A DNA stretch of 62,637 bases, the filler included, from Sphacelaria rigidula (lineage: Eukaryota): the NCBI GenBank assembly GCA_964200075.2. It is 4 parts of 4 records of this genome, joined end to end, with 100 filler letters (N's around TTAATTAATTAA, not from the genome) between each part and the next. Parts side by side here need not be neighbours in the genome. Positions count along the whole stretch, not along the records: positions 47,055 to 62,637 come from CAXNAA020001689.1; 3 more parts are not named here. One strand, 5' to 3'. This document shows positions 1-62,637 of the stretch, in pieces. Within the stretch, counting starts at the first letter, position 1. Every line of letters starts with the position of its first letter. Under the pieces are notes generated by a model that saw only the letters and a list, made by a program, of their open reading frames with translations, was not told where the DNA came from and ran no database searches. Both the position numbers and the translations under genes were made by a program.

Positions 1-614
1 CGACCTCATGATCATGAGTACACCCCCCCCCCCTGCCCCCTGCCCCCTGCCTAAAACCACAAGCAAGAGAAAAAAAAAGACAAGAAGGGATATGACAACC
101 GGCCGCTAATTGCTGGTCACCAGCAAACCCATTCACGGAATCCAAGTCACCAAAGGTTGGCAGTGGACACACACACACAGCATCACGGGTTGCTTGCTGC
201 CGTTTCAATTCAAAGTCAAGACCGGCAGACTTTGGGCAACATATGGCGTGTGTCCTACACACCAATACCTACAGTATCTCGCGTGTATAATCCTCTACTG
301 CCCCCACCCACCAGTGAATGCAAATCCAGTGTTCTCAACTCAATATTGTGAGCGCATTTTAAACATTTGTTTTCGTTGTGAGCTGAGCGAGCATGAGAAG
401 CATGAGATTAATTACCCCCGATGAATATATATATATAGCTCTATATATCCATCTCTTTAATTATTATGACTCAATATGAAGATTTTGTTCTCACAAAAAC
501 TCCTGAAAAATCCCAGCCTTCCATAAAATATGGACCCGCAACTACAGCCACTATAGTGCGGAGTCATACTGTATAGTATGCCGATGTTCCCTCATGTTGT
601 TTGTCTATTCGCAC

Positions 615-776
615 CTCGGCTGTGCCCATGAGCAGAAAGTACACCCCATCGCTTCCGTGGGTGGGGGTGTAAATGTAGTTTCCCATGATGCAGAAATATG
701 GCGTCATGTGTCGGAGGATATACGCCATGTGGTTCGGCCCGAGGTGCTTGAAGATCGCGATATTGCCAATCACATC
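615..776 (-). CDS. CNBD K+ channel exon encoding the start of the cyclic-nucleotide-binding domain; the gene continues beyond the contig start
   Basis: ccccag|GAT...GAG|gtgcga, 162 nt. IAIFKHL...GNYIY...DGVYFLLMGTAE resembles CNBD beta1-beta3. Confidence 0.88.
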
Positions 777-1789
777 CTGGGGCATCAACAGTCGAAACAG
801 GAGGGTGGGTGGGGGGGGGATGGCGTAGTCATTCGACCATTGGACCGACGCACCCCTTTCTAGATAGTTTCCGTTCCTACACCTAATATATACCTCCAAC
901 ATTTCGGCATTAATTACTTTTTTTCCATACATGGGATATGACGGGGGAAAATGTACTAGTAATTCGGAAACATTCTTGCAGAATTTTAAACTCTCACAGC
1001 TGAAGGCACAATACTCACCCGATTGGGCTTTGGCGGCATGTAAAATTAATGCGACACTCTGACATAAGTTGGAAAATGCTTCGTTTTTTCTTCTGTGTGT
1101 TGGTTTTGTCAACTTCTCATTTTTTGCATGCACATGGAGCATGACTTGATATCCGAATTTCGCACCACTCTCAGGTGCCCATGGACGTGTGTGTTCAACT
1201 TCCTCAGGTAAACAGGCAAGATCTAGACCCTTCCGGGTATCCATGAAAACATAAAACCGTGCATGAAATATGTCAGCCGTGCATGAAAATATATAAACCG
1301 TGCATGAAATATATGGACCGCACATATGCACAGGATACGTCATTCATGACTGCATTTCTTCCCACTTCAAGAACTATGGCCTTATAACGTCCTAAACCTC
1401 TGCTGGCGGTTGATCTTTCGCGGACGATGGCAAATATCATGCAACATGCATAAACACCAGAACATCAGTATACTATCTCCACTGCAATTGATACTAGCAC
1501 TCAGTGCGCCCAGATTGTACTTGAGTAAGAGTGTAGGCCATGAATCAGGTAGGGGATGAGTCACGTTGATCTAGAGCAGAAGTTGACCATCCTGCTTCTG
1601 TCTTCGGGATGGTTTTGAATCGACACCCTCTCCAGAATATTGCCTGCTCACGAACGATTGACGAACTGAATTTTCAATCGCTACTGTTCCCCATATCTTA
1701 CCCTACTGCTGTACTATCTGTAGTACGTAGCAGCCTCGTGCTGGACACAGTAGCAGCAACAACTGATGGTCTTGTCGCGCACGGAATTC

Positions 1790-2146
1790 CGTATTATGTA
1801 TTGTTGTCGCATCTATCCTGGACGCTGGTCTACAACCTTTGGTATATGTGGGCGCACCAGCCGGGGTCACACAGGAGGAAGGTCACCACAGGAGTGTTTT
1901 ATTTTTGTTTGTTTTAGTTCTCCACCTTCCTTCTGCGGTGCTTGCCTTTGTTTTTATCGCGAGAGGAGTTCACCAGTCTCTTTTCTCTCGTAGACCCTAA
2001 AGTCGAATTTTGTGTACCCACACATAGTCGCTCTCCACTGCTGGGCATGGTGTGAGAAAAAAATCCCAGATCGCTCCGAGATTTGAACCCACGACCCAGC
2101 CGTCAGAAGGTTTCGAGGTTACCATCTGAGCCACCGGGGCGACCGG
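1790..2146 (-). mobile_element. tRNA-derived SINE-like repeat, family A
   Basis: Head has box A (TGGCTCAGATGG) and box B (GGTTCAAATC). The body (cctcctgtgtgaccccggctggtgcgcccac) recurs at ~4424-4645, ~38395-38784 and ~48460-48680. Confidence 0.8.
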
Positions 2147-2729
2147 CCCTAGAGTAAAGCCTAGAGATGACATTATCGCTTCACTCGGTAATAGATTCAA
2201 TTCAGCACGGCTGTGTATTGTACAAGCGGTTTTGGAGTGAGTACCGCGTTTATTGTGTGTTAGGCTCCACCTTAGCGTGAGAAACAAATTGAGGAAATTA
2301 AAAGTTTGCTTTTGAACATGGTTGTGACTTCTCACGTTTTCAATCCTTCTGATTCGCTGAGGGCTGATGCCCCATGCTCAACGAACGCCCTCTGGAATCA
2401 TCTTCTAAAATGTTAGTCATTTCTGGATTTTTCTTTTGAACACGGAGGATCAATCCGTTGAGCATGCGAACCACAACGTAAAATCGATGCCATGCGTAGG
2501 CTGTTCGGCTGATCATGGGAACGGGACAACACACCAGAGGTGCACAGTTATCTCTTGAGCGTGTGACGCACTGGTCTGTGTTCGTGTCTCACCACGTCTT
2601 CACGTTCTTATATCGAGAGAGTTTTCCCCCTTTTGAGAGGAAGGGCGTTTGATTTATGTTGAAGATTAGGTTCTCAACCGTCACAATTATGCTCAAAGAC
2701 GGAATTTTGCCGCAAAATCTTTCTCTCGA

Positions 2730-2926
2730 TCAGGGCCTGTCTTAGCACATGAATTTTCGATAAAAAAAGTGCGGTGGAAAACAAAACTCCCGAGCTGATA
2801 GGTCGTGATTTCAACCATCGTCGTCAATGTTAAAGATATGGTTGAAATCATGGTCTATCAGATTGGGATTTTTGTTTTTCACCGCACTTTTTCAATCGAA
2901 AACTGACGTGCTAAGACAGGGCCTGA
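2730..2926. mobile_element. MITE-like foldback element
   Basis: Inverted arms of ~90 bp: tcagggcctgtcttagcac...gtgctaagacagggcctga, pairing inward to tttcaaccat/atggttgaaa. Confidence 0.8.
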
Positions 2927-3384
2927 AACTAAACAAACTAGCGAGAAACGAAAACAGCGTTCAAACTCAGCGCGTCCCATTGGTCGCCGGGCGGGTCTAT
3001 GGTTGCGCGACCAATGAACATGCTACTTTTGGATGCTTGTTCCGATCCTCGCTTATTTTTTGGGGGTCTTGATAAGACACGGCTCTAAGACTCGCGCAGA
3101 GGAGATCGACTTGCGATTTCTTATTCTACGGCACATTAATGGGTTGATTCATCGGCTAATTGATCGTCACACACATACGGAGGCTCGGCAAAATTCAGTC
3201 CTGCGGTGTAGACATGGGCCTGCCCTGCCCTGAGTATGCATGCAGTGACCGACGCTGTTCGCTGGTCGGTGGGGCGGTGGCCAGGCCTCGTGAAGCTTGG
3301 TCCGCACGTCTGACCGGTTGTGATAATTCTACGTCAGCCCGACAAAAAGTTTACCACTATAGAAGACGTAAGTTGGGGTGTTTT

Positions 3385-3700
3385 CTTGTTTTGTCGTACT
3401 TTGGACCCTTCCTGCTCCTCGGGACGAGTCCGTGTCTCAAGGGATTAACCAATCTCTCCCCGATACATGCCTTGCCTTTTGTCTCGTGGGGTGGATTGGA
3501 TGATGACCAACACTCCCGCACCTCGTCAATTCTCGTCAAACAAACTCACTCAACTGCGTGTTGCTTTCGACAGTGGCAATCAGATACTCCGAAGAAAAAA
3601 CTCAACTCAACTGGTGGGAGCCCAGCCGAACTCGTATTTTCTCCATCCTGACAATGGGGACAGTTGGGCCATGTTTATTTACACTATCGGAGGCGCGGTG
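3385..3700 (-). mobile_element. SINE-like repeat, family B
   Basis: Reverse-complement homolog of 6856-7200 (cccttgagacacggactcgtcccgagg core). Confidence 0.7.
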
Positions 3701-4187
3701 GTAGGGTACGTGATTTTTGAAGTGTCAATGGTTGTATCTTTGTAGGAGACAGGACTTTTTTGAAAGCTATGTCTTAACCGTTTGACCGGTAGGATAGATT
3801 ATGTGGGTCACGAAGTAATGTTTCGAGTGAAGTGATGCCGATTCAACAGGTGACCTACCCTCGCGGTCAAACGGGGAAACTACTTTTCTGTATGTACTCC
3901 AACGATTGTTCAGCGCTTCAACCCTATGATCGCGAAGGTATAGGTCATCTGGGCAAGGGATGCGTCAATGGTTTAAGTGAAACTGGTGCCAATTTAACAG
4001 ATGTCCTATTATGCTGACGGTGAAAGACTTCCTTGATTGCGCCTTGTGTGTATGATCTGCAGCACCTTCGACAATCTTTTCGTGAGATCGAGCGTCTTGC
4101 CTTGATTCAGAGTGACTTGTACTGATCGCTCTGACTTGACCAGTTTTCATTTAGCGTGTTATTGTTTTCGCCTGTAACACTGTCGTA

Positions 4188-5316
4188 TGCTTACAGCTAC
4201 ACGACGATATTCTACTCATGGATTCCACAGGCCTCAGTAGAAAGCTACAACAGAAAACCAATAAAAGGCCCGGAGGGGCATTTAGGAATTAAAACTATCT
4301 CAGTCATTAATTGAATATCTCTCGCTCTCAATCGTACCCTGGACTCCATCTCACGAAAACATTATTAATCTAGGTATCATAGGCCTCTACGATTCAAATT
4401 CGCACCTGACCGCGATCGACTGCATGTGTGTGTGTTGTATTGTCGTCCCATTTATTCTGGGTGCCAGTTTGCACCTTTCGGTATCTGTGGGCGCATCAGC
4501 CGGGGTCACACAGGAGGAGGGTCAACACAGGAGCTTTTTCTTCTCATTATTATTTGTTTTTAGTACCCCACCTTCCTCCTACGGTGGTTGCTTTTATTTT
4601 TTATCGCGAGAGGGGTTCAGCGATCCTTTTCCCTCGCCGACCGTTGTATCGACCCAGGAAAACGTCAGGGCTCAGTTCGGTATTTTTTTGCTTTGGTTCG
4701 TTTCGGTGATTTCACCTAGATAATTCCGGCCTTTTATCGGTCGTATATCTCGCGACCTACGGAGAAAAATGAAGAACCCAGAATACAGTTCGAATCATAC
4801 TCGCAAAGTTTATCTTTCCTGTTTTCACCGAAACGCAAGCCACCAAATAACCGATTCCATGGACGAATCACCAAGTGAAACAAAAACATTACGAAAGGGG
4901 TGATCCAGCCCTTCCAGCCGTTCACTCGCATGCGGGATAGTAATAGAACGTAACATAGTAGCACAACAGAAACAGTATGCCGGCGTCAGGGTATTGTTCC
5001 CAAACACGTTCTAGAGCACGGCCATCTCAACCGTTGTATCCGTTTAATTCGCGCGAGGGAGCTTTTTGGCTTGCTCTTGGGAGATCATCTTCAAAAATGA
5101 GGTTGAACATGAAAATGAGTTTCAACTCCGTACCGTGCAATGTATTCGTGATATAGAGAGTAGAGGATACGATTGAGAGTGAAAAGTGGTTAATTAGTGA
5201 ATTAATCGTTTCGGCTTCGAAAGGCCCCTTTACGAGGCCCGATATGCTTTCTGTAGAAGCTTGCCACTGAGGCCGTTGACATCCCTGAGTAGGATATCGA
5301 CGTGTAGCTGTAAGCA
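4188..5316. mobile_element. Foldback element with diverged ~170-bp TIRs and a nested family A SINE
   Basis: Termini tgcttacagctacacg...cgtgtagctgtaagca. A third copy of the arm lies at ~43684-43860. Confidence 0.7.
4424..4645 (-). mobile_element. SINE family A, partial copy
   Basis: gggcgcatcagccggggtcacacaggaggagggtcaacacagg matches 1850-1890. Confidence 0.75.
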
Positions 5317-5394
5317 CACGCTAGTGATAGAGGCGAAGAAAAGCACACACGGAATGAAAAAATGGCCAGGTTAAGGCAAATTACCGAAGCCCCT

Positions 5395-5870
5395 CTCAAT
5401 CAGCCCTCTACTCTCAATCTCACGAAAACGTCGTTACTGGTGCTTCACCTGACCTAAAGTAATGGCAAATGACTTTCATACAGAAGGCCTCGCTATCTCC
5501 CTGAAACTGGTTTTGGGGGTTCCCGTCTTCCGTTCCGCGTAAAAGTATGTGCGAAAGCTTTTGCGTCGGTTTCGGGGTGAAACAAAAAACGATTTAGCCC
5601 GAAAAACTGGTTTTTCGCACATACCCTACGGGGGAACAGAAGACAGGAAATACCCAGAAACATTTTCAAGGAGGTCGGGGGGCATGAGGTCGCGTATATG
5701 AAAGTAATTCATCACGACTTTAGGTCAGGGAAAGCACTTTTTGGAGCTGAAACTCGTTTTAATGCTCAAGCTCATTTTCGAAGATAATCTATTTTAATTT
5801 ATTTTCTCCACAAACGCTGCACAAGTGTTTTTGTGAGATTGAGAGTCTAGCATGTGATAGAGAGTGAGGA
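5395..5870. mobile_element. Degenerate palindromic foldback related to the 4188-5316 element
   Basis: ctctcaatctcacgaaaac pairs with gtttttgtgagattgagag; gtgcttcacctgacctaaagt pairs with actttaggtcagggaaagcac. Confidence 0.6.
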
Positions 5871-6855
5871 GTAGTCAAGTACTGAATGAACTAGTTAACA
5901 GCGGGTCCTGAAAAATGGAACTGATCACTAAAATGAGGTTCAAGTGGCCTTTTAAGAATCCAGGTTTTGTGCGAAACAATTATACCAAGGGAAAGCATCT
6001 TCGCAAAAAAACGTTTCGGTCGCACTCAAGCAGGTGTGGCTAGGTGCACCGAATGAATGCGGTGTATACGCGTGTCGATGACGACACCACCGGAGGAGCA
6101 ACGATGGAGAGCAAGCTCCTCGCCCGTGTCCTCTGTGTGTCCTCGTTCGGTGATTCCCAGTCGCGGGAGAGATCGCCATCATGTTAGCTGCATATACCCA
6201 ATTTGCCATATACCGACAGGCAGGCTATTGTAGCACATCCCCCCAAACAAGATCGGGATGCCGAGGGTTGTCACCCTTTGTCTGTGGCGCCGATCACTTC
6301 AAAGCTCGATTCCTCATTGCCTCTATTTTTGGACAGAACGTGCCTCTGTGTGCTGCAGAACACGTCGTCGAAAAGCAGGGCGATGTTCCCGTCACCCATA
6401 CTGTTCTAACACACACACATACGAGCAAGGACGCTTGCAGCAATAAGACCCAATCGCAACTTCGAGGGTGTTATTGTCATCGTTGATTTTATCTGACCTC
6501 TGCATGTGTACACAATAAGGACAAGAGTCTGCCATACCCCAGTTGGGGGGATACGTTGCACAGTACACTGGATCATAACCTGTACCGGGTATAGGACGGT
6601 GCGCGCAGATGTGGGAACATGTCAAGGTGTCGGGGTGAAACGGCGTGGTAGAGGCAATCTCAACATTTCACCCAGCAGTCCACACGGTGCCGCCTCTACA
6701 CTTTGGGGCATTCCGGTCCTCCAGTCTTGGGAAAAACTGCACCCTTTCCACATTATGACGAAGTAGACGAAAGCGGTGCGGACAGTACAGTACAGCCTAG
6801 CAGCGGTGCACATAATCAGTATGGCACGCGGGGCCAAAGGGCTCTAGAGTATTTG

Positions 6856-7200
6856 CCACCGCGCTCGGGTGGTGTAAATTTAAATGGTCCGATCGTCGCC
6901 ACTGTTAGGATGGAGAGAAGGTGGGTTCGATTCCCGATGCGTTGAATATTTCCTTCGAATGATCTGCTTTCCATCGTGGGAAGCGCAGAAGCGCGAGTAC
7001 GTGACAGGAGAAAAATAATTGTTGACTGAGTGTGTTTGACGAGAGCTAACGAATGCGGGAATGCTGATAGTCATGACCCAGTCCACGAGACCAAAATGCT
7101 ACGAGTGTAACGGGGAGAGATGGATTGATCCCTTGAGACCAAGGACTCGTCCCGAGGAAGGAGAGGGGTTTGAAGTGCGACAGAAATGAAATAAAATAAA
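6856..7200 (+). mobile_element. SINE-like repeat, family B (tRNA-like box B GGTTCGATTCCC)
   Basis: Homologous copies at 3385-3700(-), 14520-14750, 31371-31445, 40550-40870 and 45105-45435; A-rich 3' end. Confidence 0.75.
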
Positions 7201-8235
7201 CATCAATATCTGTGGTATCGGTTGCCGAAGACACTGAGTGTTCCAGAGTACCTGGAGTGTTGGGGTATCGGATGACGCAAATGCTACGCATTTCGGAGTA
7301 TCTCGAGTATGAACCGCCGAAAATGCTGAATAGTCCAGAGCCAGTCGAGTGTCAACTGCCGAGATTACTGAGTACTCCAGAGCATCTCGTATATCGCCGC
7401 TTAAAAACTATCCGTAGTCGGCCTCTGCCCTGTCCTGAGCGCCCTTTGCACGTTTCTCTATGTCAGGTGTGTTCAACGTCGAAAAATCAATTATATTGCA
7501 AAAAGTGGATCCGTTGCGAGTGTTTGGTGTCACCTTCAGGAAAAAAATGTATAATGATAAAGGTATGTTTGTCAATATTGCCTACTGCGTAGGGGTCTTC
7601 CTCACTAGTCTATCATTTGCCCTCGAAATGTCCGGTTCTTGTTTCACGCTTCGTTCTTCTTTTTTTCCTTGAAGAAATGTGCAGGGAGGTTTTGTAACAT
7701 CAGGCCAGGCCATAAGTCAAGTATTCAAGACTGACCACAGATTTTCCCGAAAATCCTACGTAGGATGTTCATCTCAGCATTTTGTTTTCGGAAGTAGTCG
7801 AAAACAAATCCGTTTTTGCGGAAAAGATTATACTTTTGCTGAGAAAATGCCCTGTTATTAAGACCCCATACAGTAGTACTACAGAAAAAGGCTCCTGTCG
7901 TTTCTTTCCGTAGCGTTTACGTCAACCTGTCGCTAGAACTCCGTGGTCGACCCGCACTCGGTCCTTTGGGGACTGGCAGTCCCAAGTATTCGCCGGCGTG
8001 CGTATAGTAGCACGCACTTTTTGTGCTGCAGACGCCGATTTAAGCTCTACCAGCGCAAACTTTACCGCAGGCACGCTTTTGCAACCCCCTTTTGCCCAAG
8101 GGCTCTTTCTCGCCCTGAATCGGCTCCGTGCTTGGGTGAAGGTCACGGTTGAGGTTTGGCAGACGTATAAGCACGTGTCAAGCACAGTTTTTTGTTGTGA
8201 CGGGGTGGACGAAAATGATCTCCTGTTTTTCCCAC

Positions 8236-8352
8236 CTTGTGTATTTGCAGGTAAGACTCCTGTCTTAGGCTGGGCGGCATCAGCGCCTGAAGCGTCTCCT
8301 CGTCGAAGGGGCTCCGATGAGACAGGAAGTACTCCACATGTTTTTTCACCGC
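8236..8352 (-). CDS. CNBD K+ channel exon encoding the C-linker
   Basis: caaag|GCG...AAG|gtggga, 117 nt, phase 0-0. AVKKHVEYFLSHRSPFDEETLQALMPPSLRQE matches the DEE..L..(L/M)PxxLR C-linker pattern. Confidence 0.88.
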
Positions 8353-8931
8353 CTTTGTCGTTAAATCCAGAAATTTCCAGAATACAGAATCAGAAAACAG
8401 AGGTGTCATTGATGTATCTATTTCCCCCACCCCTCCGCAAAATCTCCGAATTTTTCGGCGAATGTTTCGGGGAACACCTTCCCGTCCAATGATGTGATGA
8501 GCAAGTTGCTTAACCAGGTCAGGCACTTGATCGATTCCGATACTGGCCTGCAGATTCCTCCATAACTCTAGGTCGGATAGTTTTCTCAGCAACGGTTTTT
8601 GGGACAAATCGGGAAACCAATAGAAAAAATGTGGAAAAAAATGGGAAATAAAGCGGAAAATTGCTCCATTATGAAGACCCCTTAGAAAAGGCAAATGGGA
8701 ATTATCTGCGTACTATACGTGCGTTCTATGGTAGAGACAGAGAGCAGGAAGAGGGCATAATCCTATACAACACTCACGAGCAGATGTTTGCAATACAGTA
8801 CAACTACGATCAGACCTGTTGGTGGCCAGCCGCTCTGGTTTCCCCATGTCGCTCTCTTACGAAAAAGAAACGCATGTGCGTGTACTCCACACCGCGCCCA
8901 ATAACATCGAGGGGCAATTGATTCGCTTCAC

Positions 8932-9139
8932 CTGTCGGGTCTTCTGCTGGATCTTTTTCTCGTCCAGATAGTTGGAAATAGCCAAGATTTTGACCGTCTC
9001 TCGAGCCTGGCTACCGTTAGGGTTACTCGCCAGGGCGCTGACGCTCCCGACAATGTACCCGAAAACGGTAGCGCCGATCATCATGATGATTGTGGCGTAC
9101 CCACGCTCTGAATCTGCTACGGGCACAATATCGCCATAT
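8932..9139 (-). CDS. CNBD K+ channel exon encoding the filter end, S6 and the start of the C-linker
   Basis: gccag|A TAT GGC GAT completes TVGYGD. IVPVADSERGYATIIMMIGATVFGYIVGSVSAL; donor CAG|gtgaag. Confidence 0.93.
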
Positions 9140-10941
9140 CTGGCGCAAGAACGAGTGAGGAAACAGACACGATGTTTACATCGGTTCACATGGGAATAGC
9201 AAAAGCTATCCAAGTGTGTCTTTTTTTGCCTTTTTCTTTTTTCGTTCAATTTTTTGTACGAAAACAATGCTGCTCTTTATGGGGGGGGCAGGGGGCATTC
9301 TATGCGAATGAAAAGTGCCGGTACTTTCGTTCACAGCAAAAAATCACTTTAGTAGTATCGCCAAAAAGGAATAAACACACTCTCAATCATCACACATGTG
9401 AGTAACCATATATCCCCTATTTTCAATCTTACTAACCATAGTCATAACTCAATATCTGCTGTGTCTGCTATCAAACGCTGCGTGAAAGACACAAACAACA
9501 CACACACCCTGCACCTGCAGCAGCGATGAATGCAATGGCGCGGAGCAGATTAGCACGGGCAATGTAGTTACTTAACCATTGATCGACAACGAAGATGTGG
9601 GGGTATGTTTACCGCAGGAGATGTCCAGCAGCACAATCAAGTGATCAACATTTGCATAGGTACATACGGACTCAAGAGGACAACTTCGCGACAGAAGGGT
9701 TCATGTCTAACACCAGTCAAGTTTGTTGCCGACACTCAAATTGTTGAGAGAGGGCACGAGATATCACCGATATTGAAAGACTGAGCCGAATATGGCAGAG
9801 AAAAAGCAAAACGACAATCCTGTAGAACTCGTAAATATACCTAAACCCGGGTTTCTGCGAAGCAAGCGAAACTTTTGACAAGAAACCCAGTGTTCACAAG
9901 CGTGAGCACTCACGGGCGAAACTAGGCATACACGCATATACCGTAGGGTGTGTTTACGCTGAAAATGAAAATGTTTCACATGGTTCTGACCGGGGCATCG
10001 GCCATCATCCAGTGACCAGGTTTATTTCGGTTGGGGCATCAACAAAAATAATATGCGCTTGCACCAAACTCAAGATCAAGGAGTATCAAAACGCGTACAT
10101 AACGTGATCACACATTCCGCGACCAAAAACCCACTTGGTAAGGCATGTATTCCTTCACCTAGAAAATATGTGCATATACCAAAACCAAGATAGACGGAAA
10201 GTTCAAGCACAGATGACACATAAAAAAGGGCACACGCGGAAACGGAGGCACCCGACTACCCCGGAAGCGAGGACTATCTCCGTGGGACTTCTCCAACCGG
10301 TTTGCGTGGGCTACCGGCGACTACGGAGGATATCGCCTTGGGTGATCGGAAACCCAATCTCGACTTCATTGACTAGGCCCTGCACTACCACTATTATCCG
10401 GTTCGCGGAGAGATCTTTTCTAAGGGATCATTCAACAAGGGATTCCCGACGACGCAGCTTCCGCCGGCGTCGCCGCCCGAGCAGTCGATACGATTAGGGT
10501 TTGTGTTTCCCGTGTCGCGTCAAGTGATGGAATACCCAAAATGTTGACGTTGAGCGAAATCGAATCCTTTCACTGTTTTCAAAAATACACTCCGGTGACC
10601 CCATACATACGGTGGACACTTTCTACGATAGCCCCCCCCCACAACCAGCCAAAAGTGTCATGAAAAAAATGGGCATACAGCGCCTCATATTGGCGACATT
10701 GCCCAGAAGGGACCCAAGCGTGGTAATTCCCAGCTTCTCGTTGTGCTCGTCTTTTCCCATTTCGATTTACGTGAACATTTTGCCGCCCAAAACCATACAC
10801 TTTTTTGGGGGGGGCTATCGTAGAAAGTGTCGGTGCGAGAAATAAACAAGTAACTCTGTACATGGGAAAATGGTATCTAGATGGTCGGAGGATATACCGT
10901 CTGTACAGCACAGCATGCCTGTCAAGTTGTTCCTCACGTAC

Positions 10942-11159
10942 CCGACTGTCGTCATCGTCGTGATAGCCCAATATATCGAAGCGAAGTAGCGCCCCGGAAG
11001 GTCGGACTCCTCCAGGCCCAGAACTTGCCACCACGACTGACCATCGTCGTCGCCGTCACCATTCGATAGGCTCACAAAGCTCCAAAAGCAGCCGAAGAGG
11101 TGGCCCAAGAGCGCGAGGGTGCCCATCAGCTTCAGTCCTCGAAATAGAAGCGTGTTGAG
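10942..11159 (-). CDS. CNBD K+ channel exon encoding S5 and the pore helix
   Basis: caacag|CTC...GTC GG|gtacgt. LALLGHLFGCFW...YFASIYWAITTMTTVG. Confidence 0.93.
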
Positions 11160-12289
11160 CTGTTGGGTACGTTGGGAAGGTTTTGGAGGTAATGTGAGCA
11201 TAAACAAGGAAGGGAGAAGAAAAACAGAGGGGAAGGTAAAGGCAGAGATAGACAGACAGACGCATGGATAAACGGGTATGTAGACGGACAAGGAATGCAG
11301 TGGGTAGTCACGAGAGAATGATGAGCAAGGAACTCTGTGGTTGTTGGGTTCTGTGGGATGTATATATGGTGTTTTTCATGGTTCCGAATGTCTCTTGTGC
11401 TCTTGTGCTCTTGTGCTCGGGGGGTTGTTTGTTTCCTCCAACCTTTGCGTAATGTTTCGGCTTCAGTTATTGGTTTGGTGTTCGTGCCTTCTTCTTGTGT
11501 TTGTGAGTCCTATTTCGAGTCCTTTGATCGCGGCTGCGGAATAAGTTGCTCATTTCATGCTGTAATGTCGAGTTGCCCCTTTCTCACTACTTCGTATTCA
11601 CAAGTCTATTACGCGGTGCTCTTCGTTTTTTATCCGTCGTCACGCGACTTTAGCCCGCATGCATTCCCCATTTTACCACGCATATCGACCGGAACCGGTT
11701 TTGACTAGCGTTTCGGGGGATCTTGGTGGGGCACTTCATGTCTGTACTGGTGCCATTCTCCTGCATATCCTCTCTACTGTTTCACGTCTCATCAGAAAAA
11801 TGGTTCTTCAAACAGCGGAAACACGCAATGATTATCGAATCTTGGCAACGTGCACTCGCCTCTGTGAAGCCCCTCCCCACTACCGGTATAGGGTTGTTGA
11901 AACCGTTGATCAACATTTATTTCCAGATCTTCCGTGAAGCCCTGAGCTTGTGAACGCCATGCGTCTTTGATCAAATCGCCAACATACTGTATGCCTTAAT
12001 ATCCTCCATAAATAATCCGTGTTGGTTGTGTCCATGGCCGGTGGCTCTGCGGTGCCCCCTGGTTTGCGTCTGTATCTGCTCTGGTGCTGCGAATCCTTCG
12101 GGCTTCACAACTTTTGTAGTCTCCTTCTTATCTGCTCTCCCTTTCCCCCATCTATGTATGTGTTTTTTTCTGACATTGTATGCAACAGCAGTATGGTGCC
12201 TCGCTTCCGTAGGGCCCATGGATGAGAGGTCTCATACCCGAACAGTGAGGTCGTAGTAGATGACCCGCAATCTTCTTCCACGACTTTTT

Positions 12290-12596
12290 CTTTTCCACGG
12301 CTGGGTGTAAGTGTGTGACTTCTCCGCCGTAACTACGTGGCAGAGGCCAGCATTTTTTTCGTTTTTTCTTCTGTTGCTCCTTTACTTTTTCTTTTCTTGG
12401 TTTACTCTGTCGGTCTGTTCTACTTTTTTTTAACCTTCTTTTCCTCCTTTTTTGCAGTGAGTGCTTCAGTTTTGTTTTGTCTCGGGTACGTCTATCATGT
12501 GACCACGACTGGATCATGACTATCTGGGGGGTCGGATGAAGTACAACAATGAATGAATGAATGAATCAATAAACCAATAAACCAATCAGATCAATC
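12290..12596 (+). repeat. Interspersed repeat with a (CAAT/GAAT)n tail (retroposon 3' end, family C)
   Basis: gggtacgtctatcatgtgaccacg...acaatgaatgaat; homologs at 18915-19010(-) and ~58790-59030(+). Confidence 0.65.
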
Positions 12597-13747
12597 GTGG
12601 TATTAGCGAGATAACACTACGTAGTATTTTGTACTTTCATACACACTATTCTACGCGGACGAGAAAAGCCGTGCACTCACTTTTCGTTCTCGTCTGGACG
12701 ATTCGTTGTTCTTGCCACGATATGGACCTGAAATGACTATTATACCTCAATCACCGGCTCAGGGCCCATCACCACGAGCAGTGAACCCAATTGTTTCGAG
12801 CTCTCGACGAAATCCTAGAGAGGCTGTCCGGTATCGCTTCGTGCGCCGGATGAACGAACTCAGAAGACGGTGTGGTAACGAACAGCAAGAGTACTCGACT
12901 TACGATACGTTTAGAGGCTCACGGTACAACCGGCCTTCACAGCCTGGAGAAAGCCGTAGTAACAACGGCACCGACGCAGATTACAGGAGGTGCCAAACAA
13001 TTGAACGGATTCCCCCAGCAACATGCCTGGTTTGCGTGTAGCGGAGCAGGGGCTAGACTTCAAGTTATTGCACATGCGCTGGGATTCTCCATGGAGGTCG
13101 TTAGGCTCTACGGGCAAGCTTCGAGACCAAAATTGCTTCTGCCTTCATTTTTTTGCGCTCGTAAAAACCCAATACCATACTTTTGATGTACAAACTATTT
13201 CCCCACGGTACGTCAAAAGTCTGGCGCTATTACTCGGCAGTTGATAAACAGCTAAGGCAAGGTACAGCTTCCCTCCACGGTATGAGAAGTTGCGAGGTGT
13301 AAACCTGTCCAGCAATGTCAGCCTTGACTAAAGGGTGGTCGTAATTGGGTCGCTAGAGAGCTTTTGTCACCCGTACGCGTGTTTCTCTCTCGCAGCACCG
13401 GTCTTTTCGGGCATACAGTACAGCCCCACCGCTCGAAGCAAAAAACAAATACCCGCGTGGGTCCAAAAAGTGCACGTTGAAAATCTGTTCCCTCATGTTT
13501 ACACGCTGGAGCAAGTCTAGATGTTTTTGTTCTTGTACGCCATTTTGTTTTTCATCCTTTTAGAAATGGTATTGATATATCATAAGAAGAACGAAGCCAT
13601 AGAGATAGATAAAAATGGCAGGAAAATGGCAAAAATTGTTTTGAACCATTAAAGGATGGTGGTGGGGTTGTTCAAACAAGGTATAATTCAAATCTGGGGT
13701 GAAGTGATGAACGGGGTTGCCGGTTTTCTACGGGTCTTACTCCTTAC

Positions 13748-13892
13748 CTCCACGAATTCTTCCGTCAAAACCCGGAACCTGGAGATCTTGAGCATCCGGA
13801 ACAGCCGCAAAAGCCTCACCATTCTTACGACCTTAACTAGCTTCAAACTCCGGTACACGCTGGACGCTTGCCCTATCGCCAGTGACATTATC
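13748..13892 (-). CDS. CNBD K+ channel exon encoding the S4 voltage sensor
   Basis: gacag|G ATA...GTG GAG|gtaagg, phase-compatible with both neighbours. VYRSLKLVKVVRMVRLLRLFRMLKISRFR. Confidence 0.92.
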
Positions 13893-14519
13893 CTGTCTCC
13901 GTGTAACCAGCGCCGTGCACAGGGGGGGGGGGCGCCGTGCACAGGGGGGGGCAGGGAGCAAACGGATGAAAGGCATTGGGCAGGTGAGAGTATGTCAAGT
14001 GGGCACGTGCAAAGATTTATGGAGTAGTGAGATAATAAAAAAAAGGCGTTGCTTTTTTCGTTCATTTATCAGCACAAAACTCATTGATCTCTTTCAGGTT
14101 TATCATCGGCTCGTGTCCACCGTACACAGAGAGTAAGCACACTGTATCGTGTCTGTATTTGGAGTTTTGGGGAAAGTCGGTCCGTCAGTCCGTCTGACGT
14201 AGAGGCTGCTTGTTTACTGACTGGGCTCCATTTGACCAAAAACAGAGAAAAGTGACACACTGACTAGGTGGCTATGGGGGGAAGGGACGGAGGGGGCTTT
14301 GGTTTCAAAACAAAATGGGCTGATACTTATTGGTTTTATTGTGCCTGAGATATATCACTCCGAAGAGAGAGCGGGGAAGGGGGAAAGGCACGCGACTCTG
14401 TTCGTACTGCCTGAATGCACGCCCCGACCAGGTCTACTGGTACCGCTGATGCGATTAGGGCGGGGAAAAAACTTGGCTTCCGTTTCCACCAGGTGCGTTT
14501 AGTGAGGACTCTTCCTGCA

Positions 14520-14750
14520 ACATACTTGACTTCCACCATCGAAAGCGTCAAGATGTGAGGACCAGAAATAACTTGTTTTAAGTGAGTTTGTTTGACGAGA
14601 GTCGACGTGGCGCTGGCGTGTTGATAGTCATGATCCAATCCACGATAGCGAAACAATTGCAAGGCGTGGTGTAACTGGGGGGATATGGGCTGATGCCCTG
14701 AGACCACGAACTGGACCCGAGGAAACAAATCTGTTTGAAAGTGCGAAAAA
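14520..14750 (+). mobile_element. SINE family B copy
   Basis: gtttgacgagagtcgacg...gatagtcatgatccaatcc...ccctgagaccacgaactggacccgagg. Confidence 0.7.
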
Positions 14751-15200
14751 AAAACCTATACAGTATTCTTGTAGGATTCAAACATACACGGCATGATGAC
14801 ACCCTGACTGACCCAACTTGCTATTCTGCAGTGCGCATCACTGTTGATCTCCAACGCGACCTCAACCCACCAGACCATCCACGTCTGCACTTCATGGAAA
14901 CCGCAGACACTCATTGACAAGCGTTCAACACAGTAATCAAGCATGACGGAGTTAATGTGCCCTTCGTTTCTAGAGCAATCTGTGCAATCCCCTAGGTGCA
15001 CCTGACACGAGAGGGCTTCTCGTGTAGCTCGTTCTGTTTTTGGGTCTTTTCCAGGGACGCTGCACGAACGTGTTAACCATGGAGTCCACCGCGATGAATA
15101 CAAACGCATGCCCTGCTTGTGACGAAAGTGCAAAACACCGGAAAATCCAACCAAGATTACAAAATTTGGTATGTCATAAATGTGGAATCACGCATCGTAC

Positions 15201-15452
15201 CTGTCGAACGGCACCGTAGATAGAAAGTCAACGGCAAACCACCCCCTCAAGTAGCGGGAGGCCATGAGCTGGGGTGAAGTGACCAGAACATGACCGCTCA
15301 TGTAAGCGGTACGAAAGCTAAGGAGAATATCAAACGCGAAGGTGAAATCCGTCACATAGTCCAGTACTAGCCATCCTCCCTCCGCCACGCAGTCGAAGCC
15401 GATTCGAAACGGCACAACGATGACGCTCAATGCGATCAGTATCGCCGTGAAT
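15201..15452 (-). CDS. Voltage-gated/cyclic-nucleotide-binding K+ channel (KCNH/HCN/CNG-like), exon encoding S1-S3; gene is 5'-truncated by the contig end
   Basis: tttcag|A TTC...TTC GAC AG|gtacga. FTAILIALSVIVVPFRIGFD...DILLSFRTAY...RYLRGWFAVDFLSTVPFDR shows the typical CNBD-channel S1-S3 motifs (FRTAY, YLxxWFxxD). Confidence 0.92.
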
Positions 15453-15514
15453 CTGAAACATACGAGACAGGGATGACAACGGGGTCGAGGGCTGTGTGTG
15501 TGTGTGTGTGTGGG

Positions 15515-15585
15515 GATACTCATGATCATGCATGCCATAGTCATCAGACCATTGACCTCGCATCCCTACAAAGCCGGGACGGAGC
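15515..15585 (+). repeat. Interspersed repeat family D at the contig end
   Basis: tactcatgatc..gcatgccatagt..cattgacctcgca.ccctacaaagccg; copies at 23575-23647(-), ~25960-26102(-) and 36943-37040(+). Confidence 0.7.
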
Positions 15586-15685
15586 NNNNNNNNNNNNNNN
15601 NNNNNNNNNNNNNNNNNNNNNNNNNNNNNTTAATTAATTAANNNNNNNNNNNNNNNNNNNNNNNNNNNNNNNNNNNNNNNNNNNN
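15586..15685. other. Artificial contig spacer
   Basis: N44-TTAATTAATTAA-N44 (stop codons in all six frames). Confidence 0.98.
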
Positions 15686-16573
15686 ATCCTCCGGGTTCTC
15701 ATCCTCAATCAAAAGCACCATCCTCAACATAGATGATTGGCTGTTTGAATCACTTGGGAATTTTCGGGCTATTCGCCAAGACTTTTAGGGGCTGCTTGTC
15801 ATGAAGGGGAACACAAACCAGGCGCAGTGATCGTTGCTGTGGTACACGCCTGTTACGCAGCCCGGACCTGAGGCACAAGCATACATCACCTTCCAATCTC
15901 ACCACTGGCTCACGATGGGCAATAAATAGTGTGCACCGTAGCTGGTGATCAAGTATGTCGTTTGTGGCCCCGGGCAAATTTGTTGACAGCTGAATGAGAG
16001 ACACGATGATTCCTGTCAGAGGTGCCCTGCATAGCGCGCCCACAAACAGCCAAGAACTCTATCGTGAACATATTTTGTGTCATACAGACAACCGCCCCTC
16101 TTCCAATACCGAACATTTGGCCGTGAAACAAACAACGTTGTGTGTATAGCCAAGCACGAGCTAGCGCTAGGCGTATCGCGCTTTTGTACTGTGGAGGCAT
16201 TTGTTCATAATTGATCGGGATCGGTTCTTGTAGATGTAAGTCGTTTCAGGTACGGCCGTTGGCATTTATTTCTAGACCCCTTTCCGACTGCGTCCAGTGC
16301 CGAAAAAATCACCGGCCTTCCAAGGAAGTCCGTTTAGTGTTGCCTTGCTCTCTTTTCGCTATCGCCTTCTTTTTCCTGAAATGAGAAATCTTGCGGGTTG
16401 CTCTCGCGGGTTTGCCCCCATTTGCTCACGGCCACTGCGTCTCTTTCCGATGGAGTGTGACGAGGAGCTAGTAGTGTTGGCGCTTAAGTTGAAGATAACC
16501 CGTCACATCGTGGATATAACTTCTACTTTTTTTACAGCACGTATGTTACTACAGGCACACAAAACTACTCACC

Positions 16574-16844
16574 GCAGAGTGATGCTACGGTAGGGGTGCA
16601 CAAATAAATATTTTATGGGGTTAGAATTCTTAGGAGCCCTTTATCTCACGCAAAACGCGACCTATGAAAATATGTGAAAGTACGGCAGGATTACTCCTCT
16701 TATTAATGTGCTGGGGATATCCCGAATGAATTTGCGGACGGGGATATCCTGACCCATATTTTTGTGCATCTTAAATCGTTAAGAGCCCCTGAACTAGATA
16801 TAATTTTGCGAAAAAAGTGCACCCCTACCGTAGCATTGCTCCGC
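16574..16844. mobile_element. MITE with ~28-bp TIRs
   Basis: gcagagtgatgctacggtaggggtgcac ... gtgcacccctaccgtagcattgctccgc. Confidence 0.75.
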
Positions 16845-17449
16845 AAGCCGTGGTAGGAAGGGCTGTCAAGGTGAAAATTTCATTCGCAGTTGAGTCCGTA
16901 CCTGACTCGTTGTATGACGGAAACTCGTTTGCTTTAGTTTCGGACTGATTCCTCACTCTTCACTCGTATTGTAACTCAAGTCCTACGAGTAACCGGTTTT
17001 CGGAAATGACTCGTGTATTAAACGACCCACACAAAATGATTTTTCGGTGAATGACCCATCCGACTTCAGTCATATTTCACGTCATTTTTCGAAAGTAACT
17101 TGTTGTCATGAGTCGAGTGAGACCTGTCTTTGTATCCTTCCTCGGAAATGATTCGTCGTATAAAGCCAGTAGAACTCGTCTTCATTTTTAGGGAATGAAC
17201 CGGCGGAAAGAATGACGATACTCGGACGTTACCTTGCAATAGTGCACGAGCCAGGTGTTATGTTCTTGCGGTAATTTTTTTGTCGTATACTCTACACCAT
17301 GCAGGCTCGAGTTGCATGTCGACTCGATGGTTAACATGGTCGAAATTTGACGACTTTTCGGTACCACGCAAGAGGGGAAATCTATCACGATTCCTGACGC
17401 ATTGTCACGATCATCACGATCCAAAGAAAAAAAGAAGGCAGCGACAGCC

Positions 17450-18620
17450 CCATCACTAGCGCCCACCTGCCGCGCAACGAACCCAGCAATGCTGAGCTAC
17501 ACCTGGCACAGCCGCATCGACCATATACACTACTACTTGTCAAGAGAGAATTTGGGCGGCGTCGAGCCACTAACGAGTGACTGCGAGTCATTCGACGTAT
17601 TATGTGCACATCGTTCGTGAGCTCAGCACAAGTGTTGTCGACAATGAACCCGGAAGAGCTACGGCAAACACAAATTCTTGAATTTGGACCTCACCTTTAG
17701 CACCTACCAGGCCCAAAGAAGCCCCGATCTCAAATCCAGACAGCATTATTAATACCGCACTACTTCGAAGAAGTTGGACTGCTATTCCGATGGTATATTT
17801 ACCCGAGAAAGTGTGAAGGTGTCGTACTTTTCCTGAACAACTGGTAGAGTAGTACGTGCCACAGGCGTCAATCGACGATACTCTACAGTAATTGATTGTG
17901 TTTTGCATTCATCAAAACCATGCTTTGTTGAACGGACACACAACATATGCGTAGAGTACCAACACATCGCTCGCGGTAGCCAGTCTTTCGTGGGGAAATA
18001 GTGTTCTGCCCAATATATTTTCGAATTCAGTAAATGCAGCACGAAAATATGTTCGTCGACTGATATCAGTCTACGCTCTAATATTAAAATTGACAGCACT
18101 ACGCGAAACTTCCTCGCGCGCTCCCCCCGTCCACCGCACTCGAACCCTGACATACAGGGTGTGGGATGACTTCGACGTGGTCAGCACGACTCATTTAACG
18201 ACACTATATTGCTCTTGACGATAAGCTATCGAAGTTTTTTCAGGGTTGCCATCAGTGTGGAACATGATTGATATGTCTATTGAAAGTGAACGTTTACGCG
18301 CTCAGGTAAGGTGCGAGGCGGTAGACGCTGGTCCGGTGCCCCTCAGCCAGCGCCTGCAATTTGGCGTATTTCCTTCACGCGTTTCATTTACAGATACCAC
18401 ACCACCCTATTTGTTGACCTTGAGCCTATATCCTCCTGCGCCCTCGGCATGACAACACGTGGCCTAAGCGGCACATTCGACGAAAACGTATTCTATGTAC
18501 ATCACCGTGTCCGTTTATACGGACGTGTCGTTGGTTCGATGCGGTCAGCGTTGACGCCGCAGATATACTGCTTGCCGACCCCACCGAACCGGGGATAACC
18601 TCTTGCGACAACAATGCCAA
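17450..18620 (+). mobile_element. Degenerate LINE remnant (APE endonuclease and RT fragments)
   Basis: YTWHSRIDHI...SD resembles the APE C-terminal motif; YHTTLFVDLE resembles the RT motif LFVDLxKAFD; many stops and frameshifts. Confidence 0.5.
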
Positions 18621-18635
18621 TAAGCACCGAAACGC

Positions 18636-18817
18636 TCACTCGAACAGCTCGATGAACTGCATGTCCAGTGGCTTCGCCGACGGACCCGCAAAACGTGCGT
18701 ACTCGTCGAATATGGCGCTCAACGACCAGTTCTGTCTACGTCGAAGGCACCCCACGGCGCACCCCGTCTGAGTCTTGCCGCTGAGACAATGCACCAGGAT
18801 TGGGCGATTTCGATGGT
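18636..18817 (-). CDS. PFA-DSP/SIW14-like phosphatase, last exon (not in the ORF track)
   Basis: cggcag|AC CAT... gives DHRNRPILVHCLSGKTQTGCAVGCLRRRQNWSLSAIFDEYARFAGPSAKPLDMQFIELFE*. The spliced CDS is 684 nt (227 aa). Confidence 0.92.
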
Positions 18818-19917
18818 CTGCCGCGCGAGAGAGGAAGAAACGGACGGACTCAAATTAGCGGGGAGACTGGGAAGCTACATGGAAAAGAAGCTCGACAGGC
18901 GTAGAGTTACGAAGGTTGGTTTGATTGATTGATTGATTGATTGTCGCACTTTAACCGATCCCCCAGGGGTTCCGCCGTGGTCTGATTATAGACGTACTCA
19001 AGAAAAAAAGGTGTAACCACGAAACAACTGCAGGATATGCCCCTTGTGCTAGCTGTAGACTGATGCTTGCCTGGGAAAGATGTTACGTGCATGCAGTCGG
19101 TTGAGGTGGACAGGACCCTTCAAGTTCTAATTAATGTGAGATTTTTGAACGTGTTACGACCACCACCTTTGTGACTGCACTGCGACACAACCTGTTCAAC
19201 CTATCCTGCTGATTCATGTACTACTACGCGCCAAGGATGGAGTGTAGTGTGCACCAAGTAGTGCCAGCATTGCTTCGCTTCAAGCACCGACCCCAAGCCC
19301 CCCTATGCGTACCTATGCTGCAGCTCTTCAGTATGGCAACCGTACCTCGGCCACTATACGACGGTCTGCTTTTGAAATTCAATCGTTGTCAAGATGAACG
19401 CTGCCGACATAACCTGAGCCCACCTTCCACCTAGCGTAGAGCTGCCGACCCACATCTGCAACCGCTAAAATGTGAAAAGGGAACAACACTACAGCACTGC
19501 ATATGTTCCAATTCTTTCTGTAACGCCCTGAGCATAGGTTCGTTCACCTCACATGGCTACATCAACGATCAAGGGGATGCATCCTACTCTACAACGCCAT
19601 CACAACGTAAAAAACAGATCGCCTCCCGTGGATGCGACAATGGCCCCAGGGTACTTGGATAAAAGTTAATATCTGGCGTTGACCGCGTGGGCCATGCATC
19701 CCGTGAAACTGAGTATGCAGGCTATACCTGTCAGCTAATTTTAGCCACCGTTCTCGCTGTTTTTCTCGCAACCCTGCATACCAGGGTAGATCACCTGAAT
19801 CCCACTCATTTTGCGAATGAAAATGATGCCGAGTCAACAGATGGCCCACCCTGATGGTCAAAAGCCTTCTATGGAATAGAGTTGGTTCCTGTTTCCTCAG
19901 ATCAAGCTGATTCTCAC

Positions 19918-20152
19918 CACAAAGAAAATCAACAGCCTTGGACATTGCCGTGAGTGGCATGGACACAAACGGGTGGCTATTTTCGCCCAGATCACACATC
20001 TCCATCCTCACGCCAGCTTCTCGTGCCCACTCCAACGACGCCGGAAGGACGCTGTCCGGACACAAACAGAGTATGCTCCGCAGTCCAAGGTTTTGGAGGA
20101 AAGGGAAGTTGCACGCGATCGGGTATCCGCTGCGAAACACACCCTCGGATAC
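19918..20152 (-). CDS. PFA-DSP/SIW14-like phosphatase, exon 2
   Basis: ttacag|GTA...TGT G|gtgaga. VSEGVFRSGYPIACNFPFLQNLGLRSILCLCPD is the family signature. Confidence 0.92.
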
Positions 20153-20392
20153 CTGTAATGGTTGCACGAGTAGAGGATGCCACCGCAGTTGAACATCCAC
20201 GCAATTTTCAGCACACTACAGTGGCTCATACCCCTTGACACAACGGTACCGACAAAGTAGGCGAACAAATTCAAAATGAGGCGGGGCGACCCCGATTCTG
20301 GTTCAAAAATACCTCCTGCTAGTCAAGACGAGCAGCATTTTCCCTCGACAGCAGGTAAGAACGACTTGCGATAATTTATCTCTTCTACTCAC

Positions 20393-20659
20393 CATAGCGT
20401 AGTTGAGCGGGGGTACAACCATGGCTTGTGAGGGCAAGGTGAGGGCCGCCAGGCCCAGAAATCCAAGGCCAAACCCTTGGTCGAGCTCGAGTAGGTCACC
20501 ATCCTGCTCGTCATGTAGACCTGCTTGCTGTTCATCTTCTCGATGCAGCAGCGCTACCTCTTCATTGCTATTTCTTTGCAAAGCATTGTGATCAATCTCA
20601 TCGGTCTTGTCGGTGAATCGATGGTTTTCACCGCCGTAGCCTGTTTCCACCATCGCCAT
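20393..20659 (-). CDS. PFA-DSP/SIW14-OCA family atypical dual-specificity phosphatase, exon 1
   Basis: ATG at 20659; acidic N-terminus followed by VVPPLNYAM|gtgagt (family motif PPLNFxMV). Confidence 0.85.
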
Positions 20660-21377
20660 TTTTTGTCCACTTGCGCCACTCGCGTTTGAGTTTTCAGTAA
20701 TGACCTCTAAACAATGAAAGTGGGGTCATAACCCATTACAATACGCTATTATTTCAAGTATTCTGTCGATTTTGTAGTTTCTTGCTCTGCTTTTCTTGGT
20801 TAAGACGTGAGGACCACCCCCATCATTGTTATGGAGGGTAGGTTTTTTGGCTAAAAGAATATCATACGTGTTTTCCATGTGTATGCTTTGACTTCAGGCC
20901 TTCTTCCCTATCCGATCGCGGGCCTGACTCACCGAGCGAATGTGAAGCAAAACACAAAAGGACTGCTCTCGACCGTCGAGCAGGAACCGCCTGGGAACAG
21001 CATATCTCTTGAATAGTCGACATCGGATACGCAGTGTGGTTAGGCTTATTGAAGTCATCAGCATCAAAAGGCTTCACATACTGCGGATTAGAGCGACAGC
21101 GCGGACATTACAGTCAGTAGAGTACATTCTACTCAACTGACAGAGAAGCCTACAGTAGCAGTGCGGAATACCGGACGACACAACAGTACAGTGCCTTCAT
21201 CACAGGGTGGAGCCCACCACAGGAGCAGCGGACACGTATAAGTGGACAAGTGCAATATTACGGATTTGAAGATAGGAGTACACACTGCGTTACGTGAAAT
21301 ATTGATTTCAACTGCAAACGATCGAAAGGATATTACTCCACCGAACGGTTCGCCTCGACAGACATCTCGTCGCGATC

Positions 21378-21404
21378 ATGGTCAAGAAGAAGCCTATCCC
21401 GCTG
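21378..21404 (+). CDS. BMT2: Bmt2-type methyltransferase, probable first exon
   Basis: ATG GTC AAG AAG AAG CCT ATC CCG CTG|gtacgt (MVKKKPIPL), phase 0, joins VPPPVKSRKRAR. An alternative candidate lies at 23319-23360. Confidence 0.55.
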
Positions 21405-24400
21405 GTACGTTAAAGTAAGACTTCGCCTCTTGTTGGATATCTGCAGAGCACGGTTACGCCTGCGGACAATCGCTAAGAGTCTCATGTGTTGATACGTGTA
21501 GACGATGAAGTACTGCATGCGACTTGCCACACAACAGGTAATCGGTTCCGTGTTGCACCATCACGTGATCATGTGGCTGCCCAAAGTACATCGTCAGTAC
21601 CGTGACGGCACCTGTAGGCTCTTTGCCCAACAGAGTAAGTGTAGTACTGTAGGCTCGCAAGATCCTCGGACACCTGACCATGGTGTCTCGTGGATTTCTA
21701 GTACACAATGTACTACCGTCTGTCGCTTAATTTATATTCTGCGTATGGTGTCAATGCACTAGTCGTGGAGACTTTGGGAGAGTCAAGTTCCGCAATCGCG
21801 GGAGCTCATAGGAGACAGGGATCAGCCTTCCATGCAGTGATGTCGGCGACGGCCTTGTCGAAGTTATGCCCAAGTTCCACGCAGAGCCGTAATAAGTTCG
21901 CCGACAGGTGGGCGTACTCTCCGAGGGCGCGCGGAGTAAGCTGAAGAGGTGTCTTAGACGAGGATATGCAGACTTGAGAAACGAGCATTTCGCCAGGCGC
22001 GAAAACTGGGGCTAGTTTTGCGACACGTCAGATATGCATGCGCCGAAATTTTGTGCGTAATGATCAGCATGAAAAAATATCTCAAAAATGTGCCCATTTC
22101 GACGATTCGGCATCAGGATTACGCGGCTTTGTGGATTTCGTCACCTCGGAAAGACTTCCTGTCTTCTCCGAGAGGTTTCCAGCGCACCTCATCGATATTT
22201 CGCATCCCCAGTTTGACGTTTGGCTAAACCGGCCAAGCCTCGTCCAATGCACAAAAACCTTCGAGTTCTTTTACCGTGCAAATCTCAGAGTAACACGGTG
22301 CTGTTGAACCGTGTGAGAAATCGTTAGTCCTGCCAAGAGTAAAACTGGATGCACGGATGATCGAGTAGGTGCGCAATAATTTCCTCGGAAAGTGGAGCGA
22401 AAGTTCCTAGGTCTCACATTCCGTCAAGCTGCGAAGTTCGGCGACAATCGGTGCTGAATCTGAGCTGAATCGCCAAAACAGGTACTCTCCAGATGTGAAC
22501 ATTTTTCGTAGCACAAGCCGCCTTTTTCTCACAGTGTCTCGTTTCCTCTTGTCACATCCTGTCCGCCGGTTCTCAGCGGCGGATATCCCACTCCGTCCCG
22601 GCCTTTCATTTTCGGAATAACGGGATATCCCGTAGATCCCGTCCGCCGTCTTGTCAGAGGTGTCTGTCGCATTTTTTCATCCCGTGACAACTCGTCAAAA
22701 ACGAACAGTCGTTCGTGTAAAGCCCCATCTTGGCATCATACTGGGATCATGTTAAAAAAGCATGCAACCGCGCGTGTGCAACCTCTTCTTGGTATCATGG
22801 TGAATAGAATAGACGCACCCTCTCTCCGTAACACAGCGCACCCACCATAACACAGCGTGCGCTCTTATGACTGAGGGAATGCCTCGCTAGCATGGCTCTC
22901 ACCCGCAATCATGGACGTCTCCTGTCGTGCTGCTCCATAGTGTGCGTGTTTATCGTTTCAATCATAACAATAGTAGGTGCACTTTTTACTGTCCACCTGG
23001 ACGTCAACCCTGCCGAACACGGCTAGTACCGTTGTATAAGAGATGTTAGCACACAAACACAATACCGATATCGCTGCGCACACAAGAGAACGCGGGATCT
23101 TCTGTCGGTGCGAGGTGAGAGTAGCGACTCTAGTGTTGAAAGGTCCAAGATAATCTCACAGTTGTTCTCACAGCGCACAACCCTCATCGTGCAATGGCAC
23201 GTGCAAGATGATGAGTCCACCTCCAGAAAGTAAGACAAGCCACGAACTATTGATGTATTACTCCGTAGAAGTGTGTGATCAGTTTGAAGCCACCGCTCCT
23301 TTGTCTCCCGTAGGTCGCATGAAGAAGCAACGACACCCCCCCCCCCTTCATTACCCGAAAGTATGTTACACGGGAGGACGAGGGAGGTGGGGCATTCTGA
23401 AACAAAACATTGAGACCACTCTAGACCCAAGCAGTCACTGGAAATAATGGAACGAAGTACTGACCACACTGAGCTCAGCCCTGTGTGTTGCATCTGACAA
23501 CGCCAGCTTTGCACCAGACGTTTGTCAGTCCTCGATACCCCCCCCCATCCTCCTGGTCCGGCGACAACCCTGCGCGCTCCGTCCTAGCTTTGTAGGGATG
23601 CGAGATCAATGGTCATATGACTACGGCATGGAAGATCATGAGTACAACCGCCCCCCTCCTCAGTACACAATTGGTATGCCTAGCGTTGAAACTCACTTGT
23701 ATCAGCTGTTGTGTACGATCTGGGCCAGCCGATAGTTTTTTTCTCGGGTTACAGGTGATGCGGTTTTCCATCTGAGGATTTAGTTGCTGAAATTTTGACG
23801 CGACGTTTTCTCATCACACTCAACGTATCTGGAGATATCAAGGGAAGAAAAAATAGAACGTTAGAGCGGTTTCAAATTTCAGCAAAAACTGGAAAATGTC
23901 TCAATTCCATGAATAAAAAAAACGTTGGTATCTCCGGTCACGACTTCTCTACATGCACGCAGAAGATCGTGATAAAATTTCGGTTAGAAACTCCTCACTT
24001 GGGCCCAGGATGGAACCTTGTGTGTGACCCTGCTGCGCCTCGGTGAAAGTGGTACATCAAACTCCAGTAATGGGGGTTACGAGTACGAATCCCGACATGA
24101 CCTTTTTTTTTGCACACTCTGGTTTTCGTGGTTGAGGTAATGTTTTATGCACAACATTCTGGCGTTAGTTACATGAGGTCATTTCGGTACTTTCGCACGA
24201 GCTTCTGTACCCCACAGGCTCAAAACTGATCGTCCTCGCCTCAGTGCGGGTTGCTTTATTTCCAAGGTCTATCTGGAACACTTTCCCGCTTCCGTGGACG
24301 CCCAGTTGCAGAAGATCACCGTCAGCGCGTTTTTTTTTGCCCACTGTGAAAAAAAACGATTACCATCGGGGATTGGATCGAGTAAAAGCACTACAGCCCA

Positions 24401-24664
24401 GTCCCAGTTAGATATTTGTGCCTGTGCTCGTTGTATGTGACAATCGGCTCGGACCTCTCCTCCCATGGAGGAGCTGCTGACGAGCTTGATGTCATCTCGC
24501 AGCAATCCCAGTGCACCTTGACTGTGCGTGTCAAAGTTGTCACATGTAATTACGCCGCGTTTTATAAAAAGAAGAAACTCAGAACACGCCCCCACACGAC
24601 AAAATGAGACGCACCCGGTACTCATTGTAGCGCAATGACGCCATCGCCAAAACTACGGCAATCG

Positions 24665-25055
24665 AATAGCGGAGCCGTGCATAACCAGGCTGATTCGCAG
24701 ATCACAGCGATATGCTCACATCGGGCTGATTCGGGAAACTGAAGTTGCTGCATGCTAAGGGGTTTTACGTCTTACAAGTGGCCCAGCTCGTAGCTCCTGT
24801 ATTTTGTCAAGTTTGCCCGAATGCGTCACAACGCGTATCTTCTGCAGTCGCTTTTTTGTTGCCGTGTTCTGCAGTATCTGATATTCCCCCAAGATTGCGC
24901 CCCGGCGACCAACGTTTTTTTCTTTCTAGGCTGGAATCCCGCCAGCCGTCCTTTCCCGACTTCCTTCGTCCGACCACATGACAGCGGGTATTGGCAAACA
25001 CTGAAGATCGATGCGAGTCAACGGGCTGCTGAAGTTCTGATGCGATGCTTGATAA
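24665..25055 (+). pseudogene. Decayed coding fragment in BMT2 intron 1, homologous to 52005-52350
   Basis: RSRA*PG*FADHSDMLTSG*FGKLKLL..VAQLV versus RRCRVLPGLSALHSDMLPSGSFGKLAKL..LAQLV. Confidence 0.55.
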
Positions 25056-25266
25056 CGTAGTGCAGTGAAGGTTCCAAGGGAGAGTGGGTTGATTTATCTG
25101 AGGCTACGGATTCATTCCGATGAAGGGGGGACGGGGGGGGACGGGTGTACCAGTACGACAAAAAAGGTGACCATGACTCGAACATCTATATACCTTGTAG
25201 TCTACGTCCCACTGCCCCGCCTTCCTGGTTGTCGTTGTCACGATGTCGCTTTTGTTTCCCCATCAG

Positions 25267-25560
25267 GTACCTCCACCCGTAAAATCTCGCAAACGCGCGA
25301 GGCAGATCGTCACGTCGTTTCACAAGCTGACGAAGGAAGCCGAAAGGATTGCCTCTGGTGCCGCCACTGGCGAAGACGAAAAAAACAGGCGGCTGAAGCG
25401 GCTGCAGCGCGAGCTGCAGGCGATGGGTGGCCGGCAGGCGTATCAGAGCGCAAGCCTACTCTCGGTCAGCTTCCACAACACCTCGAAGTGGGTGACGCAA
25501 ATGCTTACAAAGATGAATTTGCGCCCGCAGAGAGGACAGTCGCCCCTGAAAGTCCTCGAG
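25267..25560 (+). CDS. BMT2: 25S rRNA (adenine-N1)-methyltransferase Bmt2-like, exon
   Basis: catcag|GTA...GAG|gtacgt. KSRKRARQIVTSFHKL...MGGRQAYQSAS...TSKWV...LKVLE matches Bmt2 motifs (GGxxxYQxAS, SKW). Confidence 0.9.
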
Positions 25561-25753
25561 GTACGTGTGTGGGGGAGTTGCTTGGCAGATGGGAGGCGCT
25601 GATGCACATTGAGTCGCGCCGTTGCATGTTGCTGAATTCCAGGTGCGTAGGGTATGATTGGCTACAAGAATATCTGTCATCTTCAGAATCGTTGCGTGCT
25701 GTTACGGTCTGTACTACTGTACATCGTGTGTCATGTCATACGCAACAACACAG

Positions 25754-25896
25754 GTGGGCGCTATCAACACCAGACTGCTCGACATACCGTGGTTGGATGT
25801 CCGGGCGATCGATCTCAAGTCACAGCACGAGCGCATCGAGGAACGAGATTTTTTCTCCCTGCAGCCTGCTGGCGACTTCGATGTGTTGTCCTCTAG
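25754..25896 (+). CDS. BMT2: Bmt2-like exon (SAM-binding region)
   Basis: acacag|GTG...TCT AG|gtgaga. VGAIN...VRAIDL...IEERDFF...FDVLS. Confidence 0.9.
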
Positions 25897-27400
25897 GTGA
25901 GAGTGGACGGTGAACCGCGGTGCTTTTGAAGATAAATAAAAAAACATAACATTTCTTCCCCCCCAAGATTCAGGCAGGCAACAAATGAGTACGCCCCCAA
26001 GATTTCCTGGGACGGCGAAAACCCGGGGTGCTCCGTCCCACTTTGTAGGGGTGCGAAGTCAATTGTCATATGACTACGGCATGCAAGATCATGAGTACAC
26101 CCCGAGTTTCCCACTCCCGCGGTGTCTCACAAACACCCATGCAAATGTAGCAGCATCAGGAGTAGCATCCTCAGCATCAATCTCACTTGGAAAATCTCAT
26201 CAGCCGCCGTGGAGGGTCGGCGTTGATCTCTATCTTGCGATCACCATCGCATGCAACTCGTGCGTCTTGTACTACACTACCCGCTGTTGATTTGTCCTGT
26301 CCGTGTGAAAAGAGTAGTGTGCTATTAGTACCGTACTGCTGGTATGTCTCTGTGGCCGTACCGTACTCGTTACCGAACCGCTGCCTTGTGTGCCACCTCG
26401 AGGGGGCCAGCGTTTTGTAGCACCTGTGCAGTACGTATCACTGTTCACAGCTTCAAACCGTTTTCACGGCACTGTCGTGTTATTTTCATTCATCTGTAAA
26501 TAACGACTCCGGGCGATGTCGAGAAAGTCTCTTGCGCTCAACATCCAGTGAAACCACAAGCAAAACGAATCAGTATACAAGGTAGAGGGTGCTCGATCTA
26601 TTGAGTGCAAAAGTGGTCCTTGAGGGTTGTCAATTTCGCACGACTATCGTGGGTCAACTAGAGTGGTTTGAACCACGCCCGATGTTTATTCGAGCGCTGC
26701 CCACGCTCCGAGATGTGAGCACCTCGCAGGCCCATCTTGTGGAGATGTCGTGATGCCCTCTGTTCACAAGCGTCGTGATCATGATTGTGCGTCGCAACGC
26801 CCATTCCAGCTGTCATTGTAGTCCTCGAATCGTTGTCATTGGAATACCCCATGATCCAATTTAACAATTATCGGTGTTTCTTGTCTTCGTTGTACGAGAT
26901 TATCACCACAACAAGCCGCGCCAGGATCTCTGTATGTTTTATCCTCATCATAACCGCAATTCCAATATGTATACCTGCAACACGTTGCTGGAAGCAGCGC
27001 ATTCGAAGTGAAGCACGCGGCGGAGGAGAAAAATGAAGTTGAAAACAAATCTCATGATATTATCATTAGCAGGTCATGATGTATGAGGAACACTGCAGCA
27101 TACAACAGTAATGAAATGCTCTCTCGTGTCCATTCCGCTGGCTTGTACGCAAACAAAACCGAACGAAGCATCCGAACCCGCAGCATTACCGTCACCTGCG
27201 TTCAGACTGCGAAGCAACGAGGGGAGAGATGCTGGTAGGCGAAGGAAATTGAAATTCTTCTGAAGTAACATTTGTGTTGCGATTTTCATCCGAAGTCGGA
27301 AGTGATGGGAATAAGAGGCAGTGAAATACCCGATCCTGACTGACCCTTCCCTTGGCTTGTTCGCAAAAAAATAAATGAACAAAACGTCCCGAATTCGCAG

Positions 27401-27854
27401 CATGGTCATCAACTGCGTTCCGACGGCGAGACGACGAGGGGAGATGCTGATGGGCTACCGCGAGCACCTCCGGCCGGGCGGTCACCTGTTCCTAATGTTG
27501 CCTCTTCTTTGCCTCACCAATAGTAAGCACACCACGCGAGCTTCTTTCGTGGCCACCCTGGAAAAAGCCGGCTTCTCCTTGAGGGAATCTCGCGACTCAC
27601 CCAAAGTGGCGTTTTACTGTGCAGTAGCTGTAGATAATCCTGTTGGTCATGGTGCTGGTCCATATGTGGCGCCAAGGGCCACCGACGACAGTGGCAGTGC
27701 CACACCCGCGCATGGGAAGAAGCGGAAATATACGCAGCAACGGATGGCGGAGGCCACGGATGCGATACATGCGGATCCGATAGCGGGTGGAGGCTCGAGG
27801 AGCGAAGGGAGGAAAGGGCGACGTGGGCGCAACGATTTTGCAATTGAATTATAG
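27401..27854 (+). CDS. BMT2: Bmt2-like last exon
   Basis: tcgcag|C ATG. SMVINCVPTARRRGEML...LFLMLPLLCLTNS...GRRGRNDFAIEL* (family C-terminal NxFxI). Confidence 0.9.
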
Positions 27855-28973
27855 CGAACAAGCGGGAGTGTTTGTACGGAATAACCGCATGTTTTCTCGT
27901 TGTTTTGTGTTTGTCTTTGCGTCCATGTAGAAGTATGCGTCCCTACTTGCAAATTCATCGCGAAGCAACGCGCCACCTCACATGATCGAACCACCGCGAT
28001 CAATCGTGTATATGTAGATAATTAATAACGAAGTCCCCAGGGGATCTCCGGAATCGACTGTCCACGGGATATGCTCTAAAAATTTGTGTTGTCGGGGCAT
28101 CACGCGTAAGGAACCCGTTTTTGTGGGAGGTGTTGTTACCGTTTTGAATTTTGGTCCCCGAATGAGTTTTTCGACTGGACCCCATCACTGATCAACCCTT
28201 TGACTACTGTACGAGTTTCGCCTCGGAGTAGTTTTTCCTGCTGACAGTCCAGGGAGTAACAAAGGATTTCCACAGCGCGCGGGATCCATTTCATAGGGGG
28301 GGTTCTGGGTTCCCAGAAGGTCGGAGAGAAATTGCCTCATCAATCATGAATATTTCCAGAACATTTTTCGGCCGAACAACAAGCCTGAAACGGGGAGCAG
28401 GGTGACCATTTCGATGGTTTCGATTGGTCGTTTAGTCCACGATTTTCCCGTACAGATGGACTACACACCACACCCCGATCAGCTCGGTGCAAGACTTTTT
28501 CTCTTCTGTGTCTCAACGTCTCTTTTTTTCTGCTTTGTTATGGTTTTATTTTGTTTTGGAGTCTAAGAACAAACCACTCAATGAGTGCCTCTATGCCCTC
28601 TCATGTCCATGCCGCTGGCTTGTACGCGAACAAACCGAACGAAGCACCCGAACCCGCAGCATTACCGTAAGGAACAGCAGTAACGGTAACTGGAAAGGCG
28701 AGCCTACGTCTGTGATGACGGGTTCGAGAGATCAGGCTAATGTGCTCCCTCGGTTGTCCAAAGCATTGAAGGACACAAACAAACTTGGTGCCTTTTGCTC
28801 TCTATGCAGTCTAAGCGCGATCGGCCTGCTCCCTCTGTTGTCCAACATAGCTGCGTCGAAAGCACCAAGGTTGCTCAAGCGTGGGCGAAGGGTGTTCCAC
28901 ACGTCGCACGAGCGCGGGTACGATTCGTGGCACTCGCACTCGTTGGGCTGCTCGTAGACCGTAAGATTTAATT

Positions 28974-29560
28974 GGGCGAGTACTCGAGTCACGATTCGTT
29001 GTGGAAAAAATAGTAGGGCGAGCACTCGAGTCATCGCTCGTTGTGGAAACAATTAACAGGGCGAGCACTTGAGTTACTGCTCGTTGTCGAGAAAATTAAT
29101 AGGGCGAGCACTCGAGTCATTGCTTGTTGTGGAAAATATTAACAGGGCGAGCACTCGAGTCACTGCTCGTTGTCGAGAAAATTAATAGGGCGAGTACTAG
29201 AGTCATTGCTCGTGGTGGAGAAGTAAACAACTCGAGCACATGAGTTATTGCTCGTGATGAACGACTTGAGTGGAGGAGTCAGCAATCCGACGAGCAAATA
29301 ATTATAACGAGCTCTTTGACGATCTTGAACCTAGAAGCTTTAACTTCATATGCACATCTGCAATGGTGCACCTCAAGCTCCAAAGCTCGTTTTCATTATA
29401 TTCAAACACCCCCCCCCCCTCGCCCCCCCACCCCACACACGGAGATCAGAGTTCTACCAAAGCGGCGGAGACTATATCTTGAGTAGTGCATTCACAGGGC
29501 GAGCACTCGAGTCATTGCTCGTCGTGGAAAAATGAATAACTCGAGCACACGAGTCATTGC
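28974..29560 (+). repeat. Tandem ~43-bp minisatellite (gggcgagcactcgagtcattgctcgttgtggaaaa...)
   Basis: Unit starts at 28974, 29016, 29059, 29102, 29145 and 29188, with further units near 29497. Confidence 0.9.
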
Positions 29561-31270
29561 TAGCTGAGTTAAAAAAACATACACGAGTGCACTGGTTTCG
29601 ACGAGTAATGACTCGTCCGACGTGTGCAGTGTTCGTGTACCACATGGCACCATTGGAAGCCATAAATAACAACGCATGATGTCATGAACCTGACGAAAGT
29701 GACTTACAACAAACACTGATGGGCTTCACTTACTACGGGCTCCTAACTGATCAGGGGTTCTGCCGTGCTAACTCCCGAACGAATGCTCAACGTCCACCGT
29801 GTGATGTAAAAAGGCGTGCTATGCTACTTGGAAAACAAAAGTATTAGAGTCACGTTGACCTTGGTCCATCGTAGGCCATATCCGGGGAGATCGCAATCAA
29901 GGGTTTAGAAATTGCAAGAACCGAGCCTGGACGGTTGTGTACCAGAATGATAGGGACTTATTCGATTGAGGAGAAAAAAAAAAACGTACATGGAACTCTG
30001 GACCTGTGTTCTCGTAACGCCACCGACAGCGGTTAGCTCAAAAGTAGTCGGAAAATTAGCCGTATGTATGACTTCCCCTGGAGGTTTTTTCTTGGGTAGT
30101 GTAGTATCTCTCCATCCCCAGTACTTGGGATTGAATTTCCACCGTGATACGCCTCTGCAACCGAGGAAACGTAAAAAAACGCATCCAATCTTCAATCGAT
30201 AGTTCTCCGCTCGGAAATATCAAGTACCGTCATGCTCTCCTGGAGTTTGGCGTTACGTGAATCACCTCCCCCCCCCCCAATTGTCGACATACGTTTTCTC
30301 TCCGCACACACGATAGCAAGACTGCCAACAGTGATGAAACATAGCAGCATTGCAGCATTACACTAGTTGTTGCGTACGCTTCTTGTGAGTGTCAGCGGGT
30401 CCTGATGGTCTACTTCTAGCAGCTTGCGAAACAGGGGGTTTCAATGTGGAAGGATATTAGTTTCATGAAATATAATTAGAGTAGGGTTGTGTTTCGACAC
30501 CATTCTCAAGAGTCTTGACGCTGGGTATTAGGTCGTGGGAAACCACTGAGAAGCTGAGCGTATGTAATGTAATAGTGTCACCCTGGGTTTTATCGAGCGT
30601 ATGTTACGTGACGGATTCACCGTTGGTCTTGTCCTTAGAGAGCACGTCGGTCGCGATTAATCACGGAAGGCTGCGATCCTCTCCTCATCTAGGGTATGAG
30701 AGTGCGCTGCGCATATGCATATAGCCCTCCCCTAGAGGTACAAGGATAAAATCATGCGGTTCTTATTGCCATGAATGGGGATCTCTAGTTCCTATTTGGC
30801 TCCATTTCTGTTTGATCCTGCGTGTTGAGTGGGAACATTGGGCTCTGCCTCCAGTGGTCCGAATGGTCGTTTGCGGCCCCGAAACATGTCAGGGTAGCAG
30901 TATTTGCCCGGGTCCTATTTTTTTTACTTGATTTCATCGTACCTATTTTTTGGTTTGTTAGCCTGTGACCACGGAAGAAGGCGTTCGCATCAGATGCCCA
31001 GTATAGAGTACTGCGCAGATATCGGAATGATTTTCCATGTGAAAGCGTCACAACAACAGTGTGCAAAACACACGATTCTCAGATGATTTTACTGGCAGGT
31101 TGAGTAGGGTATGATCGTATCGGTATTTGGAAAAATGGTACTTCAAGTACTAGAAAAATTTGGTTGAGTATTGAGATCGTACCCAAGTTTCTCAATATTT
31201 GCGTATTTTTATTATTATTATATCCATCACATTAGCTCGATCTCTCGAACCCGTGGTCACAGAGTGGAAG

Positions 31271-31370
31271 NNNNNNNNNNNNNNNNNNNNNNNNNNNNNN
31301 NNNNNNNNNNNNNNTTAATTAATTAANNNNNNNNNNNNNNNNNNNNNNNNNNNNNNNNNNNNNNNNNNNN
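31271..31370. other. Artificial contig spacer
   Basis: N44-TTAATTAATTAA-N44. Confidence 0.98.
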
Positions 31371-32299
31371 GGGTTGATCCCTTGAGACCACGGACTCATC
31401 CCGAGGAAGGGGAGGGGTTCAAAGTGTGAGGGGAAAAAAAAGAAAAAGTGCTAGACGCCGAGTACGCGGAGTCGCGCAAAGGTAGCGCTTTGACTTCTCG
31501 GACCCTGCTGTCACGCGTTTTGTGTGTTTTGGGCAAGGGATCCGAGAGTCCTCTTTGATTTGTTAAATTCAGGTAGCTAGCTCACGAGCTGTCCGGCGTG
31601 TGGTAAGCTTCCAGTATTTCAGAGCACCAAGCTGTATCGACACCTCCAAATACTCAGTATTCAGGGGACATAGCTAATGTTGGACAAAAATTTGTACCGC
31701 AAAAGCTAATATAGGTAACAATCGGGTGTTTTGAGTATCGCTGCCTGCACAAAAAAAAAGAACCCCATCTGGTCGCTGAAGTTTGAAATATACGGCAGAA
31801 ATGAGCGTAAGGACGTTGCCGAGTTGTACTCTGAGTTTACGTACAGTTGGCTAGTCGATGCTTGAAAAAGTACATATAGCAGCTCTCCATGGAAGGTGAG
31901 TATTTTTGTTTGCGGTTCACCGTTGTGCCCGATAGGTAGACATGTGTCAAGCGTACAGTGTGTCAATATATCAGTTTGTTGAAATTGGATAAGTTGACGC
32001 TGCTATTAATTGATGTGAATTCAGCCTTCCAATCAAAATATACAAGCATGGTTCCACACGTCACAACCCCCCCCCTCCCCACACCCTTTCATCTAGTACG
32101 GGCAAACGACGGGACGTTTTGGCAAAGGGCGGAGGCGATTTGGCTACACTAGTCAATTCGCTACCCGTGTTAGTCGGGGCCAACGTTGGTAAAACAGGGG
32201 ACGAGCAGTTGAGCGTGGACGGCTCGTCGGTCACTACGCTATATTTTCCTTGTGAAGATTCAGGTGTTTTTTTTTTATGACAGGAGATGAACGCCCTAT

Positions 32300-35200
32300 T
32301 GGCAGCGAGGTATCTGACCCAAGAAATGACAACGCTGTTTTAGTGGTGGGTTCTCACATAGTGTGTGAGGGGTCGCTAGGGAGCAGCGTCGATCTGCTCG
32401 AAATCTGGGGATTACCGGCCTGGTCGACAGTATCGTATTCATCCAATGAAACCCACACCCATTCACGATTCCGGTGGACGGGTGCAACTGCGCGATCAGG
32501 GATGTTTACAGGGTCATCCGGAGGAGCACGCCGAGGGTGACGCGTATAGCGCACCAAAGGTTCGGCTGCTCCGGGGGCTATTGGGAACTGATCAAGGACA
32601 ATCCGCCCTCGGTCACGCTCGTGGCGCTCCACCGGCGCTGTTGCTTGGGGTTCCTTTCCAACCCGCTGAGCGACGGAAAGGCAGGATTCGACACGGTTTC
32701 GCTCCGTGTACGAAAAAAAACGCTCACCAAAAAAAGGGGACCGTGGACCGACGTTATTTAGTTCGTTGGTGTAACAGGAGTCGGCTTGACACCTAAGCCT
32801 GTTTGAGGGCTGGCGTGTGGCCTTGATTTTATTATCCTACGGTGAACGGTCGCAGGGGTAACAGCTACCGCGCCAAAAGATGTACCTGCTTCGGGGGCGG
32901 GAGGTATTACGCTACACGACTGCCGATCCCGCGAGGAGAAAGGATCCAACTGGCTATGATTAATACCAGTTGGAGGTAAAACTGGGTATACAGCTTTAGA
33001 CTTGAAACACCGGGGTTGATCAATGCGCAATTGGGAGTCATGCGAAGATGCACGGGATTCTGCTGCCATGGAACCCATCACGACAGTCTGATCGAGCCCA
33101 GTGTACCCGCACCACGAACCTGAACCTGTGCAGGCCGACAATGGTTCAGTTTTGTGATGTGTATCTACTGGCCGCGCCAAAGAAAAGGGGGGGCACTTCC
33201 GCGTCAATCGTTGGTTCGCTAATGTGGGCCTGTGGCGAACAATGGGGAATGAACGCGAAGTTTAATCCGAATGTTTAGAGGGCAACAACTCAATTACGGA
33301 AGCAGTCGCACACTCGGGGTTACCCATCTGTATGCTATTCGGAAACGCGGCGTTTCCTACATTTCCAAAACACCGTCACGTGGTGCGTTTAGCATCGGTT
33401 AAGGAACGGTTTTCTTCCTGGCAGGGTTCAGCCGGTGCAGCAGTTCTCGTTGTGAACGGTTGGCGAGCATCTTGTGACCGAGTCTGCATTTTCGGTTGAA
33501 AAGCGCCAGGAGGAGGGACGGGCAGGCTCGCGCGGGCAGCGTCGGCCGGCTGAGCCTGATAGTAGGGCTGTTGGTACTGGTTTTGGGGGCACGGGGTTCG
33601 TTACCATAGTGGCGATTCCCGCGCCGTGGACGTTGGAATGAATTGCGGGCGTCGCTGGATTGAGGGCGGCGGTAAGAACGCATACGCGCTTGCCAAGTCC
33701 GCCAACAGTGTGCATATTGTGGATCAAGGAACATCGGGTCAAGTACACCAAATGCATTCGTGAAAGGTTCTTCACAGGTGTGCTTTGAGTGCACCGGGAC
33801 GCGACCGTCCGTCGAATACCCCGTTGTTCGTCGAACCAAATACCACAGTTCAGGCAGCGGTGCTTACAATTGCGAATCAATTCAGTCCTGAGGTCAGGAT
33901 CTACGTCACGAGCCCAGAGGGGGGGGATTCGGTTTGTTCATGGAAGTTCTAACTTCGAAAACCTCAGGCCATGTTTCTGCCTCAAAGAGTCAACTTGGGA
34001 ATCGACTGGCGAACGCGCCAGTGTTGTATAGGGGCTGTGAACATGACCTCACCAGTTGTGGTCATGAACACACGAATCCACACGGGCTGACTTGCTTTAG
34101 GGCGAGTAGACTGCGATCGTGACGCAGTAGGTGCGGCTACCGAAAAGGGCGGTAGAGTGACGGAAGCATGGGCATTGCCGCCGCTCGCAGAGGTGCCAGT
34201 TTGTTCTGCATCCGTCGCATCTATCACCGGGGTCCTGTTTGACCGCAATCCATCTAGTTGTCTCCACATACTATTGAGGTCGGGAAACGGAACCGAAGCA
34301 GTTGCCGTATCGCCCACAAAGACAGTCGGCATCAGACTAGGACGATGCGAAAATAGTCATGCTGTATTAACTGTTGGTCCCGCTGAGTCGAGGGTGGAAT
34401 ATGCAGCGCAGTCATCTTGCGCGCATTACAGCTGTGAGAAAATTACGCGTGGTTCAGGGCCCATCGGAAGTAAAGAGTCAACGTGTACAACTTGTTGGTC
34501 CCGCATTAGCTCGAAGGTGGGAAAAATGTACGGGCGCTTACCTCGAACGACTCGGTCAAGCAAGTTGAACATGACGTTCCCGACTCATGATGGTAAGAAG
34601 TGCGTGGCATGTACAACCGATGCATTCAAATTTGCAGTGCAGGGTTGACTATGTGCCAATTATTCACCACGGTATTCATGGACAGTAGGAAGCGGATACC
34701 TTTGGGTTATACTGCACCACGCACGAGCTGAGAAGCTGTATGAATTACAAATGATGTACGAATAGTATGATTCATTTTTTGAAATGATAAAAGTGAGTTG
34801 AAAAATGAGTTGAGTCGTCCTAACCGTGGAAAAGACTCATGACCATCTTTTGTATAGGGGCTAGCTCACGCCCACCGTCAACCGTGACAAAAATCAACGC
34901 ACAAAATTCCTTTAGATACTGGTCGAATGGCGTATTCACCGGCACCTTGAACCTGAAAAGGCGTTCGATTGATTCACCTACATAGCTGGTGTCAAGTGGG
35001 GAACTGATCAATCTGAGTAACAATATGAAAGCGTCGTATCCGCCTGTACCGAGCGTTGGGTTACGGGCGACTTGGTCGAAGTGAGTGTCCAAAATGGTTG
35101 ACAACTTCGTAGCCTGCTGGGTATTGAAGTCAAGAGCACCTCCGAGCGCTCGGTGTAGGGAACGGACGCATCCGTCGACCCACGTACTAGACTTCAGGTC

Positions 35201-36670
35201 GACAAATTGCACATCACAGATTGAAATGATATCACTCATCGCAGTCGTTGAGGATTGCTGTAGTTGACTACATGACAGACCTACATCTGATCCTGCTGGG
35301 AACGGAAGAGTAGGTCTGGCCTTACCCACGAACTTGAGATACAAAGCCAGATATGCACGGCGCACGCTTGACGGATTACGGGGCGGAAGGACTGCTAAGA
35401 GAGGTGTCAGAGGGAGCAGATTGCACGCGTTTGGTGGTGTTTTTGGTGGTTTCTCGTTCTGCCTTTACTGTGATTGCGGCGTGTCGCCAAAGCCGCAGTC
35501 ACAGTAAAGGCAGAACGAGAAATCACCAAAAACACCACCAAACGCGTGCAATTTGCTCCCTCTGACACCTCTCCACCACGTAGCAGTCCTTCCGCCCCGT
35601 AATCCGTCAAGCGTGCGCCGTGCACATCTGAATTTGGATTTCAAGTTCGTGGGTAAGGTCGAGCCTTCCCCTCCGTTCCCAGCAGGGTCAGATGTAGGTC
35701 TGTCATGTCGTCGACTACGGCAATCCTCAACGACTGTGATGAGTGATGTTCTTTCAATGTGTGATGAGCAATTCGTCGACCTGAAGTCTAGTACGTGGGT
35801 CGACGGATGGCTCCGTCCGCTACACCGAGCGCTCGAAAGCACGGGCAGAGGGCATTCGCGCGTTTTGAGATGAACCCTCGGTACTGGCCGACTCACTGTC
35901 GGACTGGGGGGGGAGAGATACCGGCGTGTAGTTGAGAGTGGGTTGCGAACAGAGGTTGAATGGCGGTGTGATCGCGGTTGGTTTGTCCCCGTGGTCACCT
36001 CACCATCCTTCATTCTGGGTTTTTTCTTCGCTTGGATGTGCCATCCATCGGCACCCTCCGACGACTTAGTCTCCGTGCTACTTGTCTGGGGTTCACTTCA
36101 TGAGTAACCGAGAGGCGGAGCTCCACCACTGTATAGGCGGTCTGTACCACCAGAGTTCTGCAGCTGTTGTGCTGGCATGAATTTACCGTGGTCGTAAAAG
36201 GTTGTGCGAAGTTGTTCAATCTCCTTGAACAGCCCGATGAGGGGTTGGACAAAATCGTCACGGATTTCTCGACTTGTGTCGGAGAGAGGTTGAGATTCAA
36301 CAGTTCGCACTTTCCCTGCGAGTGTGGCGGTTTGGCGGTGGTGGGAGAGCCATGTGAGGAGACCCCTAGCTTTGTCAGTCTCTGGGACAGCTAGTCTCCG
36401 TGCGTGACACGCATGCATCAGAAGGTCGGGGGGATCGTGAACGAGATCGTATAGAGGGACAACCGATGAGGTCTCCACGCCGGAAAGATTCAATGTGTTG
36501 GAGTGAGAATCCTTGAGGACGACCTCAGGGGTTGCGTGAGTTACAGTAGTCGATTTGGTGGCCGCCGTGGCATATGACGGGGGCCGTGGTTAGGGGGGGG
36601 GGGGGGCTGGTGGCGGTTTTACTCGGGTTGTACCCCGGACGAAGTCGTTTATCCCGTCACATAACACTAA
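32300..36670 (-). mobile_element. Decayed retroelement-like sequence with a fragmented gag-like ORF and a zinc-knuckle-like motif
   Basis: Collinear intronless ORF pieces at 36098-36493, 34820-35365, 33982-34332 and 33399-33880. CLNCG...HSKHTC spans a frameshift and is followed by an R/N-rich tail. No RT was recognised; boundaries are approximate. Confidence 0.5.
35143..35835. repeat. Long inverted repeat (arms 338 and 344 bp, 11-nt loop)
   Basis: 35143-35480 is the reverse complement of 35492-35835; loop gtgtcgccaaa. Confidence 0.95.
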
Positions 36671-37950
36671 CGGGTACAAATGCCCCCGTTTCTCCCACTG
36701 ATACACGTGGAACTTGACATGACGGGTATCGACCGAAATAAAATCAAGCAGGAAACGATCGCACATACAAGTAGAACGAAAAAACATATACGGGAACAAT
36801 AGAATGAACACTATCATGAAAGAGCCATATTTCAAAAACGGGATTCTGCATTTTCTCCGTCAATATCAAGACCCATGGAACAAGCGGTGGCTCAAAATGG
36901 TCGCATATAAAAAAGCTTGAAACAAACGCAATTTGGAGGGGTGCACTCATGATCTTGCATTCCATAGTGATAACATCATTGACCTCGCAACCCTACAAAG
37001 CCGAGACGGAGCACACCGGGTTTTCGCCATACCAGGCTCTCAATCAAACGCCAACCGTGAAGCGCCATAATATGTCCGGCGAGTCTCAGGGAGGGTGAGC
37101 TGCATCCTGCTAACATTGTTCGTCCCGGAGCATGCTGATTTACTTGCACATGGATGACATCCTCAAATGTGTTGCTTCATCTTTTGGTATCGCCACTTCC
37201 AGAAGCATTAACCAATTGCACACTGCCTCACGGGGTGTCTCACCATAGAAGCACTTCGTAGTACAATCATGCCATTTGCGCGAAGTTCGGGTTCTCCACC
37301 CCGCAGAATATGATCTAGTTCGACCACGGCGATGGTTGCCGCAAAAAATCGCAAGCGAGAAACCTGCGGTAACCTAGTTCCCTAGCTTACGCGGCGAGCG
37401 GCGTGTTTTACAACGTCTCCAACTGACGCCAATCCTCAAAATATATATATTAGGAAGGGGAAGAGAAGCACAGTGGTACAAATAGCGAAAGACAAGCAAT
37501 GATTTGTCTGAAGAGTACCTGCTTTTAGTGCAGTTGATTTGCACCGTACGAATAAGTCCTTGAGCTTTGTTCTCCGCGTCGCCACTGCACCACAGCTACG
37601 TGCACCTCAGGCACATGGATTGGAACAGCGCACAACTTGCGTACAGACTTTTTTTAGCCCGCAATCAACGTGCTGTTTCTCTCTTTCCAGGAATCAGGCC
37701 TCAGAAATCGTAGATTTGGCGATTCAAACTAGCGATGATCATCCGACTCTTGAAAATCAGTACACACGGAGCAGAGAATCATACTCCTGAGGACACCTGG
37801 CTGTACTTGACAGCGACTACCGAGGAAGTGGATGGGTTGAAAGCATGGCAGGAGAAGACGGAATAATTCCTGGTACCGGTGTATCGATAAGCCCGCCGCG
37901 TTCCACCGTTGCCGACGCGGCCGTCGCTATTGCCGGGGGTCAATTTGCAG

Positions 37951-38105
37951 GAGTTGAACACGGATGACTTGCTGTACCGAGCTCTGTGCTCGGCGGTTGC
38001 GGACAAGAGCGCCATGGATGCCTTGTCGGAGGAACAGCGGAGGGTGATCAAGCTGCATATCGATGAGTACGAACGGGGTGGCATTCATCTCCAGGGGGAA
38101 GACCG
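37951..38105 (+). CDS. MIPEP: Peptidase M3, mitochondrial intermediate peptidase-like, internal exon
   Basis: ttgcag|GAG...CG|gtgaga. ELNTDDLLYRAL...LSEEQRRVIKLHIDEYERGGIHL matches the MIP pattern LNT..LY..L...RRVA.L...FE.SGIHL. Confidence 0.8.
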
Positions 38106-38394
38106 GTGAGACGGGAAAAAAGAGACAGAAGAATGAGGGGAAATAGTCGTGCAGGGGGAGTGTCGGCACGCACCCTCCAATATGATGGTTCTTGAGCAAG
38201 ATCAAAGGAAAAACTATGAATATGGCGCAACTGCCCCCCGCCGGATAATGCTCAAAATAATATAATTCCGTGTAAAACTACGTTTTCAATGGGGGTTTAT
38301 TGTCGATATCGCTGTCTTTTCTGCTCTTTGTCGAAGAGGAACTGCTCATGTTTGTTTATATGTTTTTCCCGTGTTAACAGGAAATACGACTATG

Positions 38395-38784
38395 TGTGTG
38401 TGTTGTGTGATGTCATCCCATGTATCCTGGACGCCAGTTTTCACCTTCCGGTACATGTGGGCGGATCATCCAGAATCACACAGGAGGAAGGTCACCCACA
38501 GGATATACATATATATATATATATATATATTTATTTATTTTCTCAGTGACCCACCCTCCTTCTGCGGTGCTTACCCTACTTTCTATCGCGAGAAGGTTTC
38601 GGTGGTCCCTGTCCCCCGTCGACCGTGAAGTTGAATTTTGCGTATTCATGGCATCGTTGTTCTCCATTTTTTGGCATGATGCGAGACAAAAAAATCCCAG
38701 ATCATGTGACTTCACCGAGATTCGAATCCACGTCCACCCGCCGGAGGGTTTCGAGGTCTCCAACTGAGCGACTGGAGCGACCAG
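38395..38784 (-). mobile_element. SINE family A, full-length copy
   Basis: aaaaaatcccagatc...gagattcgaatccacg...ggtttcgaggtctccaactgagc, homologous to 2057-2146. Confidence 0.8.
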
Positions 38785-39799
38785 AATGTACGCCCGAGAC
38801 AAAACAAAATGCAGAGCACTGTCATTTTTGCACCTACCTCCTCGTTGTGTCATGGGGGTTCGAGAGCGATGGAGGAGAACGCGAGGAGGGTGTCTTGCCT
38901 GTTTAATTTCCGGTTTGCGTGATTGGAGGTCAATTAATGTAACTTGGGCGATAGAAGAGGGCGGTTAATATTTATCCATCATCCAAACTCACTCGTTGTG
39001 GCATATTTCTTCATGACTGACCGTGACAGTAGCTTCATAACCCCGAGCCAAAACCTCAGGCATGCCGATAGCTCTCGAGGAGTGCGATAGTAGGCTTGAG
39101 GCACGGCGAAGCGTGCACTGGCGAGAGTTAAGGCGCCGATTTGAGCACTAACATGTGTTGTGCACGCTGACGGAAACTTCGAGGCTGGTTTCCAACGTAG
39201 TAAACAGGGACGTTTCAACCATCGATTTTTGAAGAATGGTTGACGCAGTGCGGGAGTGCGAATTCAATCCGCGGTACCCAAAACTTGAGGTTTGTACCAT
39301 ACTGCACCAGGGGAGAGATGGGGTGTTCCCCCCCCCCCCCCCCCCCCCCCCCCGCCCCCTCCCGGGGGGGGGGGGGGGTCCCCCCCCCCCCCCCCCCCCC
39401 CCACGGACTCGTCCGGAGGGATTGGAGGGGTTGAGAGTATGACCTGAGAAAAAAAAATGATTACGCTATGTAAATACACTTTGATTCCGCAGAAATGGAA
39501 TCGCCAGGATATCAGCTCGCAAGTCATATGCTGCTTTTTTCGGGGGGGGCGTGGGGTCTCTGAGAGCTTGGCTAATTTATGTGTAGTAAAACCAGACGGT
39601 GAAGTAGACATTCTCCAGTAAGGCACTCCGATTATGTGAGCCGGATGTAATTGTGTTTTTTACCCTTGTTTCATTGTGCGCATGCTTACACCCTATTGGG
39701 GGTAGTTAGCCCGTGCCCGCGGAAGGCGTTCGCATCACATGCCCAGCACAGGGTACTGTGCAGAGACCGGAACGATTTTTAATTTGAAAACAGCAGCAG

Positions 39800-39830
<31 letters not shown>

Positions 39831-40079
39831 TCCGCAATCAAGGGGCTTCAATTGTCGATGCTTGCAAGTAGTCAAAGGTCTCGGACTTTGTCCTCGTGAT
39901 GTAGGCATTCCAATGATCTTGTTGCGGTGGCAGGGAAAAAATGCCGTGCACGTCCGTTTGTTGGGGCAACTACCATCCGTCGGAACGCCCTCACCTAGAC
40001 TCCGTTCGTTATACCTTGAGTACGTACGCCTGTCTTGTGATCACGGAATGCGCAGCGGATCAGTTAGGGTACGACAATC

Positions 40080-40440
40080 AAATAACCTAGTCGTGTATAA
40101 TATGGTATGGTATGATGTAATATAATGTAACGCGATATAATCTGATCTGATCCGATCCGATCGAGACCAATCGAGTTGAATAAAATCAAACCACACGATT
40201 GCATCCTATCAATCCGATGGTCAGTCCGCCAACCCATCAATCCTAATCAAATCAAATCGAGTCGAGTCAAATCAAATCGATCTAGAATCGAATCAAATGA
40301 AATCAAAATAGAAAACAATCAGATCAACATCAAAACCAATCAAATCAAAATCAAAATCAATCTACTCGAAATCATATCAAATCAAATCAAATTAATCCAT
40401 ACATCCGTCAGTCCGTCCGTCCGTCCATCCGTCCATCCAT
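40080..40440 (+). repeat. Low-complexity compound microsatellite (ATCAA/TCCG-type)
   Basis: Degenerate aatca, gatcc and tccg/tcca runs. Confidence 0.85.
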
Positions 40441-40549
40441 TAGTTTCTCAAGCATGTTAAGCACGAGGAAGGATGCACAAAACGCACGACTTCGTATTTT
40501 AGGTCCTCGCGAATGCTTGGCACTACTTTCGGTCGGTACCCCATACCTA

Positions 40550-40870
40550 TGACGCCCCCGTGGTCTAATAGTCCAACTGACACCATCAGGGTGGACAGAA
40601 CGCGAGTTCGATTCACATTAGATGTCTTTCGATCTTTCCTTGGAAGTATCTCATTCCCACCGTTGAAAGCGAGAGAACGTACGTGAGTAGCAAGAAAATG
40701 TTTGACTGCTCATCTTCGGTGAGAATCGACACGGGGTGAGATAGTAGATGCTGATCCAATCCGGGAGACCAAAATCCAAAGGCGTACCCAGAGAAAGAGG
40801 TGGGTTCACCCCTTGAGACCACGGATTCGTCCCCCAAGGAGGGGTGAGGATTCAAAATGTGACGAACAAA
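40550..40870 (+). mobile_element. SINE family B copy
   Basis: gagttcgattc box B; ccccttgagaccacggattcgtcccc. Confidence 0.7.
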
Positions 40871-41017
40871 AAGTTAGGGGGGGGGGGGGGGGGGGGGGGG
40901 GGGAAAAGGGAACACCCCCGCCAGCGTGGGGTTGTGATGCATTGGGTGTGGGGGAGGGGGGGGGGGTAGTGGANNNNNNNNNNGTGGAAAGGGAAGAGAA
41001 GAGGGGGGGGGGGGGAG

Positions 41018-41060
<43 letters not shown>

Positions 41061-41249
41061 TGGGTACACGGTACCACCTTCGCCACGTCAGGTTTGCATG
41101 CGTCCTGATTTGGAGATGAAGCGGAGGTAGTGGACCTTTCAGAAAGTACAGCCGGGCGGATAAAACCAATCAGGCCACGTGATACCTTCCTTCACCAGCC
41201 CATGTGTGTGCATTATCTTGCCGCGTGCGTGTTTACCCGTGGTGTACAG

Positions 41250-41337
41250 GGCAGAGGTGGTGGCCCTCCAGAACGAGTGCACGAGGCTGGAGGGGCTGTT
41301 CGAGCACAACATCGTCGCCAAGCGAGGAGCGTTCCAG
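41250..41337 (+). CDS. MIPEP: Peptidase M3 / MIP-like, next exon
   Basis: gtacag|G GCA..., phase 2, matching the previous exon. RAEVVALQNECTRLEGLFEHNI resembles the R..VV.L...I..L...F..N helix of M3 peptidases. The donor is either 41337 or 41342. Confidence 0.75.
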
Positions 41338-42634
41338 GTTCGGTAAATCCTGACATCCTGGCTTTGTTTCCGCCGCTAATTAGCCCTTACAGGCGTTGGG
41401 TGCAACATACGGAGGATCCCACCCTACGATGTGACCGATAGTTTTTTTCATGTTTTATTTTGTTATTTCGAGTCGTACGTATATTTCATTCCTCGCTGAC
41501 GTGTTGGCATGTTCGTGGGATGTCTTCTCCTTTTTTTTTTCTCATGTGTTTCTATCTTGTTCCACGGCTTTGTGACCGTAGGTACTAGATCACTGGGAAA
41601 GGGCTATTGTGAGAAACCACGACCCGCGAAAATGTTTTATAAGTCGTCGATTCTTCCATCAAGTTCGGTGGTCACCGAAAACTTGCCGTCTTTGACAATC
41701 AAGCGTTTTGCGCGAAATATGTCAATTTTCTTCGTCTAGCCTATGGCGATCAGAGAGCTTCATGTCTACACCCACATGCACTTTGACTCCAGCTTCTCTC
41801 ACAAAGTAAATTTCTGTTTCAACTCTGCTGCAATTTCCCTGAGATGGGAGTTATTCAGAGCATAATTTTTTTTTGTAGGAGATAGTTGGGGTCAGCACAA
41901 TTGGGGCTGGTACAGAGCGCTATGTAATAGTTGTATACGACGAACTAAAAAATGACAGCTATTAAAAGGAAGGAATCCTTTGGCGCAACTCCCAACGATT
42001 GTGTCACCGAGATATTTCGGTTGAGGCGGGGTCTTGCAGCAGTGGGGATGCAGAGGAGGCGTTTTTATAGACATGGAGTTTGGACTCTCCTGTCGTTCCG
42101 GGTGACGGGTAATCTCCGTTGCGTGTGGCAGGCCCTGCTTCGTTAGACCGATTTTGAACTTTGAAGGGTATTACTAACGCGTCTTTTTTTTTCTGAAATC
42201 TCATTTTTTTTCGAAAAAAGAACAAAAAACATCGTATCTCGGAAAACCTGAGAGTAGATTTCGTACCGAGATCAGGCAATAGATGAAAATAAGACTGAGG
42301 ACAGATTCGTCGGAAAATATGGCGTCGAATTTGTTGTTCGGCAATTTATTTTCGGCAAAAGTCCGGAAAAACAAAATCGGGGGAAAAAAAAAAAGAAGCA
42401 GAAAATCGCTAGTGAGAGTCCTAAGCTGATGAAGCTAGACGTCGTAGCGGGGGAGGAGCGGGTAGGGGTCGTTTCGTGAAACGGGTTGATTCCTTCGTAG
42501 ATTTGTTCCGTCGCGTTCACTCCATTCTTACTTGTCCGTTTAGTTGCTGGAGTGGGTGTTTGTATGTGAGTGTATATATCCGGAATGAGAATTTTCCCGA
42601 ATTTCGCAGCATGTTGCCTGCGGGGACAATTTTT

Positions 42635-44983
42635 CAGGGGTCTACACGTTACACATGCCACAGCGTTACACGTTACGTTCACGTTACGTTTTGGCCGAAA
42701 CGTAACGTAAACGTTTTTTTTTTTACGTGATGAACGTAACGTTAAAATTTCAAATGAAACGTGAACATAAAGTTAAAGTTTTTCACGTCACATACGTAAC
42801 GTAACGTGAACGTTTAAATGCCCAAACGTTTAAATCACGTCATATGAAACGTTTCATGTAACGTGTAACGTCTATTACACGTCACACGTTACATGTAACG
42901 ATATATGTTACGTTACACGTTACATGAAACGTCAGGAACACGTCACATGCAGTGGTGAAACTTCAAGTTTTCAGTGAATTTGAAAATCCTAGAAGATGGT
43001 GCCTCTATAAACACGAGTGAGTTTGAATGACCATGGTATGGATATGGTACTATTGCAAAAATTTCGCGCTCTCCACACCACACGCCACAATCATAACATC
43101 ATAACCATCTCGACCACATTCAAGGCTACTTCCTATGTATAAAAAAGAACACGTGGTCAGAAAACCCGTGTCTCAACAGCGCGATTTTCCACATAATGTT
43201 TCAAAGTAGCCTTTCTCACGTAATCGACGCACTGTCAAAATTGGAAACGCAGTGCTCATCGTTTTTTATGAGGTGTGCAGGCAAAATTTCAAATTCTGGG
43301 GCGCGCGAGATGGACCCAGCACTCTGCTGTCTTGTCGTAGTGTACGGTCTGTAGTGACTGTCTGTACTACTGTGATACACTACCTGCGCAATACATGGTC
43401 GGCTGCGTGACAAGCAAGACTATCAATACGAACACTGCCTTGCTGCACTAATAACTGACTGCAGAAGTGACGTTTGTGTTTTTCACTGCACGGTAGTGCT
43501 TGACTGAAAGGAAAGCACGGACAAGAGTACACACAACAGTACTGTATCGTATGCAGTGGCTGTAAAAATTTTCGTGAGATCGAGAGTATAGCGCTGATTG
43601 GGAGTGGCATTGTCCATTCGCTTCAACTTAGCCAGTTGTTCATTCCGTGTGTGCTTTTTCTCCCCTCCATCACTGGCGTGTGCTGCTTAAAGCTACACGT
43701 CAATATACTACTCAAGGATATCAAGAGCCTCAGTGGCAAGTTACTACAGAAAGCATACTGGGCCTCGTGGAGAGGCATTTCGGAACTGAAACGGGTAATT
43801 AACCAATTGACCGCTTTTCACTCTCAATCGTATCTTCTGCTCTCAATCTCACCAAAACCTTGTTTGGAGTGATGGCTTGGCTGCCATCATCACTGCTGTC
43901 GCTGATGCTCGCGGGCAGTCAGCGTTTTGATATATTGCCCTTCACTCGCCCGTAGTATGATGGCCCTTACCCCTTACCTCCATGAGAACAAAACAGGGCA
44001 GGGTCCATGACGAGTGCTGTCAGACACCCTGTATGCAGGTTGCACAGTAGTGTAGCTCAGTTCAGGTCTGTGCATGCAGCGTGTTGGAAACAGCTGTCGA
44101 ATACAGTACAGACTGCCCAAGCACCCAAGCCCCGTGGACACTACAGCAGTGACACTATTGCTTCTACTGTGGTCTTGCGTGTACGGTCAGTGCGGTCCTG
44201 TCTCTACAAGTCTTCGATACGTGGGCAGTCTGTACTGCATCGCTAGTGCTGTTCGCATCACGCTGCATGCACAGACCTGAAATGTGAACTACACTACTGT
44301 CTGTGCAAACTACACACAGAGTGTACAGCACTCGTCATCGACCCTGCCCTGTTCTGTTCTCATGGGGTAAAGAGCTACCATGATACTGTCGAGCGAAGGA
44401 CAATGAAGCAACACGCTGACTACCCGCGAGCACCAGCGACAGCAGTGGTGATGGCAGCCAAGCCACCCATGGCTGCTGTCGTGGGCTGGAGGGTGTGTTG
44501 GCGTGCGGCGGGATTTCAAACGCGTTTTCTGATCACATAAGAAGTGGGTTATCAGAAAACGCGTTTTTTTTATAGAGTTTTCTTTATACATGAGAACTAG
44601 CCGACGGGTCACCGTCGGCGTCACGTACACGGTAACATCACGCGTTAAACGACACATTACAACGCCCCAAACACTGGTGGATGAACCGCGACATGCACAG
44701 AATGAAACATTACATTCGAACGTTACACGTGTCAACGTAACGTTATATTAGACGTGACACGTGACATCGAAACATTTCATGTTACGTTACATGTAACGAA
44801 ACGTAACGTTAATTTTATTTTACGTGATTAACGTAACGTGAACATAACGTTGAATTTTCATATGAAACGTTAACGTAACGTTCAAATTTATTTAACGTGA
44901 CATACGTAACGTAACGTGAACGTTCAATATTTTTTACGTGATGAACGTAACGTGAAAGTAGACGTGCAACGTGTAGACCCCTG
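42635..44983. mobile_element. Non-autonomous TIR DNA transposon with ACGT-rich subterminal arrays (hAT-like termini)
   Basis: TIR caggggtctacacgtt...aacgtgtagacccctg; ~300-bp acgtaacgt/gttac arrays at both ends; no transposase ORF seen. Confidence 0.8.
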
Positions 44984-45104
44984 ATTTTGTCCATGTTTTG
45001 ATTTTCGTTTTTGTTCTTGTTTTTCTATCAGAGGTTTCGTGCGGGAGCTGTTTGTCGGTCGTCTTGCCTGTCGTCTTGGCCTGCAGTATGTACTCGTACT
45101 GATG

Positions 45105-45435
45105 GCCGCCCCCGCCCTGGTGGTCTAAATTAAAATGGTTCAACTGACACTATGAGGGCGGGAAAACGCGGGTTACATTTCCGATCGATGCGTTTGTTTG
45201 GCTTTTTTTTTCGAATTATTTGATTTCCGACGCTGAGAACGCAAGGACGTGAGTATCAACAAGAACAAAAGTTGTTCGATGAGAGTCGATGCGGTGCGGG
45301 AGTGCTGGTCATAATCCAATCCGCGAGATCAAAATGCAAGGCGTGTACGTACGTACTGGGGGAGAGGGTTGATGTCTTGAGAGTGCGGTGTCGTACCGAG
45401 GGAGGGGAGGGGTTGAAATGTAACGAAAGAAACAA
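45105..45435 (+). mobile_element. SINE family B copy
   Basis: Homologous head and body (gatgagagtcgatgcggtgcgggagtgctggtcataatccaatcc). Confidence 0.7.
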
Positions 45436-45799
45436 AAATAGTGGTCGTGTTTTTTAGTGTGCTGCGGTATATTTAGACATTTTTTTTAAATGACTCATCA
45501 TTACAGGCAGTATGAACTCCGTCTCACGATGTATTTTTGCTTCTTGTTCAGCAAAAGAGACCACAGTCCATCTCTTCGTATCGTGACCCACATGAAGAGG
45601 TGATAAGTGAGACCTCGATGCTTGTTATCGGCGGTAATTTGCCCTCCTTGTATTTCAGAGGGTAGCTCTCCAGTAGATCACATGGAAGAAGAAAAATATT
45701 CGACATTCCGATCCGAGGGAGATGGGTTAGCCTCCTTGAGGCAACGACGTCATTCCGAGGAATGGGAGCGGTTACAAAGTACGACTGAACGAGAGAAGA

Positions 45800-46020
45800 A
45801 GAACGATAATAACAGTAATAATAACATCGCTTTTCAGTGCCGGCTGTTTTAATTACCGTTATTAGTGCTATTCTTGTTCTTATTATTGTGTTCGTAGTTA
45901 CTATCATCATTGCTATTGTTGTTATTATTATAATTTTTTCTCATTGTTATTACTTTTATTATTCATTATTATTTTTATCATCATTATTGTCATCATTATT
46001 CATTATTATCATTGCTATTT
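45800..46020 (+). repeat. (ATT/TAT)n low-complexity tract
   Basis: Degenerate trinucleotide repeats. Confidence 0.85.
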
Positions 46021-46401
46021 CCGCACGATAGCCCGATCTCCCGAACCCGCGGTCACGGACGTCGGTTTGCCTTTCCAGTACCATCGCTGCGTGTTTCTTA
46101 CATGAGATAGAAGCGCTTACTGAGCGACTTCTTCTCAGCCTCAAAACAACAGCATACAAAAAGTGAGAGAGGCGTGAAAAAAATAATCGAGCGAAAAAAC
46201 TCCCCCCGAGTTGGTCAGGGCGTGGTAAAACAAACTCATCGCATCTGCTAATCCAGTAAAGGAACTTGAGAGACGTAGCACGACATGAATAAAAAAGTAT
46301 ACCCCAGGGGAATTCATGGATGCCAAGTTAAAGACGACAACCCCAGGTATCCACGAAGAAACCCACAGCAATTTGTTTAGGAGGACGGCAGAGGCACACA
46401 T

Positions 46402-46488
46402 ATCCCGTCCGCTCTGTGAAGTTAAGCGGCGTCGGGCCAGGCTAGTACTACGGTGGGGGACCACGTGGGAAGCCCTGGTGCTGTTCCT
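46402..46488 (+). rRNA. 5S rRNA, 5'-truncated copy (lacks the first ~31 nt)
   Basis: atcccgtccgctctgtgaagttaagcggcgtcgggccaggctagtactacggtgggggaccacgtgggaagccctggtgctgttcct, followed by a T-run. Confidence 0.92.
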
Positions 46489-46492
46489 TTTT
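46488..46492 (+). terminator. RNA polymerase III oligo-T terminator of the 5S copy
   Basis: TTTTT immediately at the 5S 3' end. Confidence 0.7.
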
Positions 46493-46841
46493 AGCTTGCG
46501 AGTACTTTGAATGAAAGCAGAGAGCGGAGGGTGCTGTTTTTTTTTGTTTTCAAATCTTACTCGTAATGAGAATAAGAAGAGCAGACGATGAATAGCTGCC
46601 CTCTGCGTTGAAGAAGTTTGTATTTTTATCCGAGGGTTATATACGGAGCAGGTCGGTGCTATACGCAGAGCGTATTTCCTGCGGGAGCGTAGTAGAGCGG
46701 CGCCGTGAGAGATAACGCCAATATCTGAGGGGGAATGGCGCAAGTTGGACGTGATGCGCGAAAGTCTGGTGTTGCGATGTGACGGGAAAAACGCTGCGCG
46801 AGCCTGTAACATACTCAGAGTGAAATTGGCGAAAGGTGCAG

Positions 46842-46849
46842 CTATATAC
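46842..46849 (+). promoter_or_regulatory. TATA-like element about 25-30 nt upstream of the 5S gene
   Basis: ctatatac upstream of the +1 at 46871, a position typical for 5S genes. Confidence 0.45.
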
Positions 46850-46870
46850 AGAGTTTCGTTGACTACCCAC

Positions 46871-46954
46871 AGGATCGGCCATACCACGTCGATAGCACCA
46901 CATCCCGTCCGCTCTGTGAAGTTAAGCGGCGTCGGGCCAGGCTAGTACTACGGT
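46871..46954 (+). rRNA. 5S rRNA gene, 3' end cut by the contig end
   Basis: aggatcggccataccacgtcgatagcaccacatcccgtccgctctgtgaagttaagc..., a brown-algal-type 5S sequence. Confidence 0.95.
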
Positions 46955-47054
46955 NNNNNNNNNNNNNNNNNNNNNNNNNNNNNNNNNNNNNNNNNNNNTT
47001 AATTAATTAANNNNNNNNNNNNNNNNNNNNNNNNNNNNNNNNNNNNNNNNNNNN
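46955..47054. other. Artificial contig spacer
   Basis: N44-TTAATTAATTAA-N44. Confidence 0.98.
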
Positions 47055-47992
47055 ACGACGACGGCCAGAATCAACCCCAGGCCCCCCCCCCCCCCCCACG
47101 CGCGCGCGCGCCCCTTTTTCACTGGAATTTACTACTCCAATCCTTTTCGTCGACATGAATAGCGGTATATCAGTGAAACAGAGGGACCTGGATTTCAATG
47201 TGTCAATGGGTTGCGCGCAAATCTCATGTCGATATTTCCGGTACCAACTCGACATATTGGCCAGCACGTGATCACATTGGCACATGTTTGCAGTCACATA
47301 GTTACGCATACAGACTTACAGTAAAGACAACAGAGTGTTTCGGCTATTCACTTTTGATTGGCGAGGAATGGAAAACATCGACGTTCATCAGGTTTGTTTC
47401 GTATCGGGATATACATGCTCATAAAAGTATGTCAAATGCCGCATGTTTTGTTCGTGAGTTTTCGGAAGAGCCAGTACAAGAACCGGAAAGAGAACGAGTG
47501 CAAAAGCGGAGACGCGAGTTTCGCACCATCTCAGCGGATCTCGAAACTGAGTGGCTTCACGTAATTGCCCCGACTCATCGATCAGAGATCAGAAACGTAT
47601 TGCCAGCTTGTCCTGGCTCAGTGTCGTTCAGACAATATGGTCATCTACCACGATATGGGTCTCTTGGTCGACCCAGCTTGTGCGCTGCGGGCATTGTCGT
47701 CATCCCTGTTCACTCGGTCCGGTTGTGAGTACGAGGCTCGACTCTTGGCGGAGCGATGAAGACGCGAAGACACTCCACACACTAGGATCATCGCACGAGT
47801 CGGTAATGGGAAGCTCGACTGTGCAGCAAATTGCAAGTGCGTTGAAATATGAGTTGGTTAGTGAGCCGTCCGCGGTCACTGGTTTTGCCAATGAGCTAGC
47901 TATATAGCGCCATTGTTCCAAGACCACGAGGACGCGTGTTGCCCCCTACTGTTCGCCAAGAAGGGTGTCATCATGTTTGCGTCCTTATAAAG

Positions 47993-48067
47993 GTCTACCA
48001 GAAACGTGCTCATGGTTCAGCTGTCGATCTTTCGACCACAAACGTGCACAAATGTAGAAGATTCAAG
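47993..48067 (+). CDS. Putative DEG/ENaC-like membrane protein, candidate exon
   Basis: taaag|G TCT...TCA AG|gtttca. STRNVLMVQLSIFRPQTCTNVEDS; phase fits the next exon. Confidence 0.45.
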
Positions 48068-48186
48068 GTTTCACCTCTGGCGCAAACGTTCGCCCAAGTA
48101 TGCTGCGTGCTGTCGAATGCATCAAACTTGGAACCCTCGCCTCTCCGACCTTCGCGCGTTCATCTCCCCCCCTGCTTGCATTGCAG

Positions 48187-48301
48187 TGAGAGTGTTTACC
48201 TGTACTTGAACGATACGGAAACTAATGAGGTGTCCACGGGAATTCAGGTGTCGTATACCTGCGTCACCAGCGAATCGAGCAGCCATTTCTTCAACTACGT
48301 G
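48187..48301 (+). CDS. Putative DEG/ENaC-like membrane protein, exon
   Basis: ttgcag|T GAG...GTG|gtgagt. ESVYLYLNDTETNEVSTGIQVSYTCVTSESSSHFFNYV. Confidence 0.8.
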
Positions 48302-49340
48302 GTGAGTGCCCGGCCTAGTATTCGCTCCTTGCTACACACCCATGCTTGCTGTTCACGTTCAGGTCGGTAGGCATTTGTTGACAGCATGGCGCTCGGCCGG
48401 AGGACGTACTGCGCAATCGGCTCAGCTGTCCCGGTTGACGAGAGGGGTATATGTTTCATACACGACGATTCGACTTCACGGTCGATGAGGGAAAGATACC
48501 GCTGCACCCCTTTCGCGTTAATAAATGGAGGCAACCACCGCAGGAGGAAGGTGGAGAGCTAAAACAAACAAAAAAGAAAAAAAACTCCCGTGTTGGCCTT
48601 CCATCTGTGTGACCCCGGCTGGTGCGCCCACATGTACCGAAAGGTGTATACCGGCGTCCAACACACACGTTATATATGCCGTATACCTTGATACAGTACC
48701 GAGTGCTGAACAAGATGATACTCGGTGAGGGTAGCTGGCGGGACTTCGAAACACACGGAATTCTGCATGAAGGGGGGTTGTGCGATGAAAACAATAGGGT
48801 CTCGCCAGATCTGCACGGGAGGTATATTGGGTGGTTTGGTTGACGCTGGAGCACGAAGCGTCAACTAGATAACGGTGTGATGGAAGGAACGGTGTTGTGG
48901 AGTGCATGCTCGTAGCTCCGGTCTCGAAACCATACCCGTCATGGTTGATGTTGAGTACATCTCACGGTTGTAAACTAGGCAGCGATAGGTCATACATTCG
49001 ACACGAACATTCGACTCGGAACATGACGACCCTGACTGAATTTCTACAATCGAAAGAATAGTGGAAGACGTCACGGGAAGATCCTACATGAACAGCTGGC
49101 GTGCAGCATGAATAATGTAGCAAGATATTTTGTTCAAGGCTGACGCTTGGAGCCTAACCTTACGCAGTCGTGAAACATTTTCACAAGGTTGGTATGGAGT
49201 TGGGTTTTTCATTACTCTCGAACTATGCGTCAACGTGCAAGGGCTGATTCTCACCCGTTCGGTATACTTGGATCTAACTCCCCAACCGTTTCGAATTGTC
49301 CTCAATTTACTGCGTTGGGTCTTGACCGCGCCTCTGCCAG

Positions 49341-49433
49341 GGAATGGGAGTAACAGAAGAAGTGAAACTGGACAAGACAAGGAAAGCCAGCTACAAAGCA
49401 TTGTCGACTTCATCTGCAATCTACAAAGATAAC
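49341..49433 (+). CDS. Putative DEG/ENaC-like membrane protein, exon
   Basis: tgccag|GGA...AAC|gtgagc, 93 nt, phase 0-0. GMGVTEEVKLDKTRKASYKALSTSSAIYKDN. Confidence 0.8.
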
Positions 49434-49872
49434 GTGAGCTCTTCGTGATCATGCTTCAGGTGCAAAAAATGTGTTTCCGTAGCGCACAGGTTAAAACTTC
49501 TCCGTATGTACCTCTGAATGTCCACGGTATTTGCAGCGCAGAATCATGCGCACGTTCGACGTAGCATGGTGCAGTAGCTTCAGATCATTCACAATTGCAT
49601 GGCTACATTTACTTCAGGGTCGTCCCCGCATGTGGTACACCATCTCAGGTCAGTACTGTACCATGTGCCGTTGATGGTTCCGGCCGTCGGCTGAAGCTTG
49701 GTTGTTACAGGGTTCGGCCAATAGCGATGTCGGCTCGACTAGCAGTGCACGAGATGATACTACAACAATTCATCTCAACTAGCACGATGACTGCGTAGGT
49801 GTGCTCGACCCCGCGGCACTCTTTGCGCTGAATGTGTAGCTCGCTGTCCCACCGTCGATATGTTGTATTCAG

Positions 49873-50017
49873 AGGACTGCCAACATTACGGAGATAGAAG
49901 CGCCATATGCCTACTTGGCGATCAACATAGCACAGGAGCCGGACTCTTGGGAGACTGTCACGGAAGTGAATCCTCTTGAGATAGCGGAGATCTTCGGTAA
50001 CGTCGGAGGGTTCTGGG
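49873..50017 (+). CDS. Putative DEG/ENaC-like membrane protein, exon with pre-TM2 and the start of TM2
   Basis: attcag|AGG...TGG G|gtgaga. PYAYLAINIAQEPDSWETVTEVNPLEIAEIFGNVGGFW. Confidence 0.82.
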
Positions 50018-51037
50018 GTGAGACGAACCTGAAGCAGTGGTACCTGTGTTTTGACAATTTCTCGTGTCGAATATTAGCAGGACTTACAGCTAGGTACATG
50101 TGGGCAGGTACTTATCGTCGATGATGTCTTGTTGGTACAACAACGTAGACTGTTCCCAGTAGCTCTTAGATAATCATGGAGTGCATTGCTGTCGGTACAT
50201 CAGGTTAACGTTACTTCTTACCACAGCGACTAATGCTAGATGAATTGTTATCGGTGATATCTTCTTTGCGTTGCGACAAGTACGTGACGGGAAAACGCAC
50301 AGTAATCTGCAGGTAGGCCGGCATTCAGAACGATAGGGGGACAACACTGGCGTATGTTCATATATGCCCGATCATGAGCATTTGGGTGCCATGGAAAGTT
50401 ATAACATGTGGTTGTGCTTGAACGTATCATAGGCGACACTACTACTCCTGAGGCAGTCTGCGCACTAGCTCTCCAAGGACCATATTGACGGTTTTAAGTT
50501 TTGAAGTCCTGAGAACGGCCTATCTCGTACGCGCACGGACTCGCGATTGACACTCGTGTCAGTACGTATTCGCCTTCACAACACCATCTGTTCGCGCGAA
50601 GGTTCCGCAGGAGTCGAAACATGTTCGACGTCATGAGCGCTTGATAATTAGCTTTTGTCCTCCCACGATCTCTAACCTTTCCCCACAATATCTATCCATG
50701 AATAATGAGCGCGTATAGATAAGCTCCGTGTGATGTCCCTGCTGCTACGACATATCCACACCGACCGATGCATCACTGCTGTACCATGATAAAGCTCCGT
50801 ACGTATCGACGAGGCCAAACGCAAAACTTGTCATGTCTTCTTCCAAAATGTTCCGCTCGGTTCGACTGTCGTTTCAGATTAAACGCTGGACAAGCTTCGG
50901 CTTGCATTTTGCTAGTTATGCCATGAATGTCGTCTTGATGATAAACACTTCAGTAGTTGTCCGTGTACGATAATTTTCCATGCGGTGTGTGTGCCCCAAT
51001 CGACTCCGTGCGCCTGCTATACTCGTTACACGTACAG

Positions 51038-51258
51038 ACCTCCTGATGATCTTCTGGCCCATATTTTTTGTAGCGACCACGCGGCCAGAGCCATCTCTCA
51101 AGCCCCGAAATTTCAAGAAGTCCGTCACTAAAGTGGCGGAGAGCGCGATGAACGCAACTCGCAGACGGCCGCCAATTTCAGCGACAACCCTATCTGAGAC
51201 AGACGAGGAGCGGCCCAGCTGGGACGACCCAGCCCCTTCCTTTCGCCGTTCTAAGCAG
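51038..51258 (+). CDS. Putative DEG/ENaC-like membrane protein, exon with the TM2 end and cytoplasmic tail
   Basis: gtacag|AC CTC, phase 1 match. DLLMIFWPIFFVA followed by a basic tail. It may splice at CAG|gtaccg or read through to the stop at 51345. Confidence 0.78.
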
Positions 51259-51867
51259 GTACCGACTCAAGTTCAGTTGTCTGTGGGTCGTCGTTGTGTC
51301 GCGCAAAAATTAGAGATACATGTTGCTGTGAAGGAGGTCAATTGAGACACCTGTAGCTACTTTGAAACGATACGATTGGGGTGTGTACGGTACCAGACTG
51401 GGCGGAGGAAGTCATGAACGGAATGCTCGTCTAGACCAAGATCACATATTGGGCGTGCGTATGTGTATATTCTCCCTACACAAGCACGTCACGCATACTG
51501 AACGCCATGTGGCGATCGCAATGCACGAAGTAAGTACGAGCTGGGCCAGCCAAAGTGGGGCGGTTTTCTCGCTCAGGCGACGCACGGCGTGATATCAGGA
51601 GTTCGACTCTGTGGCTATGACAGAAGCGTTTTATGACCAAAACAAACAACATCCCGTGGGCAGCGAAGAAAAGAAGAATTAAAAGAGAGGAAGTTATGGG
51701 GATTGGAAATTTCAGCACAAACAAGATAATGTCATGAGTCCAGGAAAAAAATGAGAATCTGCAGCTGCTCACGGGATGTATCTTTTGCTTGGGTGCAGAA
51801 GGTCTCCGTGAAATTTCAGCTCGAGAGTCGTCGAATTGGGCCGTGCGTGCAACGTTTCCGGTGACGC

Positions 51868-51945
51868 TGTTGCACCCTTATAACTCAAGTGATGCGAGAC
51901 TCCGAGATCATGAGTTCGAATCCCGACAGATTGTCGTTTTTTTCC
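51868..51945 (+). repeat. tRNA-like SINE head fragment
   Basis: Box B gagttcgaatccc followed by a T-run; no complete cloverleaf. Confidence 0.45.
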
Positions 51946-52004
51946 GTCCGTCGTCAGGGTCACGTATGATGCAGAACTTATTTTTCATATTTTTCTTCAT
52001 TTAG

Positions 52005-55000
52005 CGGCGGTGCCGTGTGTTACCAGGTTTGTCTGCACTACACAGTGATATGCTTCCATCGGGTTCGTTCGGGAAACTGGCAAAGCTGTGGTGTGAGCAA
52101 CGTTTAGCCGTCTTTAAGCTGGCCCAGCTCGTACTATGTTGCTTTGGGGAGTCAGTGACGCCGATCAAGGCCTAACGCACTCGATGGCAACGATCAACCC
52201 ACACTTTTGATGTTTGTAGTCTGTCGTTTTTTGCTATGACAATTCAAACACGTCACACCCGCCTCGGCCGCCGATTGTCCGCATGCATCCACTGACCACG
52301 TGATGTTGTTTAGGGCCATGGCGACGTGCTGATTCGGTTATTTGACGACCACGGGTTTGTCGCCGTCATCAACGGCGCTTGCGTGAAGAAATTCCTTACG
52401 TCGACGTTCAGCGCAAAGTGTCTCAAAGTAGGGGCCCTGGAACCTTGTCTACAGAAGCTACTCCCTCCGTACACATATGTGATCGTCGTCTCACGGGGGA
52501 GGACGACAAAGTCGATTGCCAAGGCGGTTGCTGCGCGGTGTAAGGCCGGCGGCGATGAGGTTGACTCCTTCGAGAAGAAGCCAATAGCGGTCAAGGTGCG
52601 GCATATATTGCCTTGGTGTTCGTGAATACCGTATTTGTGTGTGTGGAATGCCTCCTCGTTACTTTTGCTCTGGTGTAAATGTTTTGTCTCCCGTCGAAAC
52701 AGTTCAAGATTGTTCCCACGTACGACCAATACCGAGGTGTACTTGGCCCTTTTGAGACTGGAGATCTCCGGGCTGGCGATTTCGGACTGAAGATTTGCAT
52801 CCAAGTATGGTTCGTTCGTTCCTAGTCTTGATCCCACACTTTCGCCTGACTGCGGGATTGTCAGACCTGCAGAAGTGAAAGGTTCAGGAATGGTGCGTAT
52901 GATTGATCACACCGCAGTTTCTCTTACGTGCATGCAATTTCAACGTGCGTCAACATAGAAAACTACGAGCACAAAGTTGTCAGCTGTACACCATCACTCG
53001 ATACACTTCCCGAAGGGTATACCAACCAACACCCAACAAGAGCGCGTTACGCACCCTGTAAAGTAGCAGTGCAGGTTTGCTGCCTTGTGGTATCCTGGTA
53101 ATGTGCCGCGGGCATGAGGTGGCAAGGTACAAATTGCCTCATGAGTGGCTTGTTTTTGCCGTGTGATTCGAAGCCTTGCATCATTGTGCAACCTCCATCA
53201 AGGATTTTTGTCTTTTGTGGTTGTTGTTGCTGCTGTTGCCTTGATATTTAAAAGCGTCCCCGTCTCTTCGACGGTCGCCCGATGATGCAAAACTGTGATA
53301 TCATCGATGGCTCCTCTATTACGGTCTTGAATTAATGAAACATCCATCATGAAACTGGATGTATTTATTGTGGATGTGGATGTTCATCATTGACATCCGT
53401 GTGGGGTATAGACTACACCACCACCGGCATGTGCGTACCTTGGGAACATTTGGCTTCCCACTACTGTGTTCGCCGTCAAAGGCAAGGATCGCTTTCACCC
53501 AGCGCGTGCGAAACCCCACGTGACGTGCAGCACGAGAAGCAGTTTCCATTGATGAACAAGTTCGGTCGACACCGAAATTGGCTGTTGAGTTGGCGGATGT
53601 TACCGCTGCTTTGGCGGAGAAAAGGGTGCGGTGCAGCTTTTCACTACTCATATTTCTACGTGTACCAAAAAGATGAAACATGTACGGCAGAACGTGCATG
53701 GGGCGCGTTACAAGTTCAGAAACCGTGCTCCCGGAAGTGGTCATCGTTACAGTCCTTCATGGGTGAAATACAACAGTGTGGCCCGTTCTGTCTTTTTACA
53801 TGTTCGTTTAAATTGCGCATGGCATGACATACGACGTGGCCCTGAGGATCAAACACAAGCGCGAAGTGCTAGAGTGGGCCATTGAAAATGCTGTACCTCG
53901 AGAATTCGCAGTAGGAGACTGTTTGCTGATACTGATGATATTACGACATGAATACAGTTGATAACACGTTTCCCGGAGCATGCTATAATTGGATGAAACT
54001 GGCTCACAACACCGAGTTATCATTGTTCGTGTCCACAGTACGTATGCTTGTGGACTTTCCTCGCCCTTCCTGCGTTTACGTAGTTGCACTCAGTCCTTTC
54101 TTTTTGAATACTTTTTACTTTCGGAGTATTGAAATTTCGAGGTGTGTGTTACTCGTGGATAGCCAAGAAGCGTTTCAAGAGGGTTGGCAATCGTGCGTGA
54201 GAAGGCAGGTATATTTTGAGCACATTCTCGGACTCTACTCGCTCCAAAGCTACCGGCTTCGGACAACGATGATACCAGGGATCGTTATTTATGTGCCTAA
54301 CCAGTGCACCTACTAACGCATCGCGCCTTTCGATTATATGCAACCAGGCGAAGAGACCACGACTCTCAATCCTGCAGTCGCAGACGTTGAGCGCTGCGAG
54401 CTACGTTACCGGTATCGCGGATATCATGGGCGAATCGGACGTGGATTTGGGGGAGGTAAGACGACCGTTTGTTGTGGGTTGCGTTCATATTCGCGCAGCT
54501 ACTCAGCGAATACATCCTGCCTGAAGTAGTCTACACATGATATCGTATGTTGACGTTCTCACATATGTTCATCGTGCGGGAGAAATTCGCCGTAGCCTCT
54601 CGTGAGTCCGACAAATGTGGGGACAAGTACAAGTGTTGCGGAATTTGACAAGCTTGGTTTCAGTGAAGCACGCCCGAGGCAGTACGATCGAGGGTCATGT
54701 ACACACAGGTTGGGACATGCACGCGTTTCCATTGTAATTCCGCGGCGCCTTTCTGCCTGTTCAGGAAATCGTCTCCCTTCCCTCGTGGATATCTGTGTGG
54801 GTCCTGCACCCTTCTGTACTGAGTGTGTAGTTTTCTGCCATGCAATTCTACTGCGGAACGAACATCTGTGATCGATATCAGATCATGGGTCAGCGTTGCT
54901 GAAACACCTCACCACCACTGAACCGTATAACATACGTTTTTCGGAAGCTGTCAGTGGGCTTCTAGCGCTCAGTTCAACAGATCGCCCTCGTATTTGTTCC

Positions 55001-56600
55001 TCTGTCCCACTTTCCGCATGCCCTACGTGCTCGTGCTTGTTATCCGTGTAAAGGCGAAACAGGTGGAGTTCCATTGCCCAACAATACCACGCAACGATAC
55101 TGAGGTGCGGAGTACAGCACTGTACGATAATAGCTGGATTGACCGATGCGCACTTGACTGAAACACCTTCATTTCCCCGGCGTCAAACTTCTCCTGTGCA
55201 TCATCCTATTTGATGTGCCATATGTGATGCTAAGCAAGCTGCTAAGTGGCCGCTGCTCACCTTCGCAAGCAGAAATATGGGCGTGGATACACACGCGAAT
55301 AGATGGTGTTGTTGCGAGTGTTTCTTGTTCTATTTCAACCGTGGTTGGGCGAAGCTGTGGGGACGAACGCAAAGGTTGGAACGTTTTTCCGGCGTCAACG
55401 TTGTGTAAAGTCGATCGAGTTTCGTCGACTACAGTGTGCGGCGTGAAAACATTATCAGCACGGGAAGCACTTGGTTTCTGGCGACGACCGTAGACAACTT
55501 GCCCTGGGCGCGTATTGTTCCCTCTCATGCTTCTCCCTATCGTCACCTGATGTATGCCTGTTGTATGCGCTTGACGGCTTCTCTTCCCGCAGCCAATGGA
55601 TGGCCGCATGCTGGTCCCAAGCAGGTCGCAACCGTCTCTTTCAGACATGCCAATCAGGCGTTCCCCGGTCGGCCCGGCTGCTTCACCAGACAGAGACGAA
55701 CATTTTTTAGAGTGTGACCAAAGCCCTGTGTAGTGGGACCATGCAATTTGGTTTTCTGTCTCTGAGTCATCCCCCGTGTTTGATTCGGTCGGCGGTTATG
55801 GGATTTTTTATTTCTCGGTGCTTCAAGAATTGAGGTGCCACTGTTGTGTTGTTCACAACTTTCCTTGCTCGCCCAGCTACGCGCGTGAGCTGTCGGTCCT
55901 CAGCCGGCGTGAGGCAGCGGAAAACGTCTATGTGAAGCATTCGAGGAACGTCAATCATTTGAGCTAGCTTGTGGATTCGTCGGTTCATGCCCATAGATGG
56001 GGCTTCCTCGCAGAGTGCAAATCTGTCAATTGTGTGTGTGTGCACGTATGGATCACCCGTGTCTTGAGCTTGCCACCATTCAGGTCACTCCAGCGGCACA
56101 TGGTCCACACTTCCTGTGGTGATATGCCGAATACCTGTAGAAAATTTATTGGTGATGTTGGTGATGTTGGTAATGTATTTATTTTTGGGTACTCATGTGA
56201 ATGTACTTTCACAACGCCTGGTGCAGTACATAATGATCGGCCGAGAGATGTACGTGATATTTTATACAAGTGTCCACGAGGTGATGGTCGTAACCCACAC
56301 TATATGCAGCTGCCGCCAGCCGTGTGTTCGTGAACCTTTATCATATTACCGGTTTGTGTATCATTTTAACTTTCTTCAATTATTTTTGTTGGCCAGTGGG
56401 CAAACGGTTGAGATCCTCTCTGTGGTGCAAGTGTTTTATGTCACTGCCCATGAGAACGGGACGTCGAGGAAAAAGTGTTGGTGTAGGGGTTTGGTACCTT
56501 GTGTAGGGATTCAGTACCTTCACACAGGTATCATATTGGGTAGACCTGTAGTGGAACTGGATATGGGGGGAACTGTGTCGACGTGAGAATGTGGTGAATT
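52005..56600 (+). pseudogene. Unidentified, partly decayed multi-exon coding sequence (possibly an intron-containing transposon)
   Basis: A series of AG..GT-bounded coding-like blocks (approx. 52314-52595, 52703-52804, 54348-54455, 55063-55104, 56397-56582) interspersed with blocks containing stops. The 5' part is homologous to 24665-25055. Confidence 0.45.
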
Positions 56601-59049
56601 CACACGTACGTTTTGTTGTATAGATATGCGAGTGTGACAAGCGTCAATGGTGGGTCCGCGGGGCGAAGATAACTACGCACGAATCGTTCGCACCATGCTA
56701 TTTTTCACACTCCCGTGCGTCTAGTGCATGTACGCATTCGCGATACATGGTTATGTCTTGTGACACGTCCAGATGTGTACACGGACGCGATTTTTGCCAC
56801 GTTGAGTGTTTTTGTGTTAGTGTCCAGACGCTGAGTAAGGGTGAGTGGAGGGAAGAAGAATCCAAGGCAATGGGTGCACATTTATGTAAATGGTGTCCCA
56901 TTGGGCCAAGTGGAGGGGCCTGCGATTGTGTTCTGCTGCAAAGTTGCGACGATGTTCTGCTGGTTGGGCGTTTATGGTAACGTGGGTTGCGATAATCACC
57001 GTCTTTAGAGTGTTCTGAACATGATACGGTGTCGGTTCTCGCGTGTGAGACGCCAAGATAGGGGAATCAATAGCACTGAGTGTTTAGCTGTTCCCCTCAA
57101 GGCGACGGAGTGGCATCACGCTTTTTTTTTTTACGTGCTTGTTTAATTCAAGGGTGCACGAAGAAGTCCTTTTTCCAAACTTAGGTAGCCCTCTGGGGCC
57201 TTGATGGTGGGGGGTGGGGGGTAAGCCAAATCTGAGCACAGAAGTGTGTGTGTGCGTGTGTGTATGAGTGTTTTTTTACCTTTGTTTGAAAAGCCCAAGC
57301 TATCGGTTTGTTATTCCATGTGAACCACCCGAGGAGATAGATGTCGTCTTCATGTTTGGACGTGTACCCTTAGCTTGTCGGACAGTTGTATACTTTCTTG
57401 AGGACAGCGATAGCTCCTACTGCCATACGGTTACCATAAATGCCTGCCAATGATCACCCTCTGATCTGGCGGGAACTGAATCGTCCCGTCGCGCAGCCGA
57501 TTCAAATCGCGTGGTGATAGCTTTTAACCGGATGTCATATTAAGTATGAATAACTAGTTGTCCCCGTCGTCGTAAGGTCGCCAGAGTCTGGACGTTCCCC
57601 TCCACGCTGTTGGAAGTCGTAAAGCTCAATGAAGACTGTGACTAACCTTTCAGTCATCGGGGGGGGGGGGTTATGTGGCTAGGCCTCGTAGCTTCCCCGT
57701 CACAAGTTGGCCCACAAGTTGGCCGTGACCAGTCAACTGGATTACCCGTGAGTTGAGTAGCTGATACACGATCAAGACATTCCCTTGGCAAGTGAGTGAC
57801 ATATGTGGTGAGGCGAGTTAGGCCCCATGCTTTTCATTGTAAGCACTGAAACGCACAAACGTGCGAAAACTGGGTCAACATGGTCGATCTATGACATCAT
57901 TGCTAGCGATTTTGAGGCGAGGGGCTTGCTTGGCATCGTTGGGAGTTTGAACAAGGAATGATCGAGGCTGTAAAATGTGAGAAACTGTATGGTAATACTG
58001 ATACGCAAGGGTTATCTACTAACACGGTTAGCGATCGAGCCGTCAACACTGTCCGTTTTCCCACCCATATCACTACCCTTGCCACCCCTCGCTTCAACAA
58101 CCGCGCGTTCACTTCCCAGTTGTGAAACCAACTTGCGCGGTTGCGAAACCAACGTGAGGTCCTCCGGAGAGACGGCGCCTCCCGTTTGTAGGACTTGATC
58201 TATTTCTCGCGCAACGGACTTTCTTTGTCATGGGCGTATCCACGAATAGGGGGGGGGGGGCTCAGATATAGATTGTGCAGGGGAAGACTGTAGAAGACTG
58301 TGTAGATAGTGCAGTTGTACGAGCCGATGAAGAGTGTCGACGACGGGCCGCCCGTCAAACTTTGCGTGATGTCCATCTGAGTACCAGTTGTCATGCAAGA
58401 CCACAAGTCTGCACAGCAGGAGCATCACGCGGTTTTTTCATTTGTTTTGCACCAAACCCGTACCCAATCAAACTGCTGCTGTAGTTGAACCCCCTCATCC
58501 CCTAACCATGGAGGAGAGATTCACTAAGTCGGATTGCTGTCTTCGCGCGTTGGGGCTTGTGGTTGTTACTCGCACCTCGACTGCCACCGCTGAAGTGCAT
58601 GCAGCAATTTCAAAGTCGTGTCAACTATAGTAGCATGAGCCTGATGATTCTGCCTTCATCATGGATCAACACGTAGCAATTCTAGACCCGGGTGCGACCT
58701 ATTGTCCTGCTTTTTCTGTGCAAAGCGAACTTGGTCACGTCACCATAAGGCGGCTGAAACAGTCATCCCTTTCCCCCCCCGCTACAAGTCCTGTATAAAC
58801 GACTTCACTCGTCGGCCATTTTTTTATGTGCTTTACTTGTGTTCATTTTTTTTTTTTGTTACGACTTGGTCTGCCATGTCGTTCTGTTCGCCCTTTTTCT
58901 TTTCTTTTCTGTTCCTTCTTTCCTTCAGAGCGTGTTTCAGTTTCGTTTCTCTTGGGTACATCTATCATGAGACCGCGGCTGGACCCCAGGGGGGTACGGT
59001 GGAGTGCGACAATCAACCAATCAATCAAACTCGTACAAATCTAACTCCA

Positions 59050-61320
59050 AGCCGCGTACAGCAATTGATAGATATGTTGGAAAAAAATTATGGGCATGAG
59101 CATAAACGAAGAACGTCCGAGCACTTCACATGGCGAGCAACCACGTCGTGTCCTTCAGAGGCACAACAGTGGAAACAAGAGCGCAAACCTTGCCAGCCAG
59201 TGGTCAGGCTACCCGGCGGCCCTCGGTACAAGCAAATCAACTCTGGCCATCTCCTTCAACTACGGGAACCGTCGAACATCGACAAGCCCACGGAAGCCGA
59301 GGATCTCTTGCCGTTCGCTCCTACGAACGAACCAGCTGCTTCGTTCGACAGCAGCGGGCTATTCGAAGCGTTCGGGGGGGTCGACAACAACAAGGCTGGG
59401 GAGTCGGCTCTCATTGTGGAAAAAGAGCTAGTGGGAAGAGAGTCGGACTTCGGGGCAAAACCAAAAGCATGCTTACGGCGATCAGTGGGGCGCTGCTCAT
59501 CCTAGCCCGTATATTTACGATAGAGGCAGCAATAGATCATGTCTGGACGGCGTTCGGTAGGTTGTTGTATTACTGAGTAACGTTAGACAACAATTGGCGG
59601 CATTACCAACGGCGAGGATGGGTTGACTCGTGCGGCAGAACCGGCCGTAGGAGAGTAGAACAACGGTAAACAGTACCGTCAGTGTGATGTGAACAGTGGA
59701 ACGCCGGGACACTACTTCGAGGATACCATCATTCCTCCATTTTGGGACATTTCCCTCAACTGTCAAGAGCTGGCTGTACCGCGGAAGACCACAACTGCAG
59801 GGATACATATACTGGCGGGGGTCGGCCAGGGACTGCTGTGCGAGAGCATTATCCACGGCGAAGCGCTGCAACGCCTGATCCAGATCTCGTGATTGATGCT
59901 TGGGGCGAATCATGTTCTCTACGAAGCAAGTTACGCGCAACGGCGTTGTGCTCATTTTCGACGTAGATAATCCATGGCTGGAGACGAACATGCAATTTCA
60001 CGTCCCGCTCCAGGGAGCGACCTCTGCTTATTTTCGTTAGAACTCATCGACATTAGCGACGCGCCTGGACTGACAGTGCAAGCTGCAGCAACCGCAGCAC
60101 TATGAAATCGGCGGATGGGGCATCTTGACCCCAAAATCTTGAACCTGTTCACAGAAGGTGGATGGCAATGTGATAAACCTCGTCGAAACCATACCGGGCT
60201 GTGACGTATGCACCTTTGGGAACCGTCACCAACTGCTCCACCCGAAGACAGTCGATCACAAGGTCCGGTCCTATTCGCATTTCACGCGGTCATCACAGAG
60301 TTGATGGGAAATTTCGCGCTATGATGACGACGGTCCCACTTTAGCTCATCGCTGTGATGGTGATGACAATACGAGTTTAGAGCTACGGCGGGTGGGACTC
60401 TACACCCAATGCACTGCTACCGGACGTCGTGCACCAGATGTACGAAACATTTTTCCGTCGTGGAGTATACCTACACAACGGCCAGCGTCTCAAAGTGCTC
60501 GGCGGGAAAGGAAGACAAAACCATTCCGAACAAGTTCAATGAGGCCATGATTCGGCTCGCAAAGGAACACTGGAGAATGATCACGAACAAGGAAGTGTAA
60601 GACTCAAAGCGAACAACGTGAGCACTATTACGTCAGCTACCTCTGTCCCAACTGGAAAAAGAGATGGTTGGTTGTCGATCAGTCTTTAAAAAGAAACGAG
60701 ATGAGCTCCTTTAAGATTCATCGTGATGTACAAGAGATAAGCCCCCGGCGTGGACGGCGGCAGCACGTTCGCTTCCGTCTTCAGGATTCGGAGCATCTGC
60801 ATGGTGTCGGCAATAGCGACGGAGCACACTCGATAGTGCTGGCAGCTGGACTACAACACCGCCTTTTCCACACACCGAAGTTAAGGAGGAAGTGTAGGTA
60901 AAAATGGCGCCCGGATACGAGGAACTTGACGCCACCGCATTCGGATGGTGATGTCACAGAAGCCTCTACGGCATTCGCCAAGGCCCAGAGTGCTGATGGG
61001 TCATGGTCCACAAAAATTTAACGAAGATCGGTTGCAGGAAACCCGAAGTCGAACCCCTGCGTATACATCTACCCGAAAGCGACGATATTTTTATACCCCC
61101 CTTGTACATGGATGATGATTCACTGCTCCGAAAATATCTCAAAGTGCGCAAAACAATTTAGCGCAAACTCACGGGAAGTTTATCGATGACCGGTATAAAA
61201 AAAGTGTCCTTGGCGCTCCGTATGAATGGTACCTGTGACCGCGAGAAGAAGACGGTCACTATCAACCAGATGAATTATACCAAGGCTCTGCTGGAGCTAA
61301 ACAGGATGGCGAAATCATGA
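59050..61320 (+). mobile_element. Degenerate Ty1/copia LTR retrotransposon (integrase to RT region)
   Basis: IPNKFNEAM...W....KE, TFASVFRIRSICMVSAIA, KMAPGYE, SLYGIRQ-like and LYMDD (~61105) motifs in copia order; many stops and frameshifts; no LTRs seen. Confidence 0.88.
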
Positions 61321-61481
61321 CAACTGAAAACACAACGCCCTCCGGGGGGAGGGGGGAGGGGGAAGGGGGAAGGGGGGGGGGGGGGTCCGTGTCCGAACCT
61401 TCTCTCCGCGATCCCCCCTGGAGGGGGAACTGCACACCACCCGACACNNNNNNNNNNGGGTAGCCGGGATGCTCGGAGCGG

Positions 61482-61530
<49 letters not shown>

Positions 61531-62040
61531 CCGTGTCCGAAACTCTTCTCCGCGATGCCCCCTGGATGGCGAACTGCAAACCGGCATACAGCCCTGTCGT
61601 GGGACAAGAACTTCCCTCAGGGCAGCCGCAGGAAATGCTTTGCCGCCCCGTCTATATCGACAGCGCCCCAAGTCTTTACACCGCCGATAACCAGACCTGC
61701 AGCTCACCAGTCAATCACATAGCTCTACGGTATAGATTGCCCTGCGTCCAGGGCGCTTCCAATTTCAACTTATTTCGGTGTTCGTGACGTTGCCGTCTCG
61801 GACTTCGGAAGTGAAACCGGAGTGTTCTCGGCTTGGCCCCTCTACTCTAAAGTGAAAAGGTCTGCCCGTAACTTATTGTGTAATAGATTGCTCTGCTTGG
61901 CATCGCGCTTCCAATTCTCCGTCTTTCTTTTCCTTTTTTCTTGTTTTCTTTTCCTTTGTTACTATGGTGGAAACTGAACATAATGAGAAGTCATGCGCCC
62001 TTCTAATCTAGCAAGGTAGGGTGATAAACAAGTGATACCG

Positions 62041-62563
62041 ATACACTCACACATTCCGTAGCCGTCGTTCAAGTCATCGTGGGGTGCAAACGGCCTGGTA
62101 GCGCAGGAGAAACGCGCCTGCTACACACAGGGCCAAGAAATATATCTACCCGCACTGGACTGGACTTGGACATAGCTTTTGTCAAAAACGCGACGTAGGC
62201 AAGTTGGACATAAGCTATGTTGTCTGGAGGCATGGGGGCGCGTAATCATGTGCTGCTGCACAGTACCAAAAAATACAGCCAACCGACTGGAGGAAGACAT
62301 GAGCTATGTCCAAGTCGCGAGCACATCCAGGGATTGGAATACCTATCCGCGCTCGTCCCATGTGTCTTGCATCGACACCATAGCAGCTGCAATACACTCA
62401 CACACTCCGTAGCCATTGTTCAAGCCATCGTGGGGTGCAAACGGCCTGGTAGCGCAGGAGAAACGCGTCTGCTACACACAGGGCCAAATAATACATATAT
62501 CTGCACCGGACGGGACTTGGACGTAGCTTTTGTGAAAAACGCGACTCAGGCAAGTTGGACATA
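62041..62563 (+). repeat. Direct duplication of ~170 bp with a 351-bp period
   Basis: 62041-62211 versus 62392-62563 (atacactcacaca.tccgtagcc...ggcaagttggacata). Confidence 0.9.
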
Positions 62564-62637
62564 TGTCGTGGTCTGATCACGAGGTGATACTGGCTTCACT
62601 CTCGAAGGACATGCCAGGCCAGGGGTGACACGAGGTC

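Follow-up and report, generated by a model that had tools for sequence, protein, structure and literature searches.

A spliced brown-algal gene predicted to encode a divergent two-transmembrane protein of the ENaC/ASIC/PAC fold

Introduction

Does a brown alga encode a channel built like the trimeric sodium and proton-activated channels of animals, and if so, to which of the known families does it belong? The question is raised by a locus of Sphacelaria rigidula in the 62,637-nucleotide stretch of DNA analysed here (the window), where an original prediction made from the sequence had proposed five exons of a DEG/ENaC-superfamily-like channel with two transmembrane (TM) segments. An older review describes DEG/ENaC channels as a metazoan novelty (10.1101/116715). 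They are now reported outside animals from a few unicellular species, with a single stramenopile species found in one survey (PMC10507113), and the non-animal homologs in print are those of Cafeteria and Tunicaraptor (PMC10507113; PMC9822975). The Cafeteria homologs place the superfamily in stramenopiles (PMC10507113). The proton-activated channel PAC (ASOR, TMEM206) is described as conserved in vertebrates and as a structural look-alike of DEG/ENaC without discernible sequence homology to it (PMC7904269).

Results

The gene is spliced and extends beyond the predicted exons

The gene is real and spliced. Assembled contigs from four public runs (X1, X2, X3 and X8, from two studies, with an RNA status that is tool-guessed or unknown and in no case recorded as RNA) were aligned to positions 47055-61447, and in all four runs they join eight exons across seven GT-AG introns, with no letter differing from the genome in the pieces listed. 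Four exons of the original prediction and four further 3' exons thus make up one spliced gene in 4/4 runs. The prediction had stopped at 51258 and missed the last four exons; the spliced reading frame runs for 384 codons up to a stop at 55731-55733.

The first exon on the contig, 48187-48301 (plus strand, as are all those that follow), encodes ectodomain beta-strands with one invariant Cys and matches positions 173-211 of a family profile built from 27 relatives (E 2.5e-13); the profile matches the four confirmed exons at E 5.6e-21 to 1.6e-7. The next, 49341-49433, has joints on both sides and encodes an ectodomain beta-hairpin (profile 212-245, E 1.6e-7). Exon 49873-50017 carries the NIT glycosylation sequon (49882-49890), the last two ectodomain strands and the upper part of TM2 with GNVGG at 49996-50010 (profile 242-298, E 5.6e-21), and was recovered over 144 letters with 0 differences in 4/4 runs. 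Exon 51038-51258 encodes the lower part of TM2 and a basic cytoplasmic tail (profile 288-369, E 4.8e-17). All four have AG/GT ends, and the joints 48301>49341, 49433>49873 and 50017>51038 are each GT..AG and each spanned by one contig per run in X1, X2, X3 and X8. The last of these, present in 4/4 runs, splits the codon of the putative pore Asp (50017 + 51038-51039). The predicted succession of a beta-strand-like region, NIT sequon, GNVGG motif at the start of TM2, hydrophobic stretch and basic tail is thus borne out by the translation, all of it being encoded by the in-frame splice of these four exons.

Further 3', exon 52314-52595, joined in the contigs, encodes a domain of about 90 residues, predicted to be alpha/beta and to lie on the cytoplasmic side. 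Exon 54348-54455, also joined, encodes a conserved C-terminal helix (67% to paralog C21742; it matches 453-494 of the relative P0063), and 55054-55104 is short and coding, with joints on both sides. The last exon, 55593-57670, is coding to the TAG at 55731-55733 and is followed by roughly 2 kb interpreted as 3′ UTR, as indicated by the joint 55104>55593, contigs covering 55591-57670 and the translation.

The joining of exons on which the original prediction depended is therefore present in contigs of 4/4 runs, and four of its five phase-compatible exons stand (48187, 49341, 49873 and 51038). The first, 47993-48097 (plus strand), does not: as far as tested it is intron sequence and not part of the gene. 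The family profile has no match at 47993, the segment lacks the invariant W-Y-P-G, C, W and H of the family exon expected at that position, and no joint into 48187 occurs among the joints listed for the four runs. Any of three donors would keep it in frame, and contig cover in the bin 47535-48014 has a depth of 0 to 1.64, where missing cover alone proves nothing.

The 5′ half most likely lies on another contig

The contig that carries the gene (C1689) starts at 47055. Because the window is a concatenation of separate, unrelated contigs, nearly equal in length and joined by spacers, it lacks the gene's 5′ half; the intron preceding the 48187 exon extends past the contig start. Upstream window DNA was considered as the 5′ half and ruled out, being part of other contigs, and a tblastx search with three paralog contigs detected no upstream exon within the window. 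The contigs that join the exons carry about 670-840 extra upstream letters which, from record positions, cannot be placed in 47055-61447. Of the four contigs on which the exon that follows TM1 is present, three have a 48187 exon of their own and the fourth, C10018, has none; the 48187 exon has three close paralog copies at 74-76%. On the family profile, C10018 accounts for positions 3-149, TM1 among them, and the window gene for 173-369, with no overlap. Pairing by exclusion, the 5′ half with TM1 is most likely on C10018. For the exon covering positions 150-172 there are three close paralog copies and one weak match, none of them for this gene, and because only three close copies were found this gene's own copy is probably unassembled. 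The N-terminal TM1 expected of such a channel is present in full-length relatives and on this probable 5′ contig.

The gene belongs to a brown-algal family

The TM2 exon recurs on at least six contigs of this genome, which indicates a multigene family. Searching with the post-TM1 exon of a paralog yielded 79 proteins with E<=0.001, of which P0003 and P0050 are repeat artefacts and were dropped, and a family profile search gave 25 matches. All organism-named matches are brown algae (Ectocarpus, Laminaria, Scytosiphon, Ascophyllum and, by file label, Undaria); two other EukProt rows and the Logan and ENA rows name no organism, and ten distant matches give no source; no named fungal or ciliate protein appeared in HMMER searches of the family. 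The prediction of a poorly characterised stramenopile family accords with these matches and with the literature: our searches, whose coverage left subscription papers largely outside, found no paper on the family, and it goes unmentioned in the accessible parts of PMC7935092 and PMC12485921 and is absent from those of the PMC10507113 survey. The closest full-length relative, P0063 (547 aa), shares 54% identity with the window product across 326 residues, and the two group in a tree at 84/85, which is below the starred level.

The two profiles that the original prediction had proposed to search gave a divided answer. At E<=0.1, 14/27 family members match Pfam ASC (best 4.5e-7). The matched segment is limited to TM1 and the first strands, at positions 15-106 of the 455 in the profile, and P0062 clears the curated ASC cutoff at 26.1 vs 23.6 bits, the sole pass among 12 proteins scored. 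The TMEM206 profile PF15122, in contrast, matches 0/27 members at E<=0.1. Pfam gave no match on the four window exons and P0001 (0/5), the two tail exons (0/2), P0063 or three C10018 exons, and a PDB sequence search with the family profile gave 0 matches. By language-model features in the ESM Atlas, the nearest entries are unnamed two-TM clusters of Mucoromycota (0.93-0.94, 210-214 shared features), followed by the ciliate Y80K_N (PF27811) at 0.87 and a TMEM206 cluster at 0.86. These are leads that come without alignment or E-value, and the Mucoromycota and ciliate proteins are themselves uncharacterised.

The predicted fold is that of ENaC, ASIC and PAC

AlphaFold2 was run on the relative P0063 with 27 sequences, rather than on the product of the window gene. 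The model has TM1 at 9-42, a strand-rich core of 12 elements and TM2 at 274-303, with a mean pLDDT of 57 and the tail unresolved. All Foldseek matches listed to rank 20 are PAC/ASOR (E 1.1e-9 to 1.5e-7), and BRTNaC1, ASIC1a and PDPNaC1 come after them. In VIA-align against 48,161 chains, DEG/ENaC chains hold ranks 1-5: PDPNaC1 scores Z 13.4 (rmsd 4.5, 225 aligned), ENaC 12.0 (3.8, 189), ASIC1 11.8 (3.5, 179) and ASIC5 11.7 (4.3, 216), with PAC at 11.3 (5.6, 231). Overall, channels score Z 9.6-13.4 with 160-255 residues aligned from TM1 to TM2, at 8-16% identity to the solved channels. The first non-channel is Erv41p (Z 6.8, rmsd 4.3, 143 aligned), which has part of its lumenal fold in common with the model, and P2X is absent among the matches listed by both programs. 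Because Foldseek and VIA disagree on the nearer family, the model does not decide between PAC and ASIC/ENaC. That the protein belongs to the ENaC/ASIC/PAC structural superfamily by its predicted fold is well supported, and the fold proposed for this divergent two-TM protein, related to ASIC and PAC, is upheld by both searches.

A three-copy model of P0063 residues 1-320 (pLDDT 53-56) scored 0.33, just over the mark, vs 0.00 for the best control, although this score may reflect memory because similar trimers have already been solved. The mark is reached by 21/30 solved pairs and 0/23 single chains, and among eukaryotes by 17/29 and 0/30. Runs share at least 58% of contacts, the confident ones falling at residues 43-50 and at TM2 279-290, where 286 and 289 each contact the equivalent residue of another copy.

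A compact acidic ectodomain and a distinct pore

Motifs were counted in 17 relatives that passed three filters for near-full length, and pore positions in the 26 sequences that were long enough among 28 with the TM2 motif. In the near-full-length set, an N-terminus of about 13 residues precedes TM1, and the ectodomain has 205-244 residues, a net charge of -19 to -34, and six Cys in 15/17 proteins or eight in 2/17; in the P0063 model, helices of the ectodomain do not exceed 4 residues. After TM1 there is a Y-P-D-x-x-x-C motif, comparable to F-P-x-x-T-x-C of DEG/ENaC and lying in the N-terminal part to which the ASC signal is confined. TM2 is of only moderate hydrophobicity (the highest Kyte-Doolittle mean over 19 residues is 1.66), with a Pro ten residues past the crossing Gly, and conservation within the family peaks on its Gly-Gly-x-x-Asp face.

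HG and the GAS belt are described as conserved DEG/ENaC features (PMC7308080), and the DEG/ENaC channel PDPNaC1 is reported to lack HG and not to use GAS as its filter (PMC12714832). In the algal family, His-Gly before TM1 occurs in 0/17 near-full-length relatives, and 16/17 lack GxS after GNxGG, the lone positive (P0106) being an intron read-through. The window product, as originally noted, has no GxS after GNVGG, and I-F-W (51049-51057) stands in the place of the ASIC-type G-A-S.

We anchored the pore register on the second Gly of GNxGG (position 0), using published spacing and the weak trimer model instead of a residue-by-residue structural alignment. The pore positions of PDPNaC1 (D372, G375, G378 and G382; PMC12714832) and of pufferfish PAC (I310, G313, M316 and K320; PMC7904269) are equally spaced, and their algal counterparts are Asn, Gly, Asp and Ile. 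Asp is found at +3 in 24/26 sequences, both exceptions being intron read-through, a count that overstates independence because most of the sequences are close Ectocarpus copies. Glu is found at -7 in 25/26. The PAC filter is a Lys (K319/K320) seven residues past the crossing Gly (PMC7904269; PMC8299559). In a register taken from spacing, 0/26 algal sequences have Lys or Arg at +7, where we find I 16, M 5, L 3 and E 2, the last from read-through. In human PAC, L315D is reported to make the channel permeable to cations and anions, and K319E to make it cation-selective (PMC7904269). Because the algal Asp at +3 corresponds to the L315D site, the algal pore may be cation-permeable and weakly selective.

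Discussion

The family sits between DEG/ENaC and PAC. With PAC (PF15122; 8H8D, 7JI3, 8FBL) it shares two TM segments and a compact beta-sandwich of similar size, without the peripheral helical domains of ASIC; PAC supplies the top Foldseek matches, and in the trimer model the beta1 strands meet between subunits as they are described to do in PAC (PMC7904269). Unlike PAC, its TM2 lacks the filter Lys and has an Asp one turn above that site, identity is 8-13%, and PF15122 finds no match. With DEG/ENaC (PF00858; ASIC1, ASIC5/BASIC, ENaC, FaNaC, the short centipede channels PDPNaC1 9JF7 and BRTNaC1) it shares the core fold, a weak, repeated ASC match over TM1 and the P-x-x-x-x-C motif, and a G-x-x-G-G start to TM2, which in ASIC is D-I-G-G. 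Unlike DEG/ENaC, it has no HG loop, GxS belt or Cys-rich helical thumb or finger, its ectodomain is much shorter, Asp replaces Gly at +3, and one subgroup has an extra cytoplasmic domain. The homologs of Cafeteria roenbergensis and Tunicaraptor unikontum, which come from unicellular species, are set apart by their description as clustering by sequence with the animal channels (PMC10507113). Because defining features of both are missing, we place the algal proteins in the superfamily by fold but in neither DEG/ENaC nor PAC; the original label of DEG/ENaC-superfamily-like holds for the fold and the weak ASC signal, and not for membership of DEG/ENaC itself.

Our preferred reading, to which we give a probability of a little under 60%, is that the gene product serves as one subunit of a trimer, homomeric or heteromeric, and that this channel of the ENaC/ASIC/PAC superfamily is cation-permeable and weakly selective. 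A common fold does not by itself demonstrate function. From the models and from analogy with solved channels, such a subunit would run from a short N-terminus through TM1, a glycosylated, acidic beta-sandwich ectodomain of about 220-240 residues, which has six Cys but lacks a helical thumb or finger, and TM2 to a cytoplasmic tail that, in the subgroup of this gene, includes the additional domain of about 90 residues. Three TM2 helices would cross at the second Gly of GNxGG, and the pore would be lined by Asn (-3), Gly (0) and Asp (+3), with bulky residues at +7 to +10 in place of the GAS belt. The Asp ring, with Glu at -7 forming a second acidic ring, might admit cations with weak selectivity, possibly including Ca2+. 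Since neither the ASIC/ENaC nor the PAC ion filter is present, this may be a cation channel of another kind. Gating is the least certain step: the strongly acidic ectodomain suggests that the channel, as in PAC and ASIC, responds to protons or divalent ions on the outside, a suggestion that we hold at about one in three.

Other readings share some of this evidence. The protein might be a non-conducting two-TM receptor or cargo adaptor with an Erv41/Erv46-like beta-sandwich that signals through its cytoplasmic tail, for which one could cite the Erv41p match, the modest hydropathy of TM2, and the long, variable tails with an extra folded domain in one subgroup. We consider this unlikely, as the channels align from TM1 to TM2 with Z scores well above that of Erv41p, and the strongest conservation falls on the very TM2 face that a pore would be expected to preserve. 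More improbable still seems an anion channel that, like PAC, is activated by protons and sits in the plasma membrane or in endosomes: the uniform PAC/ASOR identity of the Foldseek matches listed to rank 20, the PAC-sized thumbless ectodomain, the basic residues after TM2 and, as a lead only, the TMEM206 cluster in the ESM Atlas all point that way, but the counts at +7 and with PF15122 are both nil, and the acidic residue at +3 falls where L315D abolishes the anion selectivity of PAC (PMC7904269).

Nor do we put greater weight on a degenerate but true DEG/ENaC channel, Na+-preferring and amiloride-sensitive, and tied by descent or by lateral transfer to the channels of Cafeteria and Tunicaraptor. 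ASC is the only Pfam family to match over the channel core, the first five VIA ranks are DEG/ENaC chains, G-N-x-G-G resembles the ASIC D-I-G-G, and PDPNaC1 offers a precedent for a channel with no HG and a non-GAS filter (PMC12714832). Yet HG is missing from every near-full-length relative and GxS from all properly spliced ones (0/16), 15/17 have just six Cys, no helical thumb or finger is seen, the ASC match stays within its limited N-terminal span, and the published BLAST survey lists one stramenopile species only (PMC10507113).

The preferred reading, that of a weakly selective cation-permeable trimer, provides a concrete candidate channel family for brown-algal ionic signalling, and the family bears on how a shared scaffold comes to pass cations in one protein and anions in another. 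Its combination of PAC size, a weak ASC signal and a third pore type makes it an intermediate with which shared ENaC/PAC ancestry can be tested. We find it tempting, if rather doubtful, to speculate further that it represents a third functional branch with a minimal PAC-sized ectodomain and an Asp-ring, Ca2+-permeable pore. Such a branch would lie near the ancestor shared by ENaC/ASIC and PAC, and would have been retained by fungi, ciliates and stramenopiles, with an expansion in brown algae. Algal fertilisation involves Na+/Ca2+ currents, and a third branch, if real, could carry them or take part in osmotic or mechanical signalling.

On the same supposition, the cytoplasmic domain encoded by 52314-52595 would be a ligand-sensing module unseen on other channels of this fold. 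It is predicted to be a small alpha/beta domain (best model pLDDT 77, with only 1/5 models above 62), and its structure matches are not convincing, the best being E 0.09 in Foldseek and Z 5.7 in VIA (eIF1, ArgR C-terminal, ACT-like). ILEI was considered as its identity and rejected, at 0.85 in the ESM Atlas, below the threshold there, and absent among the fold matches listed. The domain is restricted to one subgroup, P0063 alone having it among 109 proteins compared, and it is conserved at 60-82% identity in six other sequences, namely two paralogs of this genome, P0063 and three more proteins.

Run contigs and relatives of the gene

After its stop codon, the gene for the predicted two-TM protein has some 2 kb read as a long 3' UTR (55734-57670), which is covered by contigs in all four public runs (X1, X2, X3 and X8), and additional contig pieces reach to about 58800. 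Over 49897-49960, within the TM2 exon (49873-50017), X8 holds a second contig with a depth of 167, six other letters and a joint of its own, which is absent or rare in X1-X3; it probably comes from a paralog whose expression shows in the second study. Distant paralogs, matching at 38-39% over the TM2 exon, lie in the same genome (L007:2434-2553, L008:4459-4572 and L009:6232-6333); they keep GNIGG and form a putative second subfamily. In two EukProt relatives, P0095 and P0099, a FUT8-like fucosyltransferase domain precedes the family part. Because the usual family N-terminus follows internally, after this domain, the most likely explanation is that each gene model has been merged with a neighbouring gene.

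Repeats and make-up of the window

Two intronic stretches of the gene are high-copy repeats: 48560-48680, with a summed contig depth of ~15,000-19,000 and further copies near 1800-1950, 4440-4610 and 38410-38640, and 51535-52133, with a summed depth of ~800-1,600. Two 5S rRNA-like copies (46378-46490 and 46871-46950), spaced ~490 bases apart, score 49.6 and 46.4 bits, both above the Rfam gathering score; their 5' part is divergent, and we read them as pseudogenes or 5S-derived SINEs. In the spacers (15586-15685, 31271-31370 and 46955-47054) a 12-base linker is flanked by 44 N on either side; the linker was read in the third spacer, at 46999-47010. The contigs that they separate have near-equal lengths, and neighbours on opposite sides of a spacer are unrelated.
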